Below, piece after piece: positions 1-64,000 of a stretch of DNA of 64,000 nucleotides. The translations under genes were made by a program, and so were the position numbers. The notes beneath the pieces are model-generated. The model was not told the DNA's origin, made no database searches, and worked only from the letters and a program-made list of their open reading frames with translations. Within the stretch, counting starts at the first letter, position 1. The number at the start of each line of letters is the position of its first letter. Source of the DNA: Octopus vulgaris (lineage: Eukaryota); contig OX597826.1 of the NCBI GenBank assembly GCA_951406725.2, positions 49,600,001 to 49,664,000 of the forward strand, read 5' to 3'.

Positions 1-150
1 GCCCCAAGTGCGAAACTGGTACTTTATTTATCGACCCCAAAAGGATGAAAGGCAAAGTTGACCTCGGCGGAATTTGAACTCAGAACCTAACGACAGACGA
101 AATACCGCTAAGCATTTCGCCCGGCGTGCTAACGTGTCTGCCAGCTCGCC
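1..150 (-). mobile_element. tRNA-derived SINE, family A (central domain resembles Meta/MESC-type SINE domain); 3' part runs off window
   Basis: Minus strand reads GGCGAGCTGGCAGACACGTTAG (A box), GAGTTCAAATTCC (B box), GCCTTTCATCCTTTTGGGGTCGATAAA; about 20 related copies in the window. Confidence 0.85.
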
Positions 151-199
151 ACATATGTATGCATGTTTTTTTGTCTGTGTGCATGTATGTATGTATGTG

Positions 200-232
<33 letters not shown>

Positions 233-1198
233 GCATATAGATGTATGTATGTTTGCATCTATGTGTGTCTATGAATGAGTGAACAAACGAACTGATAAGT
301 GGGACGTGTCCTCCGCTCACAAAACTTTATGAATCATGCAATATGTTGTACTATAAGACAAACACTTATATTTATATTCATGATACATCTGAACCACATA
401 TTGCCGAAGAGATCGTAATGGAGGAATAATTATAATAACTTATTAGATTTACTATGTACATGTACACAAACACTCACGCACATACATACACACGTTAAAT
501 TCCTGAGGAACATCACGTGTTGTTTCAAGAATCGTACATTATAGAAAAAACGATCTCTGAGTAGCGAGGGAGTAATAGGTTAGATTCTGATGAAGAATTA
601 AGTCCCACTACTTGAAATGTGTAGGAGGATTAAAAGTGAATGGCGACGTCTATTAGTTGACGCCTAACGTTCGATTTCCAACTGTTGCCCTGTTTTTGGT
701 TTTTTAGCACGAGTCTCTTGTGTGCTGTCGTCTATATATTACTTTTATATACATACATGTTTGTACATATATACATACTTGTGTGTGTATGTATAGATGT
801 GGTTATAATCATGCGCATATATGTCTGTGTGTGTGTGTGTGTATACACACACGTACATACACGAGCACATAAATGCATATATACACCCATATTACAATAT
901 GTACCTGCATATACATATATGTTAGTATATATATGTATATATACGCACACACAGAAATACAAGTGTATGTATATATCTAAATCTATCTATCGATATATAT
1001 CCATACACACACACACACACATATACATATATATATACATATATACATACATACATGAACATAATATACATCTTTATACGGTCTCCATGAGTATATACGT
1101 GCGTATATATACGTATGTGTACATATATATGAATGTATGTATATATATATATATATATATATTCATGCATATTCATACGTACGTACATACATATATGC

Positions 1199-1263
<65 letters not shown>

Positions 1264-1697
1264 TACATTTGTTGGTGGGTGCGTGGTGCATGCATAAGCT
1301 TGCTATTTAAATTTAAATGGTGTTTTGAAATAACAAACGAGTAACAAGATATTCTAAGACTTGGAAACAAACACGGAAACGCCTTGCGTTTACAATAAAC
1401 CCTTTGAGGATGTCAAAGTAGAAAACTACCATGTTTATTCATGCCAACAAAACGAGGTACCGTAATGAAAGTTTATAAGCTTCAGCTATGTATGTGCGTA
1501 TGTGTATCTGCTTGTGTGTGTATGTGTGTGTGTGGGTGTGTGAAATGATGGAATATAAGCACCTGATATATATCGTAAAACAATATCAGAATGATACATA
1601 CGCATACATAGGTAAATATTACACACACATACACATAGAACACACAAGCACACACACACATGCATATATATATATACATATATATACATATATATAT

Positions 1698-1761
<64 letters not shown>

Positions 1762-2369
1762 GCGTATATGTGTATGTACACAATGAGCTTTTACAAGGAA
1801 AGAAAGATTCAGAGTGACTGCGGAGTTTCGGGTTGTTTCGCTCTGCAGACAACAGAAATAAAAACAACAGCAACAACAACATCAGCAGCAGCAGTAGCAG
1901 TAGCAGCAGCAGCAGTAACAGCAACAACAACAACAAGGGCAACGACGACAATAGGAAATTTCATGAAAATATTCTTCCTGAATTTTTTTTTTTTTTGAAA
2001 ATCAAGTCTAGCCATTTATTAACTTCGAGAAAAATGTACATCAGGAAAGAGTGGAAAGGAGAAAATGGAGAGACAGAGGAAGGTCGAAAGAGAGCGAGAG
2101 AAGAAGAAGAGCAAGAGGAGACAGAGGCAGACACACAAAGATTTTGTTATAATATAGTCTGTCAGTTTTTGTCCTCCACAGGATTCCATATTGATAAATT
2201 GTGTGATAAAATTCGTTGCTTCAGAAGAGGAAAATTCTTGGTGCCATGTAAAATACTAATTAAGTGGAATATTAAATATTATAATTACCTAGAGACAGAC
2301 AGAAAAATACAGACAGACATAGAAACTGAGAAAGTGACTGTAAAATATGTATGTGTGTCTATGAGTGTG

Positions 2370-2406
<37 letters not shown>

Positions 2407-2446
2407 CTATGTGTGTGTCTGCGTCTGTGTGTCTGTATCTGTGTAA

Positions 2447-2572
2447 GCGTGGGCATGGCTGTGTGGTAAGAATTTTGTTTCCGGGTTCAGTCCTACAGCG
2501 TGGCACCTTGGACAAATGTCTTCTATAGTTTCGGGCCGACCAAAGCTTTGTGAATGGAAGAAGCCTGTCGTG
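2447..2572 (+). mobile_element. tRNA-derived SINE, family B (CORE-like), 5' half ending in its internal (TA)n
   Basis: TGGCTGTGTGGTAAG A box, GGTTCAGTCC B box, GGCACCTTGGACAAATGTCTTC CORE-like block; matches copies at 19690, 30530, 33915, 34370. Confidence 0.75.
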
Positions 2573-2724
<152 letters not shown>

Positions 2725-2727
2725 GTA

Positions 2728-2925
2728 AAGTTAATCCAAACATGAAAACACAAAGAGAAAACATAACAACGCGGGGACGTGGAACAAGTATAGTGTTATT
2801 GGACGCTCAGGAAAGGAAAGAAAGAAGGAGGATTTAACGTTTCGAACGGAGCTCTTCGTCAGAAACATAGGAAAAGGAAAGATCCAAGGAAGCGAAGGCG
2901 GAGGGAAAAAAATCGCCAACGGTGT
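2728..2925 (-). mobile_element. Short non-autonomous repeat carrying a minimal hammerhead (Penelope pLTR-like)
   Basis: Closely similar to 9177-9385; both abut (TA)n; contains a hammerhead core. Confidence 0.65.
2832..2866 (-). ncRNA. Minimal type I hammerhead ribozyme
   Basis: Minus strand GTTT-CTGACGA-A-GAGC TCC GTTC-GAAA-CGTT-AAAT: stem I GTTT/AAAT, intact CUGANGA and GAAA, 4-bp stem II, palindromic AACGTT stem III. Confidence 0.7.
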
Positions 2926-3084
2926 GTGTGTGCGTTTCTTTATGTGTCTGTTTGTCCACACCAATACCTGACAATCATAAAGTCAATGAGCAAATAATTC
3001 CGTTCATTGAATTACAATTAATGGCCGAAAGACGGAGAGCCATTCACACACTCACACACATATATAGATGTATATACACACACA

Positions 3085-3117
<33 letters not shown>

Positions 3118-3846
3118 TTACAAAAACTTGGAAAATTCAATATTTATAACAGTACACACACGCATACACACATACACACACATACGGTGCAAGGATACAA
3201 ACTGATGGTAACTTACTGCACACACATTCAAATACAAATACACATATACACATTCATACGCAGACACACACGCACACACACATACACTTACACACACACA
3301 GAGGCATGCATAGACAGAAGAAAACATTCACACACACACATATACAATTTCTTGGTAATAAGTGGACACACATACACACACACTCACACATGCACATACA
3401 CACACAAATACATAGATATATATATACACACACACACGCACATGCACACACACACACATCCACAGAAATACATTTGGTTATAACAACATGAAGGGTCTAT
3501 AACCACCGCTACCACTGCATCCGAACCCCTTCTTTCAAAATACAACATAGCGTTACATTTGTGTTGTCAGTCCGTGGAAGTTTAACGCTAACAATAATAT
3601 TTATGACATCACTACATAACACGGTTACAAGATGGCGCTTGTGTCGCAAGTCTGGGCACAAAGTGAAATACATATTGTTGTAGAGGTTAGGTTGTTTGTT
3701 AGTGGTGGTGGTGGTGGTGGTGGTAGTTGTAGTGGTGACAGTAGTAGTTGTGGTGGTAGGTGATGGTTGTGTTTGCCATTGTGTTGTTGCATACCCAGGA
3801 GTAGTAAGAAAGAAACAACAGATGAGCCATTTCAATATGGACATGG

Positions 3847-4210
3847 AAATTAAGGCTTAAACACGTTAAAATTAAGGCTTAAAATTAAGGCTTAAATACT
3901 TAAAATTAAGGCTTAAATACTTAAAAATTAAGGCTTAAGCACGAGTAAAATTAAGGCTTAAACACGTTAAAATTAAGGATTAAAATTAAGCCTTAAAATT
4001 AAGGCTTAAATACTTAAAATTAAGGCTTAAATACTTAAAAATTAAGGCTTAAACACGAGTAAAATTAAGGCTTAAACACGTTAAAATTAAGGATTAAAAT
4101 TAAGCCTTAAAATTAAGGCTTAAATACTTAAAAATTAAAGCTTAAACACGAGTAAAAAACGTTACAGATATTATATAAACTCGAGTAAAAAACGTTACAG
4201 ATGTTATATA
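3847..4210. repeat. Minisatellite of AAAATTAAGGCTT cores with short spacers, followed by a 33-bp tandem duplication
   Basis: About 16 copies of the 13-bp core with spacers AAATACTT/AAACACGTT/AAACACGAGT in recurring order. Confidence 0.9.
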
Positions 4211-4315
4211 AATGTGTGCACCTATCTATCGATTTGTCCTCTCTGTCTTATCCATCCATCTATCACTACACACACTCAAATATATGTGGATCGACGGAGT
4301 TATGTATATATATAT

Positions 4316-4515
4316 AGTCGCCATGATTGATCGCTAAATCCACAAGGTTATTTTTTTTCTCTCTCTCTGTTTATTTCCTCATATTCCTTTCTGTTGAAGA
4401 GCGTAGGCTCGAAGGGTAAAAGACTTTCCTTCTTACCCGAACGTCAGACTAATACACCTGCTTGCTGTTCATACACCTGTCTTCATCTTTTGTTTATTCA
4501 TAAATTTTAACTATA
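4316..4515 (+). mobile_element. Short repeat with degenerate hammerhead-like motif, inserted in (TA)n
   Basis: CTTT-CTGTTGA-A-GAGC GTAG GCTC-GAAGGGTA-AAAG: same architecture as 2832-2866 with a mutated core. Confidence 0.45.
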
Positions 4516-4789
4516 TATATACATGTGTGTGTGCGTGTGTGTGTGTACAATTATATATATAAATCTGTCAACCCATATATATTTGAGTGTGTGTTATGAT
4601 AGATGTATATGGGTTGACGGAGTGATATATATATATACATAACTCCGAGTTTTGTATGTATATATATATATTATGCTTATTGACTTTGCGATTTGCATGA
4701 CATGTGGCCTCATCACTGAAAACAAGACGTTTCTTGAACTCGGCTTCTTCAAGTTACTCTTGCATATCAACACAATATTGTTGATATGT

Positions 4790-4848
<59 letters not shown>

Positions 4849-5279
4849 CACATACACACACACACACTTGCGCGTGATCGGGTGCACTCGTGTAATTAAA
4901 TATGATACCAGGTTTTGTAATTATTCGTGTGGGTATATGTTTGTGTGTGTGAGAGAGAGAGAAAGAGTGAGAGAAAAAGAGAGAGACAGAGAAAGAGAGA
5001 CAGAGACTGCGTGTGTGTATGTCTGTATGAATACAATGTTGGTATCGAAAAGACGATCGTGTTCCAGTTTTATCATTCTTATCAACGTTTGCCTTTTCAT
5101 GTTATCATATGCGATCTTCACATTTTACTAAGAACAATAAATATATACCTTGATGTACCCCTATCGCCTATAATTTACAGCATACACTGAGTACATTTTT
5201 ATGACACAACCATTATATATATCTCTCAATCTATCTATCTAGCTAGCTATCCACCCCTCTCTCTCTCTCTCTCTCTCTC

Positions 5280-5336
<57 letters not shown>

Positions 5337-5414
5337 ATACATACATATATATATATGTGCGTATGTATATATGTATGTACATAGATTGATAGATAGATAG
5401 ATGCAAACATATGT

Positions 5415-5485
<71 letters not shown>

Positions 5486-5816
5486 CATATATGTTAAAAC
5501 TAAAATTACATTTGCGTATAAACTTTGTAGAATGCTGTGTAAAGCAGTTCCACAGTTATTGGCTACCTGTTGTCAACATCAGTAGTGATGCATATGCTAC
5601 TGCTATTACTTCAGGAATTCCTCTGTGTCCGTGAAGGACCGTTATTAATAGCAGTGGCCCCAATACAATGCACTGTGAGACAACACATTATTTGTGTTTC
5701 GTTGGAGGTAGCCCCATTGGAGACTGCTACCTGTTTTCTATCTTTTAGAAAGTCATGTAGCCATTGTCCATGTTTTCCGACTCTGCCGAGATTATGCAGC
5801 GTGTGACATATCGTAC

Positions 5817-7370
5817 TCTAGTTGACTTTATGAAAACCTTTTGCAAAGTCAAGATATATCACGTTCGCATTCGTGTCCTTAGGCCGCTGCTCTAATACCC
5901 AGTCGTAATGCTGTAAGAGCTGTGTCAGGCAGCTTCTATCTGGCCGAAAACCATGATGGGTGTCTGTCAGCAAGTCATTTTCTTCAAGGAAAGTAATTAG
6001 TTCCCTTCGGACTATTCGTTCCATGACTTTGTTGATGTGTGAGGTCAAAGAGGTAGGCACCTGCTCTGTTCCTCTTTTATTAGTAGCGCATATTATACCC
6101 ACTTCTTGACTGGGAGCTTACCGCTCGCAAGGGAGCTCTGAAGAAGAAGCTGCAGTGATTTTACAAGAACTCCTTTGCATGATTTGAGAAGGATTGCTGG
6201 GAATTCACCGGAGCCAGCAGCTGAGTTTGCCTTTACGTCATTCATTGCAAGTATTAGATACTCTCCTTTGATGTAGATGTAATCAGTTGTTACTGCATCC
6301 CTTTGTACATCTGTAGTGGTAAACAATTCTACAGCTTTCCCAACTTGCATATGCCATAAGGGTGGGGTGAAGACACTTTTGAATTGTTCATTCAGTGCTT
6401 CACTTATTCTCATTAGGTTTCCCGTGAAGGAACCATCTTTTTGGAGGTCTGACCCTACCTTGCAACACACGGAGGCAATTTCTTTGGCGTATTTAAAGAA
6501 GGCTTTATGATGTGATTTTATATCTTTTATAACCCAGGCTTCTTTGTCTGCTCTTTCTTTTTCATGGTAGCATTTATTATTTCTTTACTGCCCACAAGGG
6601 GCTACACACAGAGGGGACAAACAAGGACAGACAAACGGATTAAGTCGATTACATCGACCCCAGTGTGTAACTGGTACTTGTTTAATCGACCCCGAAAGGA
6701 GGAAAGCCAAAGTCGACCTCGGCGGAATTTAAACTCAGAACAGAGCGGCAGACGAAATACCTATTTCTTTACTACCCACAAGGGGCTAAACACAGAGGAG
6801 ACAAGCAAGGACAGACAAACGGATTAAGTCGATTACATCGACTCCAGTGCGTAACTGGTACTTAATTTATCGACCCCGAAAGGATGAAAGGCAAAGTCGA
6901 CCTCGGCGGAATTTGAACTCAGAATATAGCGGCAGACGAAATACGGCTACGCATTCCGCCCGGCGTGCTAACATTTCTGCCAGCTAACTGCCTTAACCAT
7001 GGTAGCATTTCTGATTTTTGTCAATCTCCAGCGGTGTCGTTTTCAGACGGGATTTTGTTGCTGCTATAGATTTTTCTGTTCAGACGGTTTGCAATCTTTG
7101 TACGCGTCACATAAGAAATTTCCTCGCCCAGAGAATTTTGTTTTTATGTACTATGTCCTTTCTCTCTGGGACAAACTTCAAGCATATGGTTTGCATTACG
7201 GACATGAAGCTTTTGAGTTTCATGCTGATGTCAGATATGGAGAGACATTAAGGTCAATCTTGTTTGACGATCTCTTTCTCAATCGATTTCCAGTCTGCTT
7301 TATGGAAGTTCAGATTGGGCAGATTTTGGGTACTTCTGCATGTCTGCGGATTCCTTTCATCCATACATGG
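5817..7370 (-). pseudogene. CR1-group LINE ORF2 fragment (pre-RT region and N-terminal RT), frameshifted and interrupted by a SINE dimer
   Basis: Peptides SLTSHINKVMERIV, HHGFRPDRSCLTQLL, VIYLDFAKGF, LNEQFKSVFT are typical CR1 ORF2 motifs; sequence resumes after 7010. Confidence 0.9.
6576..6997 (-). mobile_element. Family A SINE dimer (full copy plus head-less copy) with 13-bp TSD
   Basis: TSD CATGGTAGCATTT at 6563-6575 and 6998-7010; two tandem body+tail units. Confidence 0.9.
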
Positions 7371-7437
7371 TATACAAAAACACACACACACACACACACA
7401 CGTATGTATGTACGATTGCATGTATGCCTATATTATA

Positions 7438-7439
7438 CT

Positions 7440-7538
<99 letters not shown>

Positions 7539-7546
7539 GGACAGAC

Positions 7547-7598
<52 letters not shown>
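7438..7598. repeat. (GATA)n/(GACA)n microsatellite
   Basis: Direct reading. Confidence 0.95.
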
Positions 7599-7599
<1 letters not shown>

Positions 7600-7764
7600 C
7601 ACATACATACACATACATAAGTATATATGTATGTATGTACACGTACATACATACATACGTATGTATGCATGTATGTGTATCTGTGTCTACATGTGTATAT
7701 ATGATAGATGCATACATACATATCTATGTATGTATGCATGTATGTATTTATGTATGTATGTGTG

Positions 7765-7831
<67 letters not shown>

Positions 7832-8129
7832 GTGTATATATTTAAATGTAGCCCTGAGGATATTTCGTAGCCATGAAAAGGAGATAAATCACTTTGTTTA
7901 AAAATTAAATATAAGTAAGATAAAATATGATAAAATATACTAGGAGCCTCAGAGATGCCCCAAATCCTGCTTCATTTGAGGAATTCTGAAGCGAGAAACA
8001 AAAATATTCCAAGACTTTCGTTGTTAAATCCGTCAGAACTACAGTTATTTCTTTCAATTAGAAACGTTAGAATTATGAAAAATGAGGAATTTGGGAATCT
8101 CAAGTGTGTATACGTGTATTTGTATGTGC

Positions 8130-8195
<66 letters not shown>

Positions 8196-8477
8196 GTGTG
8201 CACTTTTGTGCGTAGGCGCGTGTGTGTGAGTGTATGGTGAGTGTATAACAAAGTCTGTGAGGATTATATGTGTGTGGTGTAAATAGGATTCTATCTTTAT
8301 TCATTATTTTAAACGGTTTTCATCCATACTCCAGTGGTAGTTTCCGGTTGATGTGTTTTATCAGCTCAACATTAGAACATCTCGACTATTAATCTACACT
8401 TGTCCCTGGATAACGAATGGTAATATCACGAATAACATACATACATATATGTGCATGTGTGTATGTATATTATGTAT

Positions 8478-8580
<103 letters not shown>

Positions 8581-8780
8581 TTAATATATACACATATATT
8601 AATGTGTTTATATATATGTACGTATGAATGCATACACACACGCAGACATATGTACATATACACACACATACACACACACTCATATATGTATATATATATA
8701 CACATACACACACATGACAAACATACACATGACTATGTACGCAATCATCTCTCTCTCACACTCCTTTTTTTCTCTCTCAT

Positions 8781-8822
<42 letters not shown>

Positions 8823-9105
8823 CATACATACACACACACATACATACATACATACATACATACATACATACATACATACATACATGCATACATGCATACA
8901 TACATACATACATACATACATACATACATACATACATACATACATACATACATACATACATACATACATACATAGGAAAATACTCAGTTGCTGATGCTGA
9001 AATTGCAATGAAGGCGCCCTGTATATAGGCTAGAAACCGGCTCTTTCTTTACTGGCAAGAAATCTTGAAATGAAACTGAATAATGCTATACACACACACA
9101 CACAC

Positions 9106-9176
<71 letters not shown>

Positions 9177-9181
<5 letters not shown>

Positions 9182-9385
9182 ATCCAAACAAGAAAGCACA
9201 AAAAAAAACACAACAACGCGAGGACGTGGAACAAATATAGTATTATTGGACGCTCAGGAAAGAAGGAAAGAAGGAGGGTTTAACGTTTCGAGCGGAGCTC
9301 TTCGTCGGAAACATAGGAGAAGGAAAGATCCAGAGAAGGGAAGACAGAGGGAAAAAATCGCCAACGGTACACACGCGGTCACATG
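9177..9385 (-). mobile_element. Second copy of the hammerhead-bearing short repeat
   Basis: Homologous to 2728-2925; core at 9278-9312 reads GTTT-CCGACGA-A-GAGC TCC GCTC-GAAA-CGTT-AAAC (U4>C). Confidence 0.65.
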
Positions 9386-10246
9386 TATGTATGTATTTAT
9401 GTGTGTATGTATGTACGCATGTAAGTATGTTTGTATGCATTATGTATGTATGTATGTAATATAAATTTCATTCTGGTGTTGACCCTAAACTTAACGCTAT
9501 TAAGCTCATCCAGGGTTCAGGCTATCAGATATGAATTTAAATCGAAGATAGATTGTTTTAAAGATCATATATCTGAAAATCCTTAAATATTCGTAAAGTT
9601 TATGTAATTACTCACAAGACGATTGTGTCGAGCAAATCCTTTTATTGCCCAAATGTACCATTTTTTTCATTGACATTCGATCTCAAGTGAATTCCTATTT
9701 TATATAATAATATATGCAACAACAGATTCTCGCGGTATTGGGAAATTGATACAATCAAACGTCTACTCTTCAGAGTCATGTATAAAATCCTTAATGCATA
9801 GTGCATAATTTATATAATAATATAGGAACCCTCTTCAAGTCGAATACTGATGAAACGCTTGTAAATTTATGTAATAAGACCACTTGCTCACTTCTTTCTT
9901 TTTGTGCATAATTATTTATATACATATATGTGCGTGTGAGTTTACTGCTCACTTTCAGTACACTCCCAGTACCATTTTCTTCACTTATCTCTCCACCTTA
10001 GTGCCTTTCAAACACATCCCCACCTCCTACTTCTCACACATATTCCTTCCTTGCATTCTTATCGCTTCCTTCTATCCCTCCCCTATTCCTTTTATCTACT
10101 GACAGCTCTCCTCTCTTCTCCCTCACAATATCTTGGCCACCTTTTTACCTTTTCTCTTCCTCTTTCTTTCTTCTTTCTTCCCCTATTCCTTTTGACCAAT
10201 AACTTTCTTCTTCTAACATACATATTTATTCTCTTCGCTCTATCTA

Positions 10247-10462
10247 TTAGGTTGTCAACAAAGTTCTTGCGGTTTTTAACCTTTAAATTTAGATGCGCAT
10301 GTCTCGGCTTAAACAAAACTTTATTAATCGAAATAAACAACATCAGAATCTACACACTTTTACCAACGCGAAACAAGTTGATTTATGCCAGTAGCGTAAA
10401 AATCCTGTGTTCTGGTGGCGATGAAGTAGCTGAATGCGTATTTGGCATCGTCTTGGTTTTTG
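10247..10462 (-). mobile_element. Mariner transposon 3' end (Hsmar1/cecropia-like C-terminus plus TIR)
   Basis: Minus strand QDDAKYAFSYFIATRTQDFYATGINQLVSRW*KCVDSDVVYFD*; TIR TTAGGTTGTCAACAAAGTT preceded by TA at 10245-10246. Confidence 0.85.
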
Positions 10463-10940
10463 AGCCCACAACTTACGAGACCTCTTGGTCCACAGCTTCT
10501 TCCCTAACCCAACCTCCCAAGCCAACTCGTTCCCCTGCTCCCGCCCACGCTGCCGAACTTTCCCTTACCTCTCCAAAACCACCCTCCTCACCGGTACCCA
10601 TCATCCACCCAATCATATCACCGACTCCTTCACCTGCACTTTTACCAATGTCCTCTACTGCATCTCCTGCTCCGTCTGCCCTTTTCTATACATCGGGCAA
10701 ACGGGATGTCGCTTGGCTGACCGGTTTGCGGAACACCTCCGAGATAACCGACTCGGCAATGACACCCCGTTCTCGAGCCATTTCCGCTCTATCGGTCACT
10801 CTTTGCAACACCTGTCTGTGTTCGGATTGTCCTTGCACAGGTGCCATCCGGACTCCCGTTTGTGCCGTGAACAGGGATTAATCTTCTCTCTTCGCTTCTT
10901 TGCGCCACATGGGCTCATCTCTCCTCCCCTCTTCATCTAA
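10463..10940 (+). pseudogene. Penelope-like element (Neptune-type) linker and GIY-YIG endonuclease fragment
   Basis: HNLRDLLVHS...PCSRPRCRT...FTCTFTNVLYCISCSVCPFLYIGQTG.RLADRFAEH...HF...REQGLIF.L...PHGL. Confidence 0.9.
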
Positions 10941-12017
10941 CCCTCATCCCCTCTCCTCTCCTCTCTCCCGCTCACACCTACTTCCTCCCACCCACCTCTC
11001 CTCTCTTGTTACGATTCCTACTTCTTCTCTTCACTACTACTCCCCTTCACTCCTACCCATCTTCTCCCCTCCCCCTCTCCCTTCAGCGTCACCATCCCTC
11101 GTAACCCCACCCCTACACAATCCAACCCCACCTTCCCTATCCATCCCGTCCCACCCCCAATCCATCCCTTACACCCACTCCCACATGGTGGATAAAATTT
11201 GTTTATTTGTGTATTAAGGCTACCATTGGTTTAATATTAAAAAATATCGTAATATCTTAACAATTTTTTAAGCCGATTACATGAATGAATGGCTTTCGTC
11301 TCCATTTTAAATTTTCCAGTAATTGGGTTGATACTGAGCAGCCTTGGAGTGTTTAGTTGAACAAATGCACCCCAGTCTGATTTGCATTCTATAGGTTCTA
11401 TAACAGTCATAAATATTTCTACTGCTCCCTAATTTTAGGGTTATACGAAACTGCACCAATGCATAAACACATACTTAGCTACATATATATGTGCCCATGT
11501 ACATACAACAGGCATTCACAGACTTCTGTATTATGCATACATTTATACGCTCAAGCATACAAGTATGTATGTATGTATATATATATATAGATATATATAT
11601 ATATAGAGAGAGAGAGAGAGGGAGAGAGAAAGGCATATGAACATACTATCGTATTTATATGTACGCATATATGTGTTCATGCACAGACGCATCTACATAC
11701 ACAGATCCACAGTTGCACATGTGTACGCACGTTTCAACCTAGCATATATATATATACATGCATACATCTATATGAATATATACACCTACGTATCTATTCA
11801 CACAAGCACTCATATAAACATAAATATATATATATATATGTGTGTGTGTCTGTGTGCATATACAAGTATATATGTATATGTGCAATTTATGTATATATAT
11901 TTTATATGTACATAGATAGATAGACAGACAGACAGAGAGGCAGGCAGGCAGGCAGGCAGACAGACAGACAGACAGACAGGCAGGCAGGCAGGCAGGCAGA
12001 CAGACAGACAGACAGAC

Positions 12018-12081
<64 letters not shown>

Positions 12082-12263
12082 GTACGTATATGTGCGGGTC
12101 TCTGTATGTATGTATCTATATTATATATATATATATATATACATTAAGACACATATTATTACATACATACATACATACATATATACATACATACATACAT
12201 ACATACATACATACATACATACATACATACATACATACATACATTCATACATACATACATACA

Positions 12264-12299
<36 letters not shown>

Positions 12300-13076
12300 C
12301 GCTTACATATGCGGTGCGTGTGTGCATGTATAATTGTGCGTACAACAAAAACGATCTCAAGAAAATCTATTCCAATAGAAGAGCTCAATGTGTGTGTATG
12401 TACATGTATGAGCGTGTACATTATGTGTGTCTTTCTGAATGCACACGTGTGTGTGTGTGTGGATGTGGGTGGGTGTGGATGCTCTTCATACGCCTGTTTT
12501 GATTTCTATATTATGATAGCTAATGATTATCTTTTTATGTTATTAATTTCCCTCCTGAGAAATATGAATTTATTGTTAAAAAATGGAGTAGAGAGAGAGA
12601 GAGAGATACAAGGACAGCGTGAGTCAGTGAGCGAGTGAGTGAGTGAGTGAGTGAGAGAAAGAGAGAGAGAGAGCGCGAGTGTATGAGTTTGTGTGTGTGC
12701 GAGCGTGTGTATTGGATTTCGATCGAATTTAATTATATAACCAACTAATTCCCCACTAATTCTCAGGTCATAAACCCTGTAAAAATAATGAAAAATAAAG
12801 GAACAGACAAAGTGTGCTCACAATAGCAAGGCGGAGCGTTTTGTATTTATAAGTGCGTATACAGACATAGAGATACACATCCATTACACTCTCTTACTCA
12901 CTCTCTCTCTCTATCTCTATCTCTCTCTTTCCCTCTCTCTTACTTTCTTTCTCTCTCTCTCTCTCTCTCACTTTCTCTCTCTCTCTTAAACTACGTGTAT
13001 GTGTGTGTTTGTGTGTGTTGTAGTCCATTTTCATCAAAATACATCTATGGTAAATACATTTATGCTGATATACATT

Positions 13077-13108
<32 letters not shown>

Positions 13109-13235
13109 AGTGAGTGTGTGTATATATACAGACATATACATATATAAATGGACGCAGATGTATATATATATATTCATATATGTATATATATATATGCATA
13201 AACAGACTCATATAAATAGATGCGTATCCATCAAT

Positions 13236-13310
<75 letters not shown>

Positions 13311-13382
13311 CTTGATAAATATAGATGCATATATATATATATATATATATATACAGACATACACATATATAAATGGACACAC

Positions 13383-13433
<51 letters not shown>

Positions 13434-13463
13434 TATATGTATGTATGCATGCATATATATATT

Positions 13464-13505
<42 letters not shown>

Positions 13506-13834
13506 TTTGTGATTATAATGTATATAGTCATAATTATAATACATAAAAAATTTTAATTACAAATGCTATGAAAAACATTACTGTAACGCAAAAGTATACA
13601 AACGTCTTCATTTTCGTCTTTCACTTCTATTTTTGTATGTATATATCGCACATTCATATTTATTCAAATATATATATACTAAAAAACATACATCCATACA
13701 TACATATTTTTATTTATTTATTTATTTTGTTATATATCGCATACAACTCCAGCTTTCTTTTTAAATTAATATCTTCCAGTTGATATTTTCTGCTTAAAAG
13801 CCAACTTTCTTCTATTGTATTATACATCATAAAT

Positions 13835-13900
13835 CACTCGTCAGCGGAAGTCGTCTGCTCCGACCGGAAAGGTCGTCTGCTACCACAAATGGTGGAGGTG
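13835..13900. promoter_or_regulatory. Candidate cis-regulatory element: CpG-rich islet with duplicated CGGAA..GTCGTCTGCT module
   Basis: GTCGTCTGCT at 13850-13859 and 13872-13881, each preceded by an ETS-like CGGAA, in otherwise CpG-poor DNA. Confidence 0.35.
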
Positions 13901-14552
13901 GGGTACATTACTTTTTCGTTTGTTTATTTTCTTTTCATTTCACTTTGTTAAGTTTATTTCCTCTGGAGTATTTTCCTCTGACTATTTCTTCTTTTTTTTC
14001 TTTACATTTATGTAAAGAATTTATGTATTTCTTATCCATTTTGTATGTTGATTTACCAATTATTTGATTAAACTAAATTGATCAATTTCTTTTGGTTTCA
14101 TTATTTTCTTCTTTTCCTCTACGTTGCACATGGATCTCTGTTCGTTTATACATTATATCGTATTATATTATATTATATTATATTATATTATATTATATTA
14201 TATTATATTATATTTATTTGTGTATTCATTGCTTTGGGGTCCGGTGATGATTCTGTTCATTATCCATTTTTTACTTCAAACTAATCTTTAAATTACTTTC
14301 TTTTTATTTGGTTCTATACCACTCTGTCTTCATCCTAAAATTCCTCTTCCCTACCTCCTCCACCGCCTCTCCTCTTTCTTCGTTTTCTCCTCCCCCCCTT
14401 CTATTCTTAATAATTTCTTTCCTTCCCATTCTCATTCCTTTAGTATTACTTTATCTCATTCCCTTAACTTTTTTCTTCCTTCAAGTCTTCTTCGTGTCCA
14501 TGTCTTTTTTTTTTACATTCAATCAGTCCCTTAAGATGTGCATTATATTCCG

Positions 14553-14716
<164 letters not shown>

Positions 14717-14945
14717 GTTTCCATCCTTTTATTTATTTCATTATTTTCTAATAAAACAAACTAATTTCTGTTTGTTCAATATTCGGGGAACATTGCTTAA
14801 ATCGATAAATCCTTTTAAAATGTTGTTTATAAGAACAACTGCAGCAACCACATTCAACACAAAGGCGACCGTATAAGTTTCTAAGCATGCCTATGTATAT
14901 GTGTGCATATATATATATATTTGTGTGTGTACATATATGTATGCG

Positions 14946-15004
<59 letters not shown>

Positions 15005-15080
15005 GAATATACATATATACACATATATGTATACTCACACGCGTATACTCACACATATAATATACAAGCACATCTCTACG

Positions 15081-15141
<61 letters not shown>

Positions 15142-15245
15142 GTGCATAGATGCATATGTAAATATGTGTGAATGAGTATATGTGCTTATATATCCACATA
15201 TACATTATATACATATATACATATATGCATAGATGCATATACATG

Positions 15246-15308
<63 letters not shown>

Positions 15309-15389
15309 GTGGGTGATCCGAAATGCTGAAGTTAGCAATAATGATGGAATTGTTGTGAAAGTAGTAACGATGGCTGCAACGGTAGAAGA

Positions 15390-16119
15390 AATCAGAAGCA
15401 ACAACAACAACAATAACAACAACATCGACAACAACAAGAACTACAACAACAGGCCCAATGACTATATAAATCCACAACAATAACAACTATTGCGAAAATC
15501 TCAAATACTGATAGCAACAATAACATGATAAGGAATAGGATGAAGATAATGGCGACGATGAAGGAATATAGGGAGACTGTAACGACAAAAAAACAAAAAT
15601 AAAAAACTGCAACGATGATTTGAATACCACTGTTGGTATCGCCCCATACCAGTACTACTACTGCTACTGCTACTGCTAATGCTAATGTTAATACTAATAC
15701 TACTAATACAATAATTACTACTAAAAACATTGTTATTGTATATTGAAATAATAGTAATGATAATGGAAATGATAACATGAATAATAGTAATAAAAATAAG
15801 AAGAATAACAGTTGCTAGAATAAGAATGGAAATTAGAATGATAGCAATAATAGCAACAACAATAATTTTATTGGTAATAACATTACTGACAATTTTAATA
15901 ATAATAACAATAATAGTGATGATAATCAAAGTAATAAAAATAGCAATAATAATAACACTAATAATGATTATAATAACAACAACAACAACAACAACAATAA
16001 TAATGATAATAATATTAATAATAACAATAATAATAACAATAATAATAATAATAATAGAAATAACAACACAACAGCAACAACAGCAACAACAACAACAATA
16101 ATAATAATAATGCTGATTA

Positions 16120-16181
<62 letters not shown>

Positions 16182-16216
16182 ATGATGATGATGATGATGA
16201 TGATGATAATAAGAAC

Positions 16217-16269
<53 letters not shown>

Positions 16270-16277
16270 TGATAATG

Positions 16278-16319
<42 letters not shown>

Positions 16320-16345
16320 GTAATAATAATAATGATAATAATAAT
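15390..16345. repeat. Compound AAT/AAC/AGT/GAT low-complexity tract
   Basis: Direct reading. Confidence 0.9.
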
Positions 16346-16849
16346 CGTTTACAAAAGCACAACAATGTAGAATGTATTATGTCATCATCTTGTTGGAAAT
16401 TCTCGAATAAACACGGGGACAATTGTAAAGCAGAAAATCAATTAAAACTGACCGATTATCATTATTATTCTTATCATTGTTGTTGTTGCTGTTGTTGTTG
16501 TTGTTATTAGGAAAGGGGGGAAAAAGCAACAAAAGACAAAAAACATAAACAGAGATAAGATTTTGATGAAATCAGTTTAGCATTGCAACACGGGTAATGA
16601 GATAACTGATTGGACCTAGCACGTGACATTGAGAATTATTATCTTATAAAGATAAGTAGAATTCATTGGGAGGAATTTTTTTAGTTTCAGTTTTTACTTT
16701 ATTTTATTGTATTTTGTCTTTTTTTTTTTTTTGTTTAAATTGTTTAGGTTGATGGATTTCTCGTTGAATTTGAATTTGCCAGATTAAATTATTTGAAATA
16801 TATACGTCTAGTGTTGTGCATCTACCCTAGTGGTGAAGAACCTTTTTAC

Positions 16850-16911
<62 letters not shown>

Positions 16912-17064
16912 TATTTAGAGCAAATATTAAGAAAGGACACGTGAAACCGCATCTGCATTAAGCAAAGTAAGGCGCTTTTGATTTTAGAAATTAAAGGGTT
17001 TTTTTTTAGTTTTATTTTATATTTTATGTTATTTATTTCTTTATTTTTGGTAGGAGTTGTAGTT

Positions 17065-17420
17065 ATTAAACCAGGAAGAAGGAGCAGCACCCTTGAGCCT
17101 TGTAAATAGTTCGAGACTGGTAGTTCGTTTAAACTGTTGCAGGCCAACACCTACACGAAAGACATGGGCGAGGAGAAGATTCCAGAGGGACTGATGTTCT
17201 GGGGTGGAGGATGATTGAGTAAGAGGCTAGTGCGGAGCCGGGAATGGTGATGGATGCAGCAAAGGGGACGAAGTGGAGAGGCAAGTGGATCGGAGTAACC
17301 AGAGTGGTGGAGATACGAGACCAACCAGCTCCAAGGAGCAGAAGTTATAATAATAATAGAAAAGGCAGAGGCGCGATAGCACGCCTGTGAACCAGGGGTT
17401 GAAATACGTCACGCCAATTA
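17065..17420 (-). pseudogene. CR1/L2-group LINE 3' end remnant
   Basis: Minus strand LCLFYYYYNFCSLELVGLVSPP and LWNLLLAHVF...LQQFK resemble the CR1-group ORF2 C-terminus. Confidence 0.65.
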
Positions 17421-17713
17421 TCCGAATCTATGATGGCTCTATGTGTAAGCAACAGTTACTTAGCCCTCGAAAAATCGGTATAGGCTCCAATTTAATGAGC
17501 CAAAACATTCGAGATAGACTTTAAATTATTTTGCAACTGCTAGATCTGACCTATAACGCAACAACTATAAACAACAACTATAAGGACACCCACCAACTCT
17601 GTACTAACAGAAACTTTACTGAAACATCACCAAAATTCCTCGGCGTAAGTGAAAGCATCTGCTGCTGCAATTCTGGTTGTCGTTGTTGCAGTAACTGTTG
17701 TTGTTGCTACGTG

Positions 17714-17950
17714 AAGGCGCAGAACCTAGTCGTAAGGGTGTTGCACTCATGATCGCTTATCGGTGGTTTCCATTATCAGTCCGAACAGCACTTGTGCTCT
17801 TGAACAAAACATTTAATTTTGTATTACTTTAGTTCACGTAGAAGTTAACCCTACGATGCGACCGCTGTCCTGTTCAGATGATATGAGGAGGGGGGGGCTT
17901 GTAATCTTAGTCACTTACGCGCCATGGTAACTCGGTTAAACTCCAGTTTT
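17714..17950 (+). mobile_element. Old tRNA-derived SINE with V-domain-like 3' part
   Basis: tRNA-like head, TTGTGCTCTTGAACAAAACA, then AACCCTACGATGCGACCGCTGTCCTGTTCAG; head resembles 43275-43560. Confidence 0.4.
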
Positions 17951-19015
17951 ATAAATTCAACACCTTAAGACATGCTTAATTTATCATTTTTGTTGTTGCT
18001 TAAGCCTATGTCAGCTCTAATAGAGCAAACCTATCATCAAAGTCATCCCGGTTCCAGCTGTGACCACCTAGACTTTTTATTTACAGATAAATAGGTCTAC
18101 AATATCAAATATTTTCTTTTGCTCAATCGTATGGCCCCTGGGGGTCCTACACTACTTTTGAGGTCCTCGCAAGCAAAACAACAAACTGGGGATCCACAGT
18201 AGTATTTTAAGGGTCCATGAATAAATTCGGTCTTAGATGTATTTTTTGCAAGAAACGGTTGTATTTCCTGCTCTAACGCTTAATATACTTCAACACGTAC
18301 CCAGTCACAGAAACATGTTCACTCAGTGAGTTCTACTGCAAACCCACACAAGTGAACGGGGGTAAAACCAAATAGGAATTCTGAAAGAAGTATCTATAAA
18401 ACTAATTTTTAAACATCGAATGGTTATGGGATCCGCTAGAACAAAATAGTAATCAAAGAGGTCCATAGATAAAAAAATATATATAGTTGAGAAACTCTGT
18501 TCTTGACGACAGAGGGGTAATTCACAAGGAGACAAAATAGCAATTAAAACAAGAACAAAAGAGTAATCAAAGCAGTCCATAGATAAAAAAAAATAGTTTA
18601 GAAGCTCTGTGCTAGACAGCAGAGGGTGGTTGGTCTGGAGGCAATTTAGCTGTTATTTCTAAGAAATCTAATGACGACGTACCGATTACTCTGTTGACTC
18701 GTACGTCAACCGTTTCTTTTCAATAGGACAAAACGTGTGTGCAATTGTGCGCAGCTCATTTATAGTGAAACAGCGTCATCGAGAACACTTCATCTATTAT
18801 TGAGGACTCTTAATCCTACTTGAACAAATCAGTTAAACACTCAATGAAGCAATGAATTTATCTAACAACTCTTACATCCACACAATCATCCGATAACATT
18901 ACCATTTCCACACAAAGCCTACAGTCTTTCTTGCCTTTCTCACACATACTTACACACACTCTCTCACTCTCTATCTAACTATCTCTCTCTCTCTCTCTCT
19001 CTAACTATCTCTCTC

Positions 19016-19054
<39 letters not shown>

Positions 19055-19629
19055 CCTCTCTCATTTTCTCTCTTAAACTCTCACACGCTATATTTCTCTT
19101 AAATTTCTCTCTTTTTCTCATTTTCTCTCTTGCTCTCTTTCCCACTTTCTTGCTCCTTTTTTCCTCTCTCTCTCTTACTCTCTCTCTCTCTTACTCTCTC
19201 TCTCTCACTTTCTCTCTCTCTCCCTCTCTCTATTTCTGTCTCTTTCTCTCTCATCTTATTTCTTTCTCCTCAATTCCTAGATATTCGTTTACTGATTTCA
19301 ATTTATCCAATACTCCATTGCATTTTGTTCTTTCTTAAACACACACTCACTAGCTACCACCCTCCCATTTCGCCAAAAACATACACACACACTCATACTC
19401 ACACACATACACACAAACATGCATGTGGGCACACATTAATGCACGCATATACATACGTGCATAGTTACATACGTACATATATGTCTGCATATACATGGAC
19501 AAGTAAACACTATATATACGCATACATACACTTACACATACGCACAAATGCGCTTACGTACACAGATACTAAGAGACGAAGACGGAGAGAATGATGTGCA
19601 GATATATCTATGACAGACAGACAGACAGG

Positions 19630-19681
<52 letters not shown>

Positions 19682-19689
19682 GTTAAAAC

Positions 19690-19841
19690 ATTGGATGTGC
19701 GGTAAGAAGCTTGCTTCCCAACCACATGGTTCCAGGTTCAGTCCCACTGCGTGGCATCTTGGGCAAGTGTCTTCAACTATAACCTCGGGTCGACCAAAGC
19801 TTTGTGAGTGGACTTGGTCGACGGAAACTGAAAGAAACCTA

Positions 19842-19884
<43 letters not shown>

Positions 19885-20374
19885 GCGAGAAAGAAGCAAC
19901 AAGAATGGATAAGTTTTTAGTACAATCGTTTCATACAAAGACAGGCTTTATTAAAAGTTGCAAAAATTGCAGCATATAAACGTGTCCCGTACTCATCAGC
20001 TAAAATACATGTGAGTTCTCTAGACATCTTAGTGGTTGAGGCTATACTCATGAAGTAATGTAGATAATTAAGTAACATAAACAGATTTCCAAAGTTCATT
20101 AAAGTTCTTTAAAGATGATGCACAGTCTTATCACAGATTTTTTAAAAAGTTTTAATAGCATCACAGAGAAGGTGATTTAATCCATAGTGTACATATGAAT
20201 TTCCAGAGATATCCGCTTCATCGGGGAATTACCTCCCTTTGCAGGATAAGGACACCGTGACGGTGTCTAGCCTTTCTGGTGACGTCGATGTTCGCCTGGG
20301 GCTAAATGCAACAGTAACACCCCCACCACCCTGCCCTGTCCCTAGCCATATTCAGATGGCTTTAGTCCCTTATG

Positions 20375-20407
<33 letters not shown>

Positions 20408-20590
20408 TATATTTGTGTGTCTGTGTTTGTCCCCCACCATCACTTGACAACCGATGTTGGTGCGTTTACGTTCCCATAACTTAGCGGTTCGGCAAAAGTG
20501 ACGGATAGAATAAGTACTAGGCTTACGAAGAATAAATCGTGGGGTCGATTTGTTCGATTAAAGGCGGTGCTCCAGTAAAAGAATAAAAGA
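19690..20590 (+). mobile_element. Family B SINE split at its internal (TA)n by an insertion of about 490 bp
   Basis: 5' half 19690-19840; 3' half 20410-20590 (TTGACAACCGATGTTGG...GGGGTCGATTTG...). Confidence 0.8.
19915..20005 (-). ncRNA. Type I hammerhead ribozyme with extended stem II
   Basis: Minus strand TTTTAG-CTGATGA-GTAC...GTAT-GAAA-CGATT-GTA-CTAAAA: perfect 6-bp stem I, intact core, GUA cleavage triplet. Confidence 0.75.
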
Positions 20591-20869
20591 ATATATATAT
20601 AAATATATATCAAGTCAACAGATGAGATCCAGAGTTACTCCATATAGAAAACAGAAGCGCTCAAATGATTTGAACTTACACTCAGAAGCCTTTACCGTGC
20701 ACCAAGTCTGCGAGGTAAAGTGTGGCTATAAGAGGAATCCAGATGAGCAGATATGGAGACAATGATGCAAATGAACAAATAAAGCTGCTTGAGTTTCATG
20801 TACAAAATATATATACATGTATACATGCAGAGAGAAAGCAAAATCTAAAAACTCTCAGACGATGAATGT

Positions 20870-21236
20870 TCATGTATAAATACGAGCAAAACACCCCCCG
20901 TCCAACGGACGGTGCTGAGTTGTCAAACATTTAAACCAAATTTTCTCAAAACAACTTGTCTGACCGTCCCATAGACAATTTGATAAACACTGATTTAACT
21001 TAAATTTGAAACACCTGCAAAATAAGAAATAAAGATAGACTTTTTTTCTATTCCAAAGAGAAACGGCTTTATCGATCGCATCTTTACCTGGAATCGATTT
21101 TTGTAATTTTTTCAAGACTTATACACGCCCTGATACCGTTGGTATCTACATATCAAATTTGAACGCAATCGATTGGAGGATGTTCAAGATCCTAGAAGAC
21201 ACACAGACACACAGAACAGGTTTTATATAATAGATA
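20870..21236 (+). mobile_element. Non-autonomous Helitron/Helentron-like element
   Basis: Subterminal hairpin CCGTCC-AAC-GGACGG; 3' end CAAATTTGAACGCAATCG...ACAGACAC...TTTTATATAATAGAT resembles HINE/Lep1-like ends. Confidence 0.45.
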
Positions 21237-21254
21237 TATATTACTTCTACGTTC

Positions 21255-21805
21255 ATGTGCTTAAATCATTTTTCCATGACTTGTGTATGTATTTCTTTCT
21301 AATGGTATTCCCCTGGATCACTTGGATCTCCTGGATCGGTCAGGCTGTTTGATGCCGAGTCGGCTCCGCTAGCCTCAACATTTGCTCCATTCCCTTCGTG
21401 CTCTCGCCATTCTACACCACGTTGTCCCTAACACCTTTCTTAATTAGATGTTGTAATACCATCAGACCTTTCTTAAAGGTCTAATGGTATTACAACATCT
21501 AATTCTCGACATTTTAAACTTTCCAACCCTTGATAATGATGTCCGGACGGTTTGCTGTTATTTCTCAGTCTCCATGAAGAGGCATATCATATATTATGGT
21601 GGCGTTCTTATTTTCCATGAATGCTTCCGGTTAATGATCATAACATTTCTAAGTGGTCTTAATATATTCATTTCAGGCCTTCCAGTGAATGTATTCTGCT
21701 GCCTTGTGACGTTGGATGTATCCTATCTTAGAAAGTTTTAGGCTGCCAGAGACAAGACGACCAATTGTTTCTTCGGGCTTGCTACATATCCTGTATTGGA
21801 GTTGG
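21255..21805 (-). pseudogene. R4/Dong-type LINE 3' fragment (decayed zinc knuckle and restriction-like endonuclease)
   Basis: Minus strand YRICSKPEETIGRLVSG...YIQRHKAAEYIHW...EITANRPDIII...LDVVIPLD...IQEIQ; abuts (TTA)n. Confidence 0.8.
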
Positions 21806-21821
21806 TTGTCGTTTATTATTG

Positions 21822-21885
<64 letters not shown>

Positions 21886-22202
21886 TACTATTATTATTAG
21901 CTGGTCCCGTATCGTCCATAATGACGGCTAATTGTAGTGTTTTATATATAACTAAGGTACAAAATAAGGTACATGATAATCACACATACAAACATTCACA
22001 TACTTCCCTTGTACACGCACACGCATACACACGGATACTCACACAAAATTGAAACGCTGTTTGATTTTTCTTTTCAGCGTTGAATGTTCACCACCCTATT
22101 TCCAGTTTGATATCACCCCTTCCTTCCTTATTCCTCTATCACCCCTTCCTTTCTCATTCAAATGTTGTGGCGGAGAAGGACACAAGAGTATTATTATAGT
22201 AG

Positions 22203-22249
<47 letters not shown>

Positions 22250-22256
22250 GATGATG

Positions 22257-22329
<73 letters not shown>

Positions 22330-22518
22330 GCACACATGGCGAAATGCTTAGCAGCATTTAATCCGTCTTTACGTTCTGAGTTCAAATTCCGCCGAGGTCG
22401 ACTTTGCCCTTCATCCTTTCGGGGGTCAATGAATTAAGTGCCTGTGAAGCACTGGAGTCGATCTGATCGACTGGTCCCCTCCCCACAAATTTCAGACCTT
22501 GTACCTTTAGTAGAAAGG

Positions 22519-22520
<2 letters not shown>
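22330..22520 (+). mobile_element. Family A SINE (older tail type) embedded in (TTA)n
   Basis: B box GAGTTCAAATTCC, central domain, tail CCTTTAGTAGAAAGGATTATT. Confidence 0.85.
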
Positions 22521-22584
<64 letters not shown>

Positions 22585-22802
22585 GTTATTATTACTGTTG
22601 TTGTTGTTGTTGTTGTATAATATTTATTATTACTTTTTCTGCGTCCTTTGTGAATTCGGATTCTATGTAAAAATATTCCAAACTAAACGCAAAGACCAAG
22701 AAAATATATGTACATAAAAAGAAATAAATGAATGAATGAATAACAACAACAACAACAATAATAGTAATAATACCAACAACAACAATGATGATAATAATAA
22801 TA

Positions 22803-22878
<76 letters not shown>

Positions 22879-23137
22879 TAATAATAATAATAGGGAAACA
22901 AGACAGGCGCACGTTGTCTTCGATTACAACAGAAGTATTTTGTCAGGAAGAGGATAAATCGATAGGAATCGAAGACTGATTATTATAGCAATTGTAAGAA
23001 CTGATACATTGCTTCTTTGGCCATTGAAATGGGTGGCACGTGACTTCATTGTTTTCACTTGTTTTCTTGTCATCCGCTATCATTATCGTAGTCGTTGCCG
23101 TTGTTATCGCCAGCAATTTCATCATCATCACCATCAC

Positions 23138-23198
<61 letters not shown>

Positions 23199-23245
23199 GT
23201 TATCACTATTATTATATTTATTATTGTTGTTCTTGTTGTTGTTGC

Positions 23246-23355
<110 letters not shown>

Positions 23356-23666
23356 GTTGTTGTTGCTGCTGTTGTTGTTGTTACTGTTGTTGTCGTCGTT
23401 GTCGTCATTGTTAAGGCAATGGACAAGCAGAAACGTTAAAGCACCGGGGAACAAAAGAACGCCATATGATATTTAGTTTCGTCTCTTTAAGTTCTGAGTT
23501 CAATTCCTGCCGAGGCCAACTTCAACTTTCACCCCTCCGGCTGCCAATGAAGTTCGGGGTTCAGTACAATCAATTACACCCGTCCCCTCCTCCCCACTAG
23601 TTACCTTTGACCAGTAGTTGAGTAACCAGACGACAACCATCATTCCTACCACCAACATCATTATTA

Positions 23667-24231
23667 CGAGGGTGAGTCAAAAAGTAATGCCATTTTGTTT
23701 AGGACAGTTATAATTACCAACACAGGAACATGTATTATGCATCAAAATGAAGCTAGTCCTCTGTGGATCACATCCCTACTTCTCAACATAGTCACCGTTT
23801 CTTTCACTAGCAATGTTTCACATTCGAATGAGAGCATGTATCCCTGCCCCATAAAATTCTGTTGACTTCTTTGAGCCACTTCTTCACAACAGTTTTCCTT
23901 TCCTCGTCACTGGAATAATGTCTGCCTCTCAAACCCTCTTTCATGGGGCTGAAGAGATGATAGTCCAGTGACGATGATATTCCAGTGACGAGGAAGTGAA
24001 AACCTGTAGTCAAGAAGTAGCTCAAAGAACAGTCAACAGAATTTTACGAGGTAGGGATACATGCTCTCATTCGAAGGTGGAACATTACTATTGAGAGAAA
24101 CGATAACTATGTTGAGAAATAGGGATGTGATCTACAGAAGACCAGCTTCCTTTTGATGTATGATACATGTTCCTGTGTTGGTAATTATACCTGTCCTAAA
24201 CAAAATGGTATTACTTTTTGACTCACCCTCG
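23667..24231. mobile_element. Palindromic mariner derivative made of two inverted 3' ends
   Basis: TA flanks; TIR CGAGGGTGAGTCAAAAAGTAAT at both ends; both arms encode the C-terminus (LRGRHYSSDEE; EFYEVGIHALIRRW...NYVEK*). Confidence 0.9.
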
Positions 24232-24381
24232 TATCAATACCACATCACTATCATCATCACAGTCGCCATCACTACCAACATCACATACCATCTAAAGTAC
24301 CACCACTACTATCCCCATGACAACGGTCACTAATAACGATACTACCACCATCACAACCATCGAATGCTACTGCTGCTGCTG

Positions 24382-24447
<66 letters not shown>

Positions 24448-24944
24448 TCAACAAAACACCATACAATTTCCACCACTACCATCACCACACCCATTAGAAC
24501 CCGCCACCCCCAACTAATACCATCATCGCCATCAACACTCCACCACTTCGGCTTCCATCATTGCTACGCCTTCAACCAATCATCACTACTCACACTACTA
24601 CCTTCCTTGACTACTTAAGCTAACACCACCACCACCACCACTATAGCCATTACCATCACAACCAACTAAATTGCCACGCTCACCACACTGCCACCATCAC
24701 CACTAATAACACTACCGTCAACATCACCGCAGCCGCCCTACCTCTACCACTACTATTACTACCAACACTGCACCTACCATAGCAACAGCAACTCCAGCAT
24801 CCACACATCATCTCTATCAACAACAAGGTCCCCACTTCAGTTATGAATGACCATGGGATTGCACCTCGAAAGTTACCATCCGAGGCACAAGTTCGGCCAT
24901 GGTTGTTTATGGAAGACCAGCAGTCACCCACGTACTTGTTGATT

Positions 24945-25135
24945 ACATCGACCCCAGTATTTGACTGGCCCTTATTTTATTGACCTCGATAAAACAAGTA
25001 CTAGTAGAAATTTGTTTTATTGGGATGAAAGGTAAAGTAGACCTCTGCGAAATTTGAACTTACAACATAAAGACTGACGAAATGTCGTTAAATATTTTGT
25101 CCCGCTCAGTAACAATTCTACCACATCACCACATT
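24945..25135 (-). mobile_element. Diverged family A SINE
   Basis: GATTACATCGACCCCAG...GGATGAAAGGTAAAGTAGACCTC...ATTTGAACT. Confidence 0.7.
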
Positions 25136-25230
25136 CTCCATCACTATCAATAAACAGTGATACGTCACGAACTTTCAGATCCATTCTGTTTTTTTTTTGT
25201 TTTTTTATTACATTTGTTTACGCGACCCCA

Positions 25231-25510
25231 TTCCTTATTGAAGCCGGCCACCATGGCTTTCCAGTTAGATCGGTGCGCTATTTCCTGCAGAAGGTAAGTG
25301 AGGAACTCAGGCAACTGAATAAAGCTACCAAGGAGATATGCATAGCAGTTGAAACCAGCTCAAGTTGGCTGTGGTCGATAAGAGAGCGCCAGTGGAAACC
25401 TTCCGTAGGTTAGGACTAGTTCAAACGTCGTGTGCCCACACAAGCGAAGCGCACCAGTTAAGAGGCGAAATACTTATGACCCCTCGGATACCTGTTGATG
25501 ACACGGAAAA
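25231..25510 (+). pseudogene. HERO/NeSL-type LINE 3' end (endonuclease C-terminus plus 3' UTR)
   Basis: 25231-25413 reads FLIEAGHHGFPVRSVRYFLQK...ATKEICIAVETSSSWLWSIRE, fitting the EVGCRGF...AE.SS.WLW C-terminal motif. Confidence 0.7.
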
Positions 25511-25849
25511 TTTTACAACATTGCGATGGATTCAGAAGCGCTTGTAAAACCTGTGTGAGCAGCTCCTACAGTTTCTGTATTAGCTAAAGCATATCCGTTC
25601 GTTATTTCGTTCACTTATTCCACCTGTTGAAGGTTTTCGTGTTTCGAAGTTTTTCTTCAGCCGTCCTCTCAAACAAATATATATCACACTTATATTTATT
25701 CTTATATCTTTTGTGTACATCACAATTATGAGGTCATTCGTTTGAACCCACTTCGTGGCATCTTGAGCAATGTTTCTTCTTACTCTATACACGAATCGAC
25801 TCAACACTTGCCAGTAGAACTGGATTAATGGAAATAGTGACTGGGAAAA

Positions 25850-25936
<87 letters not shown>

Positions 25937-26439
25937 GCTCCTATACAGTCTAACGACTGGCCATATGGAAAATTAAAAATAAGAAATAAGAAAAAAAAAA
26001 AAGAAATTCCCATTATTATTGTCCGTTTGAAAAATAATTTTGTGATGGCTTCAGTGATACTAAAAATTCTATAGGCAATTTCTAATGCCTAGTTAGTTTG
26101 CACCCACCCTATGTGTGTATATACATACATGTATGTATGTATGTATGTATGTATGTATGTATGTATGTATGTATGTATGTATGTACGTATGTATGAAATC
26201 AACATATGAGAGCGAAAGAATCTCAGTACAGAAAACACTCATTAGAGCTCAAATGATTTGAATCCCACGGACACCAAAGAATTCCTAAAGTAAATCCAGT
26301 AGCATATGCATTACTGCTGGTGTTAACATCAGATAGCCAATTACACTGGACGGGATTTAAACAGCGGATTAAAATGTTCATATCCGAATATAAATATAAT
26401 TTTAACTGGGTCATCGCCTTGAAGAAATTTTAGGCGATT

Positions 26440-26583
26440 TAACCCCAGTGCTTTTTTTTTTCTTTTAAGCCCAGTATTTATTCTATTGATGCCTGTTGCC
26501 GAACCGCTAATGTATGGGCATGTAAACTCTCCAACACTGGTTGTCAAGTCTTGGTGGTTGGACAAACATAGACACAAGCACAC

Positions 26584-26621
<38 letters not shown>

Positions 26622-26639
26622 ACACACACAAACACACAC

Positions 26640-26722
<83 letters not shown>

Positions 26723-26775
26723 ACGGACTTCTTTCAGTTTCCGTCCACCAAATCCATTCCCATAGCTTTGTGATT
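26440..26775 (-). mobile_element. Family B SINE with internal (CA)n(TA)n
   Basis: TTGCCGAACCGCTAA...GGTTGTCAAG...CTTCTTTCAGTTTCCGTC. Confidence 0.75.
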
Positions 26776-26784
26776 AGGAAGCAA

Positions 26785-26844
<60 letters not shown>

Positions 26845-27046
26845 GGAATGCATGAATAAATATACATAAGTAAATAACTGTATATATGTGCATATATATA
26901 TATATATACGTATATATACAAACATGTATGCATAAGATACATACAAACACGTATATACATTACATATATTCATATATACATATATCTATATACATATGCG
27001 TAGACACACATGCTTATGTGTGAGTGTGTGAGTGTGTGTGTGTGCG

Positions 27047-27122
<76 letters not shown>

Positions 27123-28394
27123 TAATGGTGTGAGATATTAATTTTTGCGTGGGGGTGTTCTGTAGTACTTAGAAGTGATACGTGTGCAGCATCAGTCGCC
27201 GCAGTAGTAATCGTAGTGGCAGCAGCAGCAGCAGCAGCAACAGCAGCAACAGCAGAAGCAGCAACAGCATTAGCAGTAGCAGCAGCTATAATTTTTTATT
27301 GTTGTTCTTGTTGGTGTTGTTGTCATTCACTTAGATAGCTTATCTAGGCTTATAAACCACTGTTGTCACCACGTATCCTCGTTGTTCTGAAGTGTCTTCA
27401 CGAATCTGAACATTTAAGTCTTCTTTCAGCAACATGTAGCCGACCCCCACCTCTTCCCTCCCCCATTCTGTCTCATCTCGACCGACCTACTTTAGTTTGT
27501 TTTCTTTTTTTTACGTGTATGTGTATGTATATATATGTGTGCATGTGTGAGTGTATGTCTGTAAATATAAATGTTTGTTTGTGCATTTATATATACACAC
27601 ATACATATACATGTATAAGTATATTCATATACATACATATAATATATATATATATGTATATATATATTAATAAACCTACATTTATAGTTATATGTGTGTG
27701 TGTGTATGTGTGTGTGTTTGCATGTGTGAGTGTATGATATATATTTGTAATTATATTTACATATATATATATATATATATATAGGTATATATTTATATTT
27801 ATATATATTTATATACGCACGCCAATAACACACACACACACACACACACACGTGTCTGTGTGATTGTGTGGGTGTGTTTGTGTGTGCGTATGTGTTGTGT
27901 ATGTGTGTGTATGTGTGTGTGTGTGTGTGTCGGTGTGTTTTAGCGTGCGCGTATGTGTTTGTTTGTACTTTTGTTTACATGCGTATACATGTGTGTTTAC
28001 GTGTGTGTGTGTGTGTCTGTGTCTGTGTCTGTGTCTGTGATTGTGTGTGTGTGTTGAATCATGATATTGTCAACGCCATTGATATCGGGAGTTGAAATAG
28101 TGCTCGGAGTTGCCTTTTGGCATTTGTTACTGTTGTTATTGTTGTTGTCAGTGCTGCTGGCGGTGGTGGTGGTGGTGGTAGCTGTGGTGGTCGTTGGTGT
28201 TTGGTAGAGCTGGTGGTAGTGGTGCTGGAGGGGGGGGGGTGGCATTGATCGTGATGATAGTCTTTGGTGAAGATGACTAGAGGTTAGGCGCTGTAAAGAA
28301 GATAAAGGTCCTTGAGAATGTAGACAGTAACTCAAACAAAGCTACATCAACAATGATGACAACAACAACAACAATACTACTACTACTATTACTG

Positions 28395-28479
<85 letters not shown>

Positions 28480-28624
28480 GGATTTCTTTATTAACCACAT
28501 GGGTTTACATTAAGAAAAAAAATTATGGACAGTACAGGACAAAACCTGTATGTGTGTGAGTGTGTGTGTGTGTGTTTTCTAGAGGGTTTTGCGTGTAAAT
28601 AAGACTAACATTATTAAAAGAGAA

Positions 28625-29677
28625 AATGAAGAAGGTGAAGAAGGAGGAGGAGGAGGAGGAGGAGGAGGAGAAGGAGAAGAAGAAGAAGGAGAAAAAGAAG
28701 AAGAAGAAGGAGAAGAAGGAGAGAAGAAGAAGAAGAAGAAGAAGGAAATGAAGAAGAAGGAAATGAAGAAGAAGAAGAAGAAGAAGAAGAAGAAGAAAGA
28801 AAGAAATGAAGAAGAAGGAAATGAAGAAGGAAATGAAGAAGAAGAAGGAAATGAAGAAGAAGGAAATGAAGAAGAAGAAGAAGAATATGAAGAAGAAGAA
28901 GAAGAAGAAGAAGAAGAAGAAGAAGGAGATTAAGCAGAAGAAGAAGAAGAAGAAGAAGAAAAAGAAGGAGGAGGAGGAGAAAAAGAAGAAGAAGAAGGAG
29001 AAAAAGAAGAAGAAGGAAATGAAGAAGAAGGAAATGAAGAAGAAGAAGAAGAAGAAGAAGAAGAAGGAGATGAAGAAGAAGAAGGAGATGAAGAAGAAGA
29101 AGTAGAAAAAGAAGAAGAAGAAAAAGAAGGAGAAGGAGGAGAAAAAGAAGAAGAAGAAGAAGAAGGAGAAGAAGGAGAAAAAGAAGAAAAAGAAGAAGAA
29201 GAAGGAAATGAAGAAGAAGACGAAGAAGAAGAAGAAGAAGAAGAAGAAGAAGAAGAAGAAGGAGATGAAGAAGAAGAAGAAGAAGAAGAAGAAGAAGGAG
29301 ATGAAGAAGAAGAAGGAGATGAAGAAGAAGAAGGAGATGAAGAAGAAGAAGAAGAAGAAGAAGAAGAAGAAGAAGAAGAAGAGATGAAGAAGAAGAAGAA
29401 GAAGAAGAAGAAGGAGATGAAGAAGAAGAAGGAGATGATGACGAAGAAGGAGATGAAGAAGAAGAAGAAGAAGAAGAAGAAGAAAAAGAAAAAGAAGAAG
29501 AAGAAGAAGAAGAAGAAGAAGAAGAAGAAGAAGAAGAAGAAGAAGAAGAAGAAAAAGAAGAAGAAGAAGAAGAAGAAGAAGAAGAGGAGGAGGAAGAAGA
29601 AGAAGAAGAAGAAGAAGAAGAAGAAGAAGAAGAAGAAGAAGAAAGAAGAAGAAGAAGAAGAAGAAGAAGAAGAAGAA
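28625..29677. repeat. About 1.05-kb (GAA)n-based polypurine tract
   Basis: GAA repeats with GGA/AAT/GAT interruptions. Confidence 0.97.
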
Positions 29678-29854
29678 TGATGATGGTTTCAAATTTTGGC
29701 ACAAGGCCCAGCAGGTTTGCAGAAGGAATTTGCCGCCTTAATAATAATAATTGCGGAGGAACTCTGCCAGCTCACCGCTTGAATAATAATAATAATAATA
29801 ATGATAATAATAATAATAATAATCCTTTCTACTGGAGGCACACGACTTCAAATT

Positions 29855-29885
<31 letters not shown>

Positions 29886-29890
<5 letters not shown>

Positions 29891-30405
29891 CATCCCATAA
29901 GTAATGCTATTTTTCAAAATTAAGATTAACAAAATTCTTTTTTAATTTAAAATACTCTCTCCTTCATTTTCTATAATGCTCTTCGTCCGTGACAAAAAAT
30001 ATTTCTCCAGTATTGTTTTGACCTCATCTACAGAATTCATTTTTTTTTCTGTTCAAACGATTTTGAAGACTGCGGAATAAATGATAATGAGATGGGGCAA
30101 TGTCCGACGAATTATGGTGGGTAGGTCATCGTTTCCCATTCAAAATGCTCTAGCCTTTGAAATGTCACCCTCGCTTTATGTGGCCGAGCATTATCTTAAT
30201 GAAAGAACACCTTTCGTCTCGAAATCAAAAATGGCCGTTTTTCTGCTAGCGCTGACTTAAGCCGCTCAAGTTGCTCGCAGTAGATTTCCTTTATTATCGT
30301 TTGGTTTGGGTTTAAAAATTCAAAGAGGACTAAACCTTTCATATCATACCAAATAAATAACAACCCCTTACGTGGGTGGAGACCTTCTTTAGCCTGGGGT
30401 GCTAA
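29886..30405 (-). mobile_element. Mariner transposase fragment (catalytic region and 3' TIR)
   Basis: Minus strand LHPRK...IWYDMKG...YCEQLERLK..L.EKRP...H*DNARPH...DIAPSHYHLFRSLQN; ends in (TA)n. Confidence 0.88.
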
Positions 30406-30485
30406 TAAGTCCTAGGGTCGATTTGCTCGACTAAAGGCAGTGCCCCATGATGGCCGCAGTCAAATGGCTGAAATAAGTAAAAGAG

Positions 30486-30529
<44 letters not shown>

Positions 30530-30897
30530 TCTTTTATTCTCTTGTTCTAGTCATTTTACTACGGCCATACTGGAGCACAGCCTTAAAGGGTTGGTTTTTG
30601 TCGACCAAATCGACCCCAAGAATTATTCCTTGTAAGCACTTATTCTTTTAGTCTTTTGCCGAAACTCTAGGTTACGGGGACGTAAACACACCAACATCGG
30701 TTGTCAAACGATGGGAGGGGAGGGAAATACGGACACAAACACACACATACATATACGGTGAGCTTCTTTCAGTTTCCGTCTACTAAATCCATTCACAAGG
30801 GTTTGGTCGGCCCGTGCCTATAGTAGATTTTACGCAGTGTCACTGATCCCGGAACCATGTGATGGGGAAGCGAGCCTCTTCCCACACAGACAAGCCT
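30530..30897 (-). mobile_element. Family B SINE, near full length
   Basis: Homologous along its length to 34370-34777. Confidence 0.8.
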
Positions 30898-31004
30898 ATA
30901 TATGTGACCGGTTTTCGCATACTTCCTATCTACGAAACTCCACTCACATAGCATTATTGAACACGAAGCTATAATTTTAGGGAATATATTTTGCTACTAT
31001 TTAA

Positions 31005-31588
31005 TTGGGGTGTCTGGAAAGTCCGTGCCGATTTATAGTAGCTTACCTTTCGACTTATTTTAGAACATGGTTGTGTCCATAAAATATTATTTGACTACAC
31101 CTCCATTTAGAGCTATCTTTTCGTGGAAGAAGGTTTATAATCCTATAATTTGTGTTAATTCTATAACCCTTTAAAATGAAAGATGAGAAAGTTCATTTTC
31201 GGCACTTGATGTTTTGGGAACCAGACAAAAATTGCTGCAGCTCGGCTGAGATGTGTTACTCCACCCTCCATAATCACCAGATATTGTTCCTTCGGATTTC
31301 CATTTATTCAGGTCTCTGCAGAATAGTCTCCACTTATTCAGGTCTCTGCAGAATACTATTAGGTAAAAATTTCAGTTCCTTAGATGACGTAAAAAGTTAC
31401 CTTGATGAATTCTTTGCCATGAAACCACCTCAATTCTGGGAAGAGCGTATTTTCAAGTTAAAGGAAAGATGGAGACGCATTGGGCGGCAAAATGGTTCAT
31501 ATTTGGTTGATTAAAAATGTAATGGCAAATATTCATTGACCTTTTTCTTTCCTTTAAAAATCGGCAAGAACCTTCCGGACCACTTCCA
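31005..31588 (+). mobile_element. Internally deleted mariner with both TIRs
   Basis: Imperfect TIRs TTGGGGTGTCTGGAAAGTCCGTGCCGATTT / AAATCGGCAAGAACCTTCCGGACCAC; N-terminus MKDEKVHFRHLM fused to C-terminus SPDIVPSDFHLFRSLQN...KLKERW...NGSY. Confidence 0.88.
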
Positions 31589-31669
31589 GGAGAAAGAAAC
31601 ATAAAGACGACTTCAGTGAGATTTCGAACTCAACCCAGACGTGGTTTGATCCCGAAACAATATTTCACT

Positions 31670-32398
31670 TGGAATCGAAAACCAAAACAAGTCATAAACA
31701 TAAATAACCACAAGAACTAACAAAAATCAAAATTAATTGGAACTGTGACGTCATAAAAAATCACCGAAAATCTTGACAAACAATTCGAAGACTATCAAAA
31801 CTTATTAACAATAAAATTTCAGCAAAAAAATTATTTAAATAATATAAATAAATAAAAATGAAGAAAAAATGAGGAAAATAAGAAAAATTTCTAAAAGCAT
31901 TAGAAAAAAAAAATTTTTTTAAGAATTATCAAAAATCGCAAATTATCAAACATCATGAAACATTATGAAAATACAGATGAGAGGAAACCGAAGTTCTTAG
32001 TTCTTCAGGAAAGAAAAATTCTTGTAGCAATTGTTAAAACGGTTTAGAACTGCTGGAAACAAGAATATTTTCAGAATTACTATTAGATGGTTGAATGCTG
32101 CTCTTTGATAATATGCCATTTTGTATTGCTTTGTTTATTTTTTTCTTTTTGAAATTTTAAAATGATTTTTACAATTTTCATAATCTTCGTTGATTTTCTT
32201 AATTTAATTTATTTTTGTTAAATTCTTAAATGATATTTTTTGTTGAATTTTTATTTTTGATAAAAAATTTCGATTGTTTTCGAAGAGTTCGGCTAATTTT
32301 TCATGACGTCATAATTTATATTTAATTTTGATTTTTGTTGATTTTTTATATTTTCATTATTTTCCAATAAGTTTTCAAAAAAATTTTTCGGTTTCCAT
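31670..32398. mobile_element. Old AT-rich foldback/MITE-like element
   Basis: 31720-31850 is a diverged inverted copy of 32215-32345 (AACAAAAATCAAAATTAA..TGACGTCAT.AAAAAT). Confidence 0.55.
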
Positions 32399-32671
32399 GG
32401 CTTCTACTTTAAATGTTCTTTGATGATTTTTCTTTTTTTTTTATGAGTTTTAAAAAATATTTAGACATGTAATGGACACGAAAAATATTGAAAGAGAATC
32501 TACAAATTCTGACCAAGTTTGCTAAAGTGTGAAAATAAATTGGCATTTCTTGAAACAACAATTTTCTGATAATCAATCCAAAACTCTGAGTAACTTGAAG
32601 AAAACTAATCACTGTACTATTCGATCTAAATTTGTCATATTTCTGCATGTTCATAAATTTTTGTGGATTTT

Positions 32672-32737
<66 letters not shown>

Positions 32738-32789
32738 CAGTAGTAGTAGTAGGGGGAGGAGGAGGAGGAGGAGGAGGAGTTGTAGCGGT

Positions 32790-32998
32790 CCTTTCTACTA
32801 CAGGCACAAAGCCTGAAATTTCGGAGGCAGGGGCTTGTCGATTACCCCAGCACTTGACTGGCATTTATTTTATAGACCCTGCAAAGATGAAAGGCAATGT
32901 CTACCTTGACGGAATTTGAATTCCGAACGTAAAGGCGGAAGAAATACCGCTAAAGTATTTTGTCAGGCGCGCTAACGATTCAGCCAGCTCACTGCTTT
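32790..32998 (-). mobile_element. Family A SINE
   Basis: Diverged full-length copy with head and older tail. Confidence 0.8.
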
Positions 32999-32999
32999 A

Positions 33000-33350
<351 letters not shown>

Positions 33351-33606
33351 TGTCTATCTAAAAGATTACTTCAAATTCATTTGATTTATTGTTTTTGCGC
33401 AGTATTATGCACACATAAACATATACCTGCATGCGCACATAGATATATATTTACAAATATTTATATGCATATGTGTATATCTACGAATGCATGTGCGTAT
33501 AAATGCACATCTAAGTATGCCTATTATACACAGACATGCATTCATATGCATACTTAAAACACAGACATACACACATGTGTCTGTATATGAGTTTGCGCAT
33601 GTGTGT

Positions 33607-33644
<38 letters not shown>

Positions 33645-33816
33645 GAAGAAAAGAGAGAAACAGTGAATAAACATAGAGGTAGAGGGAGAAAAGGAGAGAG
33701 GAAGAAAGGGAGAGACAGATAGAGAGACAGAGAGAGAATTAGACAGACATACATGAAGACATACAGAGACGTTACACTGAAATATGCATCAGTTATTGGT
33801 CGAAGTGGACGATATC

Positions 33817-33870
<54 letters not shown>

Positions 33871-33914
33871 GTGTGTATGTGTGTGTGTGTGCGTGCGTGT
33901 GTGTGAATGTGTAT

Positions 33915-34121
33915 TCTTTTATTGGTTTACTTGTTTCACTCATTTGACTGTGGCCATGTTGCAGCACCATATTGAAGTGTTTTAAAATCGACCCCAGGAC
34001 AATTATTTAAAGCCTGGTACTTATTCTTTCAGACTCTTTTGCCGAAAAGCTAGATTACAGGAACATGAACACACCAACACCGGTTGCCCACACAGTCTTG
34101 AAGACATACATAGTTATATAC

Positions 34122-34189
<68 letters not shown>

Positions 34190-34587
34190 ACGACGAGCTT
34201 CTTTCAGGTTCCGTCTACCAAATTCACTCGCAAGGCTTTGGTTGACCTGAGACTACAGTACAAGACACTTGCCTAAAGTGCCACGCAGTGGGACTGAACC
34301 CAGAATCAGGTGATTGGAAGCAAGCTTGTTATCACAGCCTTGCTTGCGCCTGTGCATATACTCTTACTCTTTTACTCTTTTACTTGTTTCAGTCATTTGA
34401 CTGCGGCCATGCTAGAGCACCGCCTTTAATCAAGCAACTCGATCCCGGGACTTATTCTTTGTAAGCCCAGTACTTATTCTATCGGTCTCTTTTGCCGAAC
34501 CGCTAAGTGACGGGGACATAAACACACCAGCATCGGTTGTCAAGCAATGCTAGGGGGATAAACACAGATACACACACACACACACAC

Positions 34588-34629
<42 letters not shown>

Positions 34630-34777
34630 TACGACGGGCTTCTTTCAGTTTTCGTCTACCAGATCCACTCACAAGGCTTTGGTCGGCCCGAGGCTATAGT
34701 AGAAGACACTTGTCCAAGGTGCCACGCAGTGTGACTGAACCCGGAACCACGTGGTTGGTAAACAAGCTACCTACCAC
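33915..34777 (-). mobile_element. Two adjacent family B SINEs (about 33915-34352 and 34362-34777)
   Basis: Two colinear copies, each with an internal dinucleotide tract; the second has a (GAGTAAAA)n tail. Confidence 0.85.
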
Positions 34778-34834
34778 ATACATAAATAAAATTAAAAAAG
34801 AAACAGAAATTAGAAGTCTCAGTAAATAACATAG

Positions 34835-34896
34835 GAGAGAGAGGGGGAGAGTGAGAAACAGAGAGAGAAGAAGAGAAAGGTGCAGAGAACGAACGA

Positions 34897-34931
<35 letters not shown>

Positions 34932-34969
34932 GAAGGAAGAAGGAAGGAAGAGAGAAAGGAAGAAAGAAA

Positions 34970-35014
<45 letters not shown>

Positions 35015-35139
35015 GAAGGAAGGAAGAGAGAAAGAAAGAAATGAAAGAAAGAAAGAAAGAAGTAAGAAAGAAAGAAAGAAAGAAAGAAAGGAAGAAAGAA
35101 AGGAAGAAAAAAGAAAGAAAGAAAGAAAGGAAGGAAGAC

Positions 35140-35186
<47 letters not shown>

Positions 35187-35210
35187 CAGAAAGAAAGAAA
35201 GAAAGAAATA
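34835..35210. repeat. (GAAA)n/(GGAA)n polypurine tract
   Basis: Direct reading. Confidence 0.95.
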
Positions 35211-35691
35211 GTGGGAGAAGCAAAGAGAGGAAAACAGACAGAAACAGGCATGTCTTCGAGATAAAAATCGGTAGATGCTTGATCTGACAAGGTATCACAA
35301 TTTAGTATGACACCCATAAATATTAGGGGCCGCCAGATGGTACTTTACTGTCCCTGGTTTTAACAGATTCATCTATAGAGATGAGACCCACCGCCGTATA
35401 TATATCATATCACCAGTGCAGCTATTTGAACCCCGCGGCGCTTACATAGCGCAGATTCTAGATAAATGAAAGAATGCGTTAAAATAACTGACCATTTCTC
35501 TGCGACTATCGAAAACATGTTTGTCTTGCTAACGAGTAACGTTTCCACGTATTGAATGTCTTACAATGCAGCTTTTGACTCCATGGGTGGTAAACACCGT
35601 TATATGTGCTTGTACACACACACACGCACACACACACACACACAACACACATATACAACACACACGCACACTCACAGATACACACATACAA

Positions 35692-35731
<40 letters not shown>

Positions 35732-36038
35732 GCACACAGACATATACATAGTACAAACATGCATATACGTGTACATACATACGTACATAAAGATATACGT
35801 ATATATAAACATATACTTGCTTCTACGTACACACCAATACACATACGTATATCCAAATGCACACACGCACTAACAAACACTTATTCATACGTGTGTATAA
35901 ATGTGTGTGTGTATGTGTGTGTGTATGAGTATGTATGTATTCATGTATGCATGTTTGTATGCAACACACATTCTATTGAGTTAAAATAAATTTAAAGAAT
36001 AAAGAAACTTTACCTGCTTTCTCCCGTTTTATTTCTGC

Positions 36039-36081
<43 letters not shown>

Positions 36082-36171
36082 ACTCTCTCTCTCTCATTTC
36101 TCTCTCCCTCTTTTTCTTCTCTATTTTTTTTCATTGTCTAATTCTGTCTCTCCCTCTCTTTCTTTCTCTAT

Positions 36172-36350
36172 GTGCTTTTGTGGCAGAGATCCACAAATAA
36201 GGCTCAATTCGGCAGAGGCCCACAAATAGGAGTTGCTAAGTCAGAGAGCCGCAAACATGGGATACTCTGGGAGGGAGTCACAGGTATGGATTGCTTTTTG
36301 TTAGAGTGCCACAAATACAGGTTTCTTAAATTGAGTGCTACAAATCCGCA
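36172..36350 (+). pseudogene. Possible RTE LINE 3' end remnant
   Basis: LLW...GRGP...E.RKHGILWEGV.GM...LSAT loosely fits an RTE C-terminus. Confidence 0.3.
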
Positions 36351-37884
36351 TGCTATATTGTCAACAAAATCTATTGAAATGATCCCCGAAGAAAGGGCAG
36401 CTGAGTCATCCGTTGTCGAATTCGAACTTAGAACGCGGAGGGACAAAACTGAAATTCTATTTTCGTGTATTTCCAACGTTCGGTTAACTCAATCAAATCG
36501 CTGATTTTTCTGCTTTCAACGTTTGAACTGTTAGGAAGTTTCCCTCGAATCACACCCGTTTTCTTCAAAAAGGAAAATATATTTCTAAATACAATGTGCC
36601 TTGAAAAAAAGGTGATTGTCATAGTTCCAACGCCTTTGATCGAAGGGTGATGAGGCCGATCTAACCAACAAAAGCGAAAGGTCAATTTTCTGGCCGATAA
36701 TTTTGACTACAAGCTTAACTTTTAATTTGCCATGTTGAATTCCGGAAGTGGTTTGTAATATGCAAAATTAAGTATCCCAGAAATCATTTAGCTTACATAA
36801 TTAATACTTAATTACAATAGAAATGTTGCTATATATGAAACTGGAAAAGCGGCTAGTTGGCATAATCATTAGCACGCAGGGGCAAAATCTCTATCGGCAT
36901 TTCGTCGATCTTTACGTTCTGAGTTCGGATTCCGCCAGGGTCTCAATTTTGAGTTTCATCCTTTTGGGGTCGATGAAATAGGTACCAGTTACACACTGGG
37001 GTAAATGTGATCAACTCATCCCCTTTCCTTGAAACCAACATTGACAAGAATTTTAAAATTTACTGCAAGAAGCAATTTTGTAGTCTTCAAAATTTAATAT
37101 TAAAAAAAATTAATCCTGTATAAGATCAACTACATATACAATTTTTGAAGTATGTAAATTTGGTTATGAATTCTACTTACTGCAAAAGTAAGACAGCAAA
37201 TTGGTAGAATTGTTATGTCGGACAGAATGCTCAGCGGCATTTTTTCAGGCTCTTTACCTTGTGTTCAAATCCCGCCATAGTTAATTTTGCCTTTTATCCT
37301 TCTGGGATTGATAAAATAAGTAACACTCCAGCACTGTGGTTGATATAATCTATCAGGTTGAGTAAAAAGGTTTTTGAAGAAAACGGGTGTGATTCGAGGG
37401 AAATTTCCGAACAGGTCAAACGTTTTGAACTATGAAGAATTTGTATCGGATTTTTGCAGAGTTTTGGATCTTTTTAAAACATTTTTTTTTTTTTTTTGCA
37501 ATTCTCTGATAATACAGATATAGAATTGCTCAAATGCATCAATAAATTAACATTGATATTTTTTCCCCGTTGTTACAATCATCTGGACTTGTTTGTGAGT
37601 GTTGCTTGTGGTATTGTTCGAAAAGTTTGGTTGTAAGTTGTAATATTTGTGGTTAAGCTGTTAGATTTGCACTATTGAATTATCACGTTGATGAACTTTT
37701 GTCGAGTGTTTTTTTAAACACCTATTTTTCTGCTTGTGGCAGTCCTTTGTTAACGTTTTCTCCCTTGTGTGAAGGGGGGAAATATTACAATTTTCGTGGG
37801 GCATTTAAGCCCAGCTATGGATAAATCTCCAGTAAAAATACAACCAACTTTGTAAATTGCGAAAGCAGTTCTGTTTTAAAAAGC

Positions 37885-38680
37885 ATGCCAACAGACGATG
37901 AATTTATAAATGGGGAAAAAAAAACGAATTTTGCAGCAGCCGCAGGTGTAACGCTCAAAAATCTAAAATGTGACCACGACAAATTAACGAAAGACAAAGG
38001 AATGATAAAAAGGGAGGAGAGCGAAACTAAAATTACCCCTCTCAGTGAGACAACGCATAAAGCTCTTCGATATACGCTAATCTATAAATCGTTTTTGTTA
38101 AAAACTTTAAAATTGGACATGACCAGCAATGAAGCGGTCGAGTTGTGTCTGAGACCAGTGTGGAATGATGTTGCATACCTTACAAGGGGAACTAAATATG
38201 CCACGATCGAAGTGCGTTATAAGACCAAAGAAAAATCCAAGCAGGCGTCGACAGAATCTCTAAAAACATCAGAGGTGGTTCTCCTGCCTACATATCTTGG
38301 AAGACGGGCTTTCAAAATTAAGGTGGGAGATCTACCACCTGTGGTGGACCCTGCTTGGCTAGTGGCTGCTATCACCGCGGGCTTGGAGGACAAAATAACT
38401 ATCCTCCAAACCACTGCAACGGAGCTCCAAAATTGGTAAGAGCAGGGCCTTAAAATGTTGATACAGGCGGTCCCTGCTGACCTAGAAAATATCATTGATA
38501 CTATACTGGTGGTGGAGACCAAGCTGCGAGTGATGGTCGAAGGGAGAAAGCTTCGTTGTTAGAAATGTTGCCAAAGAGGTCACATTAGAGCTGAGTGCCA
38601 ACCTCCCCCCAAGAAAGAGACGGTGCTCCCACCTACCGAGACACCCAAAGAGACACCAAAAGAGATACCAACGAAAACTG
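37885..38680 (+). pseudogene. Tx1/L1-like LINE ORF1 (gag-like) with CCHC knuckle, two in-frame stops
   Basis: Frame continues past the stop at 38437: ...RVMVEGRKLRC*KCCQRGHIRAEC (C-x2-C-x4-H-x4-C); no ORF2 follows. Confidence 0.75.
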
Positions 38681-38855
38681 AATTCACGCACCTTGATAGT
38701 TTCCTGCGAGAGAAGAAGTTAAAAAATCAAATCGATGCATTCAAAGAGTTCATCAGCTCCAGAACTCCAAATTTTTATGTTACCGGAATAAACAAACTTG
38801 TAACTCGTTAGCAAAAATGTGTTGATTGTAACAGTACTTACTTTGATGAATAACA
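38681..38855 (+). mobile_element. Mariner transposase C-terminal fragment
   Basis: HLDSFLREK...AFKEFISSRTPNFYVTGINKLVTR*QKCVDCNSTYFDE*, homologous to the peptide at 10247-10462. Confidence 0.85.
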
Positions 38856-39312
38856 TTTCTGCATTGTTGAATTTTGATGAATTTCATCAGGCTATTTTGC
38901 AAAGATTAGAAAGAATATAACAGCTTAACAATTGTGTTGTCGTCAAAATGAAGAAATCTATGATTTCATTCAGAAACAATTTTATAGAGTAACAATTTAT
39001 TACAAGAGTGTAATTCTTAGCGTAAAAATATTACTGCAAAAGCAATTTTTGTGGCGTAAAATATAACTGAATTACTTCTTGAATGTTACTGATAGCTATT
39101 TTTATCGTTTCCGATTGGATGATCAATGTGATTTGAATGCAGACATTATGAGATCGAAGACACAGTGATCACAAAACATCGCATCCGGTATATACCGTTT
39201 GATAAAAAGTTCAAAATAGGTATAAAGTTAATAAACCGTCAGGGGTGTAGCGAGTAAAGTTTCTAGGAGTGAGAAAACGCATTAAAGGGTGTTGTAACTG
39301 GGAATTCAGGCA

Positions 39313-39500
39313 CTTCTTCTTCTTCTTCTTCTTCTTCTTCCTTTTCTTCTTCTTCTTCTTCTTCTTCTTCTTCTTCTTCTTCTTCTTCTTCTTCTTCTTC
39401 TTCTTCTTCTTCTTCTTCTTCTTCTTCTTCTTCTTCTTCTTCTTCTTCTTCTTCTTCTTCTTCTTCTTCTTCTTCTTCTTCTTCTTCTTCTTCTTCTTCT
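39313..39500. repeat. (CTT)n, about 60 units
   Basis: Direct reading. Confidence 0.97.
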
Positions 39501-39951
39501 GCAACTACTACTATTTCTTCTTCTTCTCATATCTTCCTTCTGTTTCTCTTCCTTCTATTTTTTTCATTCTCGTCGTCGTCGTCGTCGTTATCATCTTCCT
39601 CGTCGCCTCTTCAAATTTTTCCAATACTTCTTCATTTTCATCTTCCCTTTAGTTTTTTTTTTATTTTCCTTCTTCCTTCCTGTTTCCCCTTGTTTGTACG
39701 CTTCTTTTCTCTTCTTCATCTTCTTCACCTTCTTATATTTCAACTTCTTCTTCATCATCTTCATCTTCTTCATTAATTATTCTTTCACCATTCCTTGTTT
39801 TCTTTCAATAATACTTTTCCTACATCATCTTTCACAAGTTTTTGGGGTTTTTTTTCGAAAACATTTTCTTGTTTCTTGTTCTTCATCATTAATTCCTCTT
39901 TCTTCTTGTCAGCGTTGTGCTTATAGTTGTCGCTATTTTATTTCTTACACT

Positions 39952-40003
<52 letters not shown>

Positions 40004-41210
40004 CCACTATCACCATTTTCGTTTTGTTTTGAATGTATATTATTTTTCTTTCTTTATAGCCATTTTTTCGATTCTCTATTATTTAGACGTGTTCATGTCA
40101 GCTTGTAGCAGTACCACAAGACAACATCTCTACAGGTTATTCTATTATTACAATTATTATTATTATTGTTATTATTATTATTGTTGTTGTTGTTGTTGTT
40201 GTTGTTATTGTTATTGTTGTTGTTGTTACTATTACTCTTATTATTATTGCTATTATTATGGCAGTTTGTTACTGATATTGTTTTGTTTTTTTTCATTATA
40301 GTCAATATGGTAATCATCATCATCATCTGCTACTTCCTAGTCCTCGTCGTTGTTATTATCAGCAGTATCATTACCTCCATCATCATCATCATCATCATAA
40401 CCACCACATCATCACCACTGTCATCATCATCATCATCATCATCACAACGCCTTCGTAGTCGTCGTCATCATCATCATCATCGTCATCATCATCATCATCC
40501 TCTTTTTCCTCCTCCATTCTCCTTTTCCTCTTCATCATCATCACCTTCATCATTATCATCATCGTCACCATCATCATCATCATCAGTAGCAGCAGCAGCA
40601 GCATCGTCTCCATCCTCCTCTTTCTCCTCATAGTCGCCGTCATCATCATCATCATCATCATCATTATCGTCGTCGTTGTCATCCTCTTCATCATCATTAT
40701 CATCACACCCACCATCATTTTCATCACCACTATCATCATCATCATCATCATCATCGTCGTCGTCGTTGTGATCATCATCACTATTATTATTAATGTTTGG
40801 CATTGTCCTCTGATGTTCAGTATGTTACGATCTTTTATTTTTACATTATATATATATATATATTATTATTTATTTTTTTACATTTTTTCTTTTTCTTTGC
40901 TTTGCTTTGGTCTTTGTAACATCTTGGCATGCTTTTAGTGGTAAGACGCTTAAGTTGTTTCTTTAGAATTCAAGAATTTTCCGTGATGTTCTCAGCCTTT
41001 GTTTATTGCTTCAAGGTCTGTTGAATCCCAATTAAGAACTGCACACTCGTAAAAGGTGTTAATTGCAATCATGATGTTTTGCAAGTTTTATTCCACATCT
41101 CGTCCTTCACAGAATCTCATGAATTTTACCTTTTTTTCTTTACTTTTTCTCTTTATTTTTCCATGTGTTTTTTCTATTCTTTTATGTGTCCTTGTCGTTC
41201 TTTATTTTTA

Positions 41211-41276
<66 letters not shown>

Positions 41277-41641
41277 CATTATCATCATTATCATTATTTT
41301 ACTGTGATCATTTTGCCGCAATTTTCCCCCAAACGTTTGAAAAAACAAAATCATGTTTTTGTTTGTGCTTTTTTTTGGGGGGTGGGGTTGTAGTCTTTTT
41401 TTGTTTATTTCTGTTTCAATTTTTACTTTTAGAGGAGCGATGGGTATTTCCACCACCAAGACCACCCTCCCCGATAGACTCATTTGATGTGTTAATTTGT
41501 TTTTTATTTAACTTATTTTATTCTAATTCCATTTTTAAACATAATTTTATCAATCTGTTGAAGATATTTCTGGTGTTGTTGCTATTATTGTTGTTGATGA
41601 TTATGATTTTGATGTTGATGTTATGTTGTCGTTGCTGTAGT

Positions 41642-41705
<64 letters not shown>

Positions 41706-41869
41706 CATCATCATCATTATTTTTGTTGTTGTTTTTGTGGTTGTTTTAATTTTGTAATTTGCAGTGTCATTTCTGTTGATGAATTTCCTCTGTTCGTTCT
41801 CTGAATAATAAAGACATTCATTTTGGTTACTATTGTTTTACATCTGATTCGAAGCTGGCTCATGTATGG

Positions 41870-42105
41870 ATGCATACATACATACATACATACATACATA
41901 CATACATACATACATACATACATACATACATACATACATACATACATACATGCATGCATACATACATACATATATACGTACATACGTACATGTATGTGTG
42001 TGATTGTATATGTATGTGCGTGTATCTATAATATATATATAGAGAGAGATTGATAGATAGATAGATAGATATATAGATAGATAGGTAGGCAGGTAGGTAG
42101 GTAGG

Positions 42106-42177
<72 letters not shown>

Positions 42178-42236
42178 CATATAGATGAATGAATAAATGC
42201 ATAGACAGATTGAGAGAGAGAGACAGACAGACTGAC

Positions 42237-42317
<81 letters not shown>

Positions 42318-43195
42318 TACATGATGCACACATATATGCATGCGTATATTAAAATGCACATACATGCATACATTTATGCTTGCACACATATATACCCATA
42401 CATACGTACAAAACATACACAAACACACATGCATATATATATATATATATAAACACATATATACACAAACACATACATTCACAAACACACACACACATGC
42501 ATACATATACACAAACACATATGTACATAATACATATATACGCACACATATATACATACTTACATACATTCATACATACATATATACACAAACACATACA
42601 TTCATATATAAATACATACATGCATGCATACGTGCATACATACATACATACATACACAGACACACATACATACATACATAAATACATACACAAACACACA
42701 TACATACATATATACAAGCATACATAAATACACAAACACATACATAAATACACAAGCATGCATACCTACATACATACACAGGCACACATACAGAAACACA
42801 TATATATACAAGCATACATACGTGCATACATACATACATGCATACATACATACATACATACATACATACATACATACATACATAAGACACACATACAAAC
42901 AAACATACATATATACACAAGCATACATATACAAACACATACATATATATATATATACACAAGAATACATATATACATGCACAAACACACATACATATAT
43001 ACACAAGCATACATACTTACACAAACACATACATATATACACAAGCATACATACGTGCATACATACATACATACATACACACATACATACACACATACAT
43101 ACATACGTACATACATACATAATGCATACATACATACATACATACATACATACATACATACATACATACATACATACATACATACATACATACAT
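41870..43195. repeat. Compound (CATA)n/(GATA)n/(CA,TA) low-complexity tract
   Basis: Direct reading. Confidence 0.95.
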
Positions 43196-43274
43196 AAGTC
43201 AGTTAAATCCTTACACGCTACAATCGCTTAGTAACTATTGAGTGCTTTGTTAATATGCAATATGAGATTTGTGA

Positions 43275-43560
43275 GGGCTTATGGTCTAGTGATTATTGCG
43301 ATACACTCACAATCGCGAAATCACGGTTTCGATCCTTGGATAGGGCGGTCCTTTGTATTCTTCAGTAAAACACATCATCTTACATTTACTCTGCGATCAC
43401 TTCCGCACCTGACGTGTGACACACCGTGCACCTGTTCAGGTAACGTCGATCACGTGGAGGGAATGTGCTTATGTACAGCACATAGATTTGATCACTATAA
43501 ACAAATCATCTGCGAATGTTGTTCTCCGAAAAATTGCAGAACCGTCTTTCTCGGACTCGG
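43275..43560 (+). mobile_element. Old tRNA-derived SINE (family C)
   Basis: TGGTCTAGTGATT A-box-like and GGTTTCGATCC B-box-like motifs followed by a CORE-like block. Confidence 0.5.
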
Positions 43561-43823
43561 GTGATTATCATTAATATGCGATTTAATTCCTCTCGTGGGA
43601 CCAAATCTCTAACAGACACAACCTATTATAAACCACGATTTACAGAAGCTTTAGAACTCGAGTAAAATCAAAATTTTTCACGGAATGAAAGCATTTCTTC
43701 TTCTCGTCCTTCTTCTTTTTCTTCTTTTTCTTTTTCGTCTTCTTTTATTTTCTTTTTTCTTCCCTTCTTCTTACTTTTCTTCTCTTTTCTATTCTTTTTT
43801 CCTGCCCTTTCTTCTTTCTTTCC

Positions 43824-43855
<32 letters not shown>

Positions 43856-44859
43856 CTTCTTCTTCTTCTTCTTCTTCTTCTTCTATCTTTTTTCTTCCCT
43901 TTTTCTTCTTACGCCTCTTCTTTTCCTCTTTCTATTCATTTTCTACACCCTTTTCTTCTTTCCCTCTTCTTCTTCTTCTTCGTCTTCTTCTTCTTCTTCT
44001 TCTTCTTCTTCTCCTTCTTCTTCTTCTTCTTCTTCTTCTTCTTCTTTTTCTTCTTCTTCTTCTACTACTACTACTACTACTATCTCTTTTCTTCCCTTTT
44101 TCTTCTTACTCCTCTTCTTTTCCTCTTGTTTATTCTTTTCTCCACCCTTTTCTTCTTTCCCTCTCCATCTTCTTCTTCATCATCACTTTCTTCTTTTTCT
44201 TCTACTTCTACTCCTCCTTTCTTTTCTTCATCTCCTCCTCCTCCACCTCTTATCTTCCCTTTCCTCCTTCCACTCTTTCTACTCCTACTTACTCTCCTTT
44301 TGCAGGGGACTTATCGCAGTTTCCTCACCCACACCCCCATTATCTCAAAAACACTCAACAAGTTTAACATCAAACTAAGAGCAACCTACACAATCTTTTA
44401 CACCACCGCCACCATCACCACAGCCACTATCACCACCACCACCATCACCACCGCCACCATCACCACCGCCACCAGCATCACCATCATCATTATCATCACA
44501 ACCACATCCATCATCACCACTGACATGAACAACTACCATCACTAGCACAACCAACACCACTACAACGATCAGCATCAACACCACTACTACGACGACGATC
44601 ACCACCACCACCACCACCACCACCACCATCATCATCCTTACCACTACAACTATCATCACCAACACTATCAGCACAACGACGACCACCACCATCACAGCTA
44701 CGACGGCCACGCCGTCCACCAACCAACCACTATGACTGCCACCACCGTCACTAGCTCCACGACCATCATCACCACTATGATTAAGACCAGCACCACCTAC
44801 GACGAGGACCACGCCCACCACTACGACCACCGGCCCCATCATCGCCACCTCCACCGTAC

Positions 44860-44950
<91 letters not shown>

Positions 44951-45933
44951 TTCTTCATCATCATCATCATCATCACCATCATCATCATCGTCACCATCAT
45001 AGAAGATGTTTATAGGAGGGAAGGAGCAATTATTTCGTGGAAGCCATATTTATTATATGATTGAATCCTAAAAGTGCTTTGGCGAAATCGTTACAGCGTC
45101 GGATAAAAATAACCTGCGTTCAAATCGCCCCGAAGTCGACTTTACCTTTCATCATTTCGAAGTTGATATGATAAAGTACCAGTCGTATACTAGGGTGTCA
45201 ATGGTATCGACTAACCCTCTCCCTTAAAACTGCTGGCTTTGTAAGTTAATTAAGCGGCATTATTGAGGGAGGTGGATTGACAGAATGGCTTGTGGTATTT
45301 GTTCCGGTTCTTGACATATAGAATTCAAATGCCATCTCTCCCAGGGTCGATATAATAAAGTAACAGTCAAGTACTGCGCTTCGATGTAATCGTGTAAAGA
45401 TTCCTCCAGAATTTCAGGCTTAAGACGGCGAGCTGGCAGAATAGGTAGCACGCCAGGAAAAATACTTAGCGGCATTTCGTCTGTCTCCACGTTCTGAGTT
45501 CAAATACCCATCATGACTACTCGTCCGATAAGGGTGCACCAGGCACATGCATCACAACAACATGTGTGCGACATGGTTATCTCATATCAAGATAAACAGC
45601 ACATGACCTTGCAGGTGGGGCCCAGTTAGAATTTTCTTCAAGTTGAGTAGCCCATCCCGCTCAAGATGTACCTGAATAAGGATTGTTTAAGGATGTTGAA
45701 CAAAACACCCATGCTTCCAGTGGTGAATTATTCAAACCCCAAACAATTCCTCTCAACCCATGGCTATGATGCTCCCCCACTACTTCTGCTTGTGTTCAGA
45801 GATGCACATATCGTCAACCACTAAGGGACACGCTCAACTGATTAAGGTCAAGCAACTGACAAGCAAATCTGTGGTACTGAGCAGAATATTTGCTGTAGCC
45901 CATCTTTTATACCAAGACAAAACAATGTACATG

Positions 45934-45936
<3 letters not shown>

Positions 45937-45986
<50 letters not shown>

Positions 45987-46300
45987 GAAAACTTATTTTG
46001 ATGGGTATGATGGAAAGCGTCACAGCCAGCAGGCTAAGGCGACATTTGTAGGTGTCCTACCTTCATACTTGCACCGATCTGTTTTAGCCATGCTGGTAGT
46101 TGAGTGCTGATACTTCCAAGTGCACCAATTACTATTGGTTTAACTTCTACTCTCTTCATTGACCACAACCATCGTATTTCCCACTTCAAATCGTCATAGT
46201 TGTTTATTTTTTCTTCTTCTTTGACATTGATCCTGATGTCACCGGGGCAAGCTACGTCGATTATCATACATGTTCTTTCGTTTTTATTCACCATAAAAAT
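45937..46300 (-). pseudogene. R4/Dong-type LINE 3' end: restriction-like endonuclease with (TAA)n tail
   Basis: CMIIDVACPGD...KEEEKINNYDDLKWEI..LW...VEVKPIVIGALG; short 3' UTR then TAA repeats. Confidence 0.9.
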
Positions 46301-46751
46301 GTCTTTTTATCCTTTCGGAGTCGATAAATTAAAGTACGCCGAACAGAACGCATAACGACATTTCTTCCGGCTTTATGCTCTCAGTTTAAACTCCGCAGAT
46401 GGTGATTTTGCCTTTCATCCCTTCGAAGTCGATAAAATAAGTACCAGTTGAACACTGGGGTCAATGACACCGACTGGTCTGACCCCCAAACCCCACCCCC
46501 ACCCCCAAAATCTCAAACCTTGTGCCTATGAAAGAATTATCATTGTTATTGCTATTTTGTTTGTTTACTGTTGTTGCTATTTTGTTTGTTTGTTGTTGTT
46601 GTTGTTGTTGTTACAGGTAAGGGTGAATAAGCAGAATAGTAAGAGCGTTGAACAAGACGTTTAGCAGTTTTGCTGCGGTTCTTTATGTTCTGAGTTCAAA
46701 TCCTGCCAAAATCAACTTTTTCTTTTCATATCCCTCCCAGGTTAATATAAT

Positions 46752-47356
46752 CTTTTCTACTCTAGGCACAAGGCCTGAAATTTGGTGAGTGGGGGAGGGA
46801 AGGATTAAGTCGATTACATCGACCCCAAAAGGATGAAAAGCAAAGTCGACCTCGGTGGAATTTGAACTCAGACGTAGCGACGGGCGAAATACCGCTAAGC
46901 ATTGCGTCAAGCGTGCTAACGATTCTTATTTCTTTATTACCCACAAGGGGCTAAACACAGAGAGGACAAACAAGGACAGACAAACGTATTAAGTCGATTA
47001 CATTGATCCCAGTGCGTAACTGGTACTTAATTTATCGACCCCGAAAGGACGAACGGCAAAGTCGACCTCGGCGGAATTTGAACTCAGAACGTAGCGGCAG
47101 ACGAAATACCTATTTCTATTTCTTTACTACCCACAAGGGGCTAAACACAGAGAGGACAAACAAGGACAGACAAATGGATTAAGTCGGATACATTGATCCC
47201 AATGCGTTATTGGTACTTAATTTATCGACCCCAAAAGGATGAAAAGCAAAGTCGACCTCGGCGGAATTTGAACTCAGAACGTAGCGGCAGACGAAATGGC
47301 GCTAAGCATTTCGCCCGGCGTGCTAACGTTTCTGCCAGCTCGCCGCCTTCTTCCGG
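46752..47356 (-). mobile_element. Family A SINE trimer nested in an older plus-strand SINE
   Basis: TSD GGTTAATATAAT at 46740-46751 and 47357-47368; three tandem bodies. Confidence 0.85.
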
Positions 47357-48721
47357 GGTTAATATAATACGATGCAGCAGTCAATGCCAGAGGTCAATGT
47401 TATCGCCTGACGTCATTCGTCCTTAAATTTCAAGCCTTGTACATCTGTTAGAAACCAATATAAGTTAAAATGACATCCATTTTTTGTTCGTTGGGTTTTA
47501 TTGAATGTTAATCTACTCCACCACTTCCCATCCGTTAATCTAGAAAAGATATTAGGAGGACGAATTGATAAGAATTGGTAAGAATTTGAACTGAGGAGAA
47601 TCAAGACAAAACAGCTTGCTCGTTTCAAGTTTCTCTTGTTTTACCAGCACTACCTGTTGCTATGTATGTGTGTGTGTGTGCGTGAGTGTATGTGTGAGAG
47701 AGAGAGAGAGAGAGAGAGTGTGTGTGTGTGTATGTGACACAATGTGTATGTGTTTATATATGTGTGTGAGTATATGTACGTGTGAATGTGAGAGCGTGTG
47801 TTTACGTATAAGTTTGTGTGTGAGTGTGTGTACGTGTGTGTGTTAGTGTGTGTGCATGTTACTGTGTGTGAGTGTGTGTACGTGTGTATGTGCATTTTAC
47901 TGCGTGTGAGAGATAGAATATGTTTATGTATGTGTGTGTGTGTGTGTGTGTGTATGTGATAGAGTGTTTGTGTGTGTAAGAGAGAGAGAGAGAGAGAGTG
48001 TGCGTGTGTATGTGTGAGTAGATGTATGTGTGAGTGTGAGAGAAAGAGTGTGTATGTGTGTGTGTGAGTGTGTGTGTGTGTGCGTGTGTCTTTATGCATG
48101 AGACAGCGAGTGTGTATGGATTTGTGTATCTGTTTACGTGAACATGTCTGATTCTGCATGCGTATGCATGTGTGTGTGTGTGTGTGTGTGCATGAGCAAT
48201 TGAATACCTGCACGCATGTATGAGTGTGTACTTATCTGTCTGTATATCAGTGTGCATGCACGCGTGAGGCTGTCTATATGTATACACGTGCACATATGTG
48301 CCTGCTCCTAGGTGTATGTACATGCGTATGTATGAATGTGTAAGTGTGAATATGTCGTGGGTAGATGACGGCTGATAACATATCAAAACCATTGTCTCAG
48401 AATTGGGTATGATATAGCCAACCCGATCCTGACCATCACTGACAAAACAACAAAATTGGCATATGTCAAGAAGGTTTCTTTTTTCTTTGTCTTTTCTTTT
48501 TCAAGGTTAAAGGCTGGTTCCTCCTTTCTTGTAAAAATGGAAGGGAATATCAGAATTTCTTTGCTTCTTCTACGATCGAAGAAATGCCGGAACAGTACTT
48601 CTGTTATTGACCTTTAAATAATTAATTTCCAAGAAATTTGGTAAGATTCGATGCCATTTCCGCTTTTAATCACAACCTCTTGACAGCCTCTGTACCAGGC
48701 ATAAGCAGACTTTTTCCAGAA

Positions 48722-49001
48722 GCGGGCTGGATGAGATGTGGTTCACCGTCAGACGGGCCGCATGAGATGTGAATCATCATCAGGCGGGCCGCATGAGATA
48801 CAGACCATCATCAAGCGGGCCTCATGAGATGTGGTTCCTCGTTAAGGTGGCCACATGAGATGTGGTTCATCATCAGGCGGGCCGCATGAGATACAGACCA
48901 TCATCAAGCGGGCCTCATGAGATGTGGTTCCTCGTTAAGATGGCCACATGAGATGTGAATCATCGTCAAGCGGGCCGCATGAGATATGGCTCATCGTCAG
49001 G
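48722..49001. repeat. 31-bp GC-rich minisatellite, 9 units, with 93-bp higher-order period
   Basis: Consensus GCGGGCCGCATGAGATGTGGTTCATCATCAG; variant units recur every third copy. Confidence 0.92.
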
Positions 49002-49045
49002 CAAATCGATTACATCGACTTAGTATTTGGCTGGTACTTTATTTT

Positions 49046-49277
49046 AGGCGGCGAGCTGGCAGAATCGTTAGCACGCCGGGTGAAATGCGTAGCCGTATTT
49101 CGTCTGTCGTTACGTTGTGAGTTCAAATTCCGCCGAGGTCGACTTTGCCTTTCATCCTTTCGGGGTCGATAAATTAAGTACCAGTTACGCACTGGGGTCG
49201 ATGTAATCGACTTAATACCTATGTCTGTCCTTGTTTGTCCCCTCTGTGTTTAGCCCCTTGTGGGTAATAAAGAAATA
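49046..49277 (+). mobile_element. Young full-length family A SINE with TSD, inserted in an older antisense SINE
   Basis: TSD GGTACTTTATTTT at 49033-49045 and 49278-49290; A box, B box, tail ending GAAATA. Confidence 0.92.
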
Positions 49278-50649
49278 GGTACTTTATTTTATCAACCCCG
49301 AGAGGATAAAAGGCTAAGTTGAACTCGATGGGGTTTGAACTGGGAAATACCAGCTTAATAATAGCAAAATTATTTTATCAGATGTTTCATTATTTTCAAA
49401 ATTAATTGAAACAACTGCAGTATATTTCAACAGAAATTTGGTAATAAAAGGGTTATTTGTCATACACGTCTCGCCATATTTCTCATTAGTCTAGGTTAAA
49501 GGTTTTTCCTATATCATAAGTCATTTTCACATGAAAGTCTCAGATTATTATTCTTCGGTGAAAAGAGAGAAAAAAAAAAGAAGTGTTAACTTAATTGGTT
49601 CCAACGTCAGATTTTCGAGTTACCTAAATGCGGCATTATAATCTCTTAATGGGATTACACGCAAAGTTAGGCACGTGTTTAAGAGCATTCTTTGTGGAAT
49701 AACATTTGCCATTCTCTAGATAGTATGCTAAATCTACTTTCATTTATATCGAAATCTCTAAAGTCTCCTGAGACTTCTGTTATTTAATATGAGATTTTAC
49801 AGTTAATGCTTAAACCTCACCGCTATCGTTTTCACTGCAAACAATTCAAAAAAGCCTCCAAGTAGTTTTGGTAAGAATTAACGAAGTCAAATAATAGCAG
49901 TCGTCCTTTGCAATTCTGTAGAGAATGCCACATTTCTTTTAATTGGAATGCCTAACAATAGAGAGAACTGCTAAACAAGGTCACAGTTCATGAGATATAC
50001 GTGTGTTTGTGTTAAACAATTAAAGAAATAAAAAAAAAATCTTCTGATTTTGATACTTTCGAAATCTCAAAGTAAGTAACAAATATGTTTTTCTTTGTTT
50101 CGTTTCTTGTTTGTTTGTTTGTTGGGTTTCTCTTTTTTTTTTCGTTTGTTTCTAAGAATTTGAAGTAACGAAAATAACCCCCCTCCCCTCCCCAAAAAAA
50201 AATCAAGAACAAAAGCCAAAAATATAAGACCATGTGTAGTGTATTTTTATGCTTGTCTAAATATAAATTTACTAGTGATAGGTGCCTATAGTATTTCTTA
50301 CGAGAGAGAGAGAGAGAGAGAAAAAAAAATACGGAGATTAAGTTGTCGAAATGCGACTCACAGCAAGAGTGCCAACAGACTGGCACCAGCCAGTATTTCG
50401 TTCCTGATTTTAATCTAATACTGGAATCACAGTGGAAAGGTATTCCAGTTTCAAAAGAACAACTTCCAGAGACCATAACACAGCCAGATATAAACAATTT
50501 CTCCTGGATATTTTGCAATAATACAGACACAGACAGAATTCGGAGTAGAGTTTGAAGACGTCTTTGCGAGTATATATCAGCGTCACATTGACCCAAGCAC
50601 TTTCAAATCGCCCCTTGAAAAAGTTAGGATTATTGTGATCAGTAATAAT

Positions 50650-50871
50650 AATAACCCTTTCTACTAAAGGCAGAAGACCTGAACTTATGGGGGAGGGGAC
50701 TAGTCGATTACATCGACCCCAGTGTTCACCTGGTACTTAATTTGTCGACCCCCGAAAGGATTAAAGGCAAAGTCGACCCCGGCGGAATTTGAATTTAGAA
50801 CGTAGCGGCAGACGAAATACTGCTAAGCATTTTTTCGCCCGGCGTGCTAACAGTTCTGCCAGCTCACTGCC

Positions 50872-50873
<2 letters not shown>
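50650..50873 (-). mobile_element. Family A SINE (older tail) in (AAT)n
   Basis: Full head, body and tail. Confidence 0.88.
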
Positions 50874-50908
<35 letters not shown>

Positions 50909-51007
50909 TGATGTTGATGATAGGGATGAAACAAACACAGACATAAAGTGTTGGGGTTTACATACAATGAAATGATAAAGTAAGGAAATAATAAAAGGAA
51001 AAATAAA

Positions 51008-51580
51008 ATAATCCTTTCTACTATAGGCACAAGGCATGAAATTTGGAGAGAGGATCCGAGTCGCTTACACCGACCCCAGTGTTACAACCGGTACTTATTT
51101 CATGGAACCCGAAAGGATGAAAGACAAAGTCGACCTCGGTAGAATTTGAACTCAATACGTAAAGACGGGTGAAATACCCATTTCTTCACTACCCACAAGG
51201 GGCTAAACACAGAGGGGACAAACAAGGACAGACAAACGGATTAAGTCGATTATATCGACCCCAGTGCGTAACTGGTACTTAATTTATCGACCCCGAAAGG
51301 ATGAAAGGCAAAGTCGACCTCGGCGGAATTTGAACTCACAACGTAACGGCAGGCGAAATACCTATTTCGTATTTCTTTACTACCCACAAGGGGATAAACA
51401 CAAACAAACGGATTAAGTCGATTATATCGACCCCCAGTGCGTAACTGGTACTTATTTCATCAAACCCGAAAGGATGAAAGGCAAACTCGACTTTGGTGGA
51501 ATTTGAACTCAGGACGTAAAGACGGGTGAAATACCGCAAAGCATTTTGCCGACGTGCCGACGAGTCTGCCAGCCCGCCAA
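51008..51580 (-). mobile_element. Family A SINE trimer
   Basis: One head, three bodies; junctions at 51178/9 and 51362/3. Confidence 0.88.
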
Positions 51581-52236
51581 TGATATAATGAAAACAATGA
51601 TAATAAAAGAATTAGGTTCTATAACCTTCAAATAAATAAACAGGCATACATTTCACGAGCATGCTAACAAGTCGAAAAAGTGGGGAGATATCCATGTAGA
51701 TTTTATCAGCGAAACAGATATGAAAGTTTAAGCTAAACCAATGGAAAGACACTGTGACATATTGTGACATTATGGTATTTAAAGAGCACGGAACACTATA
51801 ATCTGCTATTGCCGTTGACTCAGAGGCCAAAACAAAAACAATAAATATATAAAAAGTGAAAGAAAGAAAATGAAGGTTTTCTGAGATTGACTGTAATCGT
51901 AGAATTTCTCTTGGTGGAAAAAGAGAAACTTGGAAAACAACGATGCATATTTATGGTTTATTTGCAATATTGTTCCGGAGATGTACTTGCATAGCAAGTG
52001 ATTTGATCTGAGATCGTGTGCTGGAACGAAAACAATTGCAGCGTGGAAGGTGTTTGTAAGTCATTTAAGAAACACACAAAAGCCGTTCGATTCACTTCAA
52101 CATTTAAGTTTAATTTGTCAAAATATTTTCGTCGCTATAGGACCGCGACTTGTACACTGACAAAATCCGTGCTGCATCTCTTGGTTTGCAATATTGTTTA
52201 ATCCATCTAATGTCGACATGTCTTAATTTCAGAATA

Positions 52237-52465
52237 AAATAGCAATTATTGATCCATTTATCTTATGGTTGAGGGTTGTTATACCAGGGATTAATATTGC
52301 GTCTTTATCTCACCATAAAATAGCAGCTATTTATCTATTTATTTTGTGAGTTAAGGTGTTTAATCACGGATTAATATTGTGTCTTTATCCGTAGTAAAGT
52401 AGCAACTATTGATCCCTATATCGCGCGGTTGACGGTCTTTTACCACACATTAATATCGCGGTAAA
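52237..52465. repeat. Diverged tandem repeat, about 79 bp x3
   Basis: AAA.TAGCA..TATT.ATC...ATTAATAT.G recurs three times. Confidence 0.7.
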
Positions 52466-52524
52466 ATATCCTTCATAACTCTGTCGCTCGTCAAGAGCCG
52501 TTATATTACGAAGACTGATATTTC

Positions 52525-52900
52525 TTTTCATGAAGCGGCCGCAACCGAGATGTGTTTCACCACACTGTACCACGAATCTAATATCTGTGTTCCCAATTAG
52601 TACGCCCTCAATTCCATGTTTCGTGCCTCAGACAATTACATTAATATCGTTGATGAGTTTTCGTCTTCTATTCGGGTGCGGAACCCTCCAAATAAAGCAT
52701 ACTATATAGCTTAGTGTTCGGTACCATAGTAGCAGCCAGCAAACCAGCAATAGTAGATATGGGTGGAATGTGTCCATAAATCTCCTCTCTAGTCTTGGGC
52801 TCATAAAATGAGATGTTTTAAGTCATCATGAGAAGCCTAGCGTATGTACTGTCAAGTCGATCTTAAAACTTCCGCTACGTTATCATTGCTAATGAGGGAT
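52525..52900 (-). pseudogene. RTE-group LINE 3' fragment
   Basis: Minus strand DRLDSTYARLLM..NI...TREEIYGHIPPIST...IWRVPHPNRRRK...WYSVVKHISVAAA*. Confidence 0.75.
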
Positions 52901-53964
52901 CCTTCAATATACAGTCGTTCTAATCACTAAAAACAACAGCCAAACATCACTCAAATCAAATCCTGATAAAAAAAACAAAAGGTCACAGCTGGGACGCTTT
53001 TGGTCATAGGTTTACTGGTTTGGGTTTGACTACCAGCTAAACAATTACAAGAACCGGGTTACACTCAAAAGTTTCATTTTTTATAATTTAGATGCAAAGA
53101 GCAGCAGTTTTGAGGGGAGGGTTTTGGTTGATAGCACCTGGATCAGTAAGTTACTGGTACTATATTTTATCGACCCCTGACGGACGAAAGGCAAAGTTGA
53201 CCTTGGTGGTATTTGATCACAGAATGCAAAGAATCAAAATGAATACGGTAAAGCATTTTCCGATGTTCTAACGATTCTGCCAGTTCGCCGTTCTTCCTCA
53301 TGTCTACGATATCTAATTTAGGAACAGATCCAGCAGTTTTGAGGAGATGGGTTTTAGCTGATACTACCGACCCCACTAATTGACTAGTACTTATTTTATC
53401 AATACTGAAAAGATTAAAGCAAAAATAGCACTAGCTGGGATTGAACTCAGAAGGTAAAGAGTTACCGGGTCAAATTCCACAATGGATTTTTTTTTCCACC
53501 GGCAAGCTAACGATTCTACCAGCTGCTCGACTTTCCCCTCGTCTATAATTAAATATCTAAAGACAGGATTATCTCGTAGTGACACACTCACAGCGACCGA
53601 TATAGAAAAGTATCTACGACGAAGCCTGCCAAGTATGAGATACAGGTTCGTTTCCCGAGCGAACCATTATTATTATTTTTTTTTTGGCTACATCTCCTCA
53701 TTACTGATATTATTCAACCGTAGTTAATAAGTTAGATAAGTATGGACCCCAGTAGGCTAACGTGCTCACGACAGCCTTCAATATAAAGGCGAAACCTTTT
53801 GGTAGTGTTTCACCGCCGTGTCAATAAGAAAGGTTGGGCGACATATTCACATCTGATTATCAGTTACAGCTCCAGTTACACCCCAAGTTATGTAAATATA
53901 ACTTTATACTCTAATATCTTAAACAGGCAAACTCTACACAGATATTTAAACCTTCAATCTATCT

Positions 53965-54595
53965 AACTTCTCTCTCTCCCTCTCACCCCCTATCTCTCTC
54001 TCTCTCTCTCTTGCTCCTCTCACTCTCTCTCTCTCTCTCGTCCCTTTCTCTCGCCCCCTTTTCTCTCACTCCCTCTTATTCTCGTGCTCTCTCTCTCATC
54101 CCTCTCACTCTCGCCCCCTTTCTCTCGCGCTCTCTCTCTCATCCCTCTCACTCTCGCCTTCTCTCACACTCACCCCTCTCACCCTCGCCCCCTCTCACAC
54201 TCACCCCTCTCACCCTCGCCCCCTCTCTCTCTCTCTCGCCCCATCCCTCTCTCGCTCCCTCTTTTTCTCTTGCCCCTCTCACTCTCTCACCCTTTCTCTC
54301 TCTCTTCTTTCTCTCTCACCCCTTCTTTCTCACTCCTTTCTCGTCTTGTCATTTTCTCTCTCCCTTCTTTCCTTCATTCCCCTTACTTTCTCTTTTCCTC
54401 ACTTTCCCTTCTCTCTCTCTCTCTCTCTACCTGCTATTTATCCGCACACACACTCTCTCTCACTTATTCTCACTCCCTCTTTCTTTCTTCTACACTTACC
54501 ATCTCTTTTCTGTCCTTCTCTCCCTCTTTTTCTCTCTCTCTCTCGCCCCTCTCCCTATCCCTCACTCCTTCACCCTCCCTCCCTCTCCAGCCTTA
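53965..54595. repeat. CT-rich polypyrimidine tract
   Basis: Direct reading. Confidence 0.92.
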
Positions 54596-54709
54596 TTCTA
54601 GTTGATTTAGTGAGGTTCCCCAAGATGGAATTACACTATTGTGATATTTATTCTTAAAGTACGCTGAAGGTAAGATTAGAAATGGTAAAGTTGATAGCAT
54701 TCTTTTGTT

Positions 54710-55265
54710 GTTTAGCTTTAAATCAGCCCTGACCGAGCCGACCTATGTTCAATGACGTTCCTGTCGTGACCACCCCGTCTCTTTTTCCTCACATCAACTG
54801 CATTATCCAATGTGTCTGTCTTTTATTTTTCGGACAGTGTTGTGCAATTTGTGGGAGGTTTAGTTGCTATCTTTAGATCTAGAAACCATATACGGACGAC
54901 CAATGATCAAAAGCGTTCCAGTTATGACCATCCTGTCTCTTTCTTTTTTCTTTTGTTTTTTTTTCTGTCAGTGATCTACAATAGCATTATGCAATAAGCT
55001 ATTGCTTGTTTCTCAGACAGTGTCGTGGAATTTGTGATTGGTTCGGCAGCTATATCTGCCAGATAGAATGACCACAAAATAATGACCATATAGAATCGAC
55101 TATTGATCAAAAGCGTTCCAGTCATCACCATCTCGTCTCTTTTTTTTCAGACACCTACAACTGTATTATCCAATATGCCTTTTCCTTTTTCAGATTCTAT
55201 GATGCAATTTGTAGGAGATTTTGCTGCTATTTCTAGCATATCTAGTGATCCCGAAGAGGCTCTGT
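54710..55265 (+). repeat. Three tandem diverged copies (about 170-195 bp) of an unclassified dispersed repeat
   Basis: GAC..ATG.TCAA..GCGTTCC.GT..TGACCA.CC.GTCTCTTT...GCTAT recurs; relatives near 17995, 52980 (-) and 63410. Confidence 0.6.
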
Positions 55266-56487
55266 CTTTTCTCCTTTACAGATTAGTGAAGTTGGAAATA
55301 ATCATTTCTTTAAAATATTTGGTGTGATTAGAAACTTGTAATTGCAATTTGCAATTAAGGAATTAAAGTAAAAATACAGCCTTCACACATTTAATTTCTT
55401 TTTTTCTTTTTTGTTTACTTATTTCGAAGTCCTTAAAAAACTAAAGCAAACCAACACACTACTCTGCAGCCATACAGTGGGGTTGCAACATATATTTTAC
55501 AGGCATGTAGTTTAACTTTATTGAGAGGGAGTGATTTAACAGAGATGTAAGAGCGCTGAATAAAAGGTAAAGTGGAATTTATGTCTCTCTACACACTGAT
55601 TTCCAATTCACACAGTTGATATTTCGAAATCGATAAAAAAAAACGTATCAATCCAGAACAGTGTATTGGCGGAACTATTAGTGAGTCGAGAAAAATACCT
55701 TGTAGTGTTTGATCCGGCTTTTTGCCTTCTGTCAGCAATGCACAAGCTCTATTGACCCAAGTGAAACCTCAATGTAATTCTCGGGGAGAATCAACATGAC
55801 ACAGTTTGACAAAAGTGAACTTTTAAATTACACGATCTGCGATCTATCCATCCGTCCATCCGATAGGCTTCTACACAATTTCCGTCCACCCAATTTTATT
55901 CACTATTCTCAATAGTTTTAAAGCTATAAGAATGTCATTTGCCCATGACACCACACAGTTGGTTCGAAACCACGACTTCATAATTGCTGAGTAAACTTCT
56001 TAATCATTCGGCCATACTGTACTCTGGTATCGAAACAAATTTGCTATAAAAACAATAGCTAAACTATAGCCTATAAAATAGACAATTTCCTACAAAAACT
56101 ATGACTGATAGTTCTGACGTAGAAGCTTTAGCTAAGCTATAACCCGCATAGAACACTAGTTGCCGTAGATATCATAGCAGTCTATTACTTACACTATATA
56201 CTATTTCCTATAGAAACTACAGCTAAGCTGTTAACTGTGCAGTATACTATTTGCTAACCCTATAAAGCATCTTCTAACTGAAATTACTAAGCCTCTCCAA
56301 ACGAAGTTCTCTAGCGTATAAAATCACTTCGATAACCTGTAGACATGTTAGAACAGTTGACTCTAGTGCAAAACCCCGTTGTTTCCTTAATTCATAAAAT
56401 CTAAGTGATTTCATTGTTTTTCCAATAAGGGTTATGTTTTCCCCGAATAGAAATTATTTTCCTCTAAAAAATAGTGGTTTTTCTTAA

Positions 56488-56731
56488 CCCCTTTGCTGCG
56501 GAAAACAGATATAACCATTCAAAGTTTAATTACCCTTAACTGCGGAAGGCAATTTTATAAACCAATCTCTCTTTCGTTGAGGGATGTTATGTCTGAATCT
56601 ATTTTACAATGAGATATGCCAAATTTACTGAGGCAACGTAACTCGCAGAAAATTCTAATTCTACCTGTTGGTAGATATTTATTAACGTCGTTAATAGCAT
56701 AACCATGAAATCTTATTTCGCAGTGAATGAG
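56488..56731. mobile_element. Possible piggyBac-type MITE
   Basis: TTAA at 56484-56487 and 56732-56735; imperfect TIRs CCCCTTTGCTGCGGAAA / TTTCGCAGTGAATGAG. Confidence 0.4.
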
Positions 56732-57522
56732 TTAAATTAACAAAATAAGGTCACGAAAGAACATCAGAGTTAGGGGTGCCGTCATGGTCGATTGAATTGG
56801 CGCCAGAATATGAAGAATTCTTATTTTGAAGGCATCTAGAATATTGAGAAACAAAAATCAACTCCAATAGGTTTTGAACTTTGCAGGAACGAAACTAAAT
56901 ATTGTTTGGTTTTCAATCTGTCATGCTTCTGTTTCGGTCATTTTGATGCTTTCAATTTTTCTCCAAGAATATTGATTTATTGATTGAATTACAGAATAGA
57001 ATGGTAGGCACACTTACCCTTCTGGAAGCATATCTCTTGCTTTACGGTGCTAGCCATTCTACTTATGAGATATAGATCTTTATGGTAACGTAACAGCAAC
57101 CATATAGCTCTTTGTGGTGGCTGAGTCTGCGACTAACTTTACTTTCACAGACATATGAGCTCTTGACGTCGTTAGTGTGTGACAAAGTTGAACTTTTTAA
57201 TTACTGATACAATCAACACAACGGCTTCCACACAATTTCCACCATTCATTAATCCTCTTATTCATTCATTCATTCACATTTATCTTTAAACTCACCGAAA
57301 CTACGCTGATTCAGGTCTCTGTACGTGACGAGAAGCCTTCGGTGTTTAATTTGTCCTTTTCCGTTTCCATATTCCACTGAGGATTTTTATCATACACTCA
57401 CACATATACATGCATGCACTAACACACATGCTTATGTACACACACACACATATGCATACATGCATACACATGTATACATACATACAAACATATACACACA
57501 CACATATACATATATGTATATA

Positions 57523-57588
<66 letters not shown>

Positions 57589-58262
57589 CACATATGTATA
57601 TATACATATATATTTTATTTTATTTTATCTAGTTTCAGCTCACGAGCTGTAGCCATGCTGGGGCACCGCCATATATATATATATGTATGTATATAATATG
57701 ATGAACCACTATTCATTTGTTGTTATTTATGTACATGTATATACATATATACGTGTGTGTGTGTGTGTGTGTAAACTTATATATAAACTTACATAAGATA
57801 AGTGTCCCATATGTAAGGCATTATTTAAACATGTTTCTGTTCGAGAAATCTGACAGACGTATAAGGCATCTATGTATGTGGTATGTTTAGTAAGTTAGTT
57901 GCTGAAATAGAGACAAGAACCTTTAAAACACACACACACACACACACACGCACACACACACACAGCTTTAGCCCGTATGTATATGTATCTATGTATGTGT
58001 TTTAGGGATTTTTACTTGGCCTGTAACAATATAGTTTACATTAAGTGAACATGTTTTGTAGGCAACAATTTCTACCTTGTTAGTGCTAGTTTCGTTGTTG
58101 TTGTTGTTGTTGTTTTTTATTGTTGCAGTCGTTGTTGTTGTTGTTGTTGTTGATGTTGCTGTAGTTCAAGCTCTAGTTTGTTATTCCTGCTTTTGTCAAT
58201 GTTGTTCTTGATAATGGTAAGCAGTGGTTCGCAGACCTTCCAAGCCCATTCTCACTCTCTCT

Positions 58263-58465
58263 GTATGTATGTATGTATGTATGTATGTATGTATGTATGT
58301 ATGTATGTATGTATGTATGTATGTATGTATGTATGTATGTATGTATGTATGTATGTATGTATGTATGTATGTATGTATGTATGTATGTATGTATGTATGT
58401 ATGTATGTATGTATGCATGCATGCATGTATGTATGCATGTACGTATGTATGCATGAGTGTATGTA
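58263..58465. repeat. (GTAT)n microsatellite
   Basis: Direct reading. Confidence 0.96.
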
Positions 58466-58486
58466 TGGATACACATAGGCACACAC

Positions 58487-58527
<41 letters not shown>

Positions 58528-58719
58528 GTGTGTGCCTATGTGTATCTATACATACACACATGCATACATACATATATATACATACATATATACATAAACA
58601 AATAGTTTATACATAGTATATATATATATACGTGTGTGCCTATGTGTATCTATACATACACACATGCATACATACATATATATACATACATATATACATA
58701 AACAAATAGTTTATACATA

Positions 58720-58774
<55 letters not shown>

Positions 58775-59320
58775 CATACATATATACATACCTATACACA
58801 CATACATATAGCGAGACATCTCTCACGCTACGATTCTCCGGTTCTCCGTCTACATTTTCACCCCTATTCATGCCATTACCCTTCCCTATATATATATATA
58901 TATGTGTATATATGTATATATGTATATATATATATACACGCGCGTGCGCACACGTCCTTCTCCTTATCCTATCCTCCTCCTCCTGCTCCCCTCCCCCCCC
59001 CCTTTAGTATTTCGATTGTTGTACGTTATCTAGACTATACAATTACCAAAAGTAATTGTCTTCAAGTATCGCACTACCGTAAAGGGAGCCAGCCCCTTCC
59101 TTATCTCCCTACTCCCCCCTCGCCCCCACACACACTCTCTCTCTCTCTCTCCATTTCTCTGATTCTTCCCGACCACCACACCCGAGGTGGAGAATACCTC
59201 AACTTCACCACCCCGACCACGACCACCACCACTACCAATGATATCAGTTGTTTTTATCTATGTTGCCCCCCCCCCTCACTGTTTTTATTGCTCCAGTGGT
59301 TGTCGTTGTTTCTCATTGTT

Positions 59321-59940
59321 TCCATTGATGCTGCCGATGTAAATGGTGCTTCTGTTGTTTTAGACCCCTCATTTTTTTAGTATCTGCTTTTTGGGGTTTT
59401 TTTTTAAGGGGATACAATCAGTAAAACGAAGAACGACAGGCTAAATTTCCGAAGATATTGTATTATATACCAGTCCATTACGTTTTGGGTTCAAATCACC
59501 CTGAAGTCGATATTACCTTTTTTCCATTGATGCTGCCGATGTAAATGTTGCATCTGTTGTTTTAGACCCCTCATTTTTTTAGTATCTGGGGTTTTTTTTT
59601 GGGGGGGGGGGGTGTTTAAGGGGATACAATCAGTAAAACGAAGAACGACAGGCTAAATTTTCGAAGATATTGTATTATATACCATTCTTTTACGTTTTGG
59701 GTTCAAATCACCCTGAAGTCGATATTACCTCTTTTCCATTGATGCTGCCGATGTAAATGGTGCTTCTGTTGTTTTAGGTCCCTCATTTTTTTAGTATCTG
59801 CTTTTTGGGTTTTTTTTTTTTAAGGGGATACAATCAGTAAAACGAATAACGACAGGCTAAATTTCCGAAGATATTGTATTATATACCATTCTTTTACGTT
59901 CTGGGTTCAAATCATCCTGAAGTCGATATTACCTCTCATC
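59321..59940. repeat. Recent tandem triplication (about 202-212 bp units) containing an old SINE head
   Basis: TCCATTGATGCTGCCGATGTAAATG starts at 59321, 59523 and 59735. Confidence 0.92.
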
Positions 59941-60086
59941 AAGGCGGCGAGCTAGCAGAAACGTTAGCACACCGGGCGAAATGCTGAGTTCAAATTACGC
60001 ACTGGGTCGATATAATCGACTTAATCCGTTTGTCTGTCCTCGTTTGTCCCCTCTGTGTTTAGCCCCTTGTGGGTAGTAAGGAAATA
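59941..60086 (+). mobile_element. Internally deleted young family A SINE with 16-bp TSD
   Basis: TSD GATATTACCTCTCATC at 59925-59940 and 60087-60102. Confidence 0.9.
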
Positions 60087-60357
60087 GATATTACCTCTCA
60101 TCGTTTTGAAGCCAATGGAATAAAATAATAGGTTCTAATTTAAACACAAAGGATACAAATATTTGAAGAGAGGGTGGGGTTAGTGGAGCCGATACTATTG
60201 ACCCCAGAAGTTGATTAGTACTTTTTTTTGTTGATCCCGAAGAGATCAAAGAATAAGTTGCCATCGGGATTCGAACTTTAAACGAAAAGAACCTGAACGA
60301 ATATAATGTATTTGTATGATGAGCTTATGATTCTCCAATTTTCTTCACCATCATCCT

Positions 60358-60470
60358 CATTCTTCTTCTTCTTCTTCTTCTTCTTCTTCTTCTTCTTCTT
60401 CTTCTTCTTCTTCTTCTTCTTCTTCTTCTTCTTCTTCTTCTTCTTCTTCTTCTTCTTCTTCTTCTTCTTC
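60358..60470. repeat. (CTT)n microsatellite
   Basis: Direct reading. Confidence 0.96.
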
Positions 60471-60681
60471 GTCAAAATTGTTGTTGTTGTTAGTTGAGAC
60501 TGGAAGAATCGCTACTGCGACGTATAAAATGTTTAGCGGTGTATCTTCCGGCTCTTTACCGTCTGAATTCAAATTCCGCTGAGGTCGGCTTTTCTCGTTT
60601 TTCATTCTTTCGGAGTCGATGAAATCGACTAAACCCCTTTCTCCAAATTTTGGTCTTTGTGCCTGTAAGAGAAAGAAGGTA

Positions 60682-60767
<86 letters not shown>

Positions 60768-61247
60768 AAGAAGAAGATGGTGGTGGTGGTGGTGATGATG
60801 AAAGAAGAAGATGGTGGTGGTGGTGGTGATGATGAAAGAAGAAGATGATGATGATGATGGTGGTGTTGGTGGTAATGATGAAAGAAGAAGATGGTGGTGG
60901 TGGTGATGATGAAAGAAGAAGATGGTGGTGCTGATGATGATGATGATGATGATGATTAATATCTGCCTAGTGAGACATATTTCAGCAATGAGGATGTGAA
61001 AGTGCTGCGATAATTGACAGAGCTTGTTGGTTTACTATCCGGCAGCGTAGCTGTTTATGATGCACAAAAAATATCTAATGTCTCGTTCTAACTATGCTTG
61101 TATACATACATATATACATATATACATAAATACATGCATTCAAACATACATACAAACATACACACATGCATACATACACAATATAAAAGAACAATATAAT
61201 ACAATAATACATACATATACACTATAAATATATATAAATATATATAC

Positions 61248-61293
<46 letters not shown>

Positions 61294-61739
61294 TCGATGA
61301 ATAGTATACAGCTGTAGACATTGTCATTGCAGCTTCACTACTGCTGTTGTTGATATTTGAGCAATTGTTGCCATCCTTATTAATACCGCTGTTGTTTAGA
61401 GGTGGGGGTTGTTGGAGGTACCCACCCTGAAGAGGAAACATTATCCCCAATCGTTTCAAGGTCTTCTAGATTCGAAAGAGACACCGAGGGAGTGAGAGAG
61501 AGAGAAGGACAAAGAGAGACAAAGAGAGAGTGAGAAAGAGAGAAATAGAGACAGACAAACAGAACTGGTTGAAATTGACATAGTATATGTTTATGTTCAG
61601 TTTTAATTCTAGCAGGTTTGATGCCTGATTGTGTCAGGCGAGAAGCAAAGATTCTGCAGATACGCAATTCTTTTTGAAGGATTAGTGAAAAGCATATAAT
61701 TATTCATGAGGTGCATGCCAAACAGCATGAATCCAGACA

Positions 61740-62345
61740 ATAATATATCTGTACTTTCTCTCTGTACATTCTAGCAGTTTCGAACGTCCATAACAAATCA
61801 TATTTTGTTTTTCGTCATCAGAGAATACTTCTCTTTCAACGATATGTGTTCATAAACACACGTAGTTCACTGGTATAAGGGGACTTCAAAACACCGCGAT
61901 GTTTCAACCTTTTTGTGTATCTTCTCAGTCGAAAACTACCCCGCTGGACGGATGAATAAAAGAAAAAAAAAGCACGAGCTCTTCTTTATATCAGCAATAA
62001 TAATTCCTGAGATGTTCTCAGAACAGCTAGAATCGAAATAGTAATGCATCTATTCATTTTTAATACGTTCTGGCAGATACGAAAATGGATATGCCATCGC
62101 TGTTACTTTTCGTCATCAGAGATCACCTCCTCCCTTGAAAGGATGCGTTTTCGGCCGAGGAGACCCAGAACGAGGTCGAAACATCGCGGTGTCTCGAAGT
62201 CCGATTACACAGGTGAATCGCGTGTGTTGTGAACATACATTGCCAAAAGGGAAGAGATGTTCTCCGATGACGAATAACAATTGCGATCAGACATTTATAT
62301 TCTAATCTGCCAGAACGTATTAAGAATGAACAGATACGCTATTGA
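61740..62345. mobile_element. Hammerhead-bearing repeat cluster (two minus-strand units, one plus-strand unit), retrozyme/Penelope-like
   Basis: 62041-62135 is an inverted copy of 62247-62342; 61800-61935 is an inverted copy of 62150-62285. Confidence 0.7.
62150..62198 (+). ncRNA. Type I hammerhead ribozyme fold (core U4>C)
   Basis: TTCGG-CCGAGGA-GACC CAGAACGA GGTC-GAA-ACATC GC GGTGT-C-TCGAA: all three stems pair, GUC triplet. Confidence 0.7.
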
Positions 62346-62735
62346 TTGATAAAAAAAAAACTTTTGCCTTTGTGAGGTGAGGTACAATGTGTATGAAAAA
62401 GAATCTACACAGATGGGCTTAAATAGGGTTGATAAAGAAACAGCTACTTGAAAAAAACGGAGACTGGTGTAGTGACAATAAAAATCGCATTAAGAATCAT
62501 GGCACACCAATGAACATAGTGTGGCTGTAGTGTGGTAATTGCATATGTTAACGGTTTAATTATTGGTTAACCAGAGATCTGACACGTGCCATTTACTGGT
62601 TTTAACTGATTAAATATAAGTGTAATATGGTAACTAAGGATTGGTTGTGCAAATGATGTTCAAGAGCATTTTTTGATGGCGTCATTCTATCAATGTAGCG
62701 ATTGTACAAGGCCTTTCTAATATAAGACCTGATTT

Positions 62736-62947
62736 AAAAAGGTGGCGAGCTGGCAAAATTGTCAGCACGCCAGGATAAATGCTTAGCGGCATTTCGTCCG
62801 TCTTAACGTTCTGAGTTCCACTTTGCCTGTCTTCCTTTCGGGATCGATAAAATAAGTACCAGTGGAACACTGGGGTCGATGTAATCGACTTAGCCACCCC
62901 CAGCCCCACCCCACGAAATAGCTGGCTCTGTGTCAAAATCTGAAACC
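62736..62947 (+). mobile_element. Family A SINE with 17-bp TSD
   Basis: TSD AATATAAGACCTGATTT at 62719-62735 and 62948-62964. Confidence 0.9.
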
Positions 62948-63034
62948 AATATAAGACCTGATTTGAGGAATGTATAATGATTTTGAAGATATAATGGCAC
63001 TTTACTATTGATATAATATGTCTGTGTGTTGGTG

Positions 63035-63385
63035 AAGTATGTTGAATGGTTATGAAGCTCCTTTTGCAGCAACAAGGTGCCGGTTTCGATCTCGAAACAT
63101 GCTATCTCGGGCAAATTCCATTTTCTTATAACTTAGGGTCGTCTCATACGTTACGAGTGAAATAAGGTGGACGGAAACTGTACGGAAGCCAATCGAGTGC
63201 ATTGTACCTATAATTCAAAATATAGCCTTCTCATACACTGTGTCATGCTGGTTCTCCCTCAGAACTACATTAAGGAAGTATTTGTCTGTGGAATACTCCG
63301 CCACTTAAATAATAATTCAATGATTAGGTAATTCCTTTGATTGAACAAGTGAATCCTCATCGTCGAACGACGGAGATCCACCACT
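63035..63385 (+). mobile_element. Old SINE with family B-like head and a different tail
   Basis: GGTTTCGATCTC B box, CTCGGGCAA, GACGGAAACTG; tail related to the minus-strand copy near 55735-56010. Confidence 0.55.
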
Positions 63386-63699
63386 ACTTCCAGTATTTTT
63401 TTGTCACTTAGCCGTAAGTCAACCCTTATTTCATAGACCCATGGTCTTAAACATTCAATTCGTGGCCATCCCGTCTTTTTTACAACATGAACACCGTTGT
63501 TCAATTTATCCCTGTTTCAAGCCGAGAGTATGTAATTTTAAGGAAAATTCACAACTATTTCTAGCAAGTTGTGAAACTACCTGGGACTCCCTTGTACTCG
63601 TATTGTGATAAAGGGTAAATATGAGTGTATATTTACTTGTCAGAGTTTTCGTTATTGGTTTGGTAGTGAAGAAGGAGTTGTGCCATCCATGGTATTTGC

Positions 63700-64000
63700 G
63701 GGTTCTCAGAAACCAGAGACTGATGCTGCTGATGTTCTTCTGGGACAGTCAGTGGCTTCATAAAATGTATGAACAAGGAACGGATATGGGGTTCCAGATG
63801 TCTGGGGAGGAAGAATTTAGCATAGTATTCAGTGTTGATCGCGGGGCTTGTGGACTAAATAAGGAAGAGATGAGTGAATTGGGAGCAAAGGAGTAGAAGT
63901 GGGGCAAGACGTGTCGGCTCCAAAGAGTAGTAGCCATTGCAGTGGTTGTAGATTATACAGAGAGTGAACAAACTGCATCTAAGGGCCAAAGGCTGGAGTG
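63700..64000 (-). pseudogene. CR1/L2-group LINE 3' end remnant, runs off window
   Basis: Minus strand LQPLALRC...LCIIYNHCNGYYSLE, same motif as 17065-17420. Confidence 0.55.

What the first reader, a model, noticed from the sequence alone, without database searches (positions are those of the whole stretch)
61740..62345. Retrozyme-like cluster: about 300-bp units with a GUC hammerhead in tandem and inverted arrangement
Seen: a complete hammerhead fold at 62150-62198 (+; one core change, CCGAGGA) and a decayed homolog at 61885-61933 (-; CTGAGAA). The two defects are complementary, so the implied ancestor is CTGAGGA. Two minus-strand units are offset by 298 bp (CGTCATCAG at 61813 and 62111). 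The plus unit is flanked by a roughly 95-bp inverted repeat, placing the ribozyme in the loop of a long hairpin. A stem-II-less C(T/C)GATGA-C-GAA motif is present in all three units. Known: non-LTR retrozymes are short tandem monomers with type I hammerheads that yield circular RNAs, and Penelope insertions often carry inverted segments. Inference: an undescribed cephalopod retrozyme family.
Basis: partly seen in the sequence, partly recalled or inferred. Interest (0 to 1): 0.72.

Follow-up and report, generated by a model that had tools for sequence, protein, structure and literature searches.

The report
Aged retrozyme with Penelope insertion footprint
This is one decayed, likely dead copy of an old family of short non-coding repeats whose 339-base unit carries a predicted self-cutting hammerhead RNA and whose copies have the ends typical of Penelope-type jumping genes, so it is a new member of a known kind of animal element (retrozyme).

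Summary
In detail: a type I hammerhead at 62150-62198 (+, U4C) and a decayed homolog on the minus strand. The window holds one head-to-head, two-armed insertion (about 61696-62348) of a dispersed family; 151 loci were examined. The monomer is 339 nt, not 298 (this copy lacks 41 nt). The family's majority core is canonical. The inverted repeat is just the overlap of the two arms, and the 'stem-II-less' motif is not a hammerhead. Copies have scattered 5' ends but two fixed 3' ends about 40 nt apart (59 of 92 held-out arms, 16 expected), usually one of each per two-armed insertion (21 of 28): the Penelope 'tail' signature. No protein-coding partner was found. Arms run through the cleavage site, so the template was a circle or an uncut multimer. 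The unit carries the box pair found upstream of this genome's U1/U2 genes, a likely promoter; the window copy has lost one box. Copies are about 20% diverged with no covariation, so the family looks extinct. Cleavage and circular RNA are not shown. This scan noted the same layout earlier in other families.

The parts
62150..62348 (+). Plus arm: monomer positions 296-339 then 1-155 (position 1 = first base after the GUC site); ends at the short fixed 3' end (about 150-155)
   Evidence: 86% to the family majority sequence, ungapped
62150..62198 (+). Type I hammerhead, U4C; stem I 62150-62154/62194-62198, stem II 62162-62165/62174-62177, near-palindromic stem III 62181-62192; predicted cut after 62193
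   Evidence: fold not favoured in this copy
61696..62152 (-). Minus arm, about 1.3 monomers: positions 38-192, deletion of 193-233, 234-339, then 1 to about 193; ends at the long ('tail') fixed 3' end
   Evidence: 72%; BLAST end 61690, pinned end about 61696
61885..61933 (-). Decayed hammerhead (G8A, C17U, G-U in place of the G10.1-C11.1 pair)
61696..61738 (-). Tail: about 40 nt (monomer 151-193) present on this arm's end and absent from the plus arm's end
62150..62152 (.). Head-to-head joint of the two arms with a 3-nt overlap
62001..62005 (-). First box (AATTA, monomer 185-189) of the U1/U2-like box pair; the second box (217-221) lies in the 41-nt deletion
62048..62335 (.). Inverted repeat 62048-62136 / 62247-62335: overlap of the two arms, not a separate element
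62264..62274 (+). CCGATGACGAA motif (homologs at 62111-62119 and 61813-61821, minus): predicted 3' strand of a hairpin at monomer 46-80, not a hammerhead

Best explanation
This is a decayed two-armed insertion of an old, dispersed, non-coding 339-nt repeat with a predicted type I hammerhead, likely transcribed from an internal U1/U2-type promoter, likely cut into monomers and closed into circles, and likely pasted in by the enzyme of a Penelope-like retrotransposon. Shown: family, monomer length, majority core, two fixed 3' ends at about +150 and +190 from the cut site, scattered 5' ends, head-to-head arms, arms running through the cut site, star-like decay. Inferred steps: (1) a copy with promoter boxes (185-222) and two hammerheads starts RNA at about 277, 24 nt before the core; (2) the two hammerheads, probably pairing through their palindromic stem III, release a 339-nt monomer that is ligated; (3) a Penelope RT-GIY-YIG protein nicks both strands of AT-rich DNA and starts reverse transcription inside the RNA at one site from one nick and at the other site from the second nick; (4) each cDNA runs round the template for a variable length and the two 5' ends are joined, giving back-to-back arms with a tail on one. 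Because the promoter lies upstream of the RNA start, only copies longer than about 1.5-1.9 units regain promoter plus two ribozymes. The window copy has one damaged ribozyme per strand and no second promoter box, so it is likely dead.
For: Monomer and core: (35 copies). Fixed 3' ends: 89 of 116 arms in 73 loci fall in 135-170 or 180-202 (windows set after seeing the data); held-out test on 62 loci chosen only by a hammerhead model: 59 of 92 arms, 16 expected, p 3e-23, while 5' ends give 14 of 92. Head-to-head joints 31 of 73 and 20 of 62 loci; tail-to-tail 2 and 1. One short plus one long end in 21 of 28 joints with both ends classed (13.6 expected, p 0.004; 23 of 51 joints dropped because an end lay outside both windows). 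This matches the published PLE layout: 5' truncation, partial tandems, inverted 5' copy, 30-40 bp tail often at one end (PMC8557442 passages), and two internal RT start sites with nicking of both strands at ATT (PMC11167929 parts 1-2 of 4). Both ends here finish in TTATT. Target-duplication-like 7-15 bp matches in 10 of 29 two-armed loci against 4.2% of swapped pairs. 177 passes through the cut site among 249 arms; no pile-up of 5' ends there (11 of 249, 11.8 expected) or at the predicted RNA start (4, 11 expected). Tandem units within an arm are about as diverged (72.8%) as units of different loci (71.8%), so tandems date from insertion. Promoter: AATTA-N27-ATCAG lies upstream of 11 of 15 U2 and 14 of 15 U1 genes, +1 at 57-61 nt from box 2; the monomer has it once, in sense (19 of 20000 shuffles); box pair plus hammerhead core gives 51 genomic hits against 4 for the reversed pattern, including other families. 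An snRNA-type promoter is reported for newt satellite 2 (cited in PMC2220036). The genome holds intact RT-GIY-YIG elements.
Against: No cleavage or circular RNA was shown. In vitro, a Penelope enzyme used uncut RNA as its main template and ribozyme mutants did not affect insertion (PMC11167929), so read-through of the cut site does not need a circle. No partner element was found: no similarity of the unit to 34 GIY-YIG/PLE loci (best E 8.5), and only 2 of 151 family loci have PLE protein hits, neither joined to an arm. No covariation among 40 copies or, in an automated test, against the sister family (23 of 57 changed pairs kept, 20 expected; hammerhead region misaligned). In the predicted circle stems II and III do not form; forcing the hammerhead costs 6.1 kcal/mol. 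The promoter match is 10 of 12 to the full AATTAA/ATCAGT pair, which 98 of 2000 shuffles reach, and it matches 1 of 4 tied top word pairs. The short/long pairing alone is p 0.056 in the held-out set. The window locus itself shows no target duplication.
Confidence: 0.68

Rival explanations
1. Same element and same Penelope enzyme, but the template was an uncut linear multimer from a few long tandem master copies; the ribozyme mainly frees RNA ends or is a passenger, and no circle is involved.
For: PAc uses unprocessed RNA as its main substrate and starts internally. A star-like family fits few masters. Palindromic stem III implies slow cleavage as a monomer (PMC4209133). No circle data here.
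Against: Each linear round would lose the first promoter-bearing unit (inference). The longest arm seen is about 3.3 units, with no long array among 151 loci. No pile-up of 5' ends at the predicted RNA start. Retrozymes of coral, mussel and axolotl are mostly circular in vivo (PMC7229834 sections 14, 17).
Confidence: 0.22
2. The copies are orphan terminal repeats (pLTR stumps) of an extinct autonomous Penelope-like element, not a self-standing retrozyme.
For: The end geometry is that of PLEs, and most PLE ribozyme hits are truncated solo copies.
Against: Upstream of the ribozyme the arms continue into another monomer, not an ORF: arms longer than one unit in 42 of 62 held-out loci. No shared coding flank. 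The ribozyme has the canonical form with helix III, not the minimal PLE form. Longest stop-free frame in the circular monomer is 82 codons.
Confidence: 0.06
3. A MITE or locally amplified satellite that happens to contain a hammerhead-like sequence; or the window's hairpin is a selected structure that regulates the ribozyme.
For: Two-armed copies look like terminal inverted repeats; a few loci show recent local duplication (L187, L040).
Against: Inverted ends are absent from many loci (35 of 73 have a single arm), differ by a tail and have variable inner joints. Tandem units are not more alike than dispersed ones. Core conservation is close to the neutral background (88% against 81% overall; 16 of 75 cores intact). 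The window's two arms are only 63-78% alike.
Confidence: 0.04

Closest known systems
Metazoan non-LTR retrozymes (Cervera and de la Pena 2020, PMC7229834: passages, sections 14 and 17 read, supplement not readable; Li, Clavereau and Pollet 2026, bioRxiv 10.64898/2026.07.22.740005: parts 1-3 of 5 read)
   Same: Canonical type I hammerhead, about 300-bp non-coding monomer (mussel 350-390, axolotl 331/353), GC under 45%, dimers and trimers, predicted strong self-pairing, coexistence with PLEs.
   Different: No sequence link to a described family was tested. Here copies are mostly dispersed partial tandems with back-to-back arms and fixed ends; the sections I read do not map ends. No PLE terminal-repeat homology found here, unlike 24 of 57 Xenopus families. 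This family is old and expression is not shown.
Endonuclease-bearing Penelope-like elements and their non-autonomous derivatives such as Chlamys-dependent MRC1 (PMC8557442 passages; PMC11167929 parts 1-2 of 4; PMC4209133 parts 1-2 of 4)
   Same: 5' truncation, partial tandems, inverted 5' copy, about 40-nt tail at one end, two 3' ends downstream of a hammerhead, AT-rich targets.
   Different: No RT-GIY-YIG ORF; unit of 339 nt; canonical rather than minimal (helix-III-less) hammerhead; partner not identified.
Newt satellite 2 (Coats, Zhang and Epstein 1994; seen only as a citation and one sentence in PMC2220036; paper not held)
   Same: Hammerhead-bearing tandem repeat with an internal snRNA-type promoter.
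   Different: The box pair here is inferred from this genome's U1/U2 genes and is untested; copies are dispersed, not a satellite.

Membership tests
Non-LTR retrozyme | Canonical type I hammerhead (family level) | tested here: met
   Majority core canonical, stems of 7, 3 and 4 bp, palindromic stem III; 82% of cells pair. Window copies carry U4C and G8A+C17U.
Non-LTR retrozyme | Short monomer (about 170-400 nt) in head-to-tail repeats | tested here: met
   339 nt; 18 of 151 loci have an arm spanning two ribozyme positions; one spans three (L152).
Non-LTR retrozyme | Non-coding, GC under 45%, no LTR | tested here: met
   GC 44.8%; longest stop-free frame 82 codons.
Non-LTR retrozyme | Highly self-paired monomer RNA (predicted) | tested here: met
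   Circular fold of the majority sequence -112.8 kcal/mol against -83.2 +/- 4.9 for 100 shuffles; no covariation support.
Non-LTR retrozyme | Self-cleavage | not testable with these tools
   Bench assay needed.
Non-LTR retrozyme | Expression as circular RNA | tested here: inconclusive
   Only contigs of runs guessed to be RNA were available; they cannot show circles.
Active retrozyme copy (Li et al. criterion), window locus | Two consecutive units with complete hammerheads | tested here: not met
   One damaged hammerhead per strand.
Autonomous Penelope-like element | RT plus GIY-YIG ORF | tested here: not met
   None joined to any of 151 loci, using a profile from Neptune-like proteins of this genome only.
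Penelope-type insertion | Fixed 3' ends with optional 30-40 bp tail, variable 5' ends | tested here: met
Penelope-type insertion | Inverted 5'-truncated copy at the 5' end; partial tandems | tested here: met
   51 head-to-head joints in 135 loci against 3 tail-to-tail.
Penelope-type insertion | Sequence homology to an autonomous PLE terminal repeat | tested here: inconclusive
   None in 34 loci, a small part of 6136 GIY-YIG candidates.
MITE (DNA transposon) | Constant terminal inverted repeats and constant length | tested here: not met
   Arm lengths 42-1110 nt; single-arm loci common; the two ends usually differ.
Minimal or non-circularly permuted hammerhead (second motif) | Helices I and II (minimal form) or three helices in any strand order | tested here: not met
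   No arrangement with helices of at least 4, 2 and 2 bp; the minimal form lacks helix III, not II.
snRNA-type promoter | Upstream element shared with U1/U2 genes at matching distance from the start | tested here: inconclusive
   Box pair present with exact spacing (strict null 0.1%, lenient 4.9%) and enriched before hammerhead cores (51 against 4); RNA start not mapped.

The most novel reading that the evidence does not exclude
The copies record the retrozyme life cycle: an snRNA-type promoter inside the unit but upstream of the RNA start makes a circle necessary, and a Penelope enzyme primes both nicked DNA strands on that circle at two fixed sites, one site per strand, so every two-armed insertion has one short and one tailed end. 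The same promoter-ribozyme spacing (76-88 nt) recurs in other families of this genome and may be a general design.
Probability: 0.4. Interest if true: 0.65.

Novelty: new member of a known kind. Interest (0 to 1): 0.4.

Why it matters
The copy itself is a relic. The family gives genomic evidence on a point the retrozyme papers leave open: which enzyme moves animal retrozymes and how. Cervera and de la Pena name PLEs as a candidate; Li et al. list the mobilisation mechanism as future work and discuss local tandem growth. Here the ends are PLE-type and the tandems date from insertion. The two end positions and the promoter boxes define small RNA and DNA substrates for a test. Each ingredient has precedent, and this scan has already noted the layout in younger families, which are better material.

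Tried and rejected
Sequencing runs: no RNA holder listed for the window stretch. Contigs of two runs guessed to be RNA and two others, laid on L051, gave only short pieces and no joints. Neither is evidence on expression. Partner search: the young Neptune-like element (L096-L099) and 30 GIY-YIG loci show no similarity to the unit. Covariation among copies: none above shuffles; against the sister family: not significant. The idea that the window's deletion starting at 192 marks a general template jump at the fixed ends: 5 of 21 internal deletions start in the end windows, p 0.30, rejected. Second motif as minimal or permuted hammerhead: rejected. Pol III promoter: a B-box-like GTTCGAATC lies at monomer 106 and the sense strand has no TTTT run, but there is no A box; not adopted. 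Rfam found no other family on six well-kept loci, only microsatellite hits. Exact-match target duplication test was weak (3 of 20); the mismatch-tolerant version is reported. Look-up of earlier findings by sequence returned nothing. PMC10886601 was irrelevant. PMC308520 is not held.

Full report
Observation. The sequence features are there. Rfam Hammerhead_1 matches 62149-62199 (+) at 26.3 bits, under the family cut-off. The core reads CCGAGGA (U4C) with GUC at 62191-62193. The minus homolog at 61885-61933 has G8A and also C17U. The 298-bp offset and an 89-nt, 78% inverted repeat are confirmed. U4C is reported to lower activity in vitro but to be tolerated in a viroid (PMC3088659 passage). Neither window copy folds into the hammerhead by minimum free energy.

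The family. The stretch has 503 candidate places in the own genome (2.8 Gb), 40 scored. I examined 151 distinct loci, the window included; the true number is higher and was not counted. Thirty-five copies give a 339-nt circularly permuted monomer, GC 44.8%, with a canonical type I core, stems of 7, 3 and 4 bp and a palindromic stem III. I number it from the first base after GUC. Copies average 80% identity to the majority and the best arm reaches 87%; decay is strongest at CpG. Sixteen of 75 spanned cores are intact, 3 of them from loci picked by a core pattern, which is near the neutral expectation. Forty copies show no covariation. The window insertion is covered, with its flanks, by contigs of four runs labelled as other organisms, the most distant differing at about 5-7% of bases, so it is old.

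Anatomy of the window copy. Two arms point away from a joint at 62150-62152. The plus arm covers monomer 296-339 and 1-155. The minus arm covers 38-192, lacks 193-233, and goes on through 234-339 and 1 to about 193. So the 298 offset is 339 minus 41, and the inverted repeat is the part that both arms cover. The third motif, CCGATGACGAA, has C at its second position in 24 of 35 copies, lies on a predicted hairpin strand, cannot form helices II and III in any order tested, and differs in a sister family. Minimal PLE hammerheads lack helix III, not II.

Ends. In 73 discovery loci, 89 of 116 arm 3' ends fall at 135-170 or 180-202 (windows set post hoc; queries favoured long arms). In 62 new loci chosen only by the ribozyme model (30 top hits plus 40 lower-ranked ones that I picked from the 150 listed, 8 duplicates dropped), 59 of 92 do so against 16 expected, while 5' ends are flat (14 of 92). 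The peaks are at about 150-153 and 189-193, both ending in TTATT, with AT-rich flanks. Head-to-head joints number 31 and 20, tail-to-tail 2 and 1. Of 28 joints with both ends classed, 21 have one short and one long end (13.6 expected; 15 of 21 and 6 of 7 separately; 23 joints dropped). The window copy is such a case. Duplication-like matches of 7-15 bp flank 10 of 29 two-armed loci against 4.2% of swapped pairs, one an exact 12-mer (L051); the window locus has none. This is the layout described for PLEs, and it fits two internal RT start sites and nicking of both strands.

Template. Arms exceed one monomer in 42 of 62 held-out loci. Among 249 arms there are 177 passes through the cut site and no excess of 5' ends there. 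Units within an arm are 72.8% alike, the two arms of a locus 72.7%, different loci 71.8%; shared derived bases are slightly higher within loci (8% against 6%). Tandems therefore arose at insertion, from a circle or an uncut multimer. The data do not separate these. The circle is favoured by analogy and by the promoter position; the PAc result that uncut RNA is the main substrate speaks for the rival.

Promoter. Following a lead from earlier scan notes I took 15 U2 and 15 U1 genes. AATTA-N27-ATCAG is one of four tied top word pairs, in 11 and 14 of them, with +1 at 57-61 nt from the second box. The monomer has it once, in sense, at 185-221, putting the start near 277. Strict shuffles give 19 of 20000; a lenient 10-of-12 test gives 98 of 2000. 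The pair followed by a hammerhead core occurs 51 times in the genome against 4 for the reversed pattern. Of 30 hits fetched, 7 belong to this family, 11 to a sister family (61% over 322 nt, so not independent), and 12 to neither, of which at least 3 look like hammerheads of other families at 83-85 nt. An snRNA-type promoter is already reported for newt satellite 2. Six of 151 loci keep an arm spanning promoter plus two ribozyme positions. The window copy has lost the second box.

Partner. The genome holds many intact 781-residue RT-GIY-YIG frames, but the unit has no similarity to the 34 loci tested, and PLE protein hits in 2 of 151 family loci are not joined to an arm. The partner is unidentified.

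Known and new. The family meets the sequence criteria for non-LTR retrozymes; cleavage and circles are untested. Eight literature searches listed no paper on an octopus retrozyme family or on end-mapping of retrozyme insertions; the giant squid paper counts 235 Hammerhead_1 hits; supplements of the two main retrozyme papers were not seen. Earlier notes of this scan describe the same two-armed layout and promoter idea in other families; these are unchecked and were used as leads only. Verdict: new member of a known kind, likely dead copy, interest 0.4.

Noticed in passing
L097:5038-5240 (-) and L130-L141: A young, unrelated hammerhead family (95-97% between copies, 2423 candidates) with a fixed 3' end about 135 nt after the predicted cut, an optional tail, 5' truncations and inversions, inserted in (TA)n. 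Full unit not determined.
   Followed up: partly
L096, L097, L098, L099: Young Neptune-like PLE with a 781-residue RT-GIY-YIG frame preceded, in L096 and L097, by a second frame of 333-359 codons; my pattern scan found no canonical hammerhead in its own repeat.
   Followed up: partly
L279, L280, L282, L284, L285, L289, L291, L293, L297, L298, L306, L308-L310: Sister retrozyme family, 61% alike and collinear with the window family, with the same promoter boxes and, by eye, different stem sequences around the same core.
   Followed up: partly
L004, L041, L053, L200 at monomer 49-56: Repeated insertion of 244-465 bp elements with hAT-like ends (family name recalled) at the same 8-bp site of the unit, duplicated in L200.
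   Followed up: partly
L286; L287, L292, L311: Further hammerhead-like sequences 83-85 nt after the U1/U2 box pair, unrelated to the window family.
   Followed up: no
L143, L144, L147: A hammerhead family with a very long helix II region (108-nt Rfam matches); L143 and L144 show inverted arms. L142 is a solo high-scoring hammerhead, 45.5 bits.
   Followed up: no
L187 and L012: Units with a 161-nt period from internal deletion; in L187 two segments are 99-100% alike, a recent local duplication.
   Followed up: no
window 10473-10883: Decayed GIY-YIG endonuclease remnant of a PLE, about 30% to the PLE proteins.
   Followed up: no
L253, L260: Two U2 genes share an upstream region that lacks the box pair seen in the other U1/U2 genes.
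   Followed up: no
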